The position numbers and the translations under genes are program-made. DNA of 64,000 bases from Candidatus Bathyarchaeia archaeon (GTDB lineage Archaea; Thermoproteota; Bathyarchaeia; Bathyarchaeales; Bathycorpusculaceae), in contig JBEKKK010000001.1 in NCBI GenBank assembly GCA_050010755.1, forward strand, positions 1,312,001 through 1,376,000, given 5' to 3'. A model generated the notes under the pieces. It was given only the letters and a program-made list of their open reading frames with translations. It searched no databases and was not told the origin of the DNA. Of the stretch, positions 1 to 64,000 are shown in pieces; positions within the stretch are counted from its first letter, which is position 1, and the number at the start of each line of letters is the position of its first letter.

Positions 1-142
1 AAACAATAGGAGATAAAAAGAAACCCCGCGCGTGTTCGACTTTAGTGATTCTAGACATAGTGTTTATAAGAAGCGATGCGAACTGTGGACGAAGCGTGTA
101 AGAAGCAATTTTTGCACAGCGACATAGAAGGAGTTGAGAGAG

Positions 143-292
143 TTGACGTATGAGAGAAAAGAGATGCACAAGGCAGTTTGCGCTGAATGCGGAAAGGAAT
201 GCGAAGTACCATTCAAGCCCGATGGCAGCAGACCCGTATACTGCCGAGAGTGTTACGCGAAAAGAGCACCGCCACGAAGAAATCGATTTTAG
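143..292 (+). CDS. Small CxxC-x17-CxxC zinc-ribbon protein (not in ORF track)
   Basis: Manual translation (MTYERKE)MHKAVCAECGKECEVPFKPDGSRPVYCRECYAKR...; GGAG upstream; alternative ATG at 164. Confidence 0.85.
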   Translation: MTYERKEMHKAVCAECGKECEVPFKPDGSRPVYCRECYAKRAPPRRNRF

Positions 293-535
293 ATTAAGCC
301 AAGTGCTCTAATCTGAGATTGGTTTTCCAGTTTCTTTATTCTTTTTTAGCGCGCGCCGATGTTGATGGGAAAGATGGTGCGGACTGATTTTCTGTAATAT
401 AATATGAGGAAGAGCAGAGGAGCAACACCGCTATTTCTTAGTCTCATTTTGGAACTAAAAGTCTTGATGGCACAATAGATCATGGCCAAATGGTGGCTCG
501 AGCCTCACAAACATTGCGCGCTAGCGCGGTAGTAG

Positions 536-667
536 GAATTTGAAGAAGACGACAAATATTGCACTGCTACAGTTGGCTACATTGAAGATGCTGGAAAACT
601 GCTAGAAGCGGGATTTGAATACGTTTGCGACCATGGAAGTATTCTGCTATTCAGAAAAAGGAAGTGA
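536..667 (+). pseudogene. Startless C-terminal fragment resembling archaeal tyrosine integrase tails
   Basis: EFEEDDKYCTATVGYIEDAGKLLEAGFEYVCDHGSILLFRKRK*, preceded by in-frame TAG; the GFEYV...FRKRK tail is recalled from TACK integrases. Confidence 0.6.
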
Positions 668-795
668 AATAAAGCCTTACCCCAAACGCACGCTCTGGGT
701 TCTGGTCCATCGTCGGGTTATTAGTCTTCGTGGTGCCGGTGGGTGATGATTTGATTTCTTGCGGTATTGTTTCTTGAGGTTCTGTGGAGTCTGCG

Positions 796-1467
796 TCAGA
801 TGGTTTTCTCTGAAATTTCGTCTGATGGTTTCAGATAGGAAGATGGTTTGGAGCCATATTGGCAAAGGCTGGATAGTCTTCGCTGTAGCTCTTGGATACG
901 TTCTTTCATAGTCATGACAGGCATTTTGACTCCGAGTGCCTCCCAAGTGTGGGAAGCGTCACCTAGATTTCCATTGACAAGTTTGGTCAAACAACTGATA
1001 GCGGCTTCCTCATTTCCTGTTAGAGATATTGCTCTGATATCGGCAGCTATTTCTTGCTCTTTAGCGATGGCAGGCAAAGGGAGAGGGATGTTGAATAGAT
1101 AGAAAAACGTTTTTGCCCCATTTAGAATGGCGTGAGTATCGCTTTTGCAGTTTCTTATGAGTGCATCGATGAATCCATCACTGGCACGAGGTACAACATG
1201 ATTAAGATAGATGTGGGAAGTTTCATGTGCCAATATGAACTTTTGTTCATCGTAGGTTAGAGTTTTGTTCAAATAATCCTTGTTTACGGACACGTTTCCG
1301 AAGGCTACGTTGACTTTCTTATTCACGACAGGAATCGTGTCGTTAATATATAGTCCAATAGCCTTTGCTATGTCGTCCCGACAATTAGTGACAATAATAA
1401 CTCGTAGGTCAACATTCAAAGACTCTAAAAACTGATTGACTTCAATTTGCATTTCTTGTATCTGCAT
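796..1467 (-). CDS. M48-like zinc metallopeptidase
   Basis: HExxH (AHETSH) plus downstream QEIAAD motif. Confidence 0.75.
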   Translation of the reverse strand: MQIQEMQIEVNQFLESLNVDLRVIIVTNCRDDIAKAIGLYINDTIPVVNKKVNVAFGNVSVNKDYLNKTLTYDEQKFILAHETSHIYLNHVVPRASDGFIDALIRNCKSDTHAILNGAKTFFYLFNIPLPLPAIAKEQEIAADIRAISLTGNEEAAISCLTKLVNGNLGDASHTWEALGVKMPVMTMKERIQELQRRLSSLCQYGSKPSSYLKPSDEISEKTI

Positions 1468-1977
1468 TGAGACCTCTGGTAGTTACATTGTAAACTTGAT
1501 AAACCTTCTGATGGATCAGCTTCTAGCTCATTATCGCCCGCGCTTGACTTCACCAAAAACCTTGGATTCAAGGAAGACAATGTCACAAGACTAGGTCTAA
1601 AACTAAAATGGTAGCGCGCGCTTCTCTTTTCGGCATTAGCTAGAAGCGCGCCCATTAATCGCCTATAGCAGCATAAAGAGGGTTCGTCCTTGGGTAGCGA
1701 GCTTTAACTCAACGGTTTCTCATAGGACTTAGCTGGTGAAAGTCGAAATGATCATGGCGTCTATGATGACATCACGTCAGTATGAAGGGATTTAAGTTTG
1801 GTCCTTTTTTCCCAGGATGATTTGACATTAAGTTGATTCTGAGGCGCCACAACACTATCTTCCAAAGTAGGCTTACAATGAGCTTGTAGAGCAACTGAAA
1901 GAAGAGAAAAAACTCGGCGAAGGAATAAAGAGAAATTTGGAGAGTATTGGATGTAGCGTCTGAGGAAGAGAGCGCGC

Positions 1978-2328
1978 GTGTTTAACTTTGCGTCAGATAG
2001 CTTTTGCTCTCAACTTTCGTCTGATGGAAGCACAAAACTCTTATCATACCAACAGCTTCACGGGGGGGGTTGCTGGAAGCGATTAATCACGGATAACGAA
2101 TCTTTCTTGTGCCCAAAATGCAATAAAAAGACGTTTTCTGTTGGAAACGCAGATTCTATATGGCAAGAAGGAATATCGAATCCAGAATTGATAGATTTGA
2201 TAAAGAACCTAATGGCTGAGGGAAAAATGAAGGAATATCGCTTCTGGCGATGCAAACATTGCAACATCTACTATCAGACTGATCTGAATGTGAAATTTCT
2301 GAAGCGATTTCCGTTACGAGAACGGTAG
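1978..2328 (+). CDS. Hypothetical Zn-ribbon protein; start uncertain
   Basis: CPKC and CKHC pairs. Confidence 0.45.
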   Translation: MFNFASDSFCSQLSSDGSTKLLSYQQLHGGGCWKRLITDNESFLCPKCNKKTFSVGNADSIWQEGISNPELIDLIKNLMAEGKMKEYRFWRCKHCNIYYQTDLNVKFLKRFPLRER

Positions 2329-2545
2329 TGCGCGCTCTCGTAGAAATGTTTGGTGCGCTTGCTTTGGGGGTAATGTTTTGTCGCGCGCACTTATGCTTTT
2401 GTTTTTGACTAATTAATCGCACTTTTGGGCACATACGTTTATATGTCATGTTGAGTGTGTTAGGTACAAGAAAAGTTTGCCGTTGGCTCGTAACAGTTTT
2501 TATGTGTACTGGAAATGGCTTGCTTTTTTTATCAGGCACGAGAAT

Positions 2546-2845
2546 ATGAATAGGATGACAAAGATGCTTATTGGAAACCGTAACAAGTTGCAGATAATGG
2601 CAGAGATTCTAGGGAAGTTGCGGGAACCAACCAGTAAAACGAATATTATGTTTCATTGTAACATGAACTCCATGCAGTCAGGTCAATATCTAAACCTGAT
2701 GGGATCAAGTGATCTTGTTCGAAAGGATGATCTGGCTGGAAAAGTCACTTATAAGAGAACAGAAACTGGCAGAAAGTTTCTGGAAGCATATAACAGGATG
2801 ATCCTTCTAATTGATCCAAGCATTTCTGCACCCTTTCTAGCCTGA
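2546..2845 (+). CDS. Archaeal winged-helix transcriptional regulator
   Basis: RNKLQIMAEIL...KTNIMFHCNMN...YKRTETGRKFL pattern. Confidence 0.8.
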   Translation: MNRMTKMLIGNRNKLQIMAEILGKLREPTSKTNIMFHCNMNSMQSGQYLNLMGSSDLVRKDDLAGKVTYKRTETGRKFLEAYNRMILLIDPSISAPFLA

Positions 2846-2879
2846 CGATAGAAAAGGAATTGTCCAGATAGAGGTGATA

Positions 2880-3053
2880 TTGTTGCTGAGTATGAAGGAC
2901 GTTAGGAAGTGCAGAAACTCATTAGAACTGAACAATTTCATAGAAAAATACATTGCAGAGAGGAACTCGCCAAACGAGAGTTTCAACAGCACATATTGGA
3001 CTCTGTTCGAAGAGTGGAAAAAAACACTTAAGGATAAACCTTTACGAGCGTAA
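2880..3053 (+). CDS. Small hypothetical protein (57 aa)
   Basis: Open frame after GAGGTGA Shine-Dalgarno; co-oriented with the wHTH gene. Confidence 0.45.
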   Translation: MLLSMKDVRKCRNSLELNNFIEKYIAERNSPNESFNSTYWTLFEEWKKTLKDKPLRA

Positions 3054-3090
3054 AGATAGATCGATTACGCCCGATTACGTTTGACGAGAG

Positions 3091-3145
3091 TGTGAGGTTA
3101 AATGGGATGGTGGAGCATTAACCTTATTAACGATACTGTAAATGC
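3091..3145 (+). repeat. 55-bp imperfect direct repeat, copy 1
   Basis: 49/55 identical to 4740-4794. Confidence 0.9.
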
Positions 3146-3326
3146 GTTTAAAATTGAGCGTGCTTATTGCAAGAGCCACAAGCATTAATTTACTCGAAAC
3201 CCACGAGAGAGTTTTTGCGGATCAAAAATAGTTAATGCAGGGCCAAAAAGAAGCGCTGTGCAGGTTCGTTTGAGCACGACAAAATTAATAAGTGAAGACC
3301 ATTCTCTCCAGAATAGTGGTTCTTGA

Positions 3327-4157
3327 ATGGATCCGGTGACGTTGGGAATAATACTTTTCGTTCTTTTTATCGTGCTGATAATTCTTCTGAGCGGCATTAG
3401 AGTCGTGAAAGAGTGGGAAAGGGCTCCGCTACTCACTTTAGGCAGATACAGGGGACTCAAAGGTCCAGGAATAATTTACGTGCCACCAATCATAAGCCGC
3501 GTGCCTTTTGTAATATCAATGAGGCTGCAGGTGGTCTCATTCAAGACTGAGCAGACTCTCACCAAGGACAACGTGCCCGTGGTTGTGGACGCCGTGATGT
3601 ACTTCCAGCCCGTTGACTTGCAGAAAGTGGTGCTGGGCGCGGAAAGTTTCAGAGATGCCACCAACTTTGCCGCACAGACGACGCTGAGAGAGGTTATCGG
3701 GCAGGCAAGCTTCGATGAAGTGCTTACTGAAAGAGAAAAAGTCGGCTCAATCGCTCGAGGAATAATCGATTCGAAGACAGAGGCTTGGGGAATAAAGGTG
3801 ACGTCGGTTGAAATCAGGGACGTCGCCATTCCTCAAGTGCTCCAAGATGCGATGTCCAGACAAGCACAGGCCGAACGTGAGAGAAGAGCGAGAGTCACAT
3901 TGGCGACAGCGGAATTTGAAGCGGCACAGAAAATGATTGAAGCCGCAAACCTCTACGAAAAAAGCCACGAAGCCTTAAGACTGAGGTGGATGAACATCCT
4001 CTACGAAATTGGACAGCAATCCAAAACAAACACGATTATGCTAGTTCCATCGTCGATGCCAGAAGCAGGATGGCCACCAACCGGCATGTATGGCTTCAAA
4101 GAAATCGCCAAAGACACAAGCAAGAAAGATACTAAGACGGAGAATCAGAAAACCTAG
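3327..4157 (+). CDS. SPFH/band 7 (stomatin-like) membrane protein
   Basis: N-terminal TM; LTKDNVPVVVDAV, AQTTLREVIG, WGIKVTSVEIRDV, RQAQAERERRA. Confidence 0.95.
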   Translation: MDPVTLGIILFVLFIVLIILLSGIRVVKEWERAPLLTLGRYRGLKGPGIIYVPPIISRVPFVISMRLQVVSFKTEQTLTKDNVPVVVDAVMYFQPVDLQKVVLGAESFRDATNFAAQTTLREVIGQASFDEVLTEREKVGSIARGIIDSKTEAWGIKVTSVEIRDVAIPQVLQDAMSRQAQAERERRARVTLATAEFEAAQKMIEAANLYEKSHEALRLRWMNILYEIGQQSKTNTIMLVPSSMPEAGWPPTGMYGFKEIAKDTSKKDTKTENQKT

Positions 4158-4169
4158 CAGGTGCTAATA

Positions 4170-4370
4170 TTAGGGCCGTCTTTGTATGAGTATCCTGTCT
4201 ATTTTTCCTTCTGCTAGTTGTTCCTGCATCTCTTTGACGAAGCTGTAGAATTCGTCTGGAAACATGGCGGCTTCTGTGTTCATGTCGAACGTTTTTGTCT
4301 GGGCCACCGTGTTGGCGTAAAGGCCGTTCTTAATTCCTTCCACACTAACCCGTACCATACCATCATCCAT
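4170..4370 (-). CDS. Small hypothetical protein
   Basis: 66-aa ORF filling the gap; plausible composition. Confidence 0.45.
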   Translation of the reverse strand: MDDGMVRVSVEGIKNGLYANTVAQTKTFDMNTEAAMFPDEFYSFVKEMQEQLAEGKIDRILIQRRP

Positions 4371-4425
4371 GGAAATAAGAAAGGGAGATAGGTTATATGC
4401 ATATCTAACAAGTCAAGGCGTGCTA

Positions 4426-4623
4426 CTATCCTATTATTGATTGTACTCTGCCGACTTTCCCGTCTATCAGTCGTACCTTGATTCCGTGGGGGTGAGTTGA
4501 GCTGTTGGTGAGGATATTCTTGACGACGCCCTCGGTTAATTTGCCGTTGCGTTGGTCCTGCTTCAGGACGATTCTTACGCGGATACCAGGATTGATTTGG
4601 CTCCTCTGCTGATTTGGTTGCAT
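4426..4623 (-). CDS. YwbE/DUF2196 family protein
   Basis: IVLKQDQRNGKLTEGVVKNILTNSSTHPHGIKVRL. Confidence 0.9.
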   Translation of the reverse strand: MQPNQQRSQINPGIRVRIVLKQDQRNGKLTEGVVKNILTNSSTHPHGIKVRLIDGKVGRVQSIIG

Positions 4624-4739
4624 TTCCGATAATAGGTTCTTCGGGGCTTATAGCGTATTCGCACCGCTTATCCAAAACGATGAATCGGTGCCGAGGGCAA
4701 GCACGCGCTTTCCTTTTCTTCTACGACGTCGTCAGAAGT

Positions 4740-4794
4740 TGTGAGGTTAAATGGGACAGTGGAACATTAAACTTATTAACGATACCGTGAATGC
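4740..4794 (+). repeat. 55-bp imperfect direct repeat, copy 2 (contains probable TATA box of the 4809 gene)
   Basis: 49/55 identical to 3091-3145. Confidence 0.9.
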
Positions 4795-4808
4795 ATTACG
4801 CTTAAAGG

Positions 4809-5177
4809 GTGAATCAAAAGGTGTCGATTGCATCAAAGCTGAAGATTGAAAACACGGGCATGTTTCTGACAACCCTTTTCTACGCGATTGTCGGAATAAT
4901 CTTCTTCGTCCTGCTGCCCATAGCCGGTTTCACCCCATACCTAGCCATGATCGGCATATTCAGCCTACTGACCGCCTACGGAGTCTTCAGAAGGAGAACT
5001 TGGGCCATCTGGTTCGTGATAATTCTATTTTTTGGTGCAACCACATTCTCAGCCGTGATGATATACAACATCCTACAAATAGACACTCTCCTCGGCCTAA
5101 GCTCGATAGGCTATCTGATTCTAACATGGGTTTTCACACTGTACGCGGTGTTGAAAAGAAAAGCATTCGAAACCTAG
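4809..5177 (+). CDS. 4-TM hypothetical membrane protein
   Basis: Four hydrophobic segments. Confidence 0.75.
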   Translation: MNQKVSIASKLKIENTGMFLTTLFYAIVGIIFFVLLPIAGFTPYLAMIGIFSLLTAYGVFRRRTWAIWFVIILFFGATTFSAVMIYNILQIDTLLGLSSIGYLILTWVFTLYAVLKRKAFET

Positions 5178-5235
5178 ATTGAACTGGTTGCCGAAGATCC
5201 TCAGAGTGATTTCCTCCAGGCAGCCTGCTGACTGT

Positions 5236-6483
5236 CTAGCAGATTGTTTGATTCTTGAATAGCTTCACTGTGACTGGTTCGCCGGCATCAATGAACTGGA
5301 CGTTCTCAACAATTTCAATGAACCCGTCAGCCCATGCGAGCGTTGTTATTGCACCAGAAAGTGATGTGGGCAAGGGCTCAGCGACGAGTCCTCTTGGTTT
5401 TTTTGTTTTCAGCTTGACCATGATGAAGGTTCTGCGGCCTTTTGCCGGGAACATTCTCATCGATGCGATGGCTTTCACTTCCTGCGGCTTCTCGTTCGTT
5501 CTGCCGCTCATTGCCTGAATCAGCGGACGCGCGAATAGCAGAAAAGTCAGCAGGGCTGAGGTTGGATGGCCAGGGAGCGAGAAAACTGGTTTGCCAGCAA
5601 TAGAAGCCACGGTAGTGGGTTTACCAGGTTTGAGTGCAATCCCATTGATGATTAGGCCTGGCTTTCCAAGAGCATTAACCGTCTTGGGCATTATGTCCTT
5701 TGGACCCACGGAGACCCCTCCAGATGTCACGACCATGTCTGAGCAAGCGAGTGCTCGAACCAGCGCCCCACGGAGTTCATCCGCCTTGTCGGGAAAGACC
5801 CCCAGGTAAACAGGGTTTCCTCCGCTTTCAAGCACCGCCGCGCAGAGGGAGTAGGCGTTTATGTCGTAAATCTTCCCAGGGGGTAGCTCACTGCCCGGTT
5901 CGGCTATCTCCGGTCCAGTTGAAAGAATAGCGATTCTAGGAAGTCGGAAGACCTTGGTCTTCGCCCTCCCCAAGGCTGCCAAGACACCGATTTCCCTTGA
6001 GCCTAACAGTTGACCCTTCCGGAGGATCGTTTCACGTTTCTTGATGTCGGAGCCAGCTTTCATGATGTTCTCGTTCTTTGTCGCGGACTCGAAAACCGTG
6101 ACTTGGTCGCCCTCACGAGTTGTGTGTTCCATCATGACGACTGCGTCCGCGCCTTCGGGTATTGGTGCCCCAGTCACGATTTCAGCGGCTTTGCCCTTTG
6201 TGACCGTGGTTTCAGGAAGCTCTCCGATGTTCACTGTTCCAGAAATGTGCAGCACGACTGGTCTGTTCTCTTCTGCGTCAAACGTATCTTCTGCTTTGAC
6301 GGCGTATCCGTCAACTGTGGATCTATTGAAGGGAGGAATGTCCATGTTGGCAGTTATGTTTTCGGCGAGAACCCGATTAGTGGACTCTAGGAGAGAAATC
6401 TCTTCGACACCTAAAGGTTTAGTCTTAAACTGGCTTTCGATGACCTTTTTCGCCTCATCAAAAGTCAAAAGTTTCCTGAACAT
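5236..6483 (-). CDS. moeA: Molybdopterin molybdenumtransferase MoeA
   Basis: PPFNRSTVDGYAV, TGAPIPEGADAVVM, SGGVSVG, KPGKPT, LPGHP. Confidence 0.95.
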   Translation of the reverse strand: MFRKLLTFDEAKKVIESQFKTKPLGVEEISLLESTNRVLAENITANMDIPPFNRSTVDGYAVKAEDTFDAEENRPVVLHISGTVNIGELPETTVTKGKAAEIVTGAPIPEGADAVVMMEHTTREGDQVTVFESATKNENIMKAGSDIKKRETILRKGQLLGSREIGVLAALGRAKTKVFRLPRIAILSTGPEIAEPGSELPPGKIYDINAYSLCAAVLESGGNPVYLGVFPDKADELRGALVRALACSDMVVTSGGVSVGPKDIMPKTVNALGKPGLIINGIALKPGKPTTVASIAGKPVFSLPGHPTSALLTFLLFARPLIQAMSGRTNEKPQEVKAIASMRMFPAKGRRTFIMVKLKTKKPRGLVAEPLPTSLSGAITTLAWADGFIEIVENVQFIDAGEPVTVKLFKNQTIC

Positions 6484-6488
6484 TTTCC

Positions 6489-7724
6489 TCAGCCTTCCAC
6501 GTTGTCGAACAATTGGACATGGACTTGCTCTTTTTCCTCTAGGCCTTCTCGGTTTTCAGGAACGACGACAAAGCCGTTAGCCTTTGTCATCGTCGAAATC
6601 ATGCCCGAGCCGCGAGCGCTGATAGGCTCCGCCATTAACTCGTCATCACGTGGGAAAACGCGGACGCGAACGAAATTTCTTCTCCCAAGGGCTGTGGCAA
6701 TTCCTCTAGTCATTTTGGCCTTAACCGTGAGCCTGGGTTCAGCTCGTTTCAACCCCATCATTCTGGAAATCAAGGGTCTTGCGAACACTTCAAAGCCTAT
6801 CATCGCAGCAACTGGGTTGCCTGGAAGAATCAAAATCGGCTTTCCTTTGGCTACTGCAAGAGCCGTGGGCATAGCCGGTCGCATTGCCACGCCGTGAACA
6901 ATCACGCCTGGCTTTGCAACTTTGTTGACGGCGTCTGGTACGAAGTCTGATCCTCCGACGCTTGTCCCGCCGGAAGTTATTATTGCATCCGCCTTTTCGA
7001 GTCCGATTCTCAGCCTTTCAGAAATCTCATGAACATTGTCCTTTACTATGCCCATGTCTAAGGGCTCTGCGCCCAAGTCTCTGCAAAGAGCGGAGAGTAC
7101 GAGTTTGTTTGTTTCGAAAATCTGGCTTCCTTCAAGTCTGTTCCCTAACTCTACAAGTTCGTTTCCAGTGGCCAGAACGGCGATTCTTGGCTTGTCGTAC
7201 ACTTTGACCTTGCTGATTCCCAAAGCAGCTATTAGCCCCAGATGCTGCGGCTTCAGGCGAGTCCCGACCATTGTTGCAACATCTCCTTTTCGGACGTCCT
7301 CGCCCTTTTTGGAAACATTTTCGCCCGGTGTCACTTGACTCCAAACATCGACTCTGTCTCTTGCCAACTTGGTGTCTTCAAGCATCACCACCGCGTCTGC
7401 ACCCTCAGGAATCGGGTTTCCAGTCCAGACCTGCTTTGCTCCTCCAACGTCTATTCGATTTTTGTCAGTGAGGTGGAACACTTTGGGTTTGAATTGTGAC
7501 GCTCCCGCTGTTTTTTCGGCGCTAACGGCATATCCGTCGACTGCTGACCTGTTGAATCTAGGCACGTCCATTTCTGCGACGACGTTCTCGGCTAGAACAC
7601 GATTCAAAGCGGAATCCAGAGGAACAGAAACTGTTCTCGGTTGCTTGAACACGACAGCCGCAAGAAACTTCTGCAAAGCCTCATCGACTGGCGTCAGTTT
7701 CTGGAAACCTTTGAGTCGCACCAA
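6489..7724 (-). CDS. moeA: Molybdopterin molybdenumtransferase MoeA (second paralogue)
   Basis: PRFNRSAVDGYAV, TGNEL, SGGTSVG, LPGNP. Confidence 0.95.
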   Translation of the reverse strand: MVRLKGFQKLTPVDEALQKFLAAVVFKQPRTVSVPLDSALNRVLAENVVAEMDVPRFNRSAVDGYAVSAEKTAGASQFKPKVFHLTDKNRIDVGGAKQVWTGNPIPEGADAVVMLEDTKLARDRVDVWSQVTPGENVSKKGEDVRKGDVATMVGTRLKPQHLGLIAALGISKVKVYDKPRIAVLATGNELVELGNRLEGSQIFETNKLVLSALCRDLGAEPLDMGIVKDNVHEISERLRIGLEKADAIITSGGTSVGGSDFVPDAVNKVAKPGVIVHGVAMRPAMPTALAVAKGKPILILPGNPVAAMIGFEVFARPLISRMMGLKRAEPRLTVKAKMTRGIATALGRRNFVRVRVFPRDDELMAEPISARGSGMISTMTKANGFVVVPENREGLEEKEQVHVQLFDNVEG

Positions 7725-7795
7725 AACATGTACCCCAAGACAGCACTGGAGGATTTGATAGAAAAACGTATCGCAACAGGCTCGTTAATCCGGCT

Positions 7796-8656
7796 TCAGC
7801 TCCACTCCTTCTGAAGTATGTCGCGCATTCGCAGGGCGTCTATGTCTAGGATTGGGCTTTCACTTATTATAACGGGTTTCAACCTGAATTCAGATATGAC
7901 CTTTGCCAGCATCTCAAATTCTGGCCCATAACGCGTTTCTTCCAACGTGTGATGACGTTTTTCGCCGTTTTTTGTGAATTCGATTTTCGTAAAGTGGCAG
8001 TGCATATTCTCAACTGCCTCTGTTCCAAGCCTGGTTTCCACTTTTTCCACAACGCGTCGAAAATCATCAACGGTTCGGAACTTGCCTTGGTCTCTTGCGT
8101 GCAAGTGTGACCAATCAATAACCAACTGTGTTTGGTCAAGCGTTTCGCACAATCCCATAATTTCATCTAAACTTCCAAGTTGGAAAAGCCGTCCCATGGT
8201 TTCGGGACCGATCTTGACGTCGCGGATTCCAAGCGACTGGAGGGTTTCAATGGTCTCTCGCAAGGCTCTTAGGCATTTGCTGAAAGCTTGATCGACTGAG
8301 TTTTCGCCGTAGAATCCTGGATGAAAAACGACAACATAGGCGTTCATCCATTCGGCCGCCACAGAGCATGCGATGAGTCGCTGTTTGCTGGCTTCAACAA
8401 TTCGGCTGCTTCCACAAAAGTTTATGAAATATGAACCGTGCAGGCTGAGCCACACATCGTTTTCTTTTGCCGCAAAGCCAAGCTTCTCGGCGTCCTCTTT
8501 CTTTATCTGCGGTTTCTTCCCCCACCGCACCGCCTCATATTCAAAGGCATCAAGACCCTCTTCCTGCAAAAGTTTCGGAACATCTGCCAAAGCCGCCTTC
8601 ATAAATCTGAATGACGGAGGAACCCCAGCAGGACCGAACCGGGGGTGGTCAGCCAT
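7796..8656 (-). CDS. nfo: Endonuclease IV (AP endonuclease 2, TIM barrel)
   Basis: FGPAG, HGSYFIN, HPG, ETMG, DWSHLHAR, HCHF..IE, ISESP. Confidence 0.9.
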   Translation of the reverse strand: MADHPRFGPAGVPPSFRFMKAALADVPKLLQEEGLDAFEYEAVRWGKKPQIKKEDAEKLGFAAKENDVWLSLHGSYFINFCGSSRIVEASKQRLIACSVAAEWMNAYVVVFHPGFYGENSVDQAFSKCLRALRETIETLQSLGIRDVKIGPETMGRLFQLGSLDEIMGLCETLDQTQLVIDWSHLHARDQGKFRTVDDFRRVVEKVETRLGTEAVENMHCHFTKIEFTKNGEKRHHTLEETRYGPEFEMLAKVISEFRLKPVIISESPILDIDALRMRDILQKEWS

Positions 8657-8677
8657 TCGAAACCCCCTTTTTCTCTT

Positions 8678-9478
8678 CTACTTCTTCCTGTATCGATAGC
8701 TTCTGCGCGAATACTGCCCGTACAAAAGAACCAGAAAAACTGAAATCCAAGCCGCAAGGTTCTGGAAGGCCAGGTATTTACCTGCGGAATCAAGGTTCGC
8801 CAAAGGCCCAATCAAACTGCCGAAGGCCGTTCCAACGGCTCTAACGCCAGGAGACAGGGCTACCAGGCCATTGTGTATTCCTGTAGCGATCCAGCCGATG
8901 GGCGACACGGCGTGGGCGAAGCCGCTCAAAGAATTGGCAACTGACACCACGAAGTGGTAAAGCGGAGAGTGGCTTTGGTACGAGCTTGTGATTGCCTGAT
9001 AGATAGCTCCAGGAAAGGTCAATTGAGAGACTATAAGCACCAGAACCGCAAAAGCCAAGAGAACGATCAAGGCACTCTTGATGGTCGCTCTTGCAGAGTA
9101 GATTCTTTGCCTTATGGAGGGAAAACCCTTGTCCTTTGGAGGAGTTGGCTCAGTCTTTTGAACTGGACTCTTGGCTGGTCGACTTTTTTGGGTCGGTGGT
9201 TGCTTAATCTCCGTTCTTCCTATCGGCAGTGTCTGCCTAACTGAAAGCTTCTTCGTCAGGTAGATCCAAGCGAACGAAAGCGTGATGATAACGGCAATTG
9301 GAACCAATTCAAACAGGATGCTGACCCTAATCGTCGCTGGCCAGCTCGTTGTCAATTGACCTACGTCTTTAACGCCTAAATCCATTGCATACAAAACCAC
9401 GAGAACCTCGGCTATCACCGCCACAGCTAAGAATATTATTATTGAAAGTGAGCCCTTCAACGATTTCCAATGGATCAC
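8678..9478 (-). CDS. Hypothetical membrane protein; probable start GTG 9478
   Basis: Several TM segments and a basic/proline-rich loop. Confidence 0.7.
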   Translation of the reverse strand: MIHWKSLKGSLSIIIFLAVAVIAEVLVVLYAMDLGVKDVGQLTTSWPATIRVSILFELVPIAVIITLSFAWIYLTKKLSVRQTLPIGRTEIKQPPTQKSRPAKSPVQKTEPTPPKDKGFPSIRQRIYSARATIKSALIVLLAFAVLVLIVSQLTFPGAIYQAITSSYQSHSPLYHFVVSVANSLSGFAHAVSPIGWIATGIHNGLVALSPGVRAVGTAFGSLIGPLANLDSAGKYLAFQNLAAWISVFLVLLYGQYSRRSYRYRKK

Positions 9479-9865
9479 AGCATGCCCCGTGGGAGGTTGA
9501 GACGTCAAACATTTCACCGTGAGTTTTTTGCCGCTACTAAGTTGAATATTTGCTGAAAATATTAAGGTTCTCATTAAAAAGGGTAACGTTGAGGACTCCG
9601 TGCGATCCTGATTCTTTTCACAGGAATCAAAAGAAGCCATGAAGCCAACTGGGACAATTTTGATGGGAAAGCTAGAGAGAATCTAGAGAAGGAATGCAGA
9701 AAATGCAGGGCCAGAATTAACTTGGTTCTCTGGAAATGTTTAAACGGTTTAAAGAGGAAGTGTTAAGAGATCTTGTAACGATTAGAACTATGTTGGTTTC
9801 GGAGTGAAATAGAAACGACGGCCAAAGCAGAGAGGCAAGAACTCTACAGGGATCGGAACACTCAA

Positions 9866-10795
9866 GTGCTCTTGAGCAAACTCTTAGCTGGCGAACCTAG
9901 CGAAATCGAGCCCAGGTTCGACTCCAAACGAGGATATCGATACGAAATCGTTGAAACAATCGTGGGAGACGCTTCAAAGGCTGAAGCATTCTTAGAAAGA
10001 CTCTATGAAGCGGGAATACTGGCAAGAGAGCTTCATGACGAAGTCATTTTTTGCTCCAAATGTAATTCGGCTGGAATTTCAACGCGCTATTGCTGCCCGT
10101 ACTGCAAATCATTCAATATCAAAAAAAGTTCCTTGATTGAACACATCAAATGCGGATACATGGACGTAGAGGAAGACTTTCACAAAGGTGACAAGCTTAT
10201 CTGCCAGAAATGCCACGACGAACTGAAAAAACTCGACGTTGATTACAAGCGGGCGGGAACATGGTGCACCTGTAAGGAATGCGGCAAGAGCTTCGACATC
10301 CCCTTGGTCAAATTGTTCTGCAGAGACTGCCACAACGAATTCACATTTGAGGACGCAACAATCAAAGAGGTTTACAGATACTCTCTCAAAGAGGAGGCGA
10401 GAAGAGAAGCCGCTGAGGGTTGCGTTTTGATTCCGCCGATAAGCGAGTTCCTTGCAGAAAACGGCTTTGAAGTTAGAAGCCCCGCCTTTCTGAAGGGGAA
10501 GTCAGGAGCAAATCACGCGTTCGACATAGTTGCGTCGAGAAAAGAAAACGCTCAGAGCGTAACAGTGATTGATTTGGCCACGTCGACCGACAACGTGGTG
10601 TCAGAGCAGCCTGTAATTGCACTGTTCGCAAAGATATTTGACGTATCGCCCCACGCGGCCTATCTTATCGCAATTCCCAAGCTAAATGACGATGCAAAGA
10701 AAATGGCCGAATTGTACAATATTCACGCCATTGAGGGCAAGAATCAAAAAGAAGCAATGGATAGCTTAAAGGAAAAAATCACACAAGCAAAGTGA
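9866..10795 (+). CDS. TackOD1-like multi-Zn-finger protein with C-terminal restriction-endonuclease-like fold
   Basis: CSKC, CPYC, HIKC, CQKC, CKEC, CRDC; GKSGANHAFDI. Confidence 0.7.
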   Translation: MLLSKLLAGEPSEIEPRFDSKRGYRYEIVETIVGDASKAEAFLERLYEAGILARELHDEVIFCSKCNSAGISTRYCCPYCKSFNIKKSSLIEHIKCGYMDVEEDFHKGDKLICQKCHDELKKLDVDYKRAGTWCTCKECGKSFDIPLVKLFCRDCHNEFTFEDATIKEVYRYSLKEEARREAAEGCVLIPPISEFLAENGFEVRSPAFLKGKSGANHAFDIVASRKENAQSVTVIDLATSTDNVVSEQPVIALFAKIFDVSPHAAYLIAIPKLNDDAKKMAELYNIHAIEGKNQKEAMDSLKEKITQAK

Positions 10796-10914
10796 AGTCG
10801 TATGGATCAGGCGCAAGTCGAACGGCTTCAACCTTGATAATTCCTAACAAGAGTAAAGGAACAGAGAATTCTCGCTAAGTGAGTAAACCAACGCAGCATC
10901 GCAGTTCACAGTTT

Positions 10915-11793
10915 TCAGGATACGAAGATGATAGCGGCGATTATTAGGAAAGCTCCTGCGCCGGTAATCAATGTTAAGGTCTCGTTCAAGAAGATTGAGG
11001 AGATTGCCAATGCGACTAGCACTTCTGCCAGAAGAATGATGGTGGAGTTCACTGCGGAGATGTATTTCAGACCTTCAGACCAGAGGTAGTATGGAATGAC
11101 CCAGCAGAATATGGCGGTGTAGGATATGGCAAGCCACGCGTCAGGCGGCAAGTTGGAAGGGGAGCTGGTCGAAAAGAGGAGGCAGGGTATTAGGGGAAGC
11201 AGGGTTACGAAAATCACCCACGTTGTTGGCTGAATTATGTCTTTTACACCGGAGACCAGTCTTTTGTTGTAAACCGTAAAGAAGGCCCAAACGACTCCGG
11301 ACAGGAGAACAAGCAAATCGCCGACGATAGCTCCTTGGCCCAGCATTTGGAAATCGAGGTTCGTCGTTATCAAGAAAACCCCGGCGATTCCTAATATTAT
11401 TCCGAGCGCTCTCCTGTTTCCTAGACGTTCTTTCAGTATTAGCCAGCTCAGGATCGCAACCCATATCGCGCTCAGATTAACGAGCAACGAAGATTTTGAG
11501 GCCGAGGTAGAGTTCATTCCAACGTACTGGAACAGATAAGCAACTCCGTTAGCGATGCCCAAGAACCACACTATTCTGTTCTTCGCGAATTCGAAGCCGA
11601 AATTTCTCCTCATCAATAGTAAAAACAGCATTACGATTGAAGCTATGAGAAACCTCAAGAAAACGAACATGTAAGCGTCCACGTACCGTAGCCCGATTTT
11701 TATCGCTGGAAAAGAGGTGCCCCACAAAACGCTGGCGATGCCCGTAAGGATGATCGCCTTTATCTTCTTGTCACGGCCGCCTGAATCCTGCAA
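10915..11793 (-). CDS. DMT/EamA family transporter
   Basis: LWGTSFPAIKIGL, about 10 TM, GDLLVLLS. Confidence 0.9.
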   Translation of the reverse strand: MQDSGGRDKKIKAIILTGIASVLWGTSFPAIKIGLRYVDAYMFVFLRFLIASIVMLFLLLMRRNFGFEFAKNRIVWFLGIANGVAYLFQYVGMNSTSASKSSLLVNLSAIWVAILSWLILKERLGNRRALGIILGIAGVFLITTNLDFQMLGQGAIVGDLLVLLSGVVWAFFTVYNKRLVSGVKDIIQPTTWVIFVTLLPLIPCLLFSTSSPSNLPPDAWLAISYTAIFCWVIPYYLWSEGLKYISAVNSTIILLAEVLVALAISSIFLNETLTLITGAGAFLIIAAIIFVS

Positions 11794-11931
11794 GTATTAT
11801 TCCTTTCTTCCATCATGCGCACTGGTTCAAATAAATCTACTGAAGCAAAGAAAAACAAACGCAATAAGCTGGCGATAGGTCGGGCGCTTAAATATGACTT
11901 GGACGTTAAGACATGACGGTGGAAATTCAAA

Positions 11932-12213
11932 ATGGTCGGACCTACATTTTCTCTATCTGAAAAGTGGACCCAGTTTCTAAAACATCTGGCGGACGAGCAC
12001 GAAATTGATCTCAACGTCGCAATAGATGAACTGTTCGAATGGGCGTTATCAGATGATGAAGACAGAGAACAGTTCAGAGATTGGCTGGATGAAGCCTATC
12101 CGCCACCCGGGGAAGCTGAAGAGCAAGCAAAGGCTACCGGAGAAGAAGCCGCCGAGGAAGAAGAGGAAAACGAAGAAGAATCTGAAGAAGAATCCCACGA
12201 ACACCGAGACTAG
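11932..12213 (+). CDS. Highly acidic hypothetical protein
   Basis: Glu-rich tail; fills intergenic space. Confidence 0.65.
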   Translation: MVGPTFSLSEKWTQFLKHLADEHEIDLNVAIDELFEWALSDDEDREQFRDWLDEAYPPPGEAEEQAKATGEEAAEEEEENEEESEEESHEHRD

Positions 12214-12273
12214 TCTTAAAAGCTGCGTTCAAAGCTTAAAAGCTTCGCTTCTCAAACATAGCCGGAGAATTGC

Positions 12274-12774
12274 ATGAAGATTTTGGTCGTATATGACACG
12301 GGTTCTATCTCGCGAGGGGCTGGAGCTGCATCAGGAAACACGGCAAAAGTTGCCGGGACGATAAGTGAAGTTCTCAAAGAAAAGGGGTTTGACGTTGACT
12401 GTGTTTATGTCAAGGATGTTGACCCAGCAAGTGCGAGGAATTATGATTGTCTATTAGCCGGGTCGCCCACGCAGTGGCACAGGGCAACTGGGCCTATCAT
12501 GCAATTTCTTGGCAGATTGGCCAAAGCCGAGTTCACAGGAAAACTTGCCGCGGCATTTGACACGCAATTGCAGATTCCATTGAGCGGAAACGCGGGAAGA
12601 GGGATAGAGAAGAAGCTCCGAAAACTTGGTTTCAAGATAGTTGCGCCACCGTTGGTCACCTACGTCCAAGGCAAGAAGAACGTCGAAGGCAAGAATGAAA
12701 TCCAACTGAAAGAGGGAGAACTGGAGAAAGCTAAGAGCTGGGCAGAAGAAGTTGCCAAGGTTCTTCCCAAATAG
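12274..12774 (+). CDS. Flavodoxin-like protein
   Basis: KILVVYDT..GNTAKVA, GSPT, AAAFDT. Confidence 0.85.
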   Translation: MKILVVYDTGSISRGAGAASGNTAKVAGTISEVLKEKGFDVDCVYVKDVDPASARNYDCLLAGSPTQWHRATGPIMQFLGRLAKAEFTGKLAAAFDTQLQIPLSGNAGRGIEKKLRKLGFKIVAPPLVTYVQGKKNVEGKNEIQLKEGELEKAKSWAEEVAKVLPK

Positions 12775-13241
12775 AGCTTTAGGTTTGTCTCGCAAATAGC
12801 GTGCGCATATCCAAGATCTGAAGAGCTCAAACTTGCTTATCAGAAAGTGGTTTTCACGTAGCGCGCGCAATTCCTGGTGCCCCTCATCGGAATGCTGCTG
12901 TTCCTTTATTACGCACGGGCATGTTAAGACTGGCCTCCAAAACTCTGCACTTCTTCGACAAATGCAAGCGCGCTAAAGAGCTGGACTAAAAAACTTGGAA
13001 ATTACGACAAGAGGGCCACCGCCACTAACCGATATCTCCATGTTGAATGGGCGATAAGGAATCTTTTCGGCGAGCGTTCTCTCTGGGAACTTCTCGTCGA
13101 GGGAAGGGCAGACAGAGATGGAGTGTGTCTCGCGCGCACATGATGAACTAGCTCGACAAATCAAAACAGCAGGTTTGAAATTCGGTGCCGGGCAGTGTTG
13201 CGAAAAAAGCTTATTTTAGCAAAAGAGGGCGTAGTTGGGTT

Positions 13242-13420
13242 TGGTGGGGCCGGCCGGATTTGAACCGACGACCTACGGGTTTCTTCTCGGTATAACTGCT
13301 CCCGAATTTCTTCATTCCCTTTCGGGTCGGATTGTAATTGGGTAAACACATGGGCTACCTTGCGGTTTCTCATGGGTTGATTCTGGAGCCCGTCGTCATA
13401 CCTGCCTAGACTACGACCCC
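13242..13420 (-). tRNA. trnW: tRNA-Trp(CCA) with ~102-nt intron at 37/38 (about 13281-13382); CCA end encoded
   Basis: GGGGTCG/CGGCCCC acceptor stem, ACGGG-CTCCAG...A-CCCGT anticodon arm, GTTCAAATC T-loop. Confidence 0.95.
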
Positions 13421-13554
13421 CGAGAATTTCTTAAGAGGCTTTGGATATATGCGTTGTTCCTTCGACGGCCAGATTGCGTGGAAATATAACTTCGGATATG
13501 GGGTTTATACGAGGGAAGCGATAAGCTTATGAGTAGAAGATTGGCGTGTATGTT

Positions 13555-13680
13555 GGGGTTTGCCGGTCATAGGGCGTGGGTCCCACCTGATCCCATACCG
13601 AACTCAGAAGTTAAACCACGTTCCGTTTCCGGTTATAGTGTGGTCTTCGGCCATGTGAACCCGGGAAAGCTGGTAGCCCC
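13555..13680 (+). rRNA. rrf: 5S rRNA (stand-alone)
   Basis: CACCTGATCCCATACCGAACTCAGAAGTTAA signature; terminal GGGG/CCCC helix. Confidence 0.95.
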
Positions 13681-13764
13681 ACCTAATCAATCCTGCTGAT
13701 TTGGAGGAGAATTAGCTAAGGCTTATAACTAAGTGCTGATAGTGTTTTTGCAAAAGGTGAGTCC

Positions 13765-14907
13765 GTGAGTATAAACGTCGCTTTGATGGGCGTTCAGGTC
13801 AAGGTTGCACAGTTGTTCAATACGTCGGATTGGACGTGGGTTCTGAACATTGCGTTCTATGGGGTTTTCGTGGCTTTCATATTTTATGGTCAAAAGATCC
13901 AGATGTACGTGATGCTCAACGAAGTCGGTGGGTCGCTGTTCAGGCTGAAGTACATCAAGGAAGAAGGGCGAAAAATCGCTGTCGAAACTGTGAAGGAGAT
14001 TGGGAAGCCCCAGGCGGATCCTACCGACAAGATTGACAGATTCTTGGAGTACTTCACGATTGGGCCGCAGAGCCTTGACCCTGCGGGTGTTGTTTGGAAG
14101 CTCGAGCACATACTTGACGTGAGGGACACGCGTTTGAAGGATGAGGTGAAGCTGATGGCGCCAGCGTCGGATGAGACCCAAGTGAACAATCTAGAAAACA
14201 CGCTTGAGGCCGCCAGTGCACTCAACTTTATCTACAAAATTGTTCGTCACTATTACCTGCTTGGCAAGAAGACGAAGAACCTCTACGTGATATTGCAGAT
14301 ACAGATGATTCTGCCGCTCGTCATGCGGGAAGCAGAAGCTTATGCAAGCGCTCTAAAGGCGTTTGCGTACGGTCAACCCATCGGCGACGGGGCAGGCGCC
14401 CTCGTTGCCGCAAAACTCATGCACGGTTACGAAACGAGAAAAGTGGAGAAAGACTGCGTTGTCGCCTCCGTTCCCTTTGAAGGACGTACTGCGTTTGTTA
14501 TAAAGGCAGAAGGGCCGGGGGGAAACGTGGGAAAACCTGGAGACGCGATCAAGACGGTGATTGAAGAGAATGAAGGAAAAATCGCCATGGTGATCATGAT
14601 TGACGCGGCGCTCAAGCTTGAGGGAGAGGAGTTGGGAGAGGTGGCTGAAGGAGTGGGCGCAGCTATCGGTGGACCGGGCGTCGACCAGTACAAGATTGAA
14701 GACTCGCTGGTGAAGTATCACATTCCGATTAACGCTGTGATAATAAAAGAGGATGTCGGCGATGCGGTGTCGCCTCTCCGTAAGGAAGAGTTTGACGCGA
14801 CTGACAAAGCACTCGAAAGGGTGAAGCAGGTCGTGATGGAAAAGACGAAGGAAGGAGACAAAGTGATAATCGCCGGAATCGGAAACACCATCGGCATCGG
14901 ACAATAG
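13765..14907 (+). CDS. DUF1512 family protein
   Basis: PIGDGAG, KAEGPGGNVG, IDAALKLEGE, GIGNTIGIGQ. Confidence 0.85.
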   Translation: MSINVALMGVQVKVAQLFNTSDWTWVLNIAFYGVFVAFIFYGQKIQMYVMLNEVGGSLFRLKYIKEEGRKIAVETVKEIGKPQADPTDKIDRFLEYFTIGPQSLDPAGVVWKLEHILDVRDTRLKDEVKLMAPASDETQVNNLENTLEAASALNFIYKIVRHYYLLGKKTKNLYVILQIQMILPLVMREAEAYASALKAFAYGQPIGDGAGALVAAKLMHGYETRKVEKDCVVASVPFEGRTAFVIKAEGPGGNVGKPGDAIKTVIEENEGKIAMVIMIDAALKLEGEELGEVAEGVGAAIGGPGVDQYKIEDSLVKYHIPINAVIIKEDVGDAVSPLRKEEFDATDKALERVKQVVMEKTKEGDKVIIAGIGNTIGIGQ

Positions 14908-14919
14908 GAGGCAAGCGGA

Positions 14920-15351
14920 ATGAGCGGAAACCAGAATCAAACAACGAACAGGGTCTCTTCATTTGTGCTCATTGTCGTTTTCCTAACCCTAGCACTGTCG
15001 CTTGTGGCACTGATTTTCGGGGCAACCGTTCTTGCAGGATACGTCAACATCGGAAGCGACCTGACAAGCGCCTACATTCTGCTGGCCCTCGGCATCCTAG
15101 GAATAGCCATATCTGGATACGTGGTTGTCGAGGCGAGAAGAAGACTGATGAAACTGAAGGTCGCTGTTTCTCCAGTCATGACCACTCTCGAGTGCAAAAA
15201 ATGCGGTGTCAAGAACACCAGAGAATTCAAACGAGGCGACTATATTTTCAAGGAAACCGAAGACCCCTGCCAGAAATGCAACGACAAAATGCTGATAACG
15301 GCAATTTACAAGGAAGTCAAAGACAAGGAAAAGGAACATTTACAGTTCTAG
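14920..15351 (+). CDS. Membrane protein with C-terminal Zn ribbon
   Basis: 2 TM + CKKC...REFKRGDYIF...CQKC. Confidence 0.8.
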   Translation: MSGNQNQTTNRVSSFVLIVVFLTLALSLVALIFGATVLAGYVNIGSDLTSAYILLALGILGIAISGYVVVEARRRLMKLKVAVSPVMTTLECKKCGVKNTREFKRGDYIFKETEDPCQKCNDKMLITAIYKEVKDKEKEHLQF

Positions 15352-16256
15352 GTCAACACGTGACAACCATCCTCAACTATCATGACCGTGTGCTCCGCCT
15401 GAGCGACCGTTCTTCGACTTGCTTCGATGAATATAGGGTAGCGCATGAGAGCCTTCGAAGCCAAAAGCTCATCGAAAGCCTGTTTGTGCTGTTCTTTGGG
15501 CACTGCGCCCTGCAACCAGCGCTCGGCGAAGGGCAGAGTCCTGAAGTTTTCTTCAATGAATTTCAGAAGCCGTTTAGCATAGGGATCTCTTGGCGACCTC
15601 GACTTGACGAACCTGAAAATTGTAGACTCGCTCCCGTCTTCAACTCTTCCCGCTGCATCGGGCATCGTCACGAACGGCTCAATAGCGTAGACTCCGCCGA
15701 GTTTGAGTTTCGTGAAAGACAATTGGGACACATTCGGTATTGAAGTCCCAGTGTGCAGCACGTACCGGCCAACCTGGTGCCCAGTGAGGTTTGATATGGG
15801 TTTGAAGCCGCGGGATTTTATCGTCTTCTCGATCAACGCGCCGAGTGTTGAGGCAGAAATTCCCGGCCTAATGATATCCGTAGCAGCTTTCACTGCGCGC
15901 TCAGCGGTTGCCACGAGATCTTCATACTCACGGTTTAAACAAACTGTCACCGCCGTGTCGGTCACATAACCGTCCACGTGTGCGCCAATGTCCACCTTGA
16001 CAACCGAGTTCTCGGGGATCCGCTTCTTGTCGCCTGGTGGAGAAGTGTAGTGTGCCGCCACCTCGTTGATTGAAACGTTGCATGGAAAAGCCGGCTTTGC
16101 ACCCTTTTTCTTAATCAGCTCCTCTGCCTTCTCGCAGATGTCGATTATCATCATGCCTTCTCGGACGTAGCCCTTGATCTCCTCCCGTGCCTCCCGAAGA
16201 ATCCTTCCGGACAGCTTAAACTTCTCGACGGCATCCTTGTCAAATTCACCCATCAA
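15348..16256 (-). CDS. map: Type II methionine aminopeptidase
   Basis: AFPCNVSINEVAAHYT, KVDIGAHVDGYVTDTA, NLTGH, AIEPF, AQAEHT. Confidence 0.97.
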   Translation of the reverse strand: MMGEFDKDAVEKFKLSGRILREAREEIKGYVREGMMIIDICEKAEELIKKKGAKPAFPCNVSINEVAAHYTSPPGDKKRIPENSVVKVDIGAHVDGYVTDTAVTVCLNREYEDLVATAERAVKAATDIIRPGISASTLGALIEKTIKSRGFKPISNLTGHQVGRYVLHTGTSIPNVSQLSFTKLKLGGVYAIEPFVTMPDAAGRVEDGSESTIFRFVKSRSPRDPYAKRLLKFIEENFRTLPFAERWLQGAVPKEQHKQAFDELLASKALMRYPIFIEASRRTVAQAEHTVMIVEDGCHVLT

Positions 16257-16379
16257 ATTCCCAACCTTTCAAGACAGAGCAAAGACTGAACTTTCACAGC
16301 ATCCCTTTTTTTACACGCAGCTGACTTAAATGTTTAATCGGCGACTATTTGAACGCACCGAACTGGCCCCGTCCTCCAC

Positions 16380-16943
16380 CTAACCCTTGGATTCGACGAC
16401 TTTTGGCTCAAGAGTCGCATATTTGTCTCCTCCAAGATGAAAAATCATTTGCGCTTTTCCCAAGTCATACGAGTCTCCGAAGGCCCCTTTGTCAACTTGG
16501 GCGTTGACTATTTCTCCTAGGAATATCGTGTGATCTCCTGCAGTGAATTGGCTGTGAAGTTTACATTCAAGATGACCCACGCACTCTCGTATCAGCGGAG
16601 CCTTGACTTTCTTTGCCGGAAGCGCTGTCAAGCCTGTTTCTTTGAATTTGTCATGGTTTCTGCCGCTGGTCGTTCCGCAGAGTACGGTCTTGCCGAGCAG
16701 GTCCATCGTAGGTATGTTAACAACAAACTCTTTCGATTCCTCGATGAGGCCATGTGAGTGTCTCCGAGGTGAGACGCTTATGGCCACGAGGGGCGGGCTT
16801 GCCGAGGCGGGCATCGCCCACGCCAGGGTTATTATGTTGGATTTTCCGTTTTTTCCTACGCTCGTGACGAGCACCGTGTGCATTGGATGAAGAAGCCTGT
16901 AGCTTGAACTGATGTTGACTTCCACCTTTTCTTTCTCGAGCAT
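16380..16943 (-). CDS. Flavin reductase (flavoredoxin-like) family protein; start at MLEKEK
   Basis: NIITLAW, EFVVNIP, SGRNHDKF, GDHTIFLGE. Confidence 0.9.
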   Translation of the reverse strand: MLEKEKVEVNISSSYRLLHPMHTVLVTSVGKNGKSNIITLAWAMPASASPPLVAISVSPRRHSHGLIEESKEFVVNIPTMDLLGKTVLCGTTSGRNHDKFKETGLTALPAKKVKAPLIRECVGHLECKLHSQFTAGDHTIFLGEIVNAQVDKGAFGDSYDLGKAQMIFHLGGDKYATLEPKVVESKG

Positions 16944-16957
16944 GTGCCAAACGCACC

Positions 16958-18088
16958 TCAACGTTTCACGTGATACTTCTCTACTTTGTCTCTTGCTTTT
17001 TCCCTTTTCTTCTGGTGTTCGGCGAGAAAACGGTTGATCCGTTCGGTCAGATCTTTTTTGCACTCGCCGCACATTATTCCGCCGGTTCTGCACAGTCTCT
17101 CTCTTTCGCTGAGTTTTTTGTCGTCTTCCTCGAAGAGGTAGAGGAAGTACTGGTACACGGAGCAAACGTCTGGGTTCGCGCCTTCCTTCCTCTGTTCCGC
17201 AACGGTTGCCTTTCCGCCCGTGAAGGCTTTCCAGACCTTTCTCTTCACGACATCGGGCGAGTCGACGGTGAATATTGCCGTGTCTGGCTCGGACGCGCTC
17301 ATTTTTCCTCCTATTCCCAGTCCCGGCAGGAAGCGATTATGAATTTGCGCGGGTTTGTAGTAGCCGAGTTTTGATGCGATGTCTCGGGTGATTCTCCAGT
17401 AAGGATCTTGATCGATGGCGGCCGGGATGAGTGCGGGAACGTTTTCTCCAGTCAGTTTCTTGTGTATGAAGCAGGGAACCGCTTGTACGGCGGGCCAGAA
17501 CACCCAGCCGAGGTTCATGCTCTCTTGAAACCCGAAAGTGGCTTTGGCCGTTGAGTAGGTTATCCGTTTGGCCACTTCCAATGCGATGTCGTAGAGCAGG
17601 TCGATGTCTTGAACGTCGTAGATTATGAACGTCTTCTCCGGTTCAAAACCCAGCGCTACCAAGTCTAGGGCGTTGTCGTAGCCCAATTGGGTGGTTTCGG
17701 CGAGTTTGCGTTCGTCGTCCACAACAAACTTCTCGTCGTCGGTCATTTGAAAATAGAGCCTGGTGTCAAACGCATCCTGCAGGTGTTTCGTGAAGATCCA
17801 CGGGACGAGATGTCCTATGTGAACAGGACCTGATGGGCCTCGCCCAGTGTACAACACGAATTTTGTTCCCTTGTCGTACAAGTCCAAAACCGTGTCCAAG
17901 TCGCGGTGAGAAAAGAACAGTTTTCTTCGCAGCTGGAGATGAATTTCACCCGTGTAATGTGCCAACCTCTTCAGCAGTTCGTCGGTCAGCGGTTGGGTTC
18001 CAAACTCACGTATCAAACGGTCATAGTCAACCTCACCCCGAACTTCCCACGGGGTGACGACCATTTCATTTTTCTTCTCACCCGTCAA
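16958..18088 (-). CDS. trpS: Tryptophanyl-tRNA synthetase
   Basis: VTPWEV, TGRGPSGPVHIGH, IDQDPY, KMSAS. Confidence 0.97.
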   Translation of the reverse strand: MTGEKKNEMVVTPWEVRGEVDYDRLIREFGTQPLTDELLKRLAHYTGEIHLQLRRKLFFSHRDLDTVLDLYDKGTKFVLYTGRGPSGPVHIGHLVPWIFTKHLQDAFDTRLYFQMTDDEKFVVDDERKLAETTQLGYDNALDLVALGFEPEKTFIIYDVQDIDLLYDIALEVAKRITYSTAKATFGFQESMNLGWVFWPAVQAVPCFIHKKLTGENVPALIPAAIDQDPYWRITRDIASKLGYYKPAQIHNRFLPGLGIGGKMSASEPDTAIFTVDSPDVVKRKVWKAFTGGKATVAEQRKEGANPDVCSVYQYFLYLFEEDDKKLSERERLCRTGGIMCGECKKDLTERINRFLAEHQKKREKARDKVEKYHVKR

Positions 18089-18273
18089 ATTTCACGCCTA
18101 CCACGGTTCCCTATACATTTCAAAGAAAAGTATTAAGTCTTGTGCGACATGCGCTCATGCCTTTCAAATGAGGCACGGTGTGAATTGTACGCGTTCCAGA
18201 GTCAGGCTTTTATTAAAATATGAGCATTTACATTACAAAATCCAATCTATCTGGCTCAAAGGTGCGGAACAGC

Positions 18274-19785
18274 ATGGTTGACTTGAGAGAACACGAACGT
18301 CGGACGCTTTCAGCGTTGAGCAACTTCATTGGGGAGGCGAACGTTGAGCAACTCATTCAGAATAGCGGACTGTCGGATGCGGCTGTGATGCGTGCCGCCT
18401 TGGCACTGCAGGAAAAAGGACTTATAACGATTCATGAATGCAGAGAGACGTTGCTGAAGCTCAGCGCAGAGGGAAAGCTTCACGCTAATAAGGGCCTGCC
18501 GGAACGGCGTCTCATGAACGCTTTAGAGAACCTCGGCGGGAAAGCTGCTCGCAAGGATGCCTTTGAAAAGGCAGGTTTGGAAAAGCAATTCATGCCAATC
18601 GCGCTGGGGTGGGCTCAGAAGAAAAAATGGACGATGCTCGACTCGAAAGCTGACGTGTTGCAGGCTATCGTTAAACCGGCAGTGGGTGACGATGAGAGGC
18701 TGCTCAAGGTTCTTGCTGAAAAGGAAAACGTGACGGCGGAAGAGTTAGATGCTAAGCTTCAAGGTGCTGTGCAGGTTCTTAAAGGAAGGAAGCTTCTCGA
18801 CGTCGAGGGAAAGATACGGCGCGTTTTTGAATTGACGGCAGCCGGAAAGCAAGGCTTGAGGGAAAGAAAGAGTGAGGCTCCTGAAGTGACACAGTTGACG
18901 CAGGAGCTTATCGTCGGCGGCAAATGGAAGAGTGTGAAGCTTCAAAGATACAACGTGGAGGCATCGGTGGCTGAGACATGGCCCGGCAAGAAGCATCCCT
19001 ACACACAATTCTTGGAAGAAGTGAGAGAAAAGCTTGTTACCCTGGGATTCAGAGAAATGATCGGCACGGCAGTTGAAACGTCCTTCTTTAACTTCGACGC
19101 CCTCTACACGCCCCAGGACCATCCGGCCCGAGAAGCATCAGGCATTTACTTCGTCAAATCGCCAAAAGAAGGAAGCATAGACGTTCCCGCGAAAATCCTT
19201 GACAACGTGAGAAAGACTCATGAAAACGGCTGGAAAACAGGCTCCACAGGCTGGAAATACAAGTACTCGGAGAAAGAAGCCAAACGACTCATTCTGCGAG
19301 GACACGGAACATGCCTCAGTGCTAGAACGTTGCTGAGCAAAGACCTGCAGGTTCCGGGTAGATACTTCTCGTTTGCGCGATGCTACAGACCGGAAATAGT
19401 TGACAAGCTGCACCTGACAGAGTTCAATCAGGTTGAAGGCATAATCATTGAAAAGGATTTGACGTTGCGAGATCTGCTGGGTGTGCTGGGAAAATTTGCC
19501 ACCGAAATCGCGGGGGCAGACAAGGTTAGGTTCAGGCCGGACTACTTTCCCTTCACGGAACCGAGCGTTGAACTTGCCGCGTACAAGAAAGGTGTCGGAT
19601 GGATAGAGTTCGGCGGCTCAGGAATTTTCAGACCCGAAGTTACAATGCCCATGGGCATCAAGGAGCCAGTTATCGCTTGGGGTTTAGGCATCGACCGATT
19701 GTTCATGATGAGGGCCAAGGTCGAGGAGATACGATACATTTTCAGCCAAGACCTAGACTGGGTCAGAAGGAAGGCGGTGGTCTAG
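18274..19785 (+). CDS. pheS: Phenylalanyl-tRNA synthetase alpha subunit
   Basis: GKKHPY, NFDALYTPQDHPARE, YFPFTEPS, AWGLGIDR. Confidence 0.97.
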   Translation: MVDLREHERRTLSALSNFIGEANVEQLIQNSGLSDAAVMRAALALQEKGLITIHECRETLLKLSAEGKLHANKGLPERRLMNALENLGGKAARKDAFEKAGLEKQFMPIALGWAQKKKWTMLDSKADVLQAIVKPAVGDDERLLKVLAEKENVTAEELDAKLQGAVQVLKGRKLLDVEGKIRRVFELTAAGKQGLRERKSEAPEVTQLTQELIVGGKWKSVKLQRYNVEASVAETWPGKKHPYTQFLEEVREKLVTLGFREMIGTAVETSFFNFDALYTPQDHPAREASGIYFVKSPKEGSIDVPAKILDNVRKTHENGWKTGSTGWKYKYSEKEAKRLILRGHGTCLSARTLLSKDLQVPGRYFSFARCYRPEIVDKLHLTEFNQVEGIIIEKDLTLRDLLGVLGKFATEIAGADKVRFRPDYFPFTEPSVELAAYKKGVGWIEFGGSGIFRPEVTMPMGIKEPVIAWGLGIDRLFMMRAKVEEIRYIFSQDLDWVRRKAVV

Positions 19786-21483
19786 ATGCCGACGATAGAC
19801 ATAGACTATGCCGAGTTCGAAAGGCTGCTCGGAAAAATGCTGCACAAAGACTTGGATGAGATCAACGATGCGCTTGCATTTGTCAAGGGAGAGGCGAACC
19901 TGTTCGATGAGAAAGAAGGAACTATGAGCGTTGAGATAAAGGATACAAATCGTCCGGACATCTGGAACATCGAGGGCCTAGTCAGAGCTCTGCGAGGGTT
20001 TCTGGGCATCGAAGAGGGTTTGAAGCGATATTCAGTTGGCAAGCAGTCAGCCGAGGTTCACGTTGATCAGGGACTGGAAAACATACGTCCCTACATCGGC
20101 TGCTCCATAGTCAAGAATCTGAAACTGAATGACACCATAATCCGCGGCTTCATGCACATGCAGGACAAGCTCGATCAGACTTACGGAAGGAACAGGCGGC
20201 GAACTTCAATCGGGCTTTACAACTTGGATTTAATTAAACTGCCGTTGCAGTATACGGTCGCAAAGCCGAATGAAATCAGCTTCGCGCCGCTGGGCTTCAC
20301 GGAAAAGATGAGCCTGAAAGAAATGCTTGCGCATCATCCGAAAGGCCTAGAGTACGGCCACATCGTCAGCAAACACGAGGTCTACCCCCTCCTCTTGGAC
20401 GCGGAGAACAAGCCTCTCTCCTTCCCTCCGATAATCAACTCTAACGACCTTGGAAGAATCACCGAAGATACAAAAAACGTTCTCGTCGAAGTTACAGGAA
20501 CAATGGAAGAGACAACGCTCAACACTCTGAAAATCGTCACCCTCTCCTTGATAGACCGTGGCGGCAAAGCTTACGCAGCCAAAATCCACTATCCGCACAG
20601 AAACTTGGACGTTCTGACACCAAGCTTCGAAACCGGCCAAATGGACTTGAACGTTGATTACGCCAACACTGTCTTGGGCTTGAAGCTGAAGGCCAAGCAG
20701 ATTGCACAGATGCTGCGCAAGGCAGGCCACGGCGCTGAAGAAACTGAGGGGAATAGTGTGCACGTGGAGATTCCGTGTTACAGAGTCGACGTGATGCATC
20801 CTGTAGATCTCGTCGAAGACGTTGCCATAGCCTACGATTACAACAACATCAAGCCGCTGTGGCGCGAAATGCCCACGACCGGAGGGGTGAGGCCTGAACA
20901 GAGATTGATTGGCGTGGCGAGAGAGTTGATGATTGGACTGGGGTTTCAGGAAGTCCTCACGTTCACACTTACGAACCCTGACACCCTCTTCAAGAAAATG
21001 AACCTCAAGAAAGAGAAGATAATTGAAATCTCCAACCCCAAAGTCAACACATTGACATGCCTGAGAAGCTGGTTGCTGCCCAACCTCATCGAATTTGTGA
21101 GCAACAACCTGCACGTTGAATGCCCGCAGAAAATATTCGAACTCGGCAAAGTCACCCTCCTCGATGAGAAGAGAGAAACTAGAAGCAGGGACGAAGACAG
21201 AGTTGCCGCAATCATCTACGACGCAAACGCCAGCTTCACAGAAGCCAAATCAACAGTCGAAGCTTTCATGGCGAACCTAGGGCTCAAATGGCAAATAAAA
21301 GAAACGGAACATCCCAGCTTCATAAGCGGCAGAGCAGGCGAGATAATCGTCGAAGGAACGGAAGTTGGAGTCTTGGGCGAAATCAACCCGAAAGTCCTCG
21401 AAGCATGGAAACTGGAAAACCCCACGGCAGCCTTCGAACTGGACGTTGAAAAGATAATCAAAATCAAACAAAAAAACAAGTGA
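19786..21483 (+). CDS. pheT: Phenylalanyl-tRNA synthetase beta subunit
   Basis: NRPD, SFPPIINS, PCYRVDVMHPVDLVEDVAIAY. Confidence 0.97.
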   Translation: MPTIDIDYAEFERLLGKMLHKDLDEINDALAFVKGEANLFDEKEGTMSVEIKDTNRPDIWNIEGLVRALRGFLGIEEGLKRYSVGKQSAEVHVDQGLENIRPYIGCSIVKNLKLNDTIIRGFMHMQDKLDQTYGRNRRRTSIGLYNLDLIKLPLQYTVAKPNEISFAPLGFTEKMSLKEMLAHHPKGLEYGHIVSKHEVYPLLLDAENKPLSFPPIINSNDLGRITEDTKNVLVEVTGTMEETTLNTLKIVTLSLIDRGGKAYAAKIHYPHRNLDVLTPSFETGQMDLNVDYANTVLGLKLKAKQIAQMLRKAGHGAEETEGNSVHVEIPCYRVDVMHPVDLVEDVAIAYDYNNIKPLWREMPTTGGVRPEQRLIGVARELMIGLGFQEVLTFTLTNPDTLFKKMNLKKEKIIEISNPKVNTLTCLRSWLLPNLIEFVSNNLHVECPQKIFELGKVTLLDEKRETRSRDEDRVAAIIYDANASFTEAKSTVEAFMANLGLKWQIKETEHPSFISGRAGEIIVEGTEVGVLGEINPKVLEAWKLENPTAAFELDVEKIIKIKQKNK

Positions 21484-21609
21484 AATCGCCGCAGCCAATC
21501 GAACATATTCCGTATGGGCTATGACATCATCGAAACGGCTACTCATCTATGAGTTTTGCAGGGCTCGACATTCAACATGTTTGGACAAGTGGAGTGGGAG
21601 ACAGCAACC

Positions 21610-21839
21610 CTTAACTTTTCAGCCGCTCCTTCTCTTCTGGCGATGACAGGAATTTGAGCCCTAGATAATCCCGCTGGCATATCCACGCAGACGGACTCAA
21701 CGGAAGAAGCAAGCTTCGCTTGCCGGTTCTTGTGATGGCGAGTTTACCCAAACGTGGGACACGGCGGGCGCGGGCCTAAAAAGCCTACGACGGAGAGAGC
21801 TTAACCTAGAGGAGCGTACCGCCCCACAGTGAAGTTAAG
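21610..21839 (+). ncRNA. Candidate structured ncRNA (nested long hairpin with kink-turn-like motif)
   Basis: About 7 nested helices read by eye; G-U pairs favour the + strand; no ORF. Confidence 0.5.
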
Positions 21840-21937
21840 TGTTTGGTTACGTAGGGAACAAGATGGCCCGCGAAAACAACTCTTAAGTTTGTCATGTGTA
21901 TACAGATAGGTAAAACCCGAAGCAGGCAGAGCAAAAT

Positions 21938-23026
21938 TTGGACTTAGAAACGAAAATCGAGCTTGTGTGCAGACCGCCGACGGAAGAAGTCATAACTCCT
22001 GAAGACTTGCGGAAACTCTTGGAGGTTGAGGAGCATCCGATAGCCTACAACGGCTGGGAACCGTCCGGTCTGGTTCACCTTGGAACAGGCGTCGTCTGCG
22101 CCTACAAGATGAAAGACTTCCTAGATGCTGGAATACGGTACAAGGCCTATCTTTCAACGTGGCATGCTTGGCTAAACAACAAGATGGGCGGCGACCTAAA
22201 ACTCATAAGAAAAGCCGCGGATCTCTTCAGACACTCATGGATAGCCCTGGGCGTTCCAGAAGACAAGGTCGAATTCATCTACTCGGACGAGCTTTACGAC
22301 GATTTGAAATACTGGGAAAAAACGGTGATGGTGTCGAAAAACCTCTCAATAGCGAGGGTGACACGCACGCTCGAGGTTGCAGGAAGACAGGAGTCTGAGG
22401 CCAAACACGTTTCGGACTACCTGTACACGCCCATGCAAGTAGCCGACATATTCCACATGGAAGTAAAAATTTGTCAACTAGGCATGGATCAACGCAAAGC
22501 AAACGTCGTGGCCAGAGAACTTGGCGAAAGGCTCGGGTTCTGGAAACCCGTGTGCGTGCACCACAGCTACCTCCAAGGCCTAGCGAAGCCGCCCATTTGG
22601 CCTATTCCGAAAGAGAAAGAAAGGGAAATACTCTCATCGATAAAAATGTCGAAGAGCAAGCCTGAAACCTGCATATTCATATACGACTCGCCCGAAGAAA
22701 TCAAACAGAAAATTTCACACGCCTTCTGCCCAGAAAAAACCGTGGAGTACAATCCAATCTTGGAGATATGCAAGTTCATAATATTCAGAGAAAACAAGGC
22801 CTTCACCATACAAAGACCGCCCAAATTTGGAGGGCCAATAGCTTTCGAAAACCTCAAGGAGCTCCAAAATGCGTACGCGGAAGGTAAACTTCATCCGCAG
22901 GACCTCAAGAACGCTGTGGCAGAAGAGCTCGCACGGATGCTTGAACCCGTGAGAAGATACTTCGAAAACAACAAAGAAGCAAGAGAATGCCTCAACGCGG
23001 TTAGCAACTCCAAAGTGACAAGGTGA
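21938..23026 (+). CDS. tyrS: Tyrosyl-tRNA synthetase
   Basis: AYNGWEPSGLVHLG, YTPMQVADI, GMDQRK, KMSKS, LHPQDLK. Confidence 0.97.
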   Translation: MDLETKIELVCRPPTEEVITPEDLRKLLEVEEHPIAYNGWEPSGLVHLGTGVVCAYKMKDFLDAGIRYKAYLSTWHAWLNNKMGGDLKLIRKAADLFRHSWIALGVPEDKVEFIYSDELYDDLKYWEKTVMVSKNLSIARVTRTLEVAGRQESEAKHVSDYLYTPMQVADIFHMEVKICQLGMDQRKANVVARELGERLGFWKPVCVHHSYLQGLAKPPIWPIPKEKEREILSSIKMSKSKPETCIFIYDSPEEIKQKISHAFCPEKTVEYNPILEICKFIIFRENKAFTIQRPPKFGGPIAFENLKELQNAYAEGKLHPQDLKNAVAEELARMLEPVRRYFENNKEARECLNAVSNSKVTR

Positions 23027-23448
23027 AAACCTCGTCGACACACCTTAGAGAAAGACAAGAAAACATCCAGCAAACGCTGCAATGTCTAGTTGATGAATCA
23101 GCAAGGGGAACGCCGATAGTTGTTGAAGGCAAGAAAGACCTGGAAACCCTGCGAACGCTGGGCGTTCAGGGACTGATAGTGACCGCCAAGACAGGCGGAA
23201 AATCCCGTTTAGATCTCCTAACAGAAATAGAGAAAATCGGTTACCGAGAAGTCATTCTGCTGTTGGATTTTGACAGGCGAGGGAAAGAATGGACGGCGAT
23301 CCTGAGACAAAACCTGGAAAAGGCAAGGATAAAAGTCAACGTCACATATAGGAAAGCACTCTTGAGGTCAGCAGGCAAGGAACTGAAGGACATCGAAGGC
23401 CTGGCAGCCTACTTGCAGACCTTGAGCAAAAAACTCGGCGAAAGATGA
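23023..23448 (+). CDS. Small TOPRIM domain protein
   Basis: IVVEGKKD, LLDFDRRG. Confidence 0.9.
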   Translation: MKTSSTHLRERQENIQQTLQCLVDESARGTPIVVEGKKDLETLRTLGVQGLIVTAKTGGKSRLDLLTEIEKIGYREVILLLDFDRRGKEWTAILRQNLEKARIKVNVTYRKALLRSAGKELKDIEGLAAYLQTLSKKLGER

Positions 23449-23715
23449 ACCTAGTCCCGTTTCCGCTCACGTGGGAAATTCTCTTTACGCTCAGTCCGGG
23501 GGGATGCACGTCCTCAAGGCTTCGAACCCTGTCAATCTGCCGCGAAAAAGCTTGGTAAAATCTGGATGGGGATAAAAAGCTTAAAGAGGATGATCAATAA
23601 TTCATAAACGTAATATATAGCAGATATTAAGACACAATCTCGTGGTTCGAGGGAGCAATCCTCGGGTCGCGCGATTAACGCTGATCATTAACAAATCATT
23701 CGGAGGTGCCCCAGC

Positions 23716-24876
23716 ATGGGTCCATCCCAGACGTTTACCATAAAGTATGTTGTAAGTGCGAAGTTCGATATTGAAGGAGTAGTTGAAAAACCAGATGTGA
23801 TAGGAGCAGTTTTCGGTCAGACGGAAGGCCTTTTCGGACCCGAGCTTGACCTGCGAGAACTGCAAAAATCCGGCAGAATCGGTAGAATAGAAATCGATTT
23901 ACACTCAAAAAACGACAAGACGACTGGCACGATAACGATTCCGACAAGCCTGGACAGGGTTTCCACGGCATTGATTGCTGCGAGCATAGAGAGCATAAAC
24001 AGGGTCGGCCCGTGCGCTTCAAAGGTGACTCTTGAAAAGGTCGAAGATGTCAGGGAGGCCAGAAGAAAGGTAATAATTGACAGGGCCAAGGACATCCTTC
24101 ACAAGTGGACGATTGAATCGATGCCTTCCGTGGACGAGGTGTTCAAAGAAGTTTCTGAGACGCTTAAGACGGGGAAAGTTGGAAAATACGGTTCAGAAGA
24201 GCTGCCGATTGGACCTGAACTTGAAACGGCAAAAGAAATAATCGTTGTTGAAGGAAGAGCGGACATAATTAACCTCATGCGCTGCGGCCTGATGAACACT
24301 GTGGCTCTGGAGGGCGCGAAGGTTCCGGAGGCGGTGAAGACGCTGTGCAAGGAGAGGGAAGCAACGGCCCTTCTCGACGGAGACAGAGGCGGAGACTTAA
24401 TCTTCAAAGAACTCTTGCAGGTGACCGACATAAAGTACATTGCAAGAGCACCGAGAGGAAAAGAAGTTGAGGAGCTGAACTGCAAGGAAATATTCGAAGC
24501 TCTCGACGCCAAAATTGCCATTCAAGAGCCAGTGAAGCCGGAACCGCCAAAGCTGGTCAGACGGGAAAAGGTGAAAGTGGAAGTTCCGAAGGAAATCGTT
24601 GAGACGATGAACTCGCTGGAAGGAACTTTGGAGGCCGTGCTGTTGAACGAGAAATCGGAGCAGACGGAGCGAATGCCGGTCAGCCAGCTTGCCGAAAAGC
24701 TTCAACAGGTCGAAGGAGTGGACACGATAGTTTTCGACGGCATAATAACCCAGAGAATAGTTGACGTGGCAAGCGAGAAAAACATAAAAAGAATCATAGC
24801 TTCACGCGTGTCTGACGCTGTTAAGCCTTCATTAACCGTTCAACTTCTAACGTTTGGAGAAGTCGCTGAGGGCTAA
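23716..24876 (+). CDS. dnaG: Archaeal DnaG (exosome-associated/primase)
   Basis: DVIGAVFGQTEGL, ELQKSGRIGRI, VVEGRAD, DGDRGG. Confidence 0.97.
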   Translation: MGPSQTFTIKYVVSAKFDIEGVVEKPDVIGAVFGQTEGLFGPELDLRELQKSGRIGRIEIDLHSKNDKTTGTITIPTSLDRVSTALIAASIESINRVGPCASKVTLEKVEDVREARRKVIIDRAKDILHKWTIESMPSVDEVFKEVSETLKTGKVGKYGSEELPIGPELETAKEIIVVEGRADIINLMRCGLMNTVALEGAKVPEAVKTLCKEREATALLDGDRGGDLIFKELLQVTDIKYIARAPRGKEVEELNCKEIFEALDAKIAIQEPVKPEPPKLVRREKVKVEVPKEIVETMNSLEGTLEAVLLNEKSEQTERMPVSQLAEKLQQVEGVDTIVFDGIITQRIVDVASEKNIKRIIASRVSDAVKPSLTVQLLTFGEVAEG

Positions 24877-27257
24877 CCGCCGAAGAAGTCGGTTAGCTTT
24901 CTAGTTTCTTTTCCGCTGGTCTTCGACTTCAAGAGTTGTTCTTCAGTCACGTCGAAAGACTCGAGAATTCTCGCCGCTGCGGGCACAACCTGTTTGGAAA
25001 CGTAGTATTCCATGTCAACATCGTCGATGGATGCAAGGTTGTAGGGCTTAACCCTCTCGTACAGGCGGCCCTTGCCGCCGATCACCACGTAGCCTATCTT
25101 ATCGCCTACTCCTAGTTCCCAGCCCTTTGCCCTAAGCATCTTTGCGGCTTCAACGTGAGAAGCTCTGACCTCGTACTCTTCGGCAGGCTTGGTCAAAGTT
25201 TTCCAGATGACGAGATCGCGGTATGGCACACGCTTCTGCTGAAGCTCGTAGATGAACTGCTGCACAAAATCCACAGCCTTCTTGGGCGAATCATCCTTCA
25301 AAACGATTTCCAAGACTTTCTCCTGAACGGTTTTGGCTATGCCCGCCCAGTCTCCCCTGACAACCTCCATGCCCACTATGTCCAGTTTGCCATCTGGCAG
25401 AAGCCCGGCATAGCGTTTCTTGGCTTCCGTGAAGAATATTCTCGTGTAGATTTTGTCTGGCTTTATCTCCAGTCCCAGTTTTTTCCCAACGTCCCTTGTG
25501 AGTTTTTCGATTCGGGTAGGATCGTTCTCGATGAATATGCTGTCCGTGTCGCCGTACACCACTTTCAAGTCGTCCTTCTCGGCCATTTGAATCGCCGTGA
25601 GTATCGTGTGTCTTCCCCAGGCAGCCGCCGCCTCGGCCACCGGCTTCATGTACCACCGCGCACCCGTCCATCCAGCGTAACCGTAAGAGGCGTTGGCAAT
25701 CACTTTCACGGCTTTCTGCCTGGCGTCCAAGACGCGGTGCTCGACGCTGTCCGGCTTAAGCTTCTTCATTTCCGTTCGAACTTCGTCGCGGACGCGGATG
25801 AGATAGGAAAGCACCTCCTTGTAGAAGCCAGGAGGCTCTTTGCGAAACTTGTGATCCACCTCGGGGGCTGTGTACACTCCGCCCGGCGGTTCCGGCTCCT
25901 TGGGCGGCACGTATGTGTCCGGAGACAGGTTGTAGGCGATCATGATGTTCGGGTACATGGACTTGAAGTCTAAGACGGCGATGTTTTCGTGCAGTCCAGG
26001 CTTGGGTTTGAGGACGAGGCCGCCTGCGTACGGCCTGTAGGGTTGCTCAACCCTTCTGGGAATGAGTTCGCCGAGCTTGTGAGTATGTTTTATGAGAAAC
26101 CACTCGACTCGGAAGCCCGCCGCTGCTGTGCCGACGTGATCCAGGGGAAGGCTCACGAGGCTGGAGAGCTGCATGGCGAAATCCAAGATTGCCTCAGTTA
26201 TCTCCATGATGCAGCGAGTGTTGTCCATGGAAAACTGTTTCAGGCTCTCGCGCTTAGCTTCGACGTTCCAGTAATCTGCAAAGTCAATGTCTTCCACCAC
26301 AGTGCGGTCTTCAATCTTCATTATGCCCAAGTAGTCGGCGAGGTTAGCGAGAGTTTTGACTTTGACCTCGGGAAACTCATCCGCGTAATCGGCCAGATCC
26401 AGGTTTATTCTGCCGTTGAGTGACACGTGGCCGTAGACGCTTCTGTGCGGTTCTGTTTTGGCCCGGTCTATGCGCAGACGCAAACCCAGTTTTTTGCACC
26501 TCGCGTTGAGGTATTGCCAGTCCTGTCCGTTTATGCCATAGCCTACGATGACGTCGGGGTCGATGCTTTGCACATAATTGATGAACATCTCCAGGACAGG
26601 TTTGTCGTTCCTGTCTTCGCCTGCCAAGAACTGTTTCTGTTCGTGAAGGTTCGAACCGGTTGAAATCATGATCACGGGGTTTCTATCGGGTTTAGGGGAA
26701 CCCTCCTCGCTGTAGCATATTGTTGAAAAACCCAGAACTCGCAACTGCGGAGCCTCCATTTTCTCGATGACATTTGGGAACGATTTTGCCAGGTAGACCT
26801 TTTCCACTTGGACGCGCAGCTTGTTTTCTTCCTCCGAGGCTTCTATTTCGTGCCACCCGCACGGGACAACGTTGTTGTCGATGAGATACCGCATGGCAAC
26901 GCGAATGTCGTCTTCGAAGCAATCTTTGACGCCTTCGAGCTCTCGAAGTTGCCTTGCACATGTTGTCAGTTCCTCTCCGGTTTTGCAGGAGACCTTCACG
27001 GCCTTAACCGGCTTCCCGAAAAACCTGCGCTCAACAGCCTCGGGGTTGGCGGCCAGAACGCAAGGGCTCACGGTTATGCTTTCGACAACCTTCGCGGGGT
27101 CAGCATCATCCGCAACCACTGCGTAAAAGTAGGGTACGAAGCTCCTGTCGATGATGAGCACCCTCTTGCCGTCGTTGGTTATGCCCCACAGCCAGATTTC
27201 TGAGGATTCGTCTTTGGCTTCGTAGTTGATGTCCAATAGCCAAAAAGTTACCTTCAT
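24873..27257 (-). CDS. polB: Family B DNA polymerase (PolB3-like) with degenerate 3'-5' exonuclease motifs
   Basis: DFKSMYP, KVIANASYGY, YGDTDS, KKRYA, PIP-like KLTDFF. Confidence 0.95.
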   Translation of the reverse strand: MKVTFWLLDINYEAKDESSEIWLWGITNDGKRVLIIDRSFVPYFYAVVADDADPAKVVESITVSPCVLAANPEAVERRFFGKPVKAVKVSCKTGEELTTCARQLRELEGVKDCFEDDIRVAMRYLIDNNVVPCGWHEIEASEEENKLRVQVEKVYLAKSFPNVIEKMEAPQLRVLGFSTICYSEEGSPKPDRNPVIMISTGSNLHEQKQFLAGEDRNDKPVLEMFINYVQSIDPDVIVGYGINGQDWQYLNARCKKLGLRLRIDRAKTEPHRSVYGHVSLNGRINLDLADYADEFPEVKVKTLANLADYLGIMKIEDRTVVEDIDFADYWNVEAKRESLKQFSMDNTRCIMEITEAILDFAMQLSSLVSLPLDHVGTAAAGFRVEWFLIKHTHKLGELIPRRVEQPYRPYAGGLVLKPKPGLHENIAVLDFKSMYPNIMIAYNLSPDTYVPPKEPEPPGGVYTAPEVDHKFRKEPPGFYKEVLSYLIRVRDEVRTEMKKLKPDSVEHRVLDARQKAVKVIANASYGYAGWTGARWYMKPVAEAAAAWGRHTILTAIQMAEKDDLKVVYGDTDSIFIENDPTRIEKLTRDVGKKLGLEIKPDKIYTRIFFTEAKKRYAGLLPDGKLDIVGMEVVRGDWAGIAKTVQEKVLEIVLKDDSPKKAVDFVQQFIYELQQKRVPYRDLVIWKTLTKPAEEYEVRASHVEAAKMLRAKGWELGVGDKIGYVVIGGKGRLYERVKPYNLASIDDVDMEYYVSKQVVPAAARILESFDVTEEQLLKSKTSGKETRKLTDFFGG

Positions 27258-27558
27258 GATGAGGTCCCCGTTTCAAATAATCGATACTGAACGGAAACAG
27301 CTTTTAAGGCTTGGCGTGCGCTTCAAAATAAAGATCAAGGCTGCAAGGGCGCCCAGACAGCAGAACCCTGCAGCCCTCGGGCCGTTCACTTCAGTGAGGT
27401 GCAATTGGCCCTACGGATGAGGCAAGCAGCATAGTGGATAAAAAGCTTGTCTAAAAGCTGAACAACACAACAACACAAGCATACGCGCGCAAAAAGCCCT
27501 CAAGTGAGCAACAAAATCGTTTCCTACCTGTCAGGATGTGCTTCGTCGGTTTTCTGCG

Positions 27559-29694
27559 TTACTGGTGTTTTTTCAGTAGGTCTACAACGTCGGGGAAGTC
27601 TATGCCCAGTGCTTTTGCTTTTTGTATGGTTGGGACTCCGTTTTTGTTCCATCCGCGTCTTGCGTAGACTGTGTCCTTCAGTTTTTCGTACTCTGCCTCG
27701 CGGTATTTTCGCAGTGCTGCCATTTTCTCTTCTGTGGACTTGCCTTGTGGGTCGTAGCCGATTTTTTCTTTCAGTTGTTTGTCGTAGCGTTCGGCTCGGC
27801 TTTCGTACTCTTCTTTTGTTACGGGTCCGACTGAGCGGTAGGGCAGTGCGTCGTGTTCTCGTGTGCCGAAGCCCATTCTGAGGTTGAAGATGCGTTGGAG
27901 GTTGTACACTTTTTCGCTCATGAAGATTATGTCTTCTGGCGTGATCTTCTTGCCGGTGACGGCTGAATAGAATCGTGCGTAGTTGTCTACGTGGGCCATG
28001 ACTTTGGCGGGTTCTTTTGTGTTCTTGTTGTCGACTGGGACGACGTCGTTCCATGGGAGTTTGCACAGTCCGTTGAGGCCGAACCACGTGCGGAACATGG
28101 GGAACCAGTGTAGGTTTTCGGCCTTCTGTTCAAAGGTGGGCATGAGGTTGTGAACCATGTCTAGGAATATCAGCCACGCCTCGTCGTGTTGTGGGCCTTT
28201 CAGGGCAAGTCCGTAGCCGCCCTGCTGGGCGAGCGACTCTTTCGTGACGTATTCCGAGAACTCTAGCCCCTTTGCTTCCATGCCGATGTCCTGCAGCACT
28301 CGTGGGTCGGCGCCGTATTCGTCTGCGAAGAGTTTCTTCATCTGTCTGATGCCTTTGCCGACTATTGTGCCGAAGCCCTCGCCCCTTGCCATTTGGTGCA
28401 CGAGTTCCAAGGATGCCTCTTTGTTTCCAAAATTCAGCTCCAGGCCGCCGGTCGCTCTCTTGTCTATCAAGCCCATCTCGTAGCATTCCATGGCGAAAGC
28501 CGTTGCCGTGCCGACTGAAATGGTGTCGAGGCCGTACACGTCGCAGTAGAAGTTCATCTCGATGACGTGGTCAGGGTCGTATATTCCGCAGTTGCTGCCC
28601 ACTCCGGCGATTGTTTCGTATTCTGGGCCGCTTACGAAGACTTTTTGTCCCTTGTAGGGCCCCGTCTTGGGCTCGAAGTCTTTGACGCCGTGAGAGCAGG
28701 CCAGTGCACAGCCCATCCAGCAGCCGTCGAAGCCCTTGTGGAATTTTTTCCTGTAGACTTCCTTGCCCAACTCTGCAGCCCTCGAGTCAGTGCCAAACCT
28801 GAAATTGTTCACGGGAAGAAGGTCAAAATCGTTCATTATCGTTACAAGATGTGTAGTTCCGATAGTTGCCATCTCGTTCTGTTTCGCATCGAGGCTTCGA
28901 ATCTCTTGTCCGTGAGCCGTGCCCACCTGCTTGACCATCTCGGCATCTGCTGGCCCGTTGGTCTCCACTGATATCCCGCCTGAGTACTTTACCGCGAGGG
29001 CTTTCACCCTCTTGTCTCGGAACACGGTGCCGATTCCGCCTCTTCCCGCTTGCTTAAACCTGTGAATCTTCCGTCCTGCGTCAAACCATGAGAAGTTCAG
29101 GCAGCCGAAAAACGTGTGTTCAGCTCCAGGCCCTGACGACACTACTGAGATGCATTGTCCGCTGTCCGGCGCGTACTTCTTGGCCAAAAAGTCTGTGATG
29201 AGATGAGCCTCCGAAGGCATTGAAGACGCATCTTCAACTCGGACGAGGCCCTGATCACCGTCAATGAGTATGACCACTTCAGACTTGGCCTTTCCCTGAA
29301 TCTCGATGGCGTCCCAACCTGCAAACTTCAGGTACGGGCCAAAGTAGCCGCCTACGTTTGAGTCTACCACGCTGCCAGTTAGGGGGGAGATTGAAACTGC
29401 GATGCTCTTTCCGCTACCGGGATATACTGGGGTTCCGCCCAGCGGACCGCAGGCGATGCACACCTCGTTCTCGGGATCGTCCCATTTAACTATGCGATCT
29501 TTCGGCAATGCGTTCCACAGGAGCCAAAGGTCGAAGCCTCGGCCGCCCGTGAAGGTTTCTCTCATCTCCTTGCTCACGGGTTTGCCGGCTATGCGCATGT
29601 TAGAAAGATCTATGTACAAGGTTCTGTTGTTGTAGCCTCTCTCAACCTTGCCTAGTTCGTATTTGAATTCGGCAATCGTCAAGTTGACATCCAC
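27559..29694 (-). CDS. aor: Aldehyde:ferredoxin oxidoreductase family (W/Mo-pterin)
   Basis: SPLTG..DSNVGG, AGRGGIG, CWMGCALAC, GPEYET, GLDTIS. Confidence 0.92.
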   Translation of the reverse strand: MDVNLTIAEFKYELGKVERGYNNRTLYIDLSNMRIAGKPVSKEMRETFTGGRGFDLWLLWNALPKDRIVKWDDPENEVCIACGPLGGTPVYPGSGKSIAVSISPLTGSVVDSNVGGYFGPYLKFAGWDAIEIQGKAKSEVVILIDGDQGLVRVEDASSMPSEAHLITDFLAKKYAPDSGQCISVVSSGPGAEHTFFGCLNFSWFDAGRKIHRFKQAGRGGIGTVFRDKRVKALAVKYSGGISVETNGPADAEMVKQVGTAHGQEIRSLDAKQNEMATIGTTHLVTIMNDFDLLPVNNFRFGTDSRAAELGKEVYRKKFHKGFDGCWMGCALACSHGVKDFEPKTGPYKGQKVFVSGPEYETIAGVGSNCGIYDPDHVIEMNFYCDVYGLDTISVGTATAFAMECYEMGLIDKRATGGLELNFGNKEASLELVHQMARGEGFGTIVGKGIRQMKKLFADEYGADPRVLQDIGMEAKGLEFSEYVTKESLAQQGGYGLALKGPQHDEAWLIFLDMVHNLMPTFEQKAENLHWFPMFRTWFGLNGLCKLPWNDVVPVDNKNTKEPAKVMAHVDNYARFYSAVTGKKITPEDIIFMSEKVYNLQRIFNLRMGFGTREHDALPYRSVGPVTKEEYESRAERYDKQLKEKIGYDPQGKSTEEKMAALRKYREAEYEKLKDTVYARRGWNKNGVPTIQKAKALGIDFPDVVDLLKKHQ

Positions 29695-29869
29695 TCCATG
29701 TTAGAACCAGATGCTACTCAGGGCGCACTGATAGGTTTTTCGACAGCTTCGATGAAAACCGAAACATGATAAGCAAGCGATGAACGCTTGAATGCCGAGC
29801 GGTTTGCTGGGAACACGTTTGTCTTGCGGTTAAGAATCTATGGCTTTAATATCAGAGGCGGATTATTGA

Positions 29870-30985
29870 GTGTCAACCGCCAAGCATCGGGGGCAAAATG
29901 CTTTGAAGATTCTTGAGATTAACACGAAGAAGGGTTTTGTTAAGGTTGCGCCCGAGACGATTGATGACTTTTGGCACCTGTACAACGTTATTTACAGGAA
30001 CGACAGGGTCTACGCTGGTACGACGAGAGAGATTAAGCTGGATGAGAAGTACGGTAGACCAAAGCGGGGGGAAAGAATCCCAGTTTTCCTCGGTGTCACC
30101 GTGGAGGACGTGGGTTGGGACCAGTTTTTGGGCAGGCTTAGAGTACACGGGGTAATCTGCGAAGCGCCGGAAACTGTGCCGACTGGTGCCCATCACACGC
30201 TGAACATCACGTTGAACACGCCCATTACAATTGTCAAGAAATCTTGGGCGAGGCATGAGATTGAGAGGTTGAAGAGGGCCAGCAGAACCTCAGAGCAACC
30301 GATAATCGTGGTTTCCATAGACGATGAAGGCTACCTCATAGCGACGACCGCCCAGTACGGAATCGAGGAGAGAGTTGATGAGAGAATAAAACTTCCCGGA
30401 AAACACGAAGCAGAGAGAAGAAGCGAAGCCACGAACGCGTATTTCAAACAAGTATTGAACAGTTTACGTCAAGTGTGGACGCCCATTCACAGTCCGATAG
30501 CAGTTATAGGGGTGGGTTTCGTCAAGAACGATTTTGCAAAGTATGTGAAGACCGAAGCGCCCGACGTTGCGGCTTCAGTGGCGGACGTGAAGAGCGTTAA
30601 CAACGGGGGCATGGCTGGAATTCATGAAGCGCTCCGTTCTGGAGTGTTGTTGAAAACCGTGGGAAATCTGCGCGTGGCCGAAGAAACGATGCTGGTCGAG
30701 GAAGTTTTGAAGCGGCTTGGAAAAGGAGAGGCAACAGTGACCTACGGTTTTGAAGAAGTCAAGCGTGCAGCGGAGCTCGGCGCCGTTGAGAAAATCCTGT
30801 TAACGGACAAGATGCTCCGCGAATCCGACGACGATAAACGGTTGCTGATAGAAGAAGTTATGGAAGCGGCTGAGAAGAAGGGCGGAGCAATAACCGTTGT
30901 AAGCACGGGGCACGAGGCAGGCACCCAGCTCAGCGGGCTCGGCGGCATAGCTGCACTCCTGCGTTTTCCATTGCATCTGGAGTGA
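29870..30985 (+). CDS. pelA: Pelota/Dom34 ribosome rescue factor
   Basis: PETIDDFWHL, RLRVHG, HHTL, GLGGIAALLRF. Confidence 0.95.
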   Translation: MSTAKHRGQNALKILEINTKKGFVKVAPETIDDFWHLYNVIYRNDRVYAGTTREIKLDEKYGRPKRGERIPVFLGVTVEDVGWDQFLGRLRVHGVICEAPETVPTGAHHTLNITLNTPITIVKKSWARHEIERLKRASRTSEQPIIVVSIDDEGYLIATTAQYGIEERVDERIKLPGKHEAERRSEATNAYFKQVLNSLRQVWTPIHSPIAVIGVGFVKNDFAKYVKTEAPDVAASVADVKSVNNGGMAGIHEALRSGVLLKTVGNLRVAEETMLVEEVLKRLGKGEATVTYGFEEVKRAAELGAVEKILLTDKMLRESDDDKRLLIEEVMEAAEKKGGAITVVSTGHEAGTQLSGLGGIAALLRFPLHLE

Positions 30986-31083
30986 GGCTGACGCTCACAG
31001 GCGCGTGCAAAGCACACTCTGAAAGAAAGGAATTCTACGAAAGCGGCTCTGAAGTTTCGGCTTTTTCAATGAGGAATGAATCC

Positions 31084-31638
31084 TCAATCTACGTCGCCTT
31101 TAATCTTCCTCACATTCGCCTTTTCTAGTGCTATTATTATGGGCATTGTTATTACAAGTGCCAGTGTTCCGCCAATAAGCGTCCATACCCCCCAAAAAGT
31201 CAGCCCATACAGCAGTCCTCCTCCCATGAAGAATATTATGATCAGTACGCCCGCAAGGTAGGAAGATACCATCGTTGCAATTGCTGTGATTGCCAAGCTG
31301 CTTTTTGTAATCCGGATTTTGTGATGGTTTGAAAGCATCAGCAGGTCAAAGACGACTGCTGAGCCTAAAAAGCAGAGTATCAGGTAAGGCGCTCCTAGGA
31401 GTATGGCAAATATCGTGCCTATTATGGCGGCCATCGTGCTGGTGCCGAACGTTCCAGTCACCCATGCCACGAGGAGCAGTGTGAAGAAAATTCCAAAGGC
31501 ATGCAGCACTGGGAGCCCGGTAAGGCTGAAACTGAGCGGGCCCAAAATCAAATTCACTGCAATCCAGAGTGCACAGAACATGCCTGTCAACGCTACATCT
31601 AAGCTTGTGAAGTAATACTTGTTTCCAGTTCTGTTCAT
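31084..31638 (-). CDS. Membrane protein, ECF S-component-like
   Basis: 5-6 TM, about 180 aa, divergent from nikR. Confidence 0.55.
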   Translation of the reverse strand: MNRTGNKYYFTSLDVALTGMFCALWIAVNLILGPLSFSLTGLPVLHAFGIFFTLLLVAWVTGTFGTSTMAAIIGTIFAILLGAPYLILCFLGSAVVFDLLMLSNHHKIRITKSSLAITAIATMVSSYLAGVLIIIFFMGGGLLYGLTFWGVWTLIGGTLALVITMPIIIALEKANVRKIKGDVD

Positions 31639-31641
31639 TCA

Positions 31642-31669
31642 GTAACACTTTTATGCGCAATAGTGACAC
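31642..31669. promoter_or_regulatory. Candidate NikR operator GTAACA-N16-TGACAC
   Basis: Imperfect palindrome with the 6-16-6 geometry of NikR sites, between divergent genes. Confidence 0.35.
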
Positions 31670-31720
31670 GTTAGTACATAAAAACTTTGGGCTCTCCCCG
31701 CGGAAGATGGTTGTGAGAGA

Positions 31721-32128
31721 ATGGCGAAAATCAAGCGTGCAGGCGTAACATTCCCTCCAGACCTGCTGAAAGATTTTGACGAAACCGTCAAAATGATGGG
31801 TTACAAGAATCGATCTAAGGCTGTTCAGGACGCAGTCAGAATGTTCGTAGCAGAGAGGAAGTCGCTTCAAAACGAAATCAAGGATCAAGCCGGGCTTATG
31901 ATGATGCTGTACGATCATGAAGCGAGGGGACTTGAAAATGCATTAACGCATGTGCAACACCATTTTGCAAACGTCATCTGCTCTTCAATGCACATTCACC
32001 TGAATGAAACAGACTGCCTGGAAGCAATAGCCGTAAAGGGCAAAGCTGCCGAAATTGGAGAACTGCGAAATCAGTTGGCTACAAAGAAAGGAGTCAAACT
32101 GTTCAAAGTGATGGTTTTCTCCGTCTGA
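31721..32128 (+). CDS. nikR: Nickel-responsive regulator NikR
   Basis: RHH N-terminus (GYKNRSKAVQDA), YDHE, QHH, HIHL...CLE. Confidence 0.92.
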   Translation: MAKIKRAGVTFPPDLLKDFDETVKMMGYKNRSKAVQDAVRMFVAERKSLQNEIKDQAGLMMMLYDHEARGLENALTHVQHHFANVICSSMHIHLNETDCLEAIAVKGKAAEIGELRNQLATKKGVKLFKVMVFSV

Positions 32129-32200
32129 CACGTTTAGCGGGCGCGGACAAGATTTATCAAAACCGGATTGAACAGAATTGTTCATTCGGAGAGGATTAAG

Positions 32201-32806
32201 ATGAGAGAAACCAAAGTTCTAGCTTCTGGTGAACTGTGCTTTGTTGGAAGGGCTGAAGACGCTTTTGAAAGGGCTTTGAAGGAGCAGATTAAGCTTCACG
32301 AAGGTGTGACCATAATGGACTTGCTGAAGTTTCTGTATCAATCGACTTTAGGGCCTTTTCATCTTTTTGATATGATGGACGAAACTCAGTTGAAGGAATG
32401 GATTAGAAAGAATCTTGAAGATGCGAGGCCTTCTGATGGGCCGCTCATGGAGAACCTGTATGGCAAAAAATGGGTCAGACTCAATTTCGGACCCTACAAA
32501 AAGAGATTTGGAAATGATTATCAAAGAATCTATGAGTTGTTTGGGGAAGCCAAGGGGATGAAGCACGGTCAGCTAAGAGAATACCAGGATCTCTTGAAGA
32601 AATTGTTCGGTGCGTTGGCAAGTGGAAAGATAAGGCCGAAGACGGATGAGCCGAATATTGTCCGCCCTTTTCAATCTTTTCTTAAAGAATATGAAGAGAA
32701 GAATTATCCGCCAATTCATCATTCGAAGAAGTACGTGCTGAAAAACGCCTCCGAATATCTTGTGGTACCTTGCTTGAGCATAGACAAGCTGGGCTGGCTT
32801 GTTTAG
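32201..32806 (+). CDS. Conserved hypothetical protein
   Basis: DLLKFLYQSTLGPFHL...YPPIHHS, a recurrent uncharacterised family. Confidence 0.7.
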   Translation: MRETKVLASGELCFVGRAEDAFERALKEQIKLHEGVTIMDLLKFLYQSTLGPFHLFDMMDETQLKEWIRKNLEDARPSDGPLMENLYGKKWVRLNFGPYKKRFGNDYQRIYELFGEAKGMKHGQLREYQDLLKKLFGALASGKIRPKTDEPNIVRPFQSFLKEYEEKNYPPIHHSKKYVLKNASEYLVVPCLSIDKLGWLV

Positions 32807-32931
32807 GGACGCATGCGGCCAATTTATAGACTAATGTGAAAAATTCGAGGATCATCGAGTCAATATGACTCTTATAGAAAGACATAAAGAAGGGGCGAAC
32901 TGGAGATAATTCGCCTCGTGCTAGGAGAAAC

Positions 32932-33363
32932 GTGTTGAAGCAAACGCAAGAAGACGCCACGATATCTGATGACTTGCTCAAACGTGCAGTTGAGTTTCAT
33001 GGGCACTTGGGTCCTTTTCTGGTCCTTGGTTTGAAGGCGGGGTTACTGGCGAATTCGCTGCTTGGGAAGGACTGTTTCGAGACTACGGCTGTCGTGGCAA
33101 CTGATCCTAATCCTCCGCACTCTTGTCTCGTTGACGGTGTCCAATTCGTTACTGGTTGCACGATGGGAAAAGGCAACATCAAAATTAAGAGAAGCAAGAG
33201 TATCTATGTGCTTTTTTTGAAGGGAGGCAGGAAACTCAAGCTCAAATTGATAAGGAACGTCTTGGGCACTATTCGAAACGCTTCTTCGCAAAAGGATTCC
33301 GAGAAGGTGGCACTTGAGCTTTTGAAAAAGCCGGCGCATGAACTATTTGTAATAGAGGAGTGA
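32932..33363 (+). CDS. FmdE family protein
   Basis: FHGHLGPFLVLG, SCLVDGVQFVTGCTMGKGN. Confidence 0.9.
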   Translation: MLKQTQEDATISDDLLKRAVEFHGHLGPFLVLGLKAGLLANSLLGKDCFETTAVVATDPNPPHSCLVDGVQFVTGCTMGKGNIKIKRSKSIYVLFLKGGRKLKLKLIRNVLGTIRNASSQKDSEKVALELLKKPAHELFVIEE

Positions 33364-33584
33364 TTGAAAACCAAGTGGCCCTCCTTGGTATTGCGCGCGG
33401 CTCAGCGCACGACTAACGGAATGATTTGCTTCTTGCATCACGACTTACAGCGTATCCCGCAGGGCGCGCGCGCTGAAATAATCGTTTTATAATTGCTGTG
33501 CTGTTGTTGAGTACCGTGAAACTGGTTTGGTTGTTTAAAAGGTGTTATATAAAGCCTTAGCATATTCTTGAGTACAGGTTTGAG

Positions 33585-34169
33585 ATGAATGAAATGAGCA
33601 AGAGAAAACCGACTATAAAGATTCAGAACATTGTTGCTTCGGCAGCGCTCAATCAGAGGATCAGCCTGAAGAAGATTGTTGAAAAGTTTCCGCACGCTGA
33701 GTACAGTCCAAAAGTGTTTCCGGGGCTAGTTTTCCGGTTGAAGAAGCCTAAGACGGCCACGTTGATTTTTGAAACGGGTAAGATGGTTTGCACGGGGGCG
33801 AAGTCGGAGAAGGAAGCGATTCAAGCTGTGAACAAGGTGACTAAGGAGCTGAAAACCCATGGAATACCAATCGACAATAAACCGGCTATCACCATTCAGA
33901 ACATTGTTGCTTCGGCGGAGCTGAACGGGGAAATAGACTTGGAGAACGTTGTTTACAAGCTGAAGAGAGTGATGTATGAACCTGAACAGTTTCCGGGAGC
34001 CGTTTACAGAATGGACGTACCGAAGGTCGTGTTTCTCATATTCTCGGCTGGAAAACTGGTGTGCGTGGGCGCCAAGAAAGAAGGAGACGTCTATGAAGCG
34101 GTCGGCAAGCTCCAGGCATTATTAGAAGAACAAGAACTCATTTTCTACCCAGAAGAGAAACCTGCCTAG
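33585..34169 (+). CDS. tbp: TATA-box binding protein
   Basis: Two repeats IQNIVASA...YxPxxFPG...LIFxxGKxVCxGAK. Confidence 0.97.
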   Translation: MNEMSKRKPTIKIQNIVASAALNQRISLKKIVEKFPHAEYSPKVFPGLVFRLKKPKTATLIFETGKMVCTGAKSEKEAIQAVNKVTKELKTHGIPIDNKPAITIQNIVASAELNGEIDLENVVYKLKRVMYEPEQFPGAVYRMDVPKVVFLIFSAGKLVCVGAKKEGDVYEAVGKLQALLEEQELIFYPEEKPA

Positions 34170-34334
34170 AACCAAAACAATCCATCCTGCAAATTCGAGT
34201 TCTATTGGTTTTGAAGGCTCAATTAGCCTTCTGTTTCAACGTTCAAGTCTTTTGTATGGTTCGAGGGTTTTGAACAAAATGTACTTTAGTTTTGTTGTGC
34301 CTTAGTGGTTTCACATGGGCACGTCAGGATATGA

Positions 34335-35285
34335 GTGGCTTTGACCGGTAACAGTGCCGTTTGCAGCGTGTGTAGCCGGAGGAAGGCATTTTTCTTCAGG
34401 TCCTACTCTGGGATGAGTCTCTGCAAGAGGTGCTTCACCGAGTCTATTGAGGAAAAGACGAGGGCAACGATTGCGAAGTATCAGATGTTCAGGTTCGATG
34501 ATACTATAGCAGTGGCCGTTTCAGGCGGAAAAGACAGCGTTAGCCTGCTGCAGGTCTTGGCGAAGATAGAGCTGAGACATCCCAAGGCTCGGCTCGTCGC
34601 CATAACGGTTGACGAGGGGATCAAGGGATACCGAGACGAGGCTTTGAAGATAGCCGCGGAAAACTGTGAGAAGCTGGATGTGGAGCATTATGTGGTCTCT
34701 TTCAAAGAACTTTTCGGCTACACCTTCGATCAGATGGTGAAACGTCTGAAGGGCAAGGACGGCGCGAAGCTTACGCCTTGCGCGTACTGCGGTGTCCTGC
34801 GGAGAAAAGCCTTGAACACCGCCGCGAGGAAACTCGGCGCGGACAAGCTTGCGACTGCCCACACTCTGGATGATGAGGTGCAGACGATGCTTCTGAACAT
34901 TCTCCATGGAGACGTTTTGCGGATAGCAAAGGAAAAACCTGTTACGGATGAGGTGCATCCGAAGTTTGTGCCTAGAATAAAGCCTTTCTGCGAGATTCCT
35001 GAGAGAGAAACTGCGCTGTACGCGTACGTCAAGGGAATAAGATTCCAGAGCACGCCCTGTCCCTACGCTTCAGAGGCTTTGAGAAACGATGCACGAGCGA
35101 TGCTTAACAGGATGGAGGAGAAGCATCCTGGGATAAAATTCACGATTTTCAAGTCGATAGAGAAGATCAGGCCGGCGATAGAGGAAACCGCGAAGAAGGA
35201 AGGGCTCCGTGAATGTATCGAATGCGGAGAACCGACGACAGAAAAAATCTGTAGAACGTGCCAGCTGCGGAAACTTTTGAAGTGA
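34335..35285 (+). CDS. tRNA 2-thiolation protein (NcsA/TtuA/Ctu1, TIGR00269-like)
   Basis: PP-loop SGGKDS, CAYCGVLRR, CPY, terminal Zn fingers. Confidence 0.9.
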   Translation: MALTGNSAVCSVCSRRKAFFFRSYSGMSLCKRCFTESIEEKTRATIAKYQMFRFDDTIAVAVSGGKDSVSLLQVLAKIELRHPKARLVAITVDEGIKGYRDEALKIAAENCEKLDVEHYVVSFKELFGYTFDQMVKRLKGKDGAKLTPCAYCGVLRRKALNTAARKLGADKLATAHTLDDEVQTMLLNILHGDVLRIAKEKPVTDEVHPKFVPRIKPFCEIPERETALYAYVKGIRFQSTPCPYASEALRNDARAMLNRMEEKHPGIKFTIFKSIEKIRPAIEETAKKEGLRECIECGEPTTEKICRTCQLRKLLK

Positions 35286-35303
35286 TTCGAACCCTTGGCT
35301 GAA

Positions 35304-35522
35304 TTACGACGTGTTGAGGCCTCTCTCTTTTGTTGCGGCTTCGGTTTTGAGTTTGCGCAGCATGACCGAGGCTTCGTTGGCGGTGCTGGCTGAAGCCAGT
35401 GTCAATGCCTTTTGAAGTAGGATTGTCAAGCCACAGTGTGGACATGCCCTTGTCTTTTGGTCAGCTTTGGCGAGTAGAAGGCCTCCGCATCTGCTGCAAA
35501 CAACTACTAGCGTTGTAGCCAT
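35304..35522 (-). CDS. DUF1922-like Zn-ribbon protein
   Basis: CSRCG...KTRACPHCG. Confidence 0.7.
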   Translation of the reverse strand: MATTLVVVCSRCGGLLLAKADQKTRACPHCGLTILLQKALTLASASTANEASVMLRKLKTEAATKERGLNTS

Positions 35523-35590
35523 CGATGTCACTGATCGAAAGCCTTTTCCACGTTCGACTAGATAACGCTTAGTACTGAGAGGAAAGGGGC

Positions 35591-35959
35591 ATGAGCGACG
35601 AGCAAGAGGCCAAATCGAAATCGGCGTCGAGTCTGGTGCAGGCGGCGGTGCATTATTTCAAGAAGGACGGTTACAAGGTTGAAACGGACGCCACGACGTT
35701 TGAGGGTTTCAGCGGGGTCTCGAAAGTTTTTGATTTGATTGTTCAGAAGGGACGGGTTGAGCAGGGCGTCTGGGTTAGAGATTGGAACAGGACCATAGGG
35801 GTCAACGTGATTATAAACATTGACAAGGCCTCTGAGGATGTGGGGCTGGCCAGTCCCATCATTGTGGGGGAAAAATTCAGCGATCACGCAAAGTCTTATG
35901 CTAACCGAAGGAAGATCACGTTGCTCACGAAAAGGCAGATAACTCAGAGCCTTCGGTGA
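35591..35959 (+). CDS. Restriction-endonuclease-fold (Mrr-like) small protein
   Basis: GFSGVSKVFDL...FSDHAKSYA. Confidence 0.65.
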   Translation: MSDEQEAKSKSASSLVQAAVHYFKKDGYKVETDATTFEGFSGVSKVFDLIVQKGRVEQGVWVRDWNRTIGVNVIINIDKASEDVGLASPIIVGEKFSDHAKSYANRRKITLLTKRQITQSLR

Positions 35960-35965
35960 ACAGGG

Positions 35966-36556
35966 CTAGATTCTTAGGAACTCGTCGAGCCGACCTTCTT
36001 TTTCCAGTTTGCCTAGCCAATCAACAACGCCTATGCGGCACTTGTTGGGATCGGAGATCACTTCTAGTATCGCTCCGACGATGTCTTCTCCGCTCTTTCC
36101 TGTGAGGTCTAATTCGCATGTTTTTCCGTTTCCCACCGCCTTTATGGCATCCACGAGACACACGTCTAAGATTTCAGAGGCCAGGTTCTCCGTCATCTTG
36201 GGTTCAGAAAAGCCGCGCCGTCTCATAAACTCCCGCAACTCGAGAGGATCGCGCCTGAGCACGAACACGAGCGTGACAAGATTCTTTGGGACTACGTTGA
36301 CGGCGTAGTGCCCATCGACCACGACGTTTTCCTTGTCTGTTTTTTTGATTAGCTCGCGAATTCTTCTTGTCATCTTCGATTGGTTCACTATGACGGTGTC
36401 TCTTCTCTCATCTCTTCCCGAGGTCAGATGTTCTCGCAGAGCCAGGTCCGTCAGGTTGATGTACAAGGCATCAAGCTTGGCTTCAAGCAGACGTGCCGCC
36501 GAAGTCTTTCCAACACACGGCGTTCCGGTTATCAGGATAACGCGTTTAGACATCAT
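35966..36556 (-). CDS. Adenylate kinase, AK6/Fap7 type
   Basis: ITGTPCVGKT, DGH, ENLASEILD. Confidence 0.9.
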   Translation of the reverse strand: MMSKRVILITGTPCVGKTSAARLLEAKLDALYINLTDLALREHLTSGRDERRDTVIVNQSKMTRRIRELIKKTDKENVVVDGHYAVNVVPKNLVTLVFVLRRDPLELREFMRRRGFSEPKMTENLASEILDVCLVDAIKAVGNGKTCELDLTGKSGEDIVGAILEVISDPNKCRIGVVDWLGKLEKEGRLDEFLRI

Positions 36557-36644
36557 CGAGCAAACCTCAACTCGCTCTATTGAAGCGTTGGGCAAAAAAG
36601 GGTTTCCAAAATTCTTATTGCACACCTGTGTGCACTTCTATCTT

Positions 36645-36964
36645 GGGCTGGCGAGTTGGTGTGTGGCTTTCGAGCCTAACATCTGAAAGGCTTGAGGAAA
36701 CTCCGCCCACGCGTAGAATTGCAACGCTCGAAAGGGCGTAAGGCGAGAGCCTTGGCTACGGAGCAGAAACGAAACGTCCGCTCGGCAAATGCCGATGACA
36801 CATGCTAAGTTGTCGAGAATGCCAAGCGTGAAACGGTGAAACGGCCGTCCTGCAAGTGGAAAGGGCAAACAGACGCTGATGAAGCATCTACCCGAAGCGC
36901 GGGTAGCCCGATTAGCCGAATGCCACAAAAAACAAAAGGCGGGTTACGGCCAACACGCCAGCCC
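36645..36964 (+). ncRNA. rnpB: RNase P RNA
   Basis: GAGGAAACTCCGCCC (P4 5'), TGAAACGGC, ACAAAAGGCGGGTTA (P4 3'), P1 GGGCTGGCG/CGCCAGCCC. Confidence 0.95.
36940..36963 (+). repeat. attL core CGGGTTACGGCCAACACGCCAGCC
   Basis: Identical to 45492-45515; part of rnpB. Confidence 0.92.
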
Positions 36965-36976
36965 AAAATAAACCCC

Positions 36977-38134
36977 TTGGACGTCATAAACAACAAAAGT
37001 TCCGTCATAAACAACAAAACCACCACCACAAACAGCCAAAATTCCGTCGTGAACAACATTACTTCCCCAGCCATAGAATATTGGCTCAACGAATTAGCCA
37101 CAAAAAGCGAAACAACCAAGGAACTCTACCTGAAAAACTTCAAGAAATTTCTAGAATTTACAAACAAAACAGCCGACGAACTACTAGAACAACGCCAAGA
37201 AAACCAAACCAGCACAAACCCAAAAATCCAACGACTAATCGAGAGTCAACTCATCAAGTTCATAGCCACCAAAAGGAACGAAGGATTGTCACCAGCAACA
37301 CTTCAAACATACTTCGCCTCAGTCCGCTCATTCTTTGAAATCCATTACTACCCGCTACGAATGAGGCGCGGAGACTACCCAAGTGGCGAAAGTTTAGGAG
37401 TCAAAGCAGCAAACAAAGAGAACATACTCAAAGCGATAGAAAACAAAGCTAACCGCAACAAAACCACCATAAAAGCCGCCATCCTATTCCTAAAAGACTC
37501 AGGCCTAAGAATCAGTGACGCACGACTATTCAACTATGGCGATGTGAAAGAACAACTAGAACGCGGAGACGAATTCATTGAACTAGCACGAATAACACAA
37601 AAACAAAAAACCATAGCGAAGCCATTCATAGGCCCCGAAGCAATCCACGCACTCAAAACCTACCTACAAGAAAGAGAGCACGGTTCTAGACGAGTCCCAC
37701 CCGAAAAACTAACAGACAAAAGTCCATTGTTCCGCACATGGGAATCAACCAAAATCCAACGAATCCCTCGCAACTCCTTCTCTTCACTCGTACGCCAAAC
37801 ATTCCTAAGAATCAACGCACAACACACCACCGCACACAGCCTGAGAAAATACCTCCAAACAAACTTGGAAGCCGCAGGCGTCAACACAAACTGGATAGAC
37901 CAAATCCTAGGTCACAAACTCATCAACAGCCGAGACGCATACAGCAAACCAACCGACGAACAACTGCGAGAAGCGTACACAAAAGCATACAAGTTCATAC
38001 AAGTCTATCCAGAGTTAGACACACCGAAACCACAAGCAAACACAACACAACTCGAGACTAACAAACCAACAATACCAACGCTACAAGAATTCCAATTCAC
38101 CGTAACAATAGAAGGAAAAGAATACAAATCATAG
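36977..38134 (+). CDS. Tyrosine recombinase/integrase (start TTG 36977 or GTG 37049)
   Basis: GLRISD (R), HSLRK (HxxR), LGH, DAY (Y); SAM-like N-terminus. Confidence 0.93.
   Translation: MDVINNKSSVINNKTTTTNSQNSVVNNITSPAIEYWLNELATKSETTKELYLKNFKKFLEFTNKTADELLEQRQENQTSTNPKIQRLIESQLIKFIATKRNEGLSPATLQTYFASVRSFFEIHYYPLRMRRGDYPSGESLGVKAANKENILKAIENKANRNKTTIKAAILFLKDSGLRISDARLFNYGDVKEQLERGDEFIELARITQKQKTIAKPFIGPEAIHALKTYLQEREHGSRRVPPEKLTDKSPLFRTWESTKIQRIPRNSFSSLVRQTFLRINAQHTTAHSLRKYLQTNLEAAGVNTNWIDQILGHKLINSRDAYSKPTDEQLREAYTKAYKFIQVYPELDTPKPQANTTQLETNKPTIPTLQEFQFTVTIEGKEYKS
36982..37058 (+). repeat. 21-bp-period repeats CGTCATAAACAACAAAA
   Basis: Exact at 36982 and 37003; degenerate at 37024 and 37045. 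Confidence 0.8.
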
Positions 38135-38148
38135 ACTAAAAGGGAGCG

Positions 38149-38583
38149 CTAAGACAATGGCTTGATTGAGAGCGCGACGTAGAAAGGATTCAAAGGGTTA
38201 GCGGAAGTCGTGTATATGGTTGTGACATTAAATTGTATTCCACCGTAAATAGAAGACTCTGAACCTACGTTATAAGATGCATTAAGATAAACTGGAAAAT
38301 TGAAAACGTTCTGGTTCTCAGGAAAAGCTGAATCATTAACGTATGAACTTGTTTCAACAGAAATCCAATTCGACTGGCCATACTGCCAATCGAAAGCATA
38401 GACTGTTCTTACGTTCTCTCTTTTATCAGTGTAAGAAGCAGGAACTCCAGAATAGACATTTAATTCAGTGTATCCTAGATTGGATTTTGAGAAGGGATGA
38501 GTAATTATTACACCAAGCAGGAATGCCACACATGCAATAACTATCACCCAAGCTATTATTCTGTTTCTATCCATCTTCCCCAA
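38149..38583 (-). CDS. Membrane-anchored hypothetical protein
   Basis: N-terminal TM, N/S/Y-rich ectodomain. Confidence 0.7.
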   Translation of the reverse strand: MGKMDRNRIIAWVIVIACVAFLLGVIITHPFSKSNLGYTELNVYSGVPASYTDKRENVRTVYAFDWQYGQSNWISVETSSYVNDSAFPENQNVFNFPVYLNASYNVGSESSIYGGIQFNVTTIYTTSANPLNPFYVALSIKPLS

Positions 38584-38731
38584 TTCATCAAGCTATGTCC
38601 TTTAAAATAAACCTTTCACCATCATTCAACAAGTACGGGCGTGAAGATAACTTCTTTTTGGCGCGCGCTAAATCATAGCTCAGACACAATAAATCGCTAA
38701 ACATATATTCCTATAATTAGACGTTTTAACC

Positions 38732-39544
38732 ATGACTGATAACGCTGCTGAGGCAATATTAGACGATATGGAGAAGCAAGGTTTCCCACTTGAGATACGA
38801 GTAACCGAGATGTTAAAAGCCCATGGTTGGAGTGTCTACAATCAAGAACCCTACTTTGACAGAAATACAAACAAACAGAGAACAATAGACATCGAAGGCA
38901 TAAGAAGCATTGACTTACCTAAAGGAGAATGGGTATTTCAGGTACGGCTCATTATAGAATGCAAAAAATGCAGTAAACCATGGGTATTTTATGTTTCTGA
39001 TATAAGTAGAGATGAAATAAGAAACGAGCTTCCCTTTTACACCAAAATTTACTCTGACAGCTCAAACCAATTAGATTTTCCTAAAAACCAAATCCAGACC
39101 GATGACTACGTCCCTCAAATCTTGTTCAAAAAAGAGCTTGAGCAACTTATTTTTGAAAAATTAGCGCGTATTGCATATGAACCCTTTACAGATGGCAAAG
39201 GAAACAGCATTCGTAGAGCACGAACACAAGTCTGCAACGCAATCATAGACCTTAAGCGAGATCTAGCTCAAAGTATGGGAGTGGAAATTCCACATTATAT
39301 GCTGTTTAAACCTATAATCATTCTTGACGGTCAATTATACACATATCAAGAAGAGAACCTCATTAAGAAAAAGGGACTCTACTATTACGTAAGATTTTAT
39401 GATGAAACATTCATCATCGAAGTGGTGACTATAGGTTTTCTCAACGAATACCTCACAAAAATTGAGAACAATATCAATAACTTTCTGAGAACACAAGAAG
39501 CGCGCACACTACAAGCGATAGAAACAAAAAAGGCAGCCAACTAG
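38732..39544 (+). CDS. PD-(D/E)XK-like nuclease-fold protein
   Basis: GFPLE...RTIDI...LIIECK. Confidence 0.65.
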   Translation: MTDNAAEAILDDMEKQGFPLEIRVTEMLKAHGWSVYNQEPYFDRNTNKQRTIDIEGIRSIDLPKGEWVFQVRLIIECKKCSKPWVFYVSDISRDEIRNELPFYTKIYSDSSNQLDFPKNQIQTDDYVPQILFKKELEQLIFEKLARIAYEPFTDGKGNSIRRARTQVCNAIIDLKRDLAQSMGVEIPHYMLFKPIIILDGQLYTYQEENLIKKKGLYYYVRFYDETFIIEVVTIGFLNEYLTKIENNINNFLRTQEARTLQAIETKKAAN

Positions 39545-39755
39545 AAAAGAAACAAAGCAACCAGCAGACCTGCTCAACTAACTTGCGAAAATGCTCACGG
39601 CCAAAGCATAAAACAACACTATCAACGCTCTAGCGCGGCTTTTGGCTCGCACTCGCTTCGCATCGTGCTCGCATCACCCACATTACGCGCGCCTAAGGAG
39701 CTCGTAGAAACGATTAAATAGGAAACAATTTAAGGTGAAATGGAGTGATAAAACC

Positions 39756-40796
39756 ATGAGCGGAGCGGAAGAGTCTAGAAAACAGAGACCCTTTCCAAGG
39801 AATACAGTCGAAGATGCCCTAAGAATTGCGAAAACAATTCTAGACCTTAACAATGGCAAACCCATGAAACGAATTTTTATTGCAGATCACTTGAAAATAA
39901 GACCCGATAGCACCAATTTCAAGTATTTGATTAGTGCCTCTTTTAGGTACGGTCTTACGCAAGGGAATGAGAAATCTGAATTCATCAGCCTGACACCCTT
40001 AGGCGAATCGATAGTGAGAGCAAAGGATGCAGAAAAGACGGCATTTCTCCAAGAGGCTGTTCAAAAGATACCTGTATTCCACAATTTCTATGAAAGGTAT
40101 CGAGATGCTAAACTGCCTACGGATGAGTATGCAAAGAAACTTCTAAAAGACGAGTTTCAGGTTCCCTCAGAGCATTTGGATGAATGCCTAAACATATTAA
40201 TCACGAATGGAAGATTCGCAGGACTAATAAGAGAAGTAGCAGGAGCCACTCGTGTTGTTTTTGAGACGGCTACTTCAGCTACTCCTGTAGTCCCGCAAGA
40301 GTCAGAAGCCCAAGGAGAAGAAGGAGCGGGAGAGGAAAAGGAAGAGAAAGCCGAGCTACTCAAGGAGCAAATCAAGAAGCCACGGGTATTCATTTCTCAC
40401 AGCAAAAACAAGAAAATAGTCGACCAGATAAAACAGATTTTGGATTTTGGACAGTTTGAATATGTAGTTGCAGAGGAAACAGAAACTACAGCGATTCCTA
40501 TTCCTGACAAAATCTTTGGATTGATGAGAGACTGTGATTGCGCAATAATAAATGTAAGCGCAGATGAGCAAGAGAAACGAGCCGATGAAACCTATGGAAT
40601 AAATCCCAACGTTCTCGTGGAAATTGGCGCCGCTTTCCTCAAGTATAACAAGAAAGTGATTTTACTCGTGGACAAGAGAATAAACTTGCCTTCGAATTTG
40701 CAAGGGCTATACCGAAGCGAGTATGAAGGCGATGAACTCACCTTTACCACGGCAATGAAATTACAAAAAGCACTCACGGATTTTAGGAAACTGTGA
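39756..40796 (+). CDS. wHTH-like N-terminus + TIR-like nucleotide-binding domain
   Basis: RVFISHS...NPNVLVEIG...LPSNLQG. Confidence 0.8.
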   Translation: MSGAEESRKQRPFPRNTVEDALRIAKTILDLNNGKPMKRIFIADHLKIRPDSTNFKYLISASFRYGLTQGNEKSEFISLTPLGESIVRAKDAEKTAFLQEAVQKIPVFHNFYERYRDAKLPTDEYAKKLLKDEFQVPSEHLDECLNILITNGRFAGLIREVAGATRVVFETATSATPVVPQESEAQGEEGAGEEKEEKAELLKEQIKKPRVFISHSKNKKIVDQIKQILDFGQFEYVVAEETETTAIPIPDKIFGLMRDCDCAIINVSADEQEKRADETYGINPNVLVEIGAAFLKYNKKVILLVDKRINLPSNLQGLYRSEYEGDELTFTTAMKLQKALTDFRKL

Positions 40797-41354
40797 TTGA
40801 AGGTTGAAAGAATGTGGCATGAATATCCGATTCCGACAGATTTTGAGAACCAGAAAAGAATCATTAGGGCGTTGAGGGAATGGATAAAGCAACTTGAAGC
40901 TGACAACTTGATCTCTGGATTCGCGTTTAATCATTATTCCTCAAATCCTGAAGTGCCTGATGAACTTCGAGTCAGATTTCAATACTCTAATGAAAATAAC
41001 CGCGAGGGCGTAGAAAATCAATTAGAAACCGAAGTTAAAGAGATGCTACCGAATTATGTGATGCAAGAGAGGGAATGGGGCTCAGACACAACCGATAGGC
41101 ATATTCTCCAAGCCTACGAACTCGGAAGTAGATGGTCTTTTCTAGCTTGGGAACTAATCGAAAAGGGACGTTTTCCAGCGGAGTATTTCACGCGCCCAGA
41201 GTTCCAGTTCCATTTTAACCACGGAGTAATGAACTCTCTCGGTATTCCGAAAATCCCTGACGAACTAAACATTCACATAAACAACATAATGGATGCTACC
41301 AATTCGCGAACAAAAGAATCTCTAATAAGATGGTTGCAGGAACATCTTGCCTGA
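40797..41354 (+). CDS. Hypothetical protein resembling lantibiotic dehydratase C-terminal/thiopeptide-type domain
   Basis: LISGFAFNHY...ELRVRF...HGVMNSLGI; abuts TIR stop codon. Confidence 0.5.
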   Translation: MKVERMWHEYPIPTDFENQKRIIRALREWIKQLEADNLISGFAFNHYSSNPEVPDELRVRFQYSNENNREGVENQLETEVKEMLPNYVMQEREWGSDTTDRHILQAYELGSRWSFLAWELIEKGRFPAEYFTRPEFQFHFNHGVMNSLGIPKIPDELNIHINNIMDATNSRTKESLIRWLQEHLA

Positions 41355-41522
41355 ACTCGACAATCCTTGGAATCCAATCCTTCCTTTCTCCCCACGCACC
41401 ATCTCCTTTTGCTGAAAAACTAATTATGGATTACTAGCGCGCGCCACCCAACAAACGAAAAACATTAAGCATACTCTCGCCAAAGAGGAATTAACAATAA
41501 CGACATCTGGTAGGTTACCAAA

Positions 41523-42254
41523 ATGACAATTGAGAATTGTGCATATTGCAGGGGAACAGGTAAAGATCCCAACACAGGCCTTATTAGCAAATTTAGGCCC
41601 TGTCCAGTTTGTAATGGGCACGGTGAGCGTACCATTGAGGTTCCCATAGACCAACTGAAGCACTGTCCTTATTGCAGTGGAACAGGTAAAGATCCCAACA
41701 CAGGCCTTATTAGCAATTATGAGCCCTGTCCAACTTGCGGAGGTTGGGGTCGAATTGCGAGATCTACATGCGATTCTTCTAAAAAGAAGGAAGAACCAAG
41801 TCCAGATTTGGGCAAGAGCAAACTTCAATTCTCAAATAGGATATTCATCGTTCATGGAAGAGACAGATTGCCAGCACTTGAACTCAAAGTGCTTGTTGAG
41901 GACAAGTACCCGATAGAAGCTATCCTTTTAGAAGAAAAGGCTCATCAAGGCAAGACTCTTGTTGAGAAATTGGAGAAATACTCTGATGTGAATTATGCGT
42001 TCATAATCATCACTCCAGATGACGTCGGATCATTGAAAGGCGAGCCTCTCAAAGAAAGGGGGCGCCAAAATGTTATTTTTGAATGGGGAGTTTTTCTAGG
42101 CAAAATAGGAAGGAGTAACACGTGCCTTCTAATCAAAGGAGATGGGGAAATTCCTTCAGATTTGCACGGAGTCGGATTCTACAGATTCAATGAGAGCGTA
42201 AAAGAGTGTTTTCTAGACATAGATAATGAACTCAAAGGAGCCAAAATAGTCTAG
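41523..42254 (+). CDS. DnaJ-type CxxCxGxG Zn finger + TIR-like (CAP12/Pycsar-type) domain
   Basis: 4x CxxCxGxG; IFIVHGRD, TPDD, RQNVIFEWG, IPSDLHG. Confidence 0.88.
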   Translation: MTIENCAYCRGTGKDPNTGLISKFRPCPVCNGHGERTIEVPIDQLKHCPYCSGTGKDPNTGLISNYEPCPTCGGWGRIARSTCDSSKKKEEPSPDLGKSKLQFSNRIFIVHGRDRLPALELKVLVEDKYPIEAILLEEKAHQGKTLVEKLEKYSDVNYAFIIITPDDVGSLKGEPLKERGRQNVIFEWGVFLGKIGRSNTCLLIKGDGEIPSDLHGVGFYRFNESVKECFLDIDNELKGAKIV

Positions 42255-42477
42255 CGCGCGCTCAAGTCACTTCGCTCCTTTCGCCGAAACTAAACCGTGC
42301 ACTATCCAAGAAATAGACGGAATCAGACTATGCAGAAAACGCAAATGAACTCAAACCTCCTCTTTCTCTAATTACCAAAACAGAGCGTCAGTTAGTCTCG
42401 TTGCCATCTGGTGGCAATCAGAAGGTTTTAAGAACTAGTTCCAAGGATGCTATAAGTGAGTTCTAGGAGACAATAGC

Positions 42478-42882
42478 ATGGAAAAAGAACTGCTCTTCGA
42501 AGCCAAAGAGAACGCCACCTCATTTAACATCAAGGAATTCAGCCCAGAAGGCGCGAAGATCGACATCACCCTTACGGGAAAAATCAACGGAAAGGTGAAA
42601 GGGACAATCATAACCACACACACTGTCCTCATGAAGCCTGACGGCACATCGAAAATCGATCACAGATCAGTCATCTTCAGCAACGGCGAGCCAATCTTCG
42701 TAATGGGAACTGGCATGGGGAAAATCGTGAACCCCGCTCCTGTGCGGGACGTTGAGGAAGACCTGACATTCCAGACACCATCTCAAAAACTGGCATATCT
42801 CAATACGACTAAGGGCTGGTCAAAGGGTCCCTTCAACCCCGAAACGGGCGAATACAACTTCAAGGTCTACGCCGTCAAGTAA
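42478..42882 (+). CDS. Hypothetical beta-rich protein
   Basis: AGGAG SD; clean 134-aa ORF. Confidence 0.7.
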   Translation: MEKELLFEAKENATSFNIKEFSPEGAKIDITLTGKINGKVKGTIITTHTVLMKPDGTSKIDHRSVIFSNGEPIFVMGTGMGKIVNPAPVRDVEEDLTFQTPSQKLAYLNTTKGWSKGPFNPETGEYNFKVYAVK

Positions 42883-43143
42883 CGCGCAACACAACTTTTC
42901 AAAAAACGCAAATAACCCTCCTTTTTCTATGACCAACAGAACCAACACACTTCATCGCGCGCGCTAATAGCATTTTAAACAAGAATCAATTTGGCTCGTG
43001 AGCCTTCGGCTCACTCGCCCGTTCCAGACGATACGCCAAAAATGCCGATACGCTCAAAAACTGCTTGCACAAGTCTAAGCGAGGCGCGCGCTAGTTACCC
43101 TAATGTTTATCCTTTTGACAGATCATTAGTAGAAGTGAATAAT

Positions 43144-43692
43144 ATGGAAAAGAAAGCTGTACTTATAACAACCTTGTGCGCTATGATTGTAGTTGTCATC
43201 TTTTTCCAGTTCATCCTGTTCAACACTTCGCTACCAAAAGACTACACGACATATTACAGCGAGTTCAACAAGACTCCCACGCTTGCATACAACTACTCCT
43301 TGTCTCCTCCAGTTTCCGTATACCAAGCGTTGTTGATAGCTCTAAATAGCCGATACTGGAACCGAGAATCCCTCGAAAATTTCAGCGTCTACATCGAGCT
43401 TGACTACTGGGCATACTTTACGAACCTTTCCCCTCCGAACGGAGTGTTGGAATTGGGTGGCGCAACTTACAGGTCGACTGGCAAACCCATAAGCGGAACG
43501 GCTATAATAAATACGGTGACACAACCGCCCGCGGATTGGTTACCTCAACAAATCGACAACATCACTTACCGATACGTCTGGACAATCAACGTCCAATATG
43601 TGATCCATCCCAATGATAAGATTCCTATTGTGCCTAGCTTGCCTTTTCAGTTTCAAGTTGACGCCGCAACCGCAGAATTAATTGAGCCATAA
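43144..43692 (+). CDS. Membrane-anchored exported protein (PepSY-like tail)
   Basis: N-terminal TM after ATG 43144; C-terminal YVWTI...VDAATAELI. Confidence 0.65.
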   Translation: MEKKAVLITTLCAMIVVVIFFQFILFNTSLPKDYTTYYSEFNKTPTLAYNYSLSPPVSVYQALLIALNSRYWNRESLENFSVYIELDYWAYFTNLSPPNGVLELGGATYRSTGKPISGTAIINTVTQPPADWLPQQIDNITYRYVWTINVQYVIHPNDKIPIVPSLPFQFQVDAATAELIEP

Positions 43693-43960
43693 ACACGTTA
43701 AGCGTGCACGAAACGAAAAATCAAGAAAACGCCCAAGTCCTCGGCGACATAAGCCTTTCCCCTTCGCTCCGCTCAGGGTGCGCCTCCTTCGCAACTTTTT
43801 ACTGATGCAAAATATCCCACAAGGTCGCGCGCGCTACAAAAAAAGGCGAAATGCCAATCGAACGCCAAAGGAACAGCAACAATAACGCCACAAACAACCC
43901 GCTATACTCTCGCTAACAGGAACGAATTAACTAACACACGCTACAACAACAGAACACACA

Positions 43961-44034
43961 ACAGAACAAACAACGACAGAACAAACAACGACAGAACAAA
44001 CAACGACAGAACAAACAACGACAGAACAAACAAC
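43961..44034 (+). repeat. Tandem repeat (ACAGAACAAACAACG) x ~5
   Basis: Four perfect 15-mers plus a 14-nt fifth copy; non-coding. Confidence 0.95.
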
Positions 44035-44233
44035 AAACAACAGTAAACAACAGAACGCTATAAACACCCGCCGTTTTAACGCTCAGTAAAGTAACGCGGA
44101 AATCCAACAGAGCAACAAGCCGCCCGCACAGCGCGCGCTACTGACAGCTCAAGCAAGCCATCAACATCAACAAACCAAGCAAAGCTAGAAGCATTAGATG
44201 CTTCGCAAACTAATTTAGGAACAACCATGCGCG

Positions 44234-45031
44234 CTATTTCTTCGAATTGTGTATTAGATAATTGACAACAAAACCAAGTGCCATGAATGTAAACCCAACA
44301 GCATCTACCAATATACCTATCGTTTGGTAAGGATATACTCGGCGCGGAATCGATAAAACATCGGCGTGACTATATTGCATCTCGAAATAGGATGCCGCAA
44401 CCAAGCCAATCGCCAAAAGAAATATCCCCAAAATCAACAATACGTTGCTTCTCGCTAGCGCCCGCGCGCTGGTTGCCTCATTAACTAAGAAGGCACACAG
44501 AAACATTGCTATTGCAGGGTAAACAAGGTAGTAGCCTAGTTGATATCCTGCGAAAAATATATTGCCCGCCTGTATGAGGGCGCTCACGCACGTCATCAGA
44601 ACGACAACTAGTAGGCTAAGAAGAACTGGTGCAAGCAGTAATGTTTTTCTTTTGAATTTGATTGAAACCAAGCCTAGGACTAACGTGAGAAGTTGAGCTA
44701 TAAACATCATTGGTATAAACACCGACGCTGAATCAAAAGTAGATTCAACGTAATTGCTCGCCCAGTAATTATAGAACCATACCGTCTGCGCTAGCGTGCG
44801 CGAGCCAGAACTATAGAAAAAGAATTGGGTGGCCCTAGTCATGTACGACGAGTAATAGTTTGACCAGTTTTGACCAGACACAAAGCCATCAGACACCTGG
44901 ACACCATACCATTGAAGATAGAAGAACGGCAAAATGAAAGAAAATAGAAAAAGGAGGCATCCCACAACTGTGAATGTCTTTCTAAGGGTACCGCCAGTCC
45001 AATGTCCAACTGTTTTCTCAAGATAACTCAA
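44234..45031 (-). CDS. Multi-pass hypothetical membrane protein
   Basis: About 6 TM segments. Confidence 0.7.
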   Translation of the reverse strand: MSYLEKTVGHWTGGTLRKTFTVVGCLLFLFSFILPFFYLQWYGVQVSDGFVSGQNWSNYYSSYMTRATQFFFYSSGSRTLAQTVWFYNYWASNYVESTFDSASVFIPMMFIAQLLTLVLGLVSIKFKRKTLLLAPVLLSLLVVVLMTCVSALIQAGNIFFAGYQLGYYLVYPAIAMFLCAFLVNEATSARALARSNVLLILGIFLLAIGLVAASYFEMQYSHADVLSIPRRVYPYQTIGILVDAVGFTFMALGFVVNYLIHNSKK

Positions 45032-45283
45032 GTTAATCTAAAAGAAATATTACTAGAGCACCTTAAAAGGGCTATTGTTAAGAACAGCATTGCCAAAATC
45101 ATGTCATGCGCGCGCTCTTCGCATTCTTTTATCTTCTTTTCACTTATCCCCAAACCCACCAGATGGAATGATTGGGCGTATATTCATAAGCCGTTACAAG
45201 CGCACGCTCCCCGCAGTCCTAAAAAGTTGCTCAGTCGGGAAAGGCATATTGTCGCCTCGTCAAAGACGAATTAGGAATGTGGG

Positions 45284-45526
45284 TTGAATTACATGACAAA
45301 CCAAACAAACGAAACCCAAAAAAGAACATGTAAAGAAATAGAACACGGGAGACTGAGGACAGAAATAGAAATTCCCAAACTCCCAGAAAGGGCAAAAACT
45401 ATGAATGAAGAAACCAAACCCGAAACCAAGGATCAACCACAAACCAAAAACCAACAAGAAACACCAAAACCAGAATTACTTGTACTAAAGACGGGTTACG
45501 GCCAACACGCCAGCCTTTTTCGCTAA
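45284..45526 (+). CDS. Small hypothetical ORF running through attR
   Basis: A/C-rich codon style like the integrase. Confidence 0.35.
   Translation: MNYMTNQTNETQKRTCKEIEHGRLRTEIEIPKLPERAKTMNEETKPETKDQPQTKNQQETPKPELLVLKTGYGQHASLFR
45492..45515 (+). repeat. attR core (duplicated rnpB 3' end) followed by TTTTT
   Basis: Identical to 36940-36963. Confidence 0.92.
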
Positions 45527-45761
45527 CCCGCCTCATTTTTACTTCCTCTTCGCGCGCGCTAATCTTCCCATTCTTCGATAATATTTACCAAACGGTTTCA
45601 CCTTGGACTATGTTGGCGCAGGAGTTTAAGGGAATTCTGGCACTGATAAAGCACAGTGTGCTTTAGAAGGCTGTACAAATATTGCAAGTTCGACCGCGCG
45701 CGTTTCAGAAATACTATTATCTGGGTTTGATCTGTCCTTTTCCAACTGGGAGATATGTGCT

Positions 45762-46034
45762 ATGAATATTGGGGTTTGGGAAGTTGGGGTACGCGTTGGC
45801 TTGGTGTTGGCCACCGGCTTGTTGTTTGCAGTCATGTTTTCGGCTTATCGCCGCGCAAAAGGCCGCAAAATGCTGTTGATCACTACAGGCTTTGGAGTGT
45901 TCTTTGTAGATGGATTGATCTCACTGCCTGAGCTAGTCAACGAAACGTATGCGATGGCCATGACTGAAGAAATGCATATGCTCATTCAGATAATAGGCCT
46001 TGTATTCATTTTGATTGGTATCTTGCAGGAATAG
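45762..46034 (+). CDS. Small 3-TM membrane protein
   Basis: SAYRR...LLITTGFGVF; upstream of HTH gene. Confidence 0.7.
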   Translation: MNIGVWEVGVRVGLVLATGLLFAVMFSAYRRAKGRKMLLITTGFGVFFVDGLISLPELVNETYAMAMTEEMHMLIQIIGLVFILIGILQE

Positions 46035-46040
46035 TCCGAC

Positions 46041-46598
46041 ATGTTCAAGAACGAGATTCTGGAGAACGAAAGAAGACGCAAGATATACGCACTGATAGAG
46101 GCCAATCCAAGCGTTCATCTTAGGGAACTGCAGAGGATGATGAATATGCCTCTGGCCACGTTGGAGTATCATCTGGATTACATGTTGCGTAAGAAAGTAC
46201 TTTTCGCCGAATCGGATGCGTATCACAAGCGATATTACACGAAGCCTGTTGACGCGGCTGACAAGAAGGTACTTTGTTCACTTAGACAGACCAGAATGCG
46301 GGAAATCATCCTCATAGTCCTCGCAAACACCAAACCCAAATACCAGTTTCTATCAGACTGCATGAAAATTCCTCACTCAACTCTCTCATTTTACCTCAAA
46401 CACCTGATCGACGACAATATACTGGCGAAAGAAAGAATCGGCTACGACACATTTTACACCGTACGGGACGAAGATCGAATCGTGAGGTTGTTGGTAGCCT
46501 ACAAGTCAAGTTTTCTGGACAAGATCGTGGACAGAACTCTGAAAACATGGATAGAAACGCGATTCCGCAGTGAACCTGAAAACGCTCAGGCGACCTAG
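46041..46598 (+). CDS. Double winged-HTH (ArsR-like) regulator
   Basis: RRKIY..I..NP.VHLREL...TLEYHL; STLSFYLKHL. Confidence 0.85.
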   Translation: MFKNEILENERRRKIYALIEANPSVHLRELQRMMNMPLATLEYHLDYMLRKKVLFAESDAYHKRYYTKPVDAADKKVLCSLRQTRMREIILIVLANTKPKYQFLSDCMKIPHSTLSFYLKHLIDDNILAKERIGYDTFYTVRDEDRIVRLLVAYKSSFLDKIVDRTLKTWIETRFRSEPENAQAT

Positions 46599-46700
46599 CC
46601 CAGCATTTGTACTAGTCCCATCCAACATTCGTCCGACTCTTCTTATAAAGGCGCGCGCTTGTGTGGTGACAATTAAGGAAACGTATTTAGAGAATAGGGG

Positions 46701-47807
46701 GTGAAAAAGGTGGAAAGAAAAATCTTGGCAATTTTGAGCATTGCAGTTGCAATCTTCGCGGTATTTGCAGTGGCGAGTGTAGCAAGTGCAGGACTTAAAA
46801 ATGTTGGAGCCATCTACACCATCGATAATGCCGCAGCAGGAAACAACGTCCTATACTACAGCAGAGCAGCAGACGGATCAATCACATATGTTAGTTCTTT
46901 CTCGACTAATGGGTTGGGAACAGGAACGAAACTTGCAAGCCAAGGCGCAGTGGTCCTTACAGAAGATGGGCGCTTCTTGCTTGTAGTTGACGCTGGAAGC
47001 AACGAAATCTCAGTTTTCAAGGTGCAAAGCAACGGATTGACTTACTCGAGTAAGGCGGGTTCCAATGGGACTATGCCGATAAGCTTAACCGTCTACGAGA
47101 ACTGGGTGTATGTGCTGGATGCTGGCGGATCTGGAAACATAGCAGGATTCACGCTGAGCAAATCTGGCGTATTGACCTACATACCCGGCTCGAATCAGCC
47201 TCTAAGCGGTGCATCTACACCTTCGCCTGAGCAGATAGGGTTCAGCCCTGACGGAAACGTGTTAGTCGTAACAGAAAAAGGCACTAACACCATCGATACG
47301 TACATGGTCGGCACTAATGGAGTAGCCAGCGCCCCGACAACTCATGCCTCCAATGCTTTTGGACCATACGGATTTGCCTTCACTGATGATGACAAACTGG
47401 TTCTTAGCGAAGCAGCAAACAATACATTGTCTTCATACATCATTTCTGACCAAGGTGACTTGAGAACTATCAGCGGTGCTATGCCAACTTTTGGCAATGC
47501 ACCCTGCTGGGTCACAATAAATGATAAGGGCAGCTTTGCCTACACGACCAACGCGCATGGGGGAACTATATCGACGTTCTCAATCTCGTGGAATGGGGGC
47601 ATAACCTTGCTAAGTTCTGTAGCTGCGACAATCAATGTTCCGGCACTTGACATGGCTTTCAGCCATCATAGTCAGTTCCTTTACGTGCTCAATGGCAACA
47701 GCCCTGCAGGCATCACAGGATTCAAAGTGTACCCAGATGGAAGTTTGTCGCAGGTAACATCAGTGAGCGGAATCGCTGGATCTGCTGCAGGATTGGCGGC
47801 ATCTTAA
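46701..47807 (+). CDS. Exported lactonase-family beta-propeller protein
   Basis: Signal peptide; repeated blades DGRFLLVVDAGSNEISVF, FSPDG, APCW. Confidence 0.85.
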   Translation: MKKVERKILAILSIAVAIFAVFAVASVASAGLKNVGAIYTIDNAAAGNNVLYYSRAADGSITYVSSFSTNGLGTGTKLASQGAVVLTEDGRFLLVVDAGSNEISVFKVQSNGLTYSSKAGSNGTMPISLTVYENWVYVLDAGGSGNIAGFTLSKSGVLTYIPGSNQPLSGASTPSPEQIGFSPDGNVLVVTEKGTNTIDTYMVGTNGVASAPTTHASNAFGPYGFAFTDDDKLVLSEAANNTLSSYIISDQGDLRTISGAMPTFGNAPCWVTINDKGSFAYTTNAHGGTISTFSISWNGGITLLSSVAATINVPALDMAFSHHSQFLYVLNGNSPAGITGFKVYPDGSLSQVTSVSGIAGSAAGLAAS

Positions 47808-48119
47808 GAGCTGCAAAAACAAAAAATCTAACTCTCTCCTCTTTTTTAGCATATGGGAAAGATGTAAGACATAGTGCGTCAATGTTTTGTTGATATAGCT
47901 GTTCATTATTCTCTCAAGCTTCTGGATTCTGACGCGCTCTCGAGTGTTGCTAAAGGAGATGCAGAACGTTTTCTTTGAAAGCTTCAAGCGTTGGAGTTGT
48001 TGGTGCACATTGGAAGATTATGTAAGAGATTCCAGTTTCGTCTTTCTCGAGGCGCGCGCGTTTTGCATACGTTGACTCACCAGAAAGCTTATGCATCAAT
48101 CCCGTGATTTTGATACTAA

Positions 48120-48599
48120 GTGATTTGTTTGGCGAAAGAAGAACTGAAACCACTTGAAGTTGTGCCATATGTCGAGCTGAATAAATATCTAGGTAAATGG
48201 TATGAGATTGCACATCTTCCCTTTAGGTTTGAAAATGGTTGTACTGACATAACAGCGACTTACAGCTTATCTAAAGATGGCAACGTTTCCGTACTCAATG
48301 AATGCCTGAGAGATGGCAAGCTGAAACAGGCAAATGGGAAGGCAAAAGTGGTTGACAAAAATTCTGGAGCAAAACTTAAGGTAACATTCTTCTGGCCGTT
48401 CTCTGCTGATTATTGGATTATAGATCTAGGAAATGACTACGACTACGCCGTTGTAGGGACACCAAACCGCAAGTATCTATGGATATTGAGCAGAACCCCC
48501 CAAATGGATGACAACCTATTTTCCCAATTAGTTGAATCTGTAAAGTCAAAAGGTTTCGATATTAACAAACTGATCAAAACCAGCCATAAAGGAAACTGA
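48120..48599 (+). CDS. Bacterial-type lipocalin (Blc-like)
   Basis: KYLGKWYEIA, KLKVTFFWPF..DYW, YLWILSRTP. Confidence 0.92.
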   Translation: MICLAKEELKPLEVVPYVELNKYLGKWYEIAHLPFRFENGCTDITATYSLSKDGNVSVLNECLRDGKLKQANGKAKVVDKNSGAKLKVTFFWPFSADYWIIDLGNDYDYAVVGTPNRKYLWILSRTPQMDDNLFSQLVESVKSKGFDINKLIKTSHKGN

Positions 48600-48633
48600 T
48601 TTCATAATCGTAGCGCGCGCTTAAAGTAATTCT

Positions 48634-49089
48634 TTACTCGCTCTGCCTGCGATGAAGCGAGGTCAAGATGAGCATAAGCCCCGTGCAGCAACACAGGAAA
48701 CCTTTCAAGATCCAAGTTGAATAAAACAGGTTGTCCAAGGCAGCGAATTTAGCCACTTCTGGAATAATAAACCTAGTTGCGTCCTCGCTCCGATAAGCTA
48801 GGGCAAGAAAGATAGTAAACAATCCGTATAGGATGACAATGAAAGAGAGACGGAAAATCACGTTTGCTTCTTTATCTGTTCCTTCTCGCTTTAGATAGCC
48901 ATTGAGATAAAAACCTATTCCAATTGCTAAGAGCGCCATCATTGATACGTTCCAAGCTATACCGGGTTGAGGGGACTGAAGATACAGATCGAGTTGCCAA
49001 CCCGCCAACGGCAAAACCACTGTTACAGCACAGAGGGAAAAGACAGGCGTTAGCAGAATCAGATTTGAACCGGCAAGAAACTGTCGCAA
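48634..49089 (-). CDS. Hypothetical membrane protein
   Basis: 4 TM. Confidence 0.6.
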   Translation of the reverse strand: MRQFLAGSNLILLTPVFSLCAVTVVLPLAGWQLDLYLQSPQPGIAWNVSMMALLAIGIGFYLNGYLKREGTDKEANVIFRLSFIVILYGLFTIFLALAYRSEDATRFIIPEVAKFAALDNLFYSTWILKGFLCCCTGLMLILTSLHRRQSE

Positions 49090-49267
49090 CTCTTTGCCCC
49101 ATCAATCTTCTGCCGCCTGCCGCTTTAAAGGTTTGTCGCGCGCGCTAAAATCGAAAAAACCGAAATAAATAACGCGCCCATCAGTGCGCGCTAGGCAAGT
49201 TTTCAGAGATAGAGCGCAGCGTTCAAGACGTTAGAAAGGACATTCAAGAACTGAAGAAAACAATCTC

Positions 49268-49786
49268 TTAAGTATGCGCAGTTTGATTTGTGTCATTTTT
49301 CTTACACTCCTTGCAACGCATAGGTTTTATGGGTTTGAAAGGAACTTCAAATAGCTTTCCACAATTACTGCACACAGTGTGATACATTGTCTTAGGAGCT
49401 GTTGAAAAATAGGTTTTGACTCTTTCTGTCGAGAAGTATGCGAAGGAGAAGAAGGGGTACAGGACAAGGTACGCTATTATCGGAATGAAGATGGTAGACG
49501 GGCCGACCCAGTAGACTAGCCAGATGTCGAAGAGGATGAGCAGAACCCAAGAGGCCATCGACAGAAAATAGCCTGCGCGCATTCCTAGAAATATGAGAAC
49601 AGTATCCGCAATGAACAATGTGCCGAACGCGGCGGTCAGCCCTATGAGCGTAAGCACTGGCGTTGAGGGTTCTCCTACCTGTGCCCATACAGAAAGAAAG
49701 AAAATTGCGATTAACCATGCTCCAATAGCGGTTAACACGGTGAACAGGCACACCAGAGTGACCCCAACTGGCTGGACTCTCTCCAC
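49268..49786 (-). CDS. Membrane protein with C-terminal CxxC Zn ribbon
   Basis: 4 TM ending VKTYF, then CSNCGKLFEVPFKP...CKEC. Confidence 0.7.
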   Translation of the reverse strand: MERVQPVGVTLVCLFTVLTAIGAWLIAIFFLSVWAQVGEPSTPVLTLIGLTAAFGTLFIADTVLIFLGMRAGYFLSMASWVLLILFDIWLVYWVGPSTIFIPIIAYLVLYPFFSFAYFSTERVKTYFSTAPKTMYHTVCSNCGKLFEVPFKPIKPMRCKECKKNDTNQTAHT

Positions 49787-50210
49787 AGCGTCACCAAAAG
49801 TTACATTTGTTTCCGAAGATAAAAACTTTAAGCGACAGCCAGAAAAAAAGTTTTTCAGAACAAGGCTGGACGGAGACTGTGTTTTGCGAATGAAGCTGCC
49901 AGCAGGCTCTGTTCAGACTCGAAACTCACTCATAACAACATGTAAACTCACTGTACAGTTGCCCATCTGCAGGACGATTTCAGGATTAACCCGTTTAACG
50001 ATGCGGGAGAACGCAGTAACCGCTTCGGTCCAGCCCGCGCTCACAACTGCCAAAACTCTCCAGACTCATCAACAAGCGCACAGGAGCCGAGAAGATGATT
50101 GCCGTCAACACAGCAGACCACGTTAAACACGCCTTGCCACTTCACATCCCATTTTCGAAAAAATTCATTCAACACGCCAATTATTTAACTCACCCGCGCG
50201 CACTGCGATT

Positions 50211-50786
50211 CTACGTTGGCAGAGGGGGAAAAGGTTGGGGTGGTATTATTGCCTCAACGGGCTTTGGCACGCGCTCTCTAGTTAGTGCGGCAAACATCAT
50301 AATCGCGGCAACCAAGGCCAGCCAAAAACCGAAAGATAGGTACGACGAGTAATCCATGGATATTCCAAGGTAGCCGTATGAACCACTGGAGAACAAACCT
50401 GCTCCTGTTGGGATCCCCGTAACCAAAGACCCATTTGAAATCTGGCTTTGCAATCCCGCAGCGAATATAATAATCGAAAACAAAGCAAGTATCCCGCCAA
50501 GTGAAAGCACAATCCTTCTTCCATTAGCAATGACACTACCTGCCAAACCCAGCAAGCCGCCTAACACCACAAATGCCAAGGCAATCGAACAATACCAAGG
50601 AAGATTCGTTGAAGCGGATAATGATATACCTGTTATGGTCACTCTCGTTTGGTATAGGTACAGAGCAACCTGATCAGAGAGGTTCATTCCCATGCCTGAA
50701 CTCGAAATGCCCATAGCCCACCACGGTAACACCAAGCTAATGAAAGCCAATATGCCTCCGATAAAACCTGAATAGTTAATTCTCAA
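50211..50786 (-). CDS. Hypothetical membrane protein
   Basis: SLVLPWW...LSFGFWLALVAA. Confidence 0.75.
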   Translation of the reverse strand: MRINYSGFIGGILAFISLVLPWWAMGISSSGMGMNLSDQVALYLYQTRVTITGISLSASTNLPWYCSIALAFVVLGGLLGLAGSVIANGRRIVLSLGGILALFSIIIFAAGLQSQISNGSLVTGIPTGAGLFSSGSYGYLGISMDYSSYLSFGFWLALVAAIMMFAALTRERVPKPVEAIIPPQPFPPLPT

Positions 50787-50881
50787 ATTGCGCCCCCCAC
50801 TCTACAATGTCGCGCGCGCTGTCCTCGATTTTAATCGAATTCATTTTCATATAAAACTTTCTAAGGCGCGCGCTACGAAGC

Positions 50882-51349
50882 TCAACTGGCGCTCTTAATC
50901 GGTCTCTTCACGGCAACATAGAGTTGTAGAACAGACGCTATCGAGGTGATAATTGCGCCAGTTAGAGTGACGTAAGCACCGTAGAGAATCGAGTATATAT
51001 TAAAAGGCCATTCGAGTCCCAGCCTTGGCTCGATTATGCGCAGGCTTGGAAGCGCAATCCAAGCAGCTGTGATAGAAAGAGTGGCCAAGCTTCCACATAA
51101 AACTAGTAATCCTGTGTACCATCTAGGTCTTAGGATGAAAACTGCTGAAAGAAATAGTGTCAAGATACAAGTCAGCAGGATATAGGCTGCCATTTTAATG
51201 TATGGGATACCTGGCCTGGAAACAGGAACATAGTTATACAATAGAATCGTTCCTACATATCCCCATGGCATATAGCAACCTGCTAGGCTGACAGAAACTC
51301 CAAAAAGAACTATAACCGTGATTAACATCCGACGCCTCAATTCAAACAA
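50882..51349 (-). CDS. Hypothetical membrane protein
   Basis: MPWG...YGAYVTL; 4 TM. Confidence 0.65.
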   Translation of the reverse strand: MFELRRRMLITVIVLFGVSVSLAGCYMPWGYVGTILLYNYVPVSRPGIPYIKMAAYILLTCILTLFLSAVFILRPRWYTGLLVLCGSLATLSITAAWIALPSLRIIEPRLGLEWPFNIYSILYGAYVTLTGAIITSIASVLQLYVAVKRPIKSAS

Positions 51350-51396
51350 TGGACATCAGTCCCATCTTGGAAACGAAGTCTGATGAGCATATAGCT

Positions 51397-51885
51397 TTAC
51401 CGCGCTGTCTTCATTCTTAAGCCAAAATATTCATGAATATTTCCTGACAAGAGAAACCATAGTGAACAGCCAATTGCGTAAGCATATGGCATTAAAACCG
51501 CAATTAGGCTTTCGATTTGCCAGTTTGCCAGATTTTGAAGGCCTGCATACTCGCCAGTACTGTAACTTTTCCAAACAGAAAATGTAAGTCGAGAAAACAA
51601 GAAACAAACGAAAGTCCAAAAGAGCATTGACGCGTACCAAACGTATTTCGACTTGCTGACTAGCATAGAAATAGAGAGGCAGAAAGCATAGAGCGACATC
51701 AGAATTGCGGGTAAAAGACTTAACAAGACATGTTCCGTGTAGATGGCACCCTCCCCAGAAGCGGCAAGTCCTTCTCCCCCGACAAAGGCGACCAAGAAAC
51801 TGATGAGAGTGAGAAGACCCATGGCAAATGAAGCAAACAACGTCAATATCGCGACTATCTTTACACTATTTGGTTTTTTACTCAA
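51397..51885 (-). CDS. Hypothetical 4-TM protein, paralogue of 56293-56763
   Basis: PNSVxIVAILTL, SKYxWYAS, PYxYAxGCS shared. Confidence 0.75.
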   Translation of the reverse strand: MSKKPNSVKIVAILTLFASFAMGLLTLISFLVAFVGGEGLAASGEGAIYTEHVLLSLLPAILMSLYAFCLSISMLVSKSKYVWYASMLFWTFVCFLFSRLTFSVWKSYSTGEYAGLQNLANWQIESLIAVLMPYAYAIGCSLWFLLSGNIHEYFGLRMKTAR

Positions 51886-51941
51886 CTTGCGTCACCAGCT
51901 CGCGACACTTTGGTTCATATAAACAGATTGAGCAGGAAGAA

Positions 51942-51985
51942 GTTAACTCCTGTGTTATTGACCATTAAGTCAATGATAATTGACC
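51942..51985. repeat. 44-bp TTGAC/GTCAA dyad element, copy 1
   Basis: Similar to 56823-56866 and 58903-58946. Confidence 0.8.
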
Positions 51986-52024
51986 AACACGCCAACCAAC
52001 ACGCCAAAGGCGCGCTATCTCTTT

Positions 52025-53020
52025 TCATATATGCATCAGGAATGTTAGTAATACGTAGGCAACGAAAAAGACCAGACCGAAAGTCAACCCATACCAGGGT
52101 ATCTTCTTTTTTGAGATGAAATAGAGCATAAGCGAAGAGACCACTGTCGTGGCAAGAACGCTAAGATAAGCGTGAACGTCTAGGACCCATGCTGTAAGAA
52201 AAAGTCCAATCGCAATATACAATGTTGAGTACAGGACTTTTTCGCCGACCAGCGATCCTATGCTTAAGGTGTCCTTGCCTCTGAAGCCCCAGATTAAAGC
52301 GCTCGCGGTCTCAGGAATCGCGGTCGCTGCTGGGATTACGATAATAGACAGCCCGATCAAGCTAGCTCCAAGCGAAATAGATATCTGGTTAACTATTGAA
52401 ACGAGTTGGCTAGCTCCAACGTAAAGCACGACAACTGAAACAGCTAATTGAACGAAGCTTCCGATCTCCCTGTTGGGAATTATTCTGCAGAAATAGGGAC
52501 TCTCAGCCTCCGAGGCAACCTCGAAAGTTCTATGCCTATACATCAGACCAACATAAACAAGGTATGCTGATAGGAACAACAGTCCAAATAAGATCCGCAC
52601 TTGAAATGAATGAAAAACCGATGGAACTAGCGCTATCGGCAAGAGAATCGTGACGAAAATGAACGGTATTGCCAGAGTTTGGCTAACTTCAAGGTAGCTG
52701 TGCTTCCTTCTTTTCAGAAAGAAACCGAATAAAGCGACTACTCCGACCAACCCGTAAGAAACACTCGACGCTATGAACGGCTCACCGAATATTGTTCCAA
52801 CCGCCACCGCCGCACCGCCGGCTCCCCTAAGACTGAAAATGGCTATGAGCAATACCACAAGCTCGGGAAGTGACGTGAAAAGCGGCGACAGAATAGCACC
52901 CACAAAAGAATGCCCTATGTTAAACCTGTAGCCAAGGAACTCGATCGAATTCACATACAGCAATGCGGATACGAAAACAACTATAATACTAATCAGCAGA
53001 AATACTACGAGCTCAAGCAT
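52025..53020 (-). CDS. Na+/Ca2+ exchanger (CaCA) family antiporter
   Basis: Alpha repeats TSLPE and TAIPE; about 10 TM. Confidence 0.88.
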   Translation of the reverse strand: MLELVVFLLISIIVVFVSALLYVNSIEFLGYRFNIGHSFVGAILSPLFTSLPELVVLLIAIFSLRGAGGAAVAVGTIFGEPFIASSVSYGLVGVVALFGFFLKRRKHSYLEVSQTLAIPFIFVTILLPIALVPSVFHSFQVRILFGLLFLSAYLVYVGLMYRHRTFEVASEAESPYFCRIIPNREIGSFVQLAVSVVVLYVGASQLVSIVNQISISLGASLIGLSIIVIPAATAIPETASALIWGFRGKDTLSIGSLVGEKVLYSTLYIAIGLFLTAWVLDVHAYLSVLATTVVSSLMLYFISKKKIPWYGLTFGLVFFVAYVLLTFLMHI

Positions 53021-53297
53021 TTTTATGCCATCAAAAAAACTATTGAGACCCGTGGATCTATTTATGTGATTACTTGTTTCAGCGCGTGCAGAAACAGTGG
53101 ATGCGTTTCCTAGCCGACCAAACTGAAGATGAGTTGACCCTTCACAGCATCAACTCCTAATTCCAGTCTCAGAACGTCCAAGTTCACTATTAGATATTAG
53201 GCGCGCGCGTGAATTATGAGAACGCGTGTTGCTGCGGCACTACAGTCACACAGGCTTAAATATCGTGCACATTATTCTTGTTATCAGGTGATTTGGT

Positions 53298-53597
53298 TTG
53301 TTGTTCATGGTTGTTGCTAGGCATAGTGCTGAGTCGTGCCCTGCAGGCACAGTTCGACCTGATAAAGGGTTCGCAGCAAAGGTGGAAGAGAGTATGAAGA
53401 AATCTGGAGTCAAGGAAATAGCAGGATACTCGGATGTACCAGGCCACGTACACTATTTTGTTCTCGAAACCGACAGTAATACAGCTCTCAATAATGCCGT
53501 TGAACCGCTAAGGCTTGTAGGAGACGTAACCATAACTCCGGTACTCAAGTGGTCAGACGTAGTTGTCTGGGCCAAGCAAATAGGGATTCAAAAGTAG
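53298..53597 (+). CDS. Small hypothetical (ferredoxin-like/GYD-like) protein
   Basis: HSAESCP, GHVHYFVLE, ITPV; AGGTGA SD. Confidence 0.65.
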   Translation: MLFMVVARHSAESCPAGTVRPDKGFAAKVEESMKKSGVKEIAGYSDVPGHVHYFVLETDSNTALNNAVEPLRLVGDVTITPVLKWSDVVVWAKQIGIQK

Positions 53598-53653
53598 CCC
53601 ACGCGTTAGAAACGAATATCAATCGTAAATCAGTCAAGGTTGGAGGTGAGCCT

Positions 53654-53827
53654 ATGAGTAAAGGTAAGATGAAGACGATGACTTGCCCCGAGTGTGGATG
53701 GACTGTGAAGTCGCCTTGGGGAGAGAACGATGTAATGGACCATATAATGCTTCATGCAAAGAATCATCATCCTGAGTTTTTGAAGCACAGCAAGGAAGAC
53801 ATGAAGAGGACGATAAAGGACGCATAG
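53654..53827 (+). CDS. DUF1059-like small Zn-binding protein
   Basis: CPECGW...HAKNHH; GGAGGTGA SD. Confidence 0.7.
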   Translation: MSKGKMKTMTCPECGWTVKSPWGENDVMDHIMLHAKNHHPEFLKHSKEDMKRTIKDA

Positions 53828-53877
53828 GCTAGTTACAGACACCTAGAGTTAATTGAACGTGAGAGGAGGTGAAATAA

Positions 53878-54270
53878 ATGGGAGAATATGAAGACACGAC
53901 AAGAGATATTGAGAAGACCTTCGGATTTGTTCCGGGCTTCATGAAAGGACTGCCACACGATGTTCTAATCCACGACTGGCCTCTAATGAAAAAATACACC
54001 CTCGGAGAAAGCAAGATACCCGCAAAGCAAAGGGAGCTCTTAGGCTTAGCGGTAGCAGCTAACATAAAATGCCCATACTGCCAGCTCTTCCACAAGAGCG
54101 TTGCCCAAATGTATGGAGCCACACCGGAAGAGTTCGCCGAGATTGCGTTCCTAGCCAGCTATACATCCAGGTGGAGCTCCATGATTCACGCCCAACACTA
54201 CCCCTATGAAACTTTTGAAAGAGAAACACGACAAATAGGCGAACACCTAAGCAAAGCTGCCAAAAAGTAA
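53878..54270 (+). CDS. Carboxymuconolactone decarboxylase/AhpD family protein
   Basis: RELLGLAVAANIKCPYCQLFH...GATPEE. Confidence 0.9.
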   Translation: MGEYEDTTRDIEKTFGFVPGFMKGLPHDVLIHDWPLMKKYTLGESKIPAKQRELLGLAVAANIKCPYCQLFHKSVAQMYGATPEEFAEIAFLASYTSRWSSMIHAQHYPYETFERETRQIGEHLSKAAKK

Positions 54271-54325
54271 AATGACAGAATCCGCGCACACTTTCCTTTT
54301 TTTCTTCCTCTCATTGCATCAAGCT

Positions 54326-54385
54326 ATCAATGTCGCGCTCGCATCACGCTCGCGCTCCAACCAATGAAAACACAAAAGCGCGCGC
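54326..54385 (+). repeat. 60-bp intergenic repeat, copy 1
   Basis: 56/60 identical to 56095-56154. Confidence 0.9.
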
Positions 54386-54840
54386 TTATTCTATAGGATT
54401 TTTCAAAGACGCGTGCTACTACACGCGACCTTGTTCCCAACGTCCATGCGCACGAAACCACGCTTCATGATGCGCAAAATCACCAAAAGTCTTCAAATGC
54501 GAAGCCAAATCTGCCTCAGTTGCAAACACACAGGGGCACCAACGACACTTAAAACACTTCTCAACTTCACTCATGTAAGCCACAGCGGATCTAACACATA
54601 AACACTGATAAATCTAATCCTCACTACTAGGGCGCGCACGCTAATAGCAACGTAAATAGACGCGCTATCTAGACGCAGTATCAGAATGCATTAAGCGCGC
54701 GCGATGAGCATCATTTCTACTTCATTGCTTCTTTCTTCTTTTTTCTTCTTTCATTCTATCTCTCTTTGTTTTGGTTACCATGGCGTCACGCCCCATTTAC
54801 CAGAATGGCAAGCGCCCTACAAAACGCTTATGTCTCCAGA

Positions 54841-55125
54841 ATGCATTTCTTGGTATCTAAAGTTGAAAGCGAGGAATGTGTTTTTAGTCCCAAAAAACGA
54901 GCTCCAAGAAACGCAAAAAACAAACGCGGCAGAGGCATAAATTACCCTATCAAGCTTGGGGAAGAATATGAAGTAGACATAGTAGATATGACTCCAAACG
55001 GGCAGGGCATCGCCAGAATCAAAGGTTTTCCAATCTTCATCAGCAACACAAAACCCAACGAACACCTAAAAATAAAAATAACAAATCTGACCAGCGGTGG
55101 CGCAGACGCCCAAATAATCCCATAA
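54841..55125 (+). CDS. Stand-alone TRAM domain RNA-binding protein; start uncertain
   Basis: PIKLGEEYEVDI...GQGIARIKGFPIFI. Confidence 0.8.
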   Translation: MHFLVSKVESEECVFSPKKRAPRNAKNKRGRGINYPIKLGEEYEVDIVDMTPNGQGIARIKGFPIFISNTKPNEHLKIKITNLTSGGADAQIIP

Positions 55126-55476
55126 CTTTCTATCGCGCGCGCTAAGCAATCGTTTATATAAAGTGCAGTCGCGTTATAACAACGACACAAAAACTAAGGA
55201 GAAAAGCAGAAAAATGCCGAGCACACAAAAGAAGAAAAAACCACTCCCCAAAAAATACACGAAAAACAAGAAATAACTAAGGAACCATGATGGAAGCAGA
55301 CGCACAAAATGCCAAGTCCTTAATCACCTTCCGCGCGCGCATGAGCAAGCCGAAGTCTTGAAGCCCCAAGAAAGAGCACGGCAAGACTCTTTTTCTCTTT
55401 TTACGCGCGCGAGACATCGCAACACAACGAAAATTAGAGTGCGGTTATTTAGACTCACTGTAGACAACAAGTAAGG

Positions 55477-56031
55477 GTGACTCAAATAATGGGAAACAAT
55501 GTGCGTTTCAAGTGTCTTCATTGTGGCCGATGCTGTAGAAACCTCTTAAGAGGATACAATGGAATCATCAGTGGACTAGTGCTGTTTCCTGATGAAACTG
55601 AACTTTTTCCGAAGGAGATTGTATTTCCAAGTATAGGCTTGGGATTTGACAGAATAGACCCTTTGAAACCCGAGTCCATTCTGACATATCAACTTGATTC
55701 AGAGGATTGTCCACATGTTTCAGAAAAGAACACCTGCAAAATCTACGATAAAAGACCCCTAATCTGTCGCGCATTTCCACTAATAACAATGAATGAAAAA
55801 GGATTCAACATTGCGGATTCGCAAAATTGCCTTTTTGTAGAAAAGGCAGAGCAAGAAAAAGGACCATTGGATTCGCTTCTCCCAATTACCCCAAAAAGGC
55901 TAAAGGCGCAATCAGAATGGGTGTTCGCAAGAATCATAAATACACGTTGGGAAGCAATCACTGCAAAACAGCACAAAGACCAAGCAGCCCTTAGAAAATT
56001 CAACCTAGCAACAAAAGAATGGGCACTCTAA
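55477..56031 (+). CDS. YkgJ-family cysteine-cluster protein
   Basis: FKCLHCGRCC, CPH, CKIYDKRPLICRAFP. Confidence 0.88.
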   Translation: MTQIMGNNVRFKCLHCGRCCRNLLRGYNGIISGLVLFPDETELFPKEIVFPSIGLGFDRIDPLKPESILTYQLDSEDCPHVSEKNTCKIYDKRPLICRAFPLITMNEKGFNIADSQNCLFVEKAEQEKGPLDSLLPITPKRLKAQSEWVFARIINTRWEAITAKQHKDQAALRKFNLATKEWAL

Positions 56032-56094
56032 ACACTCATCAACAAAGCGCGCGCGCTCTCTTCTTTCAAACCTCCAATCGAATTGATTCAACCC

Positions 56095-56154
56095 ATCAAT
56101 GTCGCGCTGGCATCACGCTCGCGCTCCAACCCATGAAAACACAAAGGCGAGCGC
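56095..56154 (+). repeat. 60-bp intergenic repeat, copy 2
   Basis: 56/60 identical to 54326-54385. Confidence 0.9.
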
Positions 56155-56292
56155 GTCACGCTAGACCGATAAGGAAACAATTTTGAAAGAGCTGTCGATT
56201 TGGTCGGCCGGAGGGGTTCCTTTGCAGAAGTAGAGACTCCTTAGCGGGGCGCGCTATCACTATTGTTTGTTTTTGTCCATCAAATCACGTCA

Positions 56293-56763
56293 CTAAACGT
56301 CAAAGTAATCTCTTACACCTCTCTTGAAAATAAAATAAATTGAGCATCCGACTGCATAGACATATGGCAATAAGATTAAAGTCAACTGTCCAATTCCCAT
56401 TTCTAAATCCTGCATATTGTCTGACGGAAAACTAGCCCACACATTTACCCAACCAGAATAAGCAAAGTTGGCAAGCAATATACAAACCAAAATCCAAAAC
56501 ACTATTGAAGCATACCAAATGTACTTTGACCTGATAAGAAACAAAACAATACCCAAAATCAAGGCATATTCCCAACATATTTGCAGAGGTAAAGCAATTA
56601 CTGGATATGGTGGTGTAGGATTCTCATAATCACCTTCTCCTCCACCTCCAACAAAACCAATAGAAGAAACGACAACAATAGCATCAAGGGAAGCTAAAAC
56701 AAAGAAAGCAATCAAAGTCAATATCGCAACTATTGTTACACTATTAGGCCGCCTTTTACTCAT
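56293..56763 (-). CDS. Hypothetical 4-TM protein, paralogue of 51397-51885
   Basis: Shared motifs and shared upstream DNA. Confidence 0.75.
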   Translation of the reverse strand: MSKRRPNSVTIVAILTLIAFFVLASLDAIVVVSSIGFVGGGGEGDYENPTPPYPVIALPLQICWEYALILGIVLFLIRSKYIWYASIVFWILVCILLANFAYSGWVNVWASFPSDNMQDLEMGIGQLTLILLPYVYAVGCSIYFIFKRGVRDYFDV

Positions 56764-56822
56764 TCATATCACCAACACACGCGACACCGCAACTCATACA
56801 AGCAAATGAACAGAATGACACC

Positions 56823-56866
56823 GTTAACTCCTGCGTCATTGACCACCTGGTCAACGATCATTGACA
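56823..56866. repeat. 44-bp TTGAC/GTCAA dyad element, copy 2
   Basis: See copy 1. Confidence 0.8.
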
Positions 56867-56890
56867 TGTTTGTGCCCTGCTTCGAGCGCG

Positions 56891-56989
56891 CTAGTTAAGC
56901 ACCTGCCCTTAGGGGATGTCAGCGGCGACGGTATAGTTAACATGAGAGACATCGCTCTCGTGGCCAGAAACTTGGGAAACCACGAATAA
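56891..56989 (+). pseudogene. Orphan dockerin-type repeat fragment
   Basis: LGDVSGDGIVNMRDIALVARNLG; no convincing start. Confidence 0.65.
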
Positions 56990-57154
56990 CACAACTCACC
57001 GCGCACTATTTGGGATTTGAGTTTTTCGATCAGCGCAAACATGGACTGGAAAGTTGAAGCGCCAAGGAGCTGTTAACCAAGGTCTATTCTATCTACGGAC
57101 ATGCGCTCTCGAGTAAATCCTGCCGCTCTAACCTCTGCCTGCGTCGCGGGTGAG

Positions 57155-57904
57155 TTATTTAGCGAGCACCGTGACAGTACTGTTGGACAAGATGGGTGTT
57201 GTCAGATTTAATCCTGGGTCAAGATAATACGTCCCTAGCAACAGGTCGTTACCCAGGGATAAACCGAGGGTTGATGAGCCTGAAGAGAGTGCCTTGAACG
57301 TTACTTGGCATAGAAATCCTGAGCCGTAAAACGTCGTTTGGTTTTGCCCTAACAGACTATCGCCGGCGAGCACGTATCCTTCATCATTTTGAATAGATTG
57401 TAACGGTCTCTGGGTAAATTCTGTGCTGTTGAAGTCTATAAGAGCCTGAGACACTGGGTATTTGTCTGAAAACACTTGCGGGTTTGGAACTGAAACATTG
57501 ACGCACTCTACAATTGTAGAGTTGAAAGTGAAATTGATCTGCCAAGCATACATGTTTGTGAGGTTCTCAGCGAAGACGGAAACGGAAAACATGTCACCGG
57601 CACTCACGTTGACTTCCTGAGGAAGCACCATAAAAATTGTTTCATTGTCAGGGTTGGGCATAACCATATCTGATGTCGATTGCGTAGTCGAAACTGAGCC
57701 AGTAGTCCCCGGTGATTGAGTCGCCCGCGCAGAGTTAATAATCTGTGTCGAATCAATCATCGGCACCGAGCTCATCGGCGGCGTCGTCTGAGTCGTTGGA
57801 ATCGAACCCGTCGCTGAAACAAACAAACCGATAAAGGTGACGCCCAGCAGAAGACAAACGCAAACGGTGAGAGAGACTATTCTGGAAAATGCACCACGGT
57901 TCAA
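57155..57904 (-). CDS. Exported cohesin-domain protein
   Basis: Signal/TM, S/T/P linker, FSVSV...AWQINFTFN...GSGFLCQVTFKA. Confidence 0.8.
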   Translation of the reverse strand: MNRGAFSRIVSLTVCVCLLLGVTFIGLFVSATGSIPTTQTTPPMSSVPMIDSTQIINSARATQSPGTTGSVSTTQSTSDMVMPNPDNETIFMVLPQEVNVSAGDMFSVSVFAENLTNMYAWQINFTFNSTIVECVNVSVPNPQVFSDKYPVSQALIDFNSTEFTQRPLQSIQNDEGYVLAGDSLLGQNQTTFYGSGFLCQVTFKALSSGSSTLGLSLGNDLLLGTYYLDPGLNLTTPILSNSTVTVLAK

Positions 57905-58125
57905 CGTAACCTAACACCACCTAAGCATATAGAGAGGTCCAACTTTTAACTCTGTCGCAAACTGAAACAGAAAGAAACGACTTTACAAGTTTCCTCAAAG
58001 AATCCACATCTCCAGAACTTCAAATGAAACAAACAACCGCGTACTGTGAAAGTTCTGTTACGAACGTTAACATGCCTGCTTACAGCAATAGTAAGACAAC
58101 TCCAAGAAAACTCTTCCCTTGCAAT

Positions 58126-58863
58126 TTAATCTCTTCCTCTGCAGGCTTCATATTTCGAATCACACAAGTGCCCTAACACATAGAAAAAGAAGTAGTTTCT
58201 CCACCACACCTTGTAGCTCTTCAACAATCCCCACTGTCCAAGTCTTCGACTGGACTCAAAAACGGGAGTCGACAACACTTTTGTCCGTCCGTAAGACGAT
58301 GCCTTCCGCAGCATGTCTGTTATCTCCAGCATTGGAAGTTTTTCGTTAAACCCCTTTATCCTCCAAAAAATGTCTTTCCTTACCGCAGTCATATCTCCTC
58401 TGTTATAAAACTTCAAAAGAAAACTCAGATAAGCGCATAACCTGACGTACAACCCATCTAACACATAGAACAAGACACTTGAGAGCGTCCTTCGTCGAGA
58501 CGAAGGTAAAACCCGCGAGATTACAGAAACCACGGAAGTATCTCTGAACTCTTTAGCGACATCAGTGAGCGAAGACTTCTGCAACGTCGTATCCGCATCC
58601 ATGAAAATCAAGATGCTGCCCTTTGCCAGACTCGCGCCGAAATTCCTCGCCCTAGAAACACCACGAGGAAGAAACGCGTACACGTTCTTGACGTATTTCC
58701 TTGCCTCTCCAACCGTGCCATCACTGCTACTATCTACTACGATAATTTCGGTGCTGACCCCGTATCTTCCAACCTCTTCACTAGCTTCTTTTACCTTCCT
58801 CAAAGTTTTTCCTATATATTTCCGTTCGTTCCTAGTGACCAAAATGACTGAAAGATCCGCCAT
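58126..58863 (-). CDS. Glycosyltransferase family 2
   Basis: RNE, IVVDSSSDGT, ARNFGA, FMDAD. Confidence 0.9.
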   Translation of the reverse strand: MADLSVILVTRNERKYIGKTLRKVKEASEEVGRYGVSTEIIVVDSSSDGTVGEARKYVKNVYAFLPRGVSRARNFGASLAKGSILIFMDADTTLQKSSLTDVAKEFRDTSVVSVISRVLPSSRRRTLSSVLFYVLDGLYVRLCAYLSFLLKFYNRGDMTAVRKDIFWRIKGFNEKLPMLEITDMLRKASSYGRTKVLSTPVFESSRRLGQWGLLKSYKVWWRNYFFFYVLGHLCDSKYEACRGRD

Positions 58864-58902
58864 TCAACCACATCCACAAACTGCATCAAGAAAGGAGCGA
58901 CA

Positions 58903-58946
58903 GTTAATTCCTGCCTTGTTGACCACGATGTCAACGATTGTTGACC
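58903..58946. repeat. 44-bp TTGAC/GTCAA dyad element, copy 3
   Basis: See copy 1. Confidence 0.75.
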
Positions 58947-59062
58947 TCCAGCCTGTTCTTCGTAACTGTTGTTGTCAACCAATGTTGACTACTGGTTCGG
59001 TGGCGGTTGATAACGGCAAGGATTAATTACGAGTTGCTTAGAGAAAGGTTTCAGGACTCGCA

Positions 59063-60187
59063 ATGGTAGATGCTGCGGAACTCTTTGAAGCTATTTCGCA
59101 TCCTGAGCGAATAAGAATTCTCAAAATCCTTGAGAAGCAACCCACTAGCTTTGCTTCCCTGAAGAGACAGTTGGGCATTGACAGCAGCGGGAACGTCGAC
59201 TTCCACCTCAAGAAACTCGCAGAACTCGTCGCAGTCAGGGAGGATGGGTTGTACGGGTTGACAGCCGCAGGGAAAGAGGCTCTCCTGTCCATAGACGCAG
59301 TAGAAGCATGGGCGGAAATGGAGAGACGGAAAACCAAGATGTTCAGAAAAATGCCCAACGAAGCGTTCGCCCTTGGGTTGCTAGAAATCTGCAGCTCGAC
59401 AGCTTTAATCTTCTGGTTCTTGCTACCCCAAATTCAATTGCCTTTTATCATGGACAGCCTATGGGGATACATCTTTTTTGGGGCCCTGGTACTCCTAGGC
59501 TTCCGTTCAGGCATTGGCGCATTCTTCCATTTGAGCTGGAGCTGGACTATGACTCTGGCCAAATCAGCTCTGATCATTTCAATGAGCCTCTTTCTACTCG
59601 ACTACATCTGGACACCAGGAGCAGTCACACAATCAGGCCTCGTGGCGCTCTCGTATCTGGCCTTCGTTGCTGCGGAAATAGCTGCTGTAATTCTGGCATT
59701 GAGACCTTTACTAAAGGATTACCTTGGAATAATAAGCCGGGCCAAACTGCCCCGCCGTGACCTCATCGGCAGCCTACTATGCATCTCCGGGGGGATGCTG
59801 CTAATTCTTCTGGAAAATGCAGTTCGCTTTCACGTTCTTCCGAACACGTTAAACCTACTAATGCTACCCGACCATGTTGGCACAGTTTTCGCCTCTATGG
59901 CCGATACATCCATTCTATGCGGCCTACTCATGATTGCCGGAGGCGTTCTAATTCCGCTAAGAAGCAGCATCCTGGGAGCCGTAATCAGCATCATCTTCGG
60001 GCTTTTCCCCACTCCGCTTTCTATCATTCCCTGGCTTCCAAAGCAAACAACCCACCACGCTTTCGAGCTCATATACGGAATAAACCAATCATTGCCGTAT
60101 GCCTTAATCGCCGCAATAGTCTACGCTCTGCCAATAGTTGGAGGGCTACTTGCTCTGTACAGTGCGTGGCGAAAAATCCGAACATAA
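59063..60187 (+). CDS. ArsR-type wHTH fused to a multi-pass membrane domain
   Basis: FEAISHPERIRIL...FHLKKL...YGLTAAG, then about 8 TM. Confidence 0.85.
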   Translation: MVDAAELFEAISHPERIRILKILEKQPTSFASLKRQLGIDSSGNVDFHLKKLAELVAVREDGLYGLTAAGKEALLSIDAVEAWAEMERRKTKMFRKMPNEAFALGLLEICSSTALIFWFLLPQIQLPFIMDSLWGYIFFGALVLLGFRSGIGAFFHLSWSWTMTLAKSALIISMSLFLLDYIWTPGAVTQSGLVALSYLAFVAAEIAAVILALRPLLKDYLGIISRAKLPRRDLIGSLLCISGGMLLILLENAVRFHVLPNTLNLLMLPDHVGTVFASMADTSILCGLLMIAGGVLIPLRSSILGAVISIIFGLFPTPLSIIPWLPKQTTHHAFELIYGINQSLPYALIAAIVYALPIVGGLLALYSAWRKIRT

Positions 60188-60299
60188 ACTAACCATACTG
60201 CATGCACTAAGAAATGTCTTGCATAAACCTGGGCGACCAGCGCGCGCTAACAAACCATTATATTTGTTGAACCGTAACTGTAGTAATGAGGTTTACTGA

Positions 60300-60413
60300 A
60301 TGGGAATAATTCAAAAGAAATGTTCAGTTTGCGGAAAAGCCTTTACGACATTAGATGCCAAAACCAAGTATTGCAGTGCCCAATGCGCCAAAAAAGCAAA
60401 TAAGAAAAAGTAG
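60300..60413 (+). CDS. 37-aa basic Zn-finger microprotein
   Basis: MGIIQKKCSVCGKAFTTLDAKTKYCSAQCAKKANKKK; GAGGT upstream. Confidence 0.6.
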   Translation: MGIIQKKCSVCGKAFTTLDAKTKYCSAQCAKKANKKK

Positions 60414-60559
60414 CCCGCATGCCTGCTATTCATAGCTTCGCGCGCGGGAACTTAAGGTAAAGCTTAATCTTGCACACATGGTTAATGATAATCTCCAAAC
60501 CTAAATGCCAAAAAAGATGTACTTGAGAAGACGCTAAAGGAAACCACAGGAAGTTAGAT

Positions 60560-60841
60560 ATGTCCAAGAAGAGGCAATCTAGAGCCGCAGATAACGCCGC
60601 TGAAGTAAAGGAATTCCTTGAAGTAACCCAATTTTCATCAGTTTTTACTAATATGAATTGTGTCGCCTCCAGACAGAGACACTACTACTGCGAACACTGC
60701 AAAGCCTATGTCTCAAATATTGACGCTGATGAGAAATTTGAATTAGTTGCCTCATTCATAACACGAACTATCACGGAAGTTGTTACTGCCAAACACAAAA
60801 AGTGTGGACAATTATTAACAGAAAAATTCTGGGAAGGATGA
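60560..60841 (+). CDS. Hypothetical Zn-binding protein
   Basis: CEHC...HKKC. Confidence 0.5.
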   Translation: MSKKRQSRAADNAAEVKEFLEVTQFSSVFTNMNCVASRQRHYYCEHCKAYVSNIDADEKFELVASFITRTITEVVTAKHKKCGQLLTEKFWEG

Positions 60842-61324
60842 ACTAAACGCGCTATCACAACACAATTCTAGCGAAATTGATGGTTTCCTCAGCAATGAAA
60901 CTATCCTTTATTGAAATGGCTTGATCAAGCTACGACACTCGCAATTCGCTTTATCGGGCACCTTCGCGTTAGGTTGGCTGGGTTGAGCGTGCGTGTGCCG
61001 TTGACTTTTTTCGTTTCTCAGTCCAGACAATGCTCCAACCTACAAACCATTCCAATATTTTGAATGCCCGCACGTACAAATTGCCCAGCGGTTTCCTCAA
61101 TTGGCTTGCCCAAACATTGCTAGTGACTAAATGTTCTCTTACGCCTTTTTGTTAAGTCCAGTTCAGTAAATAGTCAAATGTTTTTCGCATAATCACAGGG
61201 GGGGTTGTTTTGTTTTGCTTCTGTTTTTCTTGCATTCCTGGGATGCGTGCAAGAGAGCGCTCTCCCTTTCACTGCGCGTGTGTGGAAATCGATATGAGCC
61301 CAAATTTACGTTATCCACGGCTGT

Positions 61325-62026
61325 TCATACGGTTTCAGAAAGTATCCTCTTTAGAATCGTCAATCCATGTCTCAGCTTTAGCTTTTTCTCGCCCAATCTT
61401 TTTCTATATCGGATTGGAACTTCAACGATGTCGTAACCCTTCTTCTCGACGTAATGGTTCAGCTCGGCTTCAACATCGAAGCCTTTTGATCTCGGCTTCC
61501 AATCTTTCATGATATCCCACCTCACAAGGCGCAGACCAGTTAGCGGATCTTCCAGGTGGACCCCGTTCAACAGGTTGTGAGCGAAGGCCAACAATCTGTT
61601 TCCAACATAAAACATGTTATGCATTGATTCGAAATCGAGACTTCCAGCGAACCTGTTCCCACAGACCATGCCCGTCTGCGGATTCTCCTCAAGTATTCTA
61701 ACCATCTTGAGCAAATGTTCCGCTGGGTAAGTATAGTCCGCGTCGATGAACACCACATATCTAGCATCAATTAGCTGCGCATGAGCTATTGCGGTTGCGA
61801 TCGCATCGCCTTTACCTGAACCTTTCTGTGTTAAAACTACAGCTCCCATGCTCTCGGCGATCTTCGTCGTACAATCCGTACTCCGTCCATCGACAACCAA
61901 GCAAAAGGGCTTATCCAAACAAGTCTTGATCTCGGCAAGCGTCGGGCCCACTCCTCTCTCTTCGTTCAGAGCGGCGACTATCACCAATATTGACGGTAAA
62001 CCACGTGTTTTCTGAATCATGAACAA
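61325..62026 (-). CDS. GT2 glycosyltransferase (dolichol-P-sugar synthase-like)
   Basis: ALNEE, VVDGRSTD, GKG, DADYTYP, GFDVEAE, YRKRLGEKK. Confidence 0.92.
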   Translation of the reverse strand: MFMIQKTRGLPSILVIVAALNEERGVGPTLAEIKTCLDKPFCLVVDGRSTDCTTKIAESMGAVVLTQKGSGKGDAIATAIAHAQLIDARYVVFIDADYTYPAEHLLKMVRILEENPQTGMVCGNRFAGSLDFESMHNMFYVGNRLLAFAHNLLNGVHLEDPLTGLRLVRWDIMKDWKPRSKGFDVEAELNHYVEKKGYDIVEVPIRYRKRLGEKKLKLRHGLTILKRILSETV

Positions 62027-62280
62027 GACATCTCAGGCGCGCGAGGTGCCTCATCATCATCGCGCTTTGCTGTGTTCTTATTGAAGCTACCGCAGCGCTT
62101 GCCCTTAGATTCTAGATCAGGGCACTGCGATCTTCAATCATTCTCCGCTATTTGCTCTCCATCCCTTCTGATTTAAAGCAGCAAGAACCATCAGGTTAGA
62201 ACCTGCTCGTTCTTAACACTTTAAATAGGCATGAGGGCAGCAAAGATTTTTGCACGTTCCGATGTTAGTGCCGACGCCTG

Positions 62281-62592
62281 CTAGAATCGTGATATCAACG
62301 ATCCAGCCTCTTTCTTGCGGCGGATCTTTCCCATGTTCACGAAGTTTGCCAGAAAATCCCTCCCCTGATCTGTCGTCGTGTAAACAATCCTCATCTCGTT
62401 CACGTTTCCTCCCCCGTACACGACGCTCAGGGAGATGTACCGCATGCCGAGAAGCATGCTCACATACTTGCTCAGCCGCGTGAAATTCAAATTCGCTCTG
62501 TAGACGACGCTAGTCTTCGCTGCCCCGTCCAGACAAGTTTCTAGGATATCGCAGATGATTTCGACCTGACTTCTTCGATGGGCAACCAACAT
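62281..62592 (-). CDS. Archaeal winged-helix regulator
   Basis: RRSQVEIICDIL...KTSVVYRANLNF. Confidence 0.85.
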   Translation of the reverse strand: MLVAHRRSQVEIICDILETCLDGAAKTSVVYRANLNFTRLSKYVSMLLGMRYISLSVVYGGGNVNEMRIVYTTTDQGRDFLANFVNMGKIRRKKEAGSLISRF

Positions 62593-62706
62593 TAACACCA
62601 TTAAATCTGCCAAAAGTACATTAAACAAGAAGTGAAGCAAGAGCTATTAACAGTTTCGAAATGTTTAAATAAAAAAGAAACAGGCCCCCAGCAACGCAAT
62701 TGATTG

Positions 62707-63390
62707 CTAGATCCATTTGATGATGGGTTCATTCTTCTTCGGCCGCATCGCGCGAGCCTCAGGGACGTCCTTTGGATAGCCGAGCACGATGGGTCCGTAT
62801 ACTCGTTCACTATCCTTCAACTCGAGGGCTTGCACGACACCCGCATCGCCTGTGACCATTGAACCGAACCCCACATAGCAGCTTCCAAGACCAAGAGAGC
62901 AAGCGGCAAGCATGATGTTCTCGCAGGCTAACGCACAACTTAGAGCGTGTTCAGCCGGGCCAATCACAAAGAGAATGACAGGTGCAGAATAGTAAACCAT
63001 GTCTTTAGGTTCGTCCATTACCCCGCGGAGCCTCGTCACCTTCTCGTAATAGTCGGGGTGAGTCTCTTTGATTTCTTCATACATTCCATTCCATATAGGG
63101 AGCGTGGCCCGAACCAGTTTCTGTATAAACTCCGGGTCCTCGACAACGACAAACCGCCAAGGCTGAAAAAGAGCCTCCACACTTCCTTTTTCCTCCCTTC
63201 CCTGCGACGGCGCCAGATTGCCAGCCTCGATTATCGCATTAATGATACCCCTCGGAACTGGCTTTGGCATATAGGCCCTAACAGACTGCCTGTTCTTTAT
63301 GACTTCAATTACCGGATTCGTCACTACCTTATTGAGGTCTTCTGGCTCCAACTTTCTGTTCTTTCTTTCATCATCAACCATGTTTCTCAT
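62707..63390 (-). CDS. Nitroreductase family protein
   Basis: RQSVRAY, APS, QPWRFVVV, ENIMLAACSLGLGSC. Confidence 0.92.
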   Translation of the reverse strand: MRNMVDDERKNRKLEPEDLNKVVTNPVIEVIKNRQSVRAYMPKPVPRGIINAIIEAGNLAPSQGREEKGSVEALFQPWRFVVVEDPEFIQKLVRATLPIWNGMYEEIKETHPDYYEKVTRLRGVMDEPKDMVYYSAPVILFVIGPAEHALSCALACENIMLAACSLGLGSCYVGFGSMVTGDAGVVQALELKDSERVYGPIVLGYPKDVPEARAMRPKKNEPIIKWI

Positions 63391-64000
63391 CTCCCAAATC
63401 TCTTCACAGCAGATTCAGATGAACTCTGTTCGAAACAGCCCACGTCGAACCCGAATCCGCACTGATCAGTTCGGTCAACCGACGACGAGTGGCTACCTTC
63501 TTTATTCTGGGAGAACTTGAACTTTGCCTCTGCCACAGAGACAGACATAATATTCTTCTCTTGAGCGACTTGCAAGTATCCAAACTTCACTCATTTCCAC
63601 CTTAAACCACTAGAGCAGTGGTCACGAGAGTTAAGGTGTTCTGTGCAATAGTGACCAGTCTAGCAGTCGGCCTGTCGACCAGCTCGTAGGTAGGGACGCG
63701 TCCGCAAGTCTACATTATTTCACTTTAACCTTGGTCTCTCCCCCCTTCAAGAATGCCGCATTGACAAACAACTTATACGGCTCAAAACTCGCCTTTCTCA
63801 TCGTGGCGCATCATGCTTTCAACCCGCCTAACCCTGAAGAAACATTCGCCATCGACGCTTGAGGATACACTGTGCTCAAGGGTTCGGCTCAGAATACTGA
63901 AGCTGCTCATCAGCTCTCAGAAACTTACCCCAGCCCAGATCGCGGCCAAAGTAGGAGTTAACTATGTTGTGGTGCGCGCGCATCTCGAAGCTCTCGAAAA

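Follow-up and report, generated by a model that had tools for sequence, protein, structure and literature searches.

TIR-domain NADases are an immune tool common to bacteria, plants and animals. We know of no archaeal stand-alone TIR protein that has been studied experimentally, and a literature search found none. The TIR domains of the CBASS effector Cap12 and of the Pycsar effector PycTIR belong to one clade, Pfam family PF10137 (CAP12-PCTIR_TIR), whose members become NADases through oligomerization, according to those sections of a recent preprint that were available (bioRxiv 10.64898/2026.04.30.722052). In the same sections, the amoeba protein TirC is reported to lose its toxicity when the glutamate is mutated, and two other amoeba proteins, TirB and TirD, are reported not to process NAD+, so that membership in PF10137 by itself is no guarantee of NADase activity. 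PF10137 is also named among the Pfam families that define TIR clusters in the available part of a Thoeris survey (10.64898/2025.12.03.692087). In SpbK, a single TIR protein carried by the Bacillus subtilis element ICEBs1, clustering of the TIR domains by a phage portal protein switches on the NADase, as described in the available part of PMC12847820. A further type, PDC-S35 of the PADLOC catalogue, is a computational single-gene candidate for phage defence, consisting of a variable N-terminal domain and a PF10137 TIR; the literature search returned no paper on PDC-S35 or on the domain DUF7226.

We analyzed a window of 64,000 nucleotides from the genome of a peat archaeon of the Bathyarchaeia. 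It contains an 8.55-kb integrative element, inserted at the 3' terminus of the gene for RNase P RNA, and we consider it reasonably likely that the cargo of this element includes two independent single-gene candidates for abortive infection. The RNase P RNA gene, which is the integration target (36651..36958, + strand), matches Rfam RF00373 over the full model (positions 1-288), scoring 196.9 bits where the gathering score is 84. Direct repeats of 32 nt mark both borders of the element: the left copy, attL (36932..36963, +), shares 27 nt with the 3' terminus of the RNase P RNA gene, and the right copy, attR (45484..45515, +), is followed by TTTTT. The two copies (repeat family D6) are 94% identical and contain a 19-nt core that is exact at both sites, where chance would give 0 matches. 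A tyrosine integrase ORF (36836..38134, +) matches PF00589 with its residues 194-374 (E 1.4e-15) as well as the phage family phrog_1, integrase (E 5e-23); since the listed ORF begins inside the target gene, the true start of the integrase is uncertain. The GC content is 0.38-0.46 inside the island and about 0.50 outside. The locus thus displays an adjoining tyrosine integrase, direct repeats that duplicate the 3' end of an RNA gene and an alternative form in another strain, the combination by which an integrative element at an RNA gene is recognized. A term search in the text of a 2021 review of archaeal integrases gave no mention of the RNase P RNA gene as a target.

The alternative form was found in sequencing run X5, where a contig of 2752 nt joins positions 36899-36963 to 42368-43990 through 1064 other letters, and where read depth is zero over 37036-42027 and about 200 in the flanks. 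A near-identical natural strain accordingly lacks 36964-42367, the block from the integrase to gene C, and carries the 1064 other letters there in place of a clean empty site; read joints whose sides were no longer than 31 letters, which may stem from other organisms, were left out of this comparison. Peat strains that are otherwise near-identical thus differ in whether they carry this cassette. The analysis found no clean empty site, and homologues of the window's downstream flank in two other genomes (G402 and G403) do not adjoin an RNase P RNA gene; in another genome (G404), the genes that follow the RNase P RNA gene are non-mobile, as judged by Pfam only. Apart from the genes discussed below, the element contains an ORF of 144 aa with a hydrophobic stretch at its N-terminus (38149..38583, - strand), for which no family match above cut-off was obtained, a 134-aa ORF (42478..42882, +) that is kept in the strain variant lacking the integrase-to-C block, and, from the ORF call and the Pfam scan, ORFs of 233 aa (42991..43692, +) and of 265 aa with several hydrophobic stretches (44234..45031, -).

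Exactly two PF10137 matches are present in the genome of 2,186,690 bases (2.19 Mb), namely genes A and C of the element, and because the only two such domains of the genome both lie in the island, their pairing appears to be more than chance. The initial annotation had pointed to two TIR-like proteins here, with the motifs NVLVEIG and RQNVIFEWG, assigned them to the class of Cap12 and Pycsar, and held that both keep the glutamate expected to be catalytic. Both proteins were located, both exceed the PF10137 gathering cut-off of 24.7 bits, and both contain the glutamate of the N-V-x-x-E-x-G motif, which, by analogy with the proteins treated in the available sections of bioRxiv 10.64898/2026.04.30.722052, is probably the catalytic residue. 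Their placement on an island is borne out as well, and this island is a mobile integrase element. The two proteins share 33% identity over just 39 residues around the motif, so little that they may behave differently.

Gene A (39756..40796, +) encodes 346 aa from the start given in the protein database (P0001), within an ORF of 353 aa (39735-40796), and consists of an N-terminal region resembling DUF7226 and AAA_assoc_C, an acidic linker and a TIR domain. The TIR domain, with the motif NPNVLVEIG, matches PF10137 with E 7.2e-17 and 61.9 bits (residues 217-331 of the 353-aa ORF). In the N-terminal part, PF23871 (DUF7226) is matched with E 4e-7 and 30.5 bits (cut-off 27), and PF09821 (AAA_assoc_C) with 26.9 bits, just below the cut-off of 27.6; it is because of these two matches and of the sequence pattern that the region is labelled "wHTH", and it probably is a winged helix. 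No sequence match to A was found in the PDB, and the profile of the A family retrieved PDB entries at chance level only. In the numbering of the 346-aa protein the motif glutamate is E289, and all 45 family sequences that were aligned have it; the family is conserved over its whole length with 35-50% identity across many phyla. Of 185,579 species genomes at least 275 contain the family, and A was found in 20 of the 401 genomes of the class. The A family spans many bacterial phyla besides archaea and is not specifically archaeal. The N-terminal domain of A is joined elsewhere to another TIR subtype (L021, L022), and its TIR domain is found without this N-terminal domain (L051). PDC-S35 models match A in the TIR part only (E 2.7e-9). 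A is a member of a widespread, unstudied family of bacteria and archaea, which none of the defence catalogues queried names as a type of its own.

Gene C (41523..42254, +; 243 aa) combines two zinc-finger units of the form CXXCXGXG...CPXCXGXG with a PDC-S35-type TIR domain. It matches PF10137 with E 3.5e-30 and 104.9 bits, and DnaJ_CXXCXGXG (PF00684) with E 3.6e-9 and 37.2 bits (cut-off 32.7). Its motif RQNVIFEWG contains E187, which is invariant in 33 sequences of the C family, and in an alignment with 7un8, a solved chain of TIR-STING Cap12 (E 1.8e-9), its segment RQNVIFEWGVFLG is paired with RDNVVFEFGLFLG, a comparison at the level of the motif. The two zinc-finger units arose by a tandem duplication (41512..41737, +; repeat family D2, period 126 nt, 79% identity), and the relative P0167 has a single unit. 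A PADLOC search, which the initial annotation had suggested, places C with a defence candidate: residues 88-242 match positions 103-257 of the 265 in the PDC-S35 model PDLC05004 with E 2.2e-48. In another protein, P0225, the match to a PDC-S35 model is nearly full-length, and proteins of some 275 aa with other N-terminal domains share 60-81% identity with the TIR domain of C. To judge from its sequence, C is a PDC-S35 TIR in which a rare double zinc-finger module replaces the usual N-terminal domain. Only one other full-length zinc-finger-TIR protein was found among the 185,579 species genomes (L128), and no PADLOC match lies beside it. When the zinc-finger part was searched in the 401 genomes of the class, most matches were proteins of about 380 aa, taken as ordinary DnaJ by size alone, and one further zinc-finger-TIR protein was recovered (L146).

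The double zinc-finger module also precedes a second TIR subtype (P0169, P0231, L146) and, in P0234, a C-terminus that is not a TIR and has the motif RNNAAH. We take this motif to be the Rx4-6H pattern of HEPN domains, and it is because of the motif that the protein is labelled HEPN-like; a BLASTP comparison of P0234 with a HEPN_Swt1 protein was not significant, and a word-index search with its zinc-finger region returned 2 proteins only. Downstream of the RNase P RNA gene in G402, a genome of the same genus, there are a type II restriction-modification pair, a PDC-S35-type TIR protein, whose TIR domain is 58% identical to that of C, and a Cas4-like nuclease; in G403, an integrase and the candidate pair PDC-M34A/B occupy the same place. 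It is conceivable, if rather doubtful, that the DnaJ-like double zinc finger is a portable infection sensor which Bathyarchaeia pair with various killing domains (a HEPN-like one and two subtypes of TIR), and that integrases use the 3' terminus of the RNase P RNA gene as a dedicated landing site for exchanging defence cassettes between strains of the genus.

Between A and C lies gene B (40812..41354, +), which starts 15 nt past the stop codon of A and encodes a small Lant_dehydr_C-like protein of 180 aa, counted from a conserved methionine. At E<=1e-3 it has 46 representatives among 1.84 billion proteins, with matches that begin at ORF residue 6. Direct family matches are weak (TIGR03891, E 1.4e-4; PF14028, E 0.026, 15.1 bits against a cut-off of 24.4), but an archaeal protein of 201 aa, which itself scores above the PF14028 cut-off, aligns with B in hhalign with a probability of 95.5% (E 1.4e-8), the motifs L.IR, YE.GSR and HG..N..G being aligned between the two. 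The alignment of B identified no relatives in viral contigs, and its profile gave PDB rows at chance level only. Upstream of A, gene D (38732..39544, +; 270 aa) had initially been described as a PD-(D/E)XK-like nuclease. The pattern IDIEG...IIECKK (D...ExK) makes a fold of this kind plausible, but D has no match in Pfam, NCBIfam or PADLOC, and its weak structural likeness to the Mrr_cat, NERD and PDDEXK_4 clusters (TM 0.40-0.45) is a lead only.

The genes around homologues elsewhere speak to the proposal, made at the outset, that these genes form one system in which the TIR proteins have a partner. None of the 14 other genomic loci of B has a homologue of A, C or D, and no TIR domain was detected by Pfam among 119 ORFs scanned there, B genes included. 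Conversely, none of the 80 loci of the A family that were inspected contains B, D or a separate C-like gene, the largest neighbour family of A recurs in 3 of the 80, and the closest relative of A that was found (74% identical, L142) is without homologues of B, C or D. No conserved partner was found at 14 C-type loci. B is therefore not a conserved partner of the TIR proteins, and B and D are most likely separate cargo, outside any TIR system. Neither a three-gene system A-B-C nor a role of D as nuclease effector of the TIR proteins was retained. What remains of the proposal are stand-alone fusions of an N-terminal domain and a TIR, in agreement with the domain make-up in Pfam. As to defence neighbours, PADLOC matches at E<=1e-8 were obtained for 16 of the 143 nearest neighbours of A, in 14 of the 80 loci, a count without a matched control; no such match lies beside A in the other 66.

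A and C unite an N-terminal domain and a TIR, a glutamate conserved in their families and a pattern of domain swapping with a mobile setting and the lack of a conserved partner. Most likely, they are two independent, single-protein candidates for abortive-infection NADases. Each would consist of an N-terminal sensor, of the DUF7226 type and probably a winged helix in A and a double DnaJ-like zinc-finger module in C, followed by a TIR of the Cap12/Pycsar clade. A virus-derived cue would be bound by the N-terminal domain, whereupon the proteins would cluster, their TIR domains would assemble head to tail, NAD+ would be hydrolysed at the glutamate-dependent active site, and growth of the infected cell would stop. 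As suggested initially, the winged helix of A might sense DNA and the zinc finger of C might sense protein. The literature search found no tests of either architecture. The locus offers two compact, testable candidates, and in gene C an untested PADLOC candidate, PDC-S35, has acquired what looks like a zinc-finger sensor. Both families may perhaps already be included in Table S3 or in the lists of predicted systems of 10.64898/2025.12.03.692087, or in the PADLOC candidate tables.

Several other explanations have to be weighed against two independent defence proteins. The TIR proteins could be toxic cargo that stabilizes the element or fights rival elements, with B inhibiting A locally. This would fit an integrase element that is present or absent among near-identical strains, and the position of B directly behind A on the same strand; it would also fit the 6 loci out of 14 (L010, L011, L014, L015, L016, L017) in which B-family genes lie near a gene for tRNA or RNase P RNA, the restriction or abortive-infection type genes detected by Pfam near B in L005, L013, L017 and L018, and a methylase-like ORF, so called by sequence judgement only, that adjoins, at L160, the Lant_dehydr_C-like protein resembling B. 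An inhibitor dedicated to A is made unlikely by the absence of TIR from all 14 B loci and of B from all 80 A loci, and B matches no antitoxin-like family in Pfam, PADLOC or NCBIfam; we consider this explanation improbable. About as improbable, in our estimate, is a role outside defence, in which A would be a DNA-binding regulator with a TIR-like domain that handles a nucleotide in house-keeping or stress signalling, and C a zinc-finger factor that binds proteins. The patchy distribution of A in the class, the variation of the mobile element at the strain level, the invariant catalytic glutamate and domain swapping in a sensor/effector pattern all argue against it, even though the databases name these proteins only "nucleotide-binding protein", most A loci are without a PADLOC neighbour, and the conservation of A over its full length across phyla, without a partner, could fit a regulatory role and in that respect counts against the defence reading.

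A division of labour as in Thoeris, whereby a signal derived from NAD by one or both TIR proteins would switch on a separate effector of the island (D, B or another ORF), seems very unlikely. TIR proteins can make signals, PF10137 figures in the Thoeris survey cited above, several ORFs of the island are without an assigned function, and a second TIR gene adjoins A in 3 of the 80 loci (L045, L051, L113). Against this stand the lack of a conserved partner at the A and C-type loci, the absence of SLOG, Macro, SIR2 and other known Thoeris effector domains from the island and of any ThsB match for A or C, both in Pfam and PADLOC, and the fact that characterized members of the PF10137 clade are effectors, as far as the available sections of bioRxiv 10.64898/2026.04.30.722052 go. 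The TIR clade itself, being that of Cap12 and PycTIR, raises the question whether A and C are orphans that serve CBASS, Pycsar or type III CRISPR signalling as effectors and respond to a cyclic nucleotide from an enzyme encoded outside the island. This is extremely unlikely: by Pfam, neither protein has a STING, SAVED, CARF or cNMP-binding domain, the island contains no cyclase by Pfam or PADLOC, as the initial annotation had it, the genome, which is 93.5% complete, has no match to SMODS (PF18144) or Guanylate_cyc (PF00211), and the two island TIR proteins score 18.6 and 51.7 bits in the NCBIfam Cap12 equivalogs, against a cut-off of 450.

Compared with the described systems, C is closest to PDC-S35, with which it shares the single-gene format, a length of about 250-280 aa and the C-terminal position of the TIR; it differs in that the first ~100 positions of the model are unmatched and the double CXXCXGXG module stands in their place. 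TIR domains close to that of C are found beside the restriction-modification genes in G402 and, with 72% identity to the TIR of C, between two Cas1 genes (L129). Cap12 (TIR-STING, TIR-SAVED) and PycTIR have the PF10137 clade and the glutamate motif in common with A and C, and their structures 7un8, 9lmq and 8jsj align with C, whereas the two marks of CBASS and Pycsar effectors, a fused cyclic-nucleotide sensor and an operon-encoded cognate CD-NTase or pyrimidine cyclase, are absent here. No island protein matches a ThsB or ThsA model of Thoeris. The DnaJ zinc-finger structure 1exk aligns with residues 2-81 of C (E 2.2e-4), but C has no J domain and scores 39.1 bits against the cut-off of 377 in the DnaJ chaperone model TIGR02349; in contrast to the cysteine-rich zinc fingers of DnaJ and anti-TRAP, its two units derive from the local 126-nt duplication. 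B, with its 180 aa, is shorter than the 255-position Lant_dehydr_C model, and among the island proteins scanned with Pfam none matched a further family linked to lanthipeptides or thiopeptides. SpbK differs from A and C in its TIR subtype, its N-terminal domain and its host, A and C being archaeal, and does not extend its family to them: the PADLOC spbK model matches only 37 residues of A (201-237; E 0.0024) and C not at all. As one TIR protein that is carried on an integrative element and acts by abortive infection, according to the available parts of PMC12847820 and PMC11984713, SpbK nevertheless serves as the working model for both.

Both A (39756–40796; 346 aa from the start called in the protein database) and C (41523–42254; 243 aa), the TIR proteins of the island, end in a domain of PF10137, the CAP12/Pycsar-type TIR family, with Pfam matches of E 7.2e-17 and 61.9 bits for A and E 3.5e-30 and 104.9 bits for C against a cut-off of 24.7. 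These are the only two PF10137 matches in the whole 2.19-Mb genome, which confirms that two TIR-like proteins are present as reported in the initial annotation. In Pfam, the N-terminal half of A matches DUF7226 (30.5 bits, cut-off 27) and, slightly below the cut-off, AAA_assoc_C (26.9 bits, cut-off 27.6); the N-terminus of C matches the DnaJ CXXCXGXG zinc finger (37.2 bits, cut-off 32.7) and aligns to the solved DnaJ zinc-finger domain 1exk (E 2.2e-4). A and C are far apart in sequence, BLASTP finding 33% identity over 39 residues only, which are the motif stretch. C was aligned through RQNVIFEWGVFLG to RDNVVFEFGLFLG of the TIR-STING Cap12 structure 7un8 (E 1.8e-9). In an alignment of 33 proteins with the TIR domain of C, E187 is invariant, as are F108, G112, E148, D167, R181, N183, V184, G189, D213 and G216; among 45 A-family proteins the same holds for E289 of A, together with N285, V286 and G291. 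A 2026 preprint describes PF10137 as one clade of the TIR tree, with members in which oligomerisation leads to NADase activity, a catalytic glutamate used by TIR-STING, and an amoeba protein, TirC, whose toxicity is lost in the E162A mutant; it also describes the paralogues TirB and TirD, for which no NAD+ processing was seen (10.64898/2026.04.30.722052), so membership in the clade is no proof of activity.

The annotation had further proposed that the TIR proteins and a partner gene form one candidate archaeal antiviral system, a claim at odds with the genomic neighborhoods of the homologues. B (40812–41354; 180 aa counted from the Met where its relatives all start), encoded between A and C, is rare, with 46 representatives at E ≤ 1e-3 among 1.84 billion proteins and 14 loci in the species-genome collection, 13 named Bathyarchaeia, Bathyarchaeota or "archaeon" and one Hadarchaeota. 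At these 14 loci, tblastn with the island proteins detected no homologues of A, C or D, and Pfam detected no TIR domain in the 119 ORFs, B genes included. The A family is large (2024 matches at E ≤ 0.001, and most of the 120 matches listed span nearly the whole query), its 275 relatives in species genomes being distributed over many bacterial phyla and several archaeal lineages. At the 80 loci kept from these relatives, tblastn found neither B nor D nor a separate C-like gene, and when 429 ORFs, three per side, were clustered, no neighbor family occurred in more than 3 of the 80 loci; the closest relative of A that was found (74% identical) is also without B, D or a separate C-like gene. By these neighborhoods, A and C are stand-alone genes in their behavior, with B and D as unrelated cargo. 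The annotation thus made a sound observation and over-reached in its interpretation as a "system".

Judged by its sequence, B is probably a small Lant_dehydr_C-like protein, often located at tRNA or RNase P sites. It directly matches the C-terminal domain of lanthipeptide dehydratases only weakly (TIGR03891, E 1.4e-4; PF14028, E 0.026). A 201-aa protein that scores above the PF14028 cut-off is encoded in 1 of 401 genomes of the class, and the B profile matches this protein with 95.5% probability (E 1.4e-8) and with the conserved motifs in register. Invariant in B are R55, Y102, E103, G105, H137, G138 and N141. The proximity of B-family genes to tRNA or RNase P RNA genes at six loci (L010, L011, L014, L015, L016 and L017; no more than about 300 nt apart in L010 and L011) suggests that B moves together with integrated elements. 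In the Atlas clusters of B look-alikes, viral entries account for half of the members that have a taxon record; a search for B in viral contigs gave no match. D (38732–39544; 270 aa) shows a D...ExK pattern, with a weak structural resemblance to Mrr, NERD and PDDEXK clusters as a lead and no family match.

The two TIR proteins are modular. The N-domain of A also occurs with another TIR subtype (loci L021 and L022), and its TIR domain occurs without this N-domain in L051; in one genus A is matched in 15 of 40 genomes, the listed loci holding the TIR half only, except for one full-length match in genome G382. C matches the PADLOC candidate PDC-S35 (E 2.2e-48) over residues 88–242 only, most relatives of its TIR domain (60–81% identity) are proteins of ~275 aa with other N-domains, and one of these, P0225, has a nearly full-length match to a PDC-S35 model. 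At locus L129, a TIR domain 72% identical to that of C is flanked by two Cas1 genes. Full-length zinc-finger-TIR proteins are few (P0168, P0169, P0171, P0231, P0167 and L146): the 185,579 species genomes contain a single one, P0168 (locus L128); P0167 has one finger unit; and the L146 gene (958–1722, minus strand), from a genome of the same order, has an integrase fragment on either side and a gene for a 296-aa protein (IRNSIVH motif) next to it. The two finger units of C derive from a 126-nt tandem duplication, and this double module is fused to a second TIR subtype in P0169, P0231 and L146, and in the metagenome protein P0234 to a C-terminus that is not a TIR and has an RNNAAH motif, presumably the HEPN pattern. 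P0234 has no significant BLASTP match to a HEPN_Swt1 protein and is listed with Pfam PF27235. A 94-aa ORF elsewhere in the host genome (G000:C2:63390–63596) weakly matches the zinc-finger module of C (E 6e-6). The domain shuffling in A and C is of the sensor/effector type that is usual in immune sensors made of one protein.

On either side of A, the nearest ORF with a length of 110 aa or more was compared with PADLOC models at E ≤ 1e-8 (143 ORFs, 80 loci). Matches were obtained for 16 of the 143 ORFs, in 14 of the 80 loci, an uncontrolled count that is suggestive only; the models are LmuB, TIR effector, DRT-associated protein, mad2, ThsB (twice), type IIG enzyme, SIR2/pAgo-like (twice), AbiLii, AbiEi, AriAB, HEC-09, PsyrT, dGTPase and PDC-M51A. 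A second TIR-type gene directly adjoins the A homologue in three of the 80 loci: L045:4920–5741 (= L004:3920–4741), a PADLOC TIR effector match; L051:5676–6170, a ThsB-like gene; and L113:215–919, ThsB at E 1e-118.

The element that carries these genes has as its target the 3' end of the archaeal RNase P RNA gene (36651–36958; Rfam, 196.9 bits). The left copy of the direct repeat (36932–36963) comprises the last 27 nt of this gene and 5 nt more; the right copy (45484–45515), followed by TTTTT, is 94% identical to it, and a 19-nt core is exact in both, where the chance expectation is none. With a tyrosine integrase ORF (36836–38134) directly 3' of the left copy and GC content dropping in the island from about 0.50 to 0.38–0.46, the arrangement is the classical one for an element inserted at the 3' end of an RNA gene. 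The island genes form one run, mostly on the plus strand: the integrase, a 144-aa ORF on the minus strand, D, A, B, C and three more ORFs of unassigned function, 233-aa and 265-aa ORFs among them. Between the latter two, 15-nt direct repeats (ACAAACAACGACAGA-like) follow one another (43936–44037). House-keeping genes make up the remaining window (tRNA synthetases, PolB, TBP, eRF1); far from the island, 9866–10795 encodes a 309-aa protein with a TackOD1 output domain (E 3.5e-41). The motif CGCGCGCGCTAA, with one mismatch allowed, has 12 sites in the window against 0.32 expected (e.g. 38660, 42956, 45551, 49137 and 55134); the copies checked against the ORF list are intergenic, inside and outside the island, at varying distances from gene starts.

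The stretch is nearly unchanged in peat and wetland metagenomes from several studies, and contigs of sequencing runs X2 and X3 span it without differences. In run X5, the flanks have about 200-fold cover and differ at 1 of 1280 letters, 37036–42027 has zero cover, and a 2752-nt contig joins 36899–36963 to 42368–43990 with 1064 other letters between; a near-identical strain therefore exists without the integrase-to-C block (36964–42367). Only 0.30–0.36 of the sampled words are present in runs X5–X8, all of one study. In genomes of the same genus, the genes 5' of the RNase P RNA gene are conserved and the 3' side varies. On that side G402 encodes a methylase (E 1.7e-116) and a restriction enzyme (E 6.5e-56) of type II, a Csa3-like regulator, two Holliday-resolvase-like nucleases, a Cas4-like nuclease, an HD protein and a TIR protein of the PDC-S35 type, with 58% identity to C in the TIR domain; G403 carries the candidate pair PDC-M34A/B (DUF5343 and HEPN_Swt1), with a different integrase directly 3' of the RNA gene; G404 has ordinary genes. 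In another Bathyarchaeota chromosome (L016), the 3' side of the RNase P RNA gene holds an integrase fragment, with a truncated B 4 kb away. The 3' end of this gene is an integration site with differing cargo in the window and at L125, L126 and L016. It is an unusual target for a small integrative element; a term search found neither "RNase P" nor "rnpB" in the text of a 2021 review on archaeal tyrosine recombinases.

A and C are very unlikely to be effectors of CBASS or Pycsar, since they have no nucleotide-sensor domain and their Cap12 equivalog scores are far below the cut-off; neither SMODS nor a class III cyclase was found in the genome. Membership in Thoeris was likewise rejected, with no ThsB match and no partner. 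A and C are better regarded as two TIR candidates of a known kind, probably independent and each encoded by a single gene, that are carried by a small integrative element; the putative zinc-finger sensor of C is a rare one. The best model for both is of the SpbK type; neither is assigned to the SpbK family by PADLOC. SpbK is described as a single TIR protein of an integrative element in which a phage portal protein clusters the TIR domains and thereby turns on the NADase (PMC12847820). Under the SpbK model, A and C would be NADases switched on by clustering of their TIR domains.
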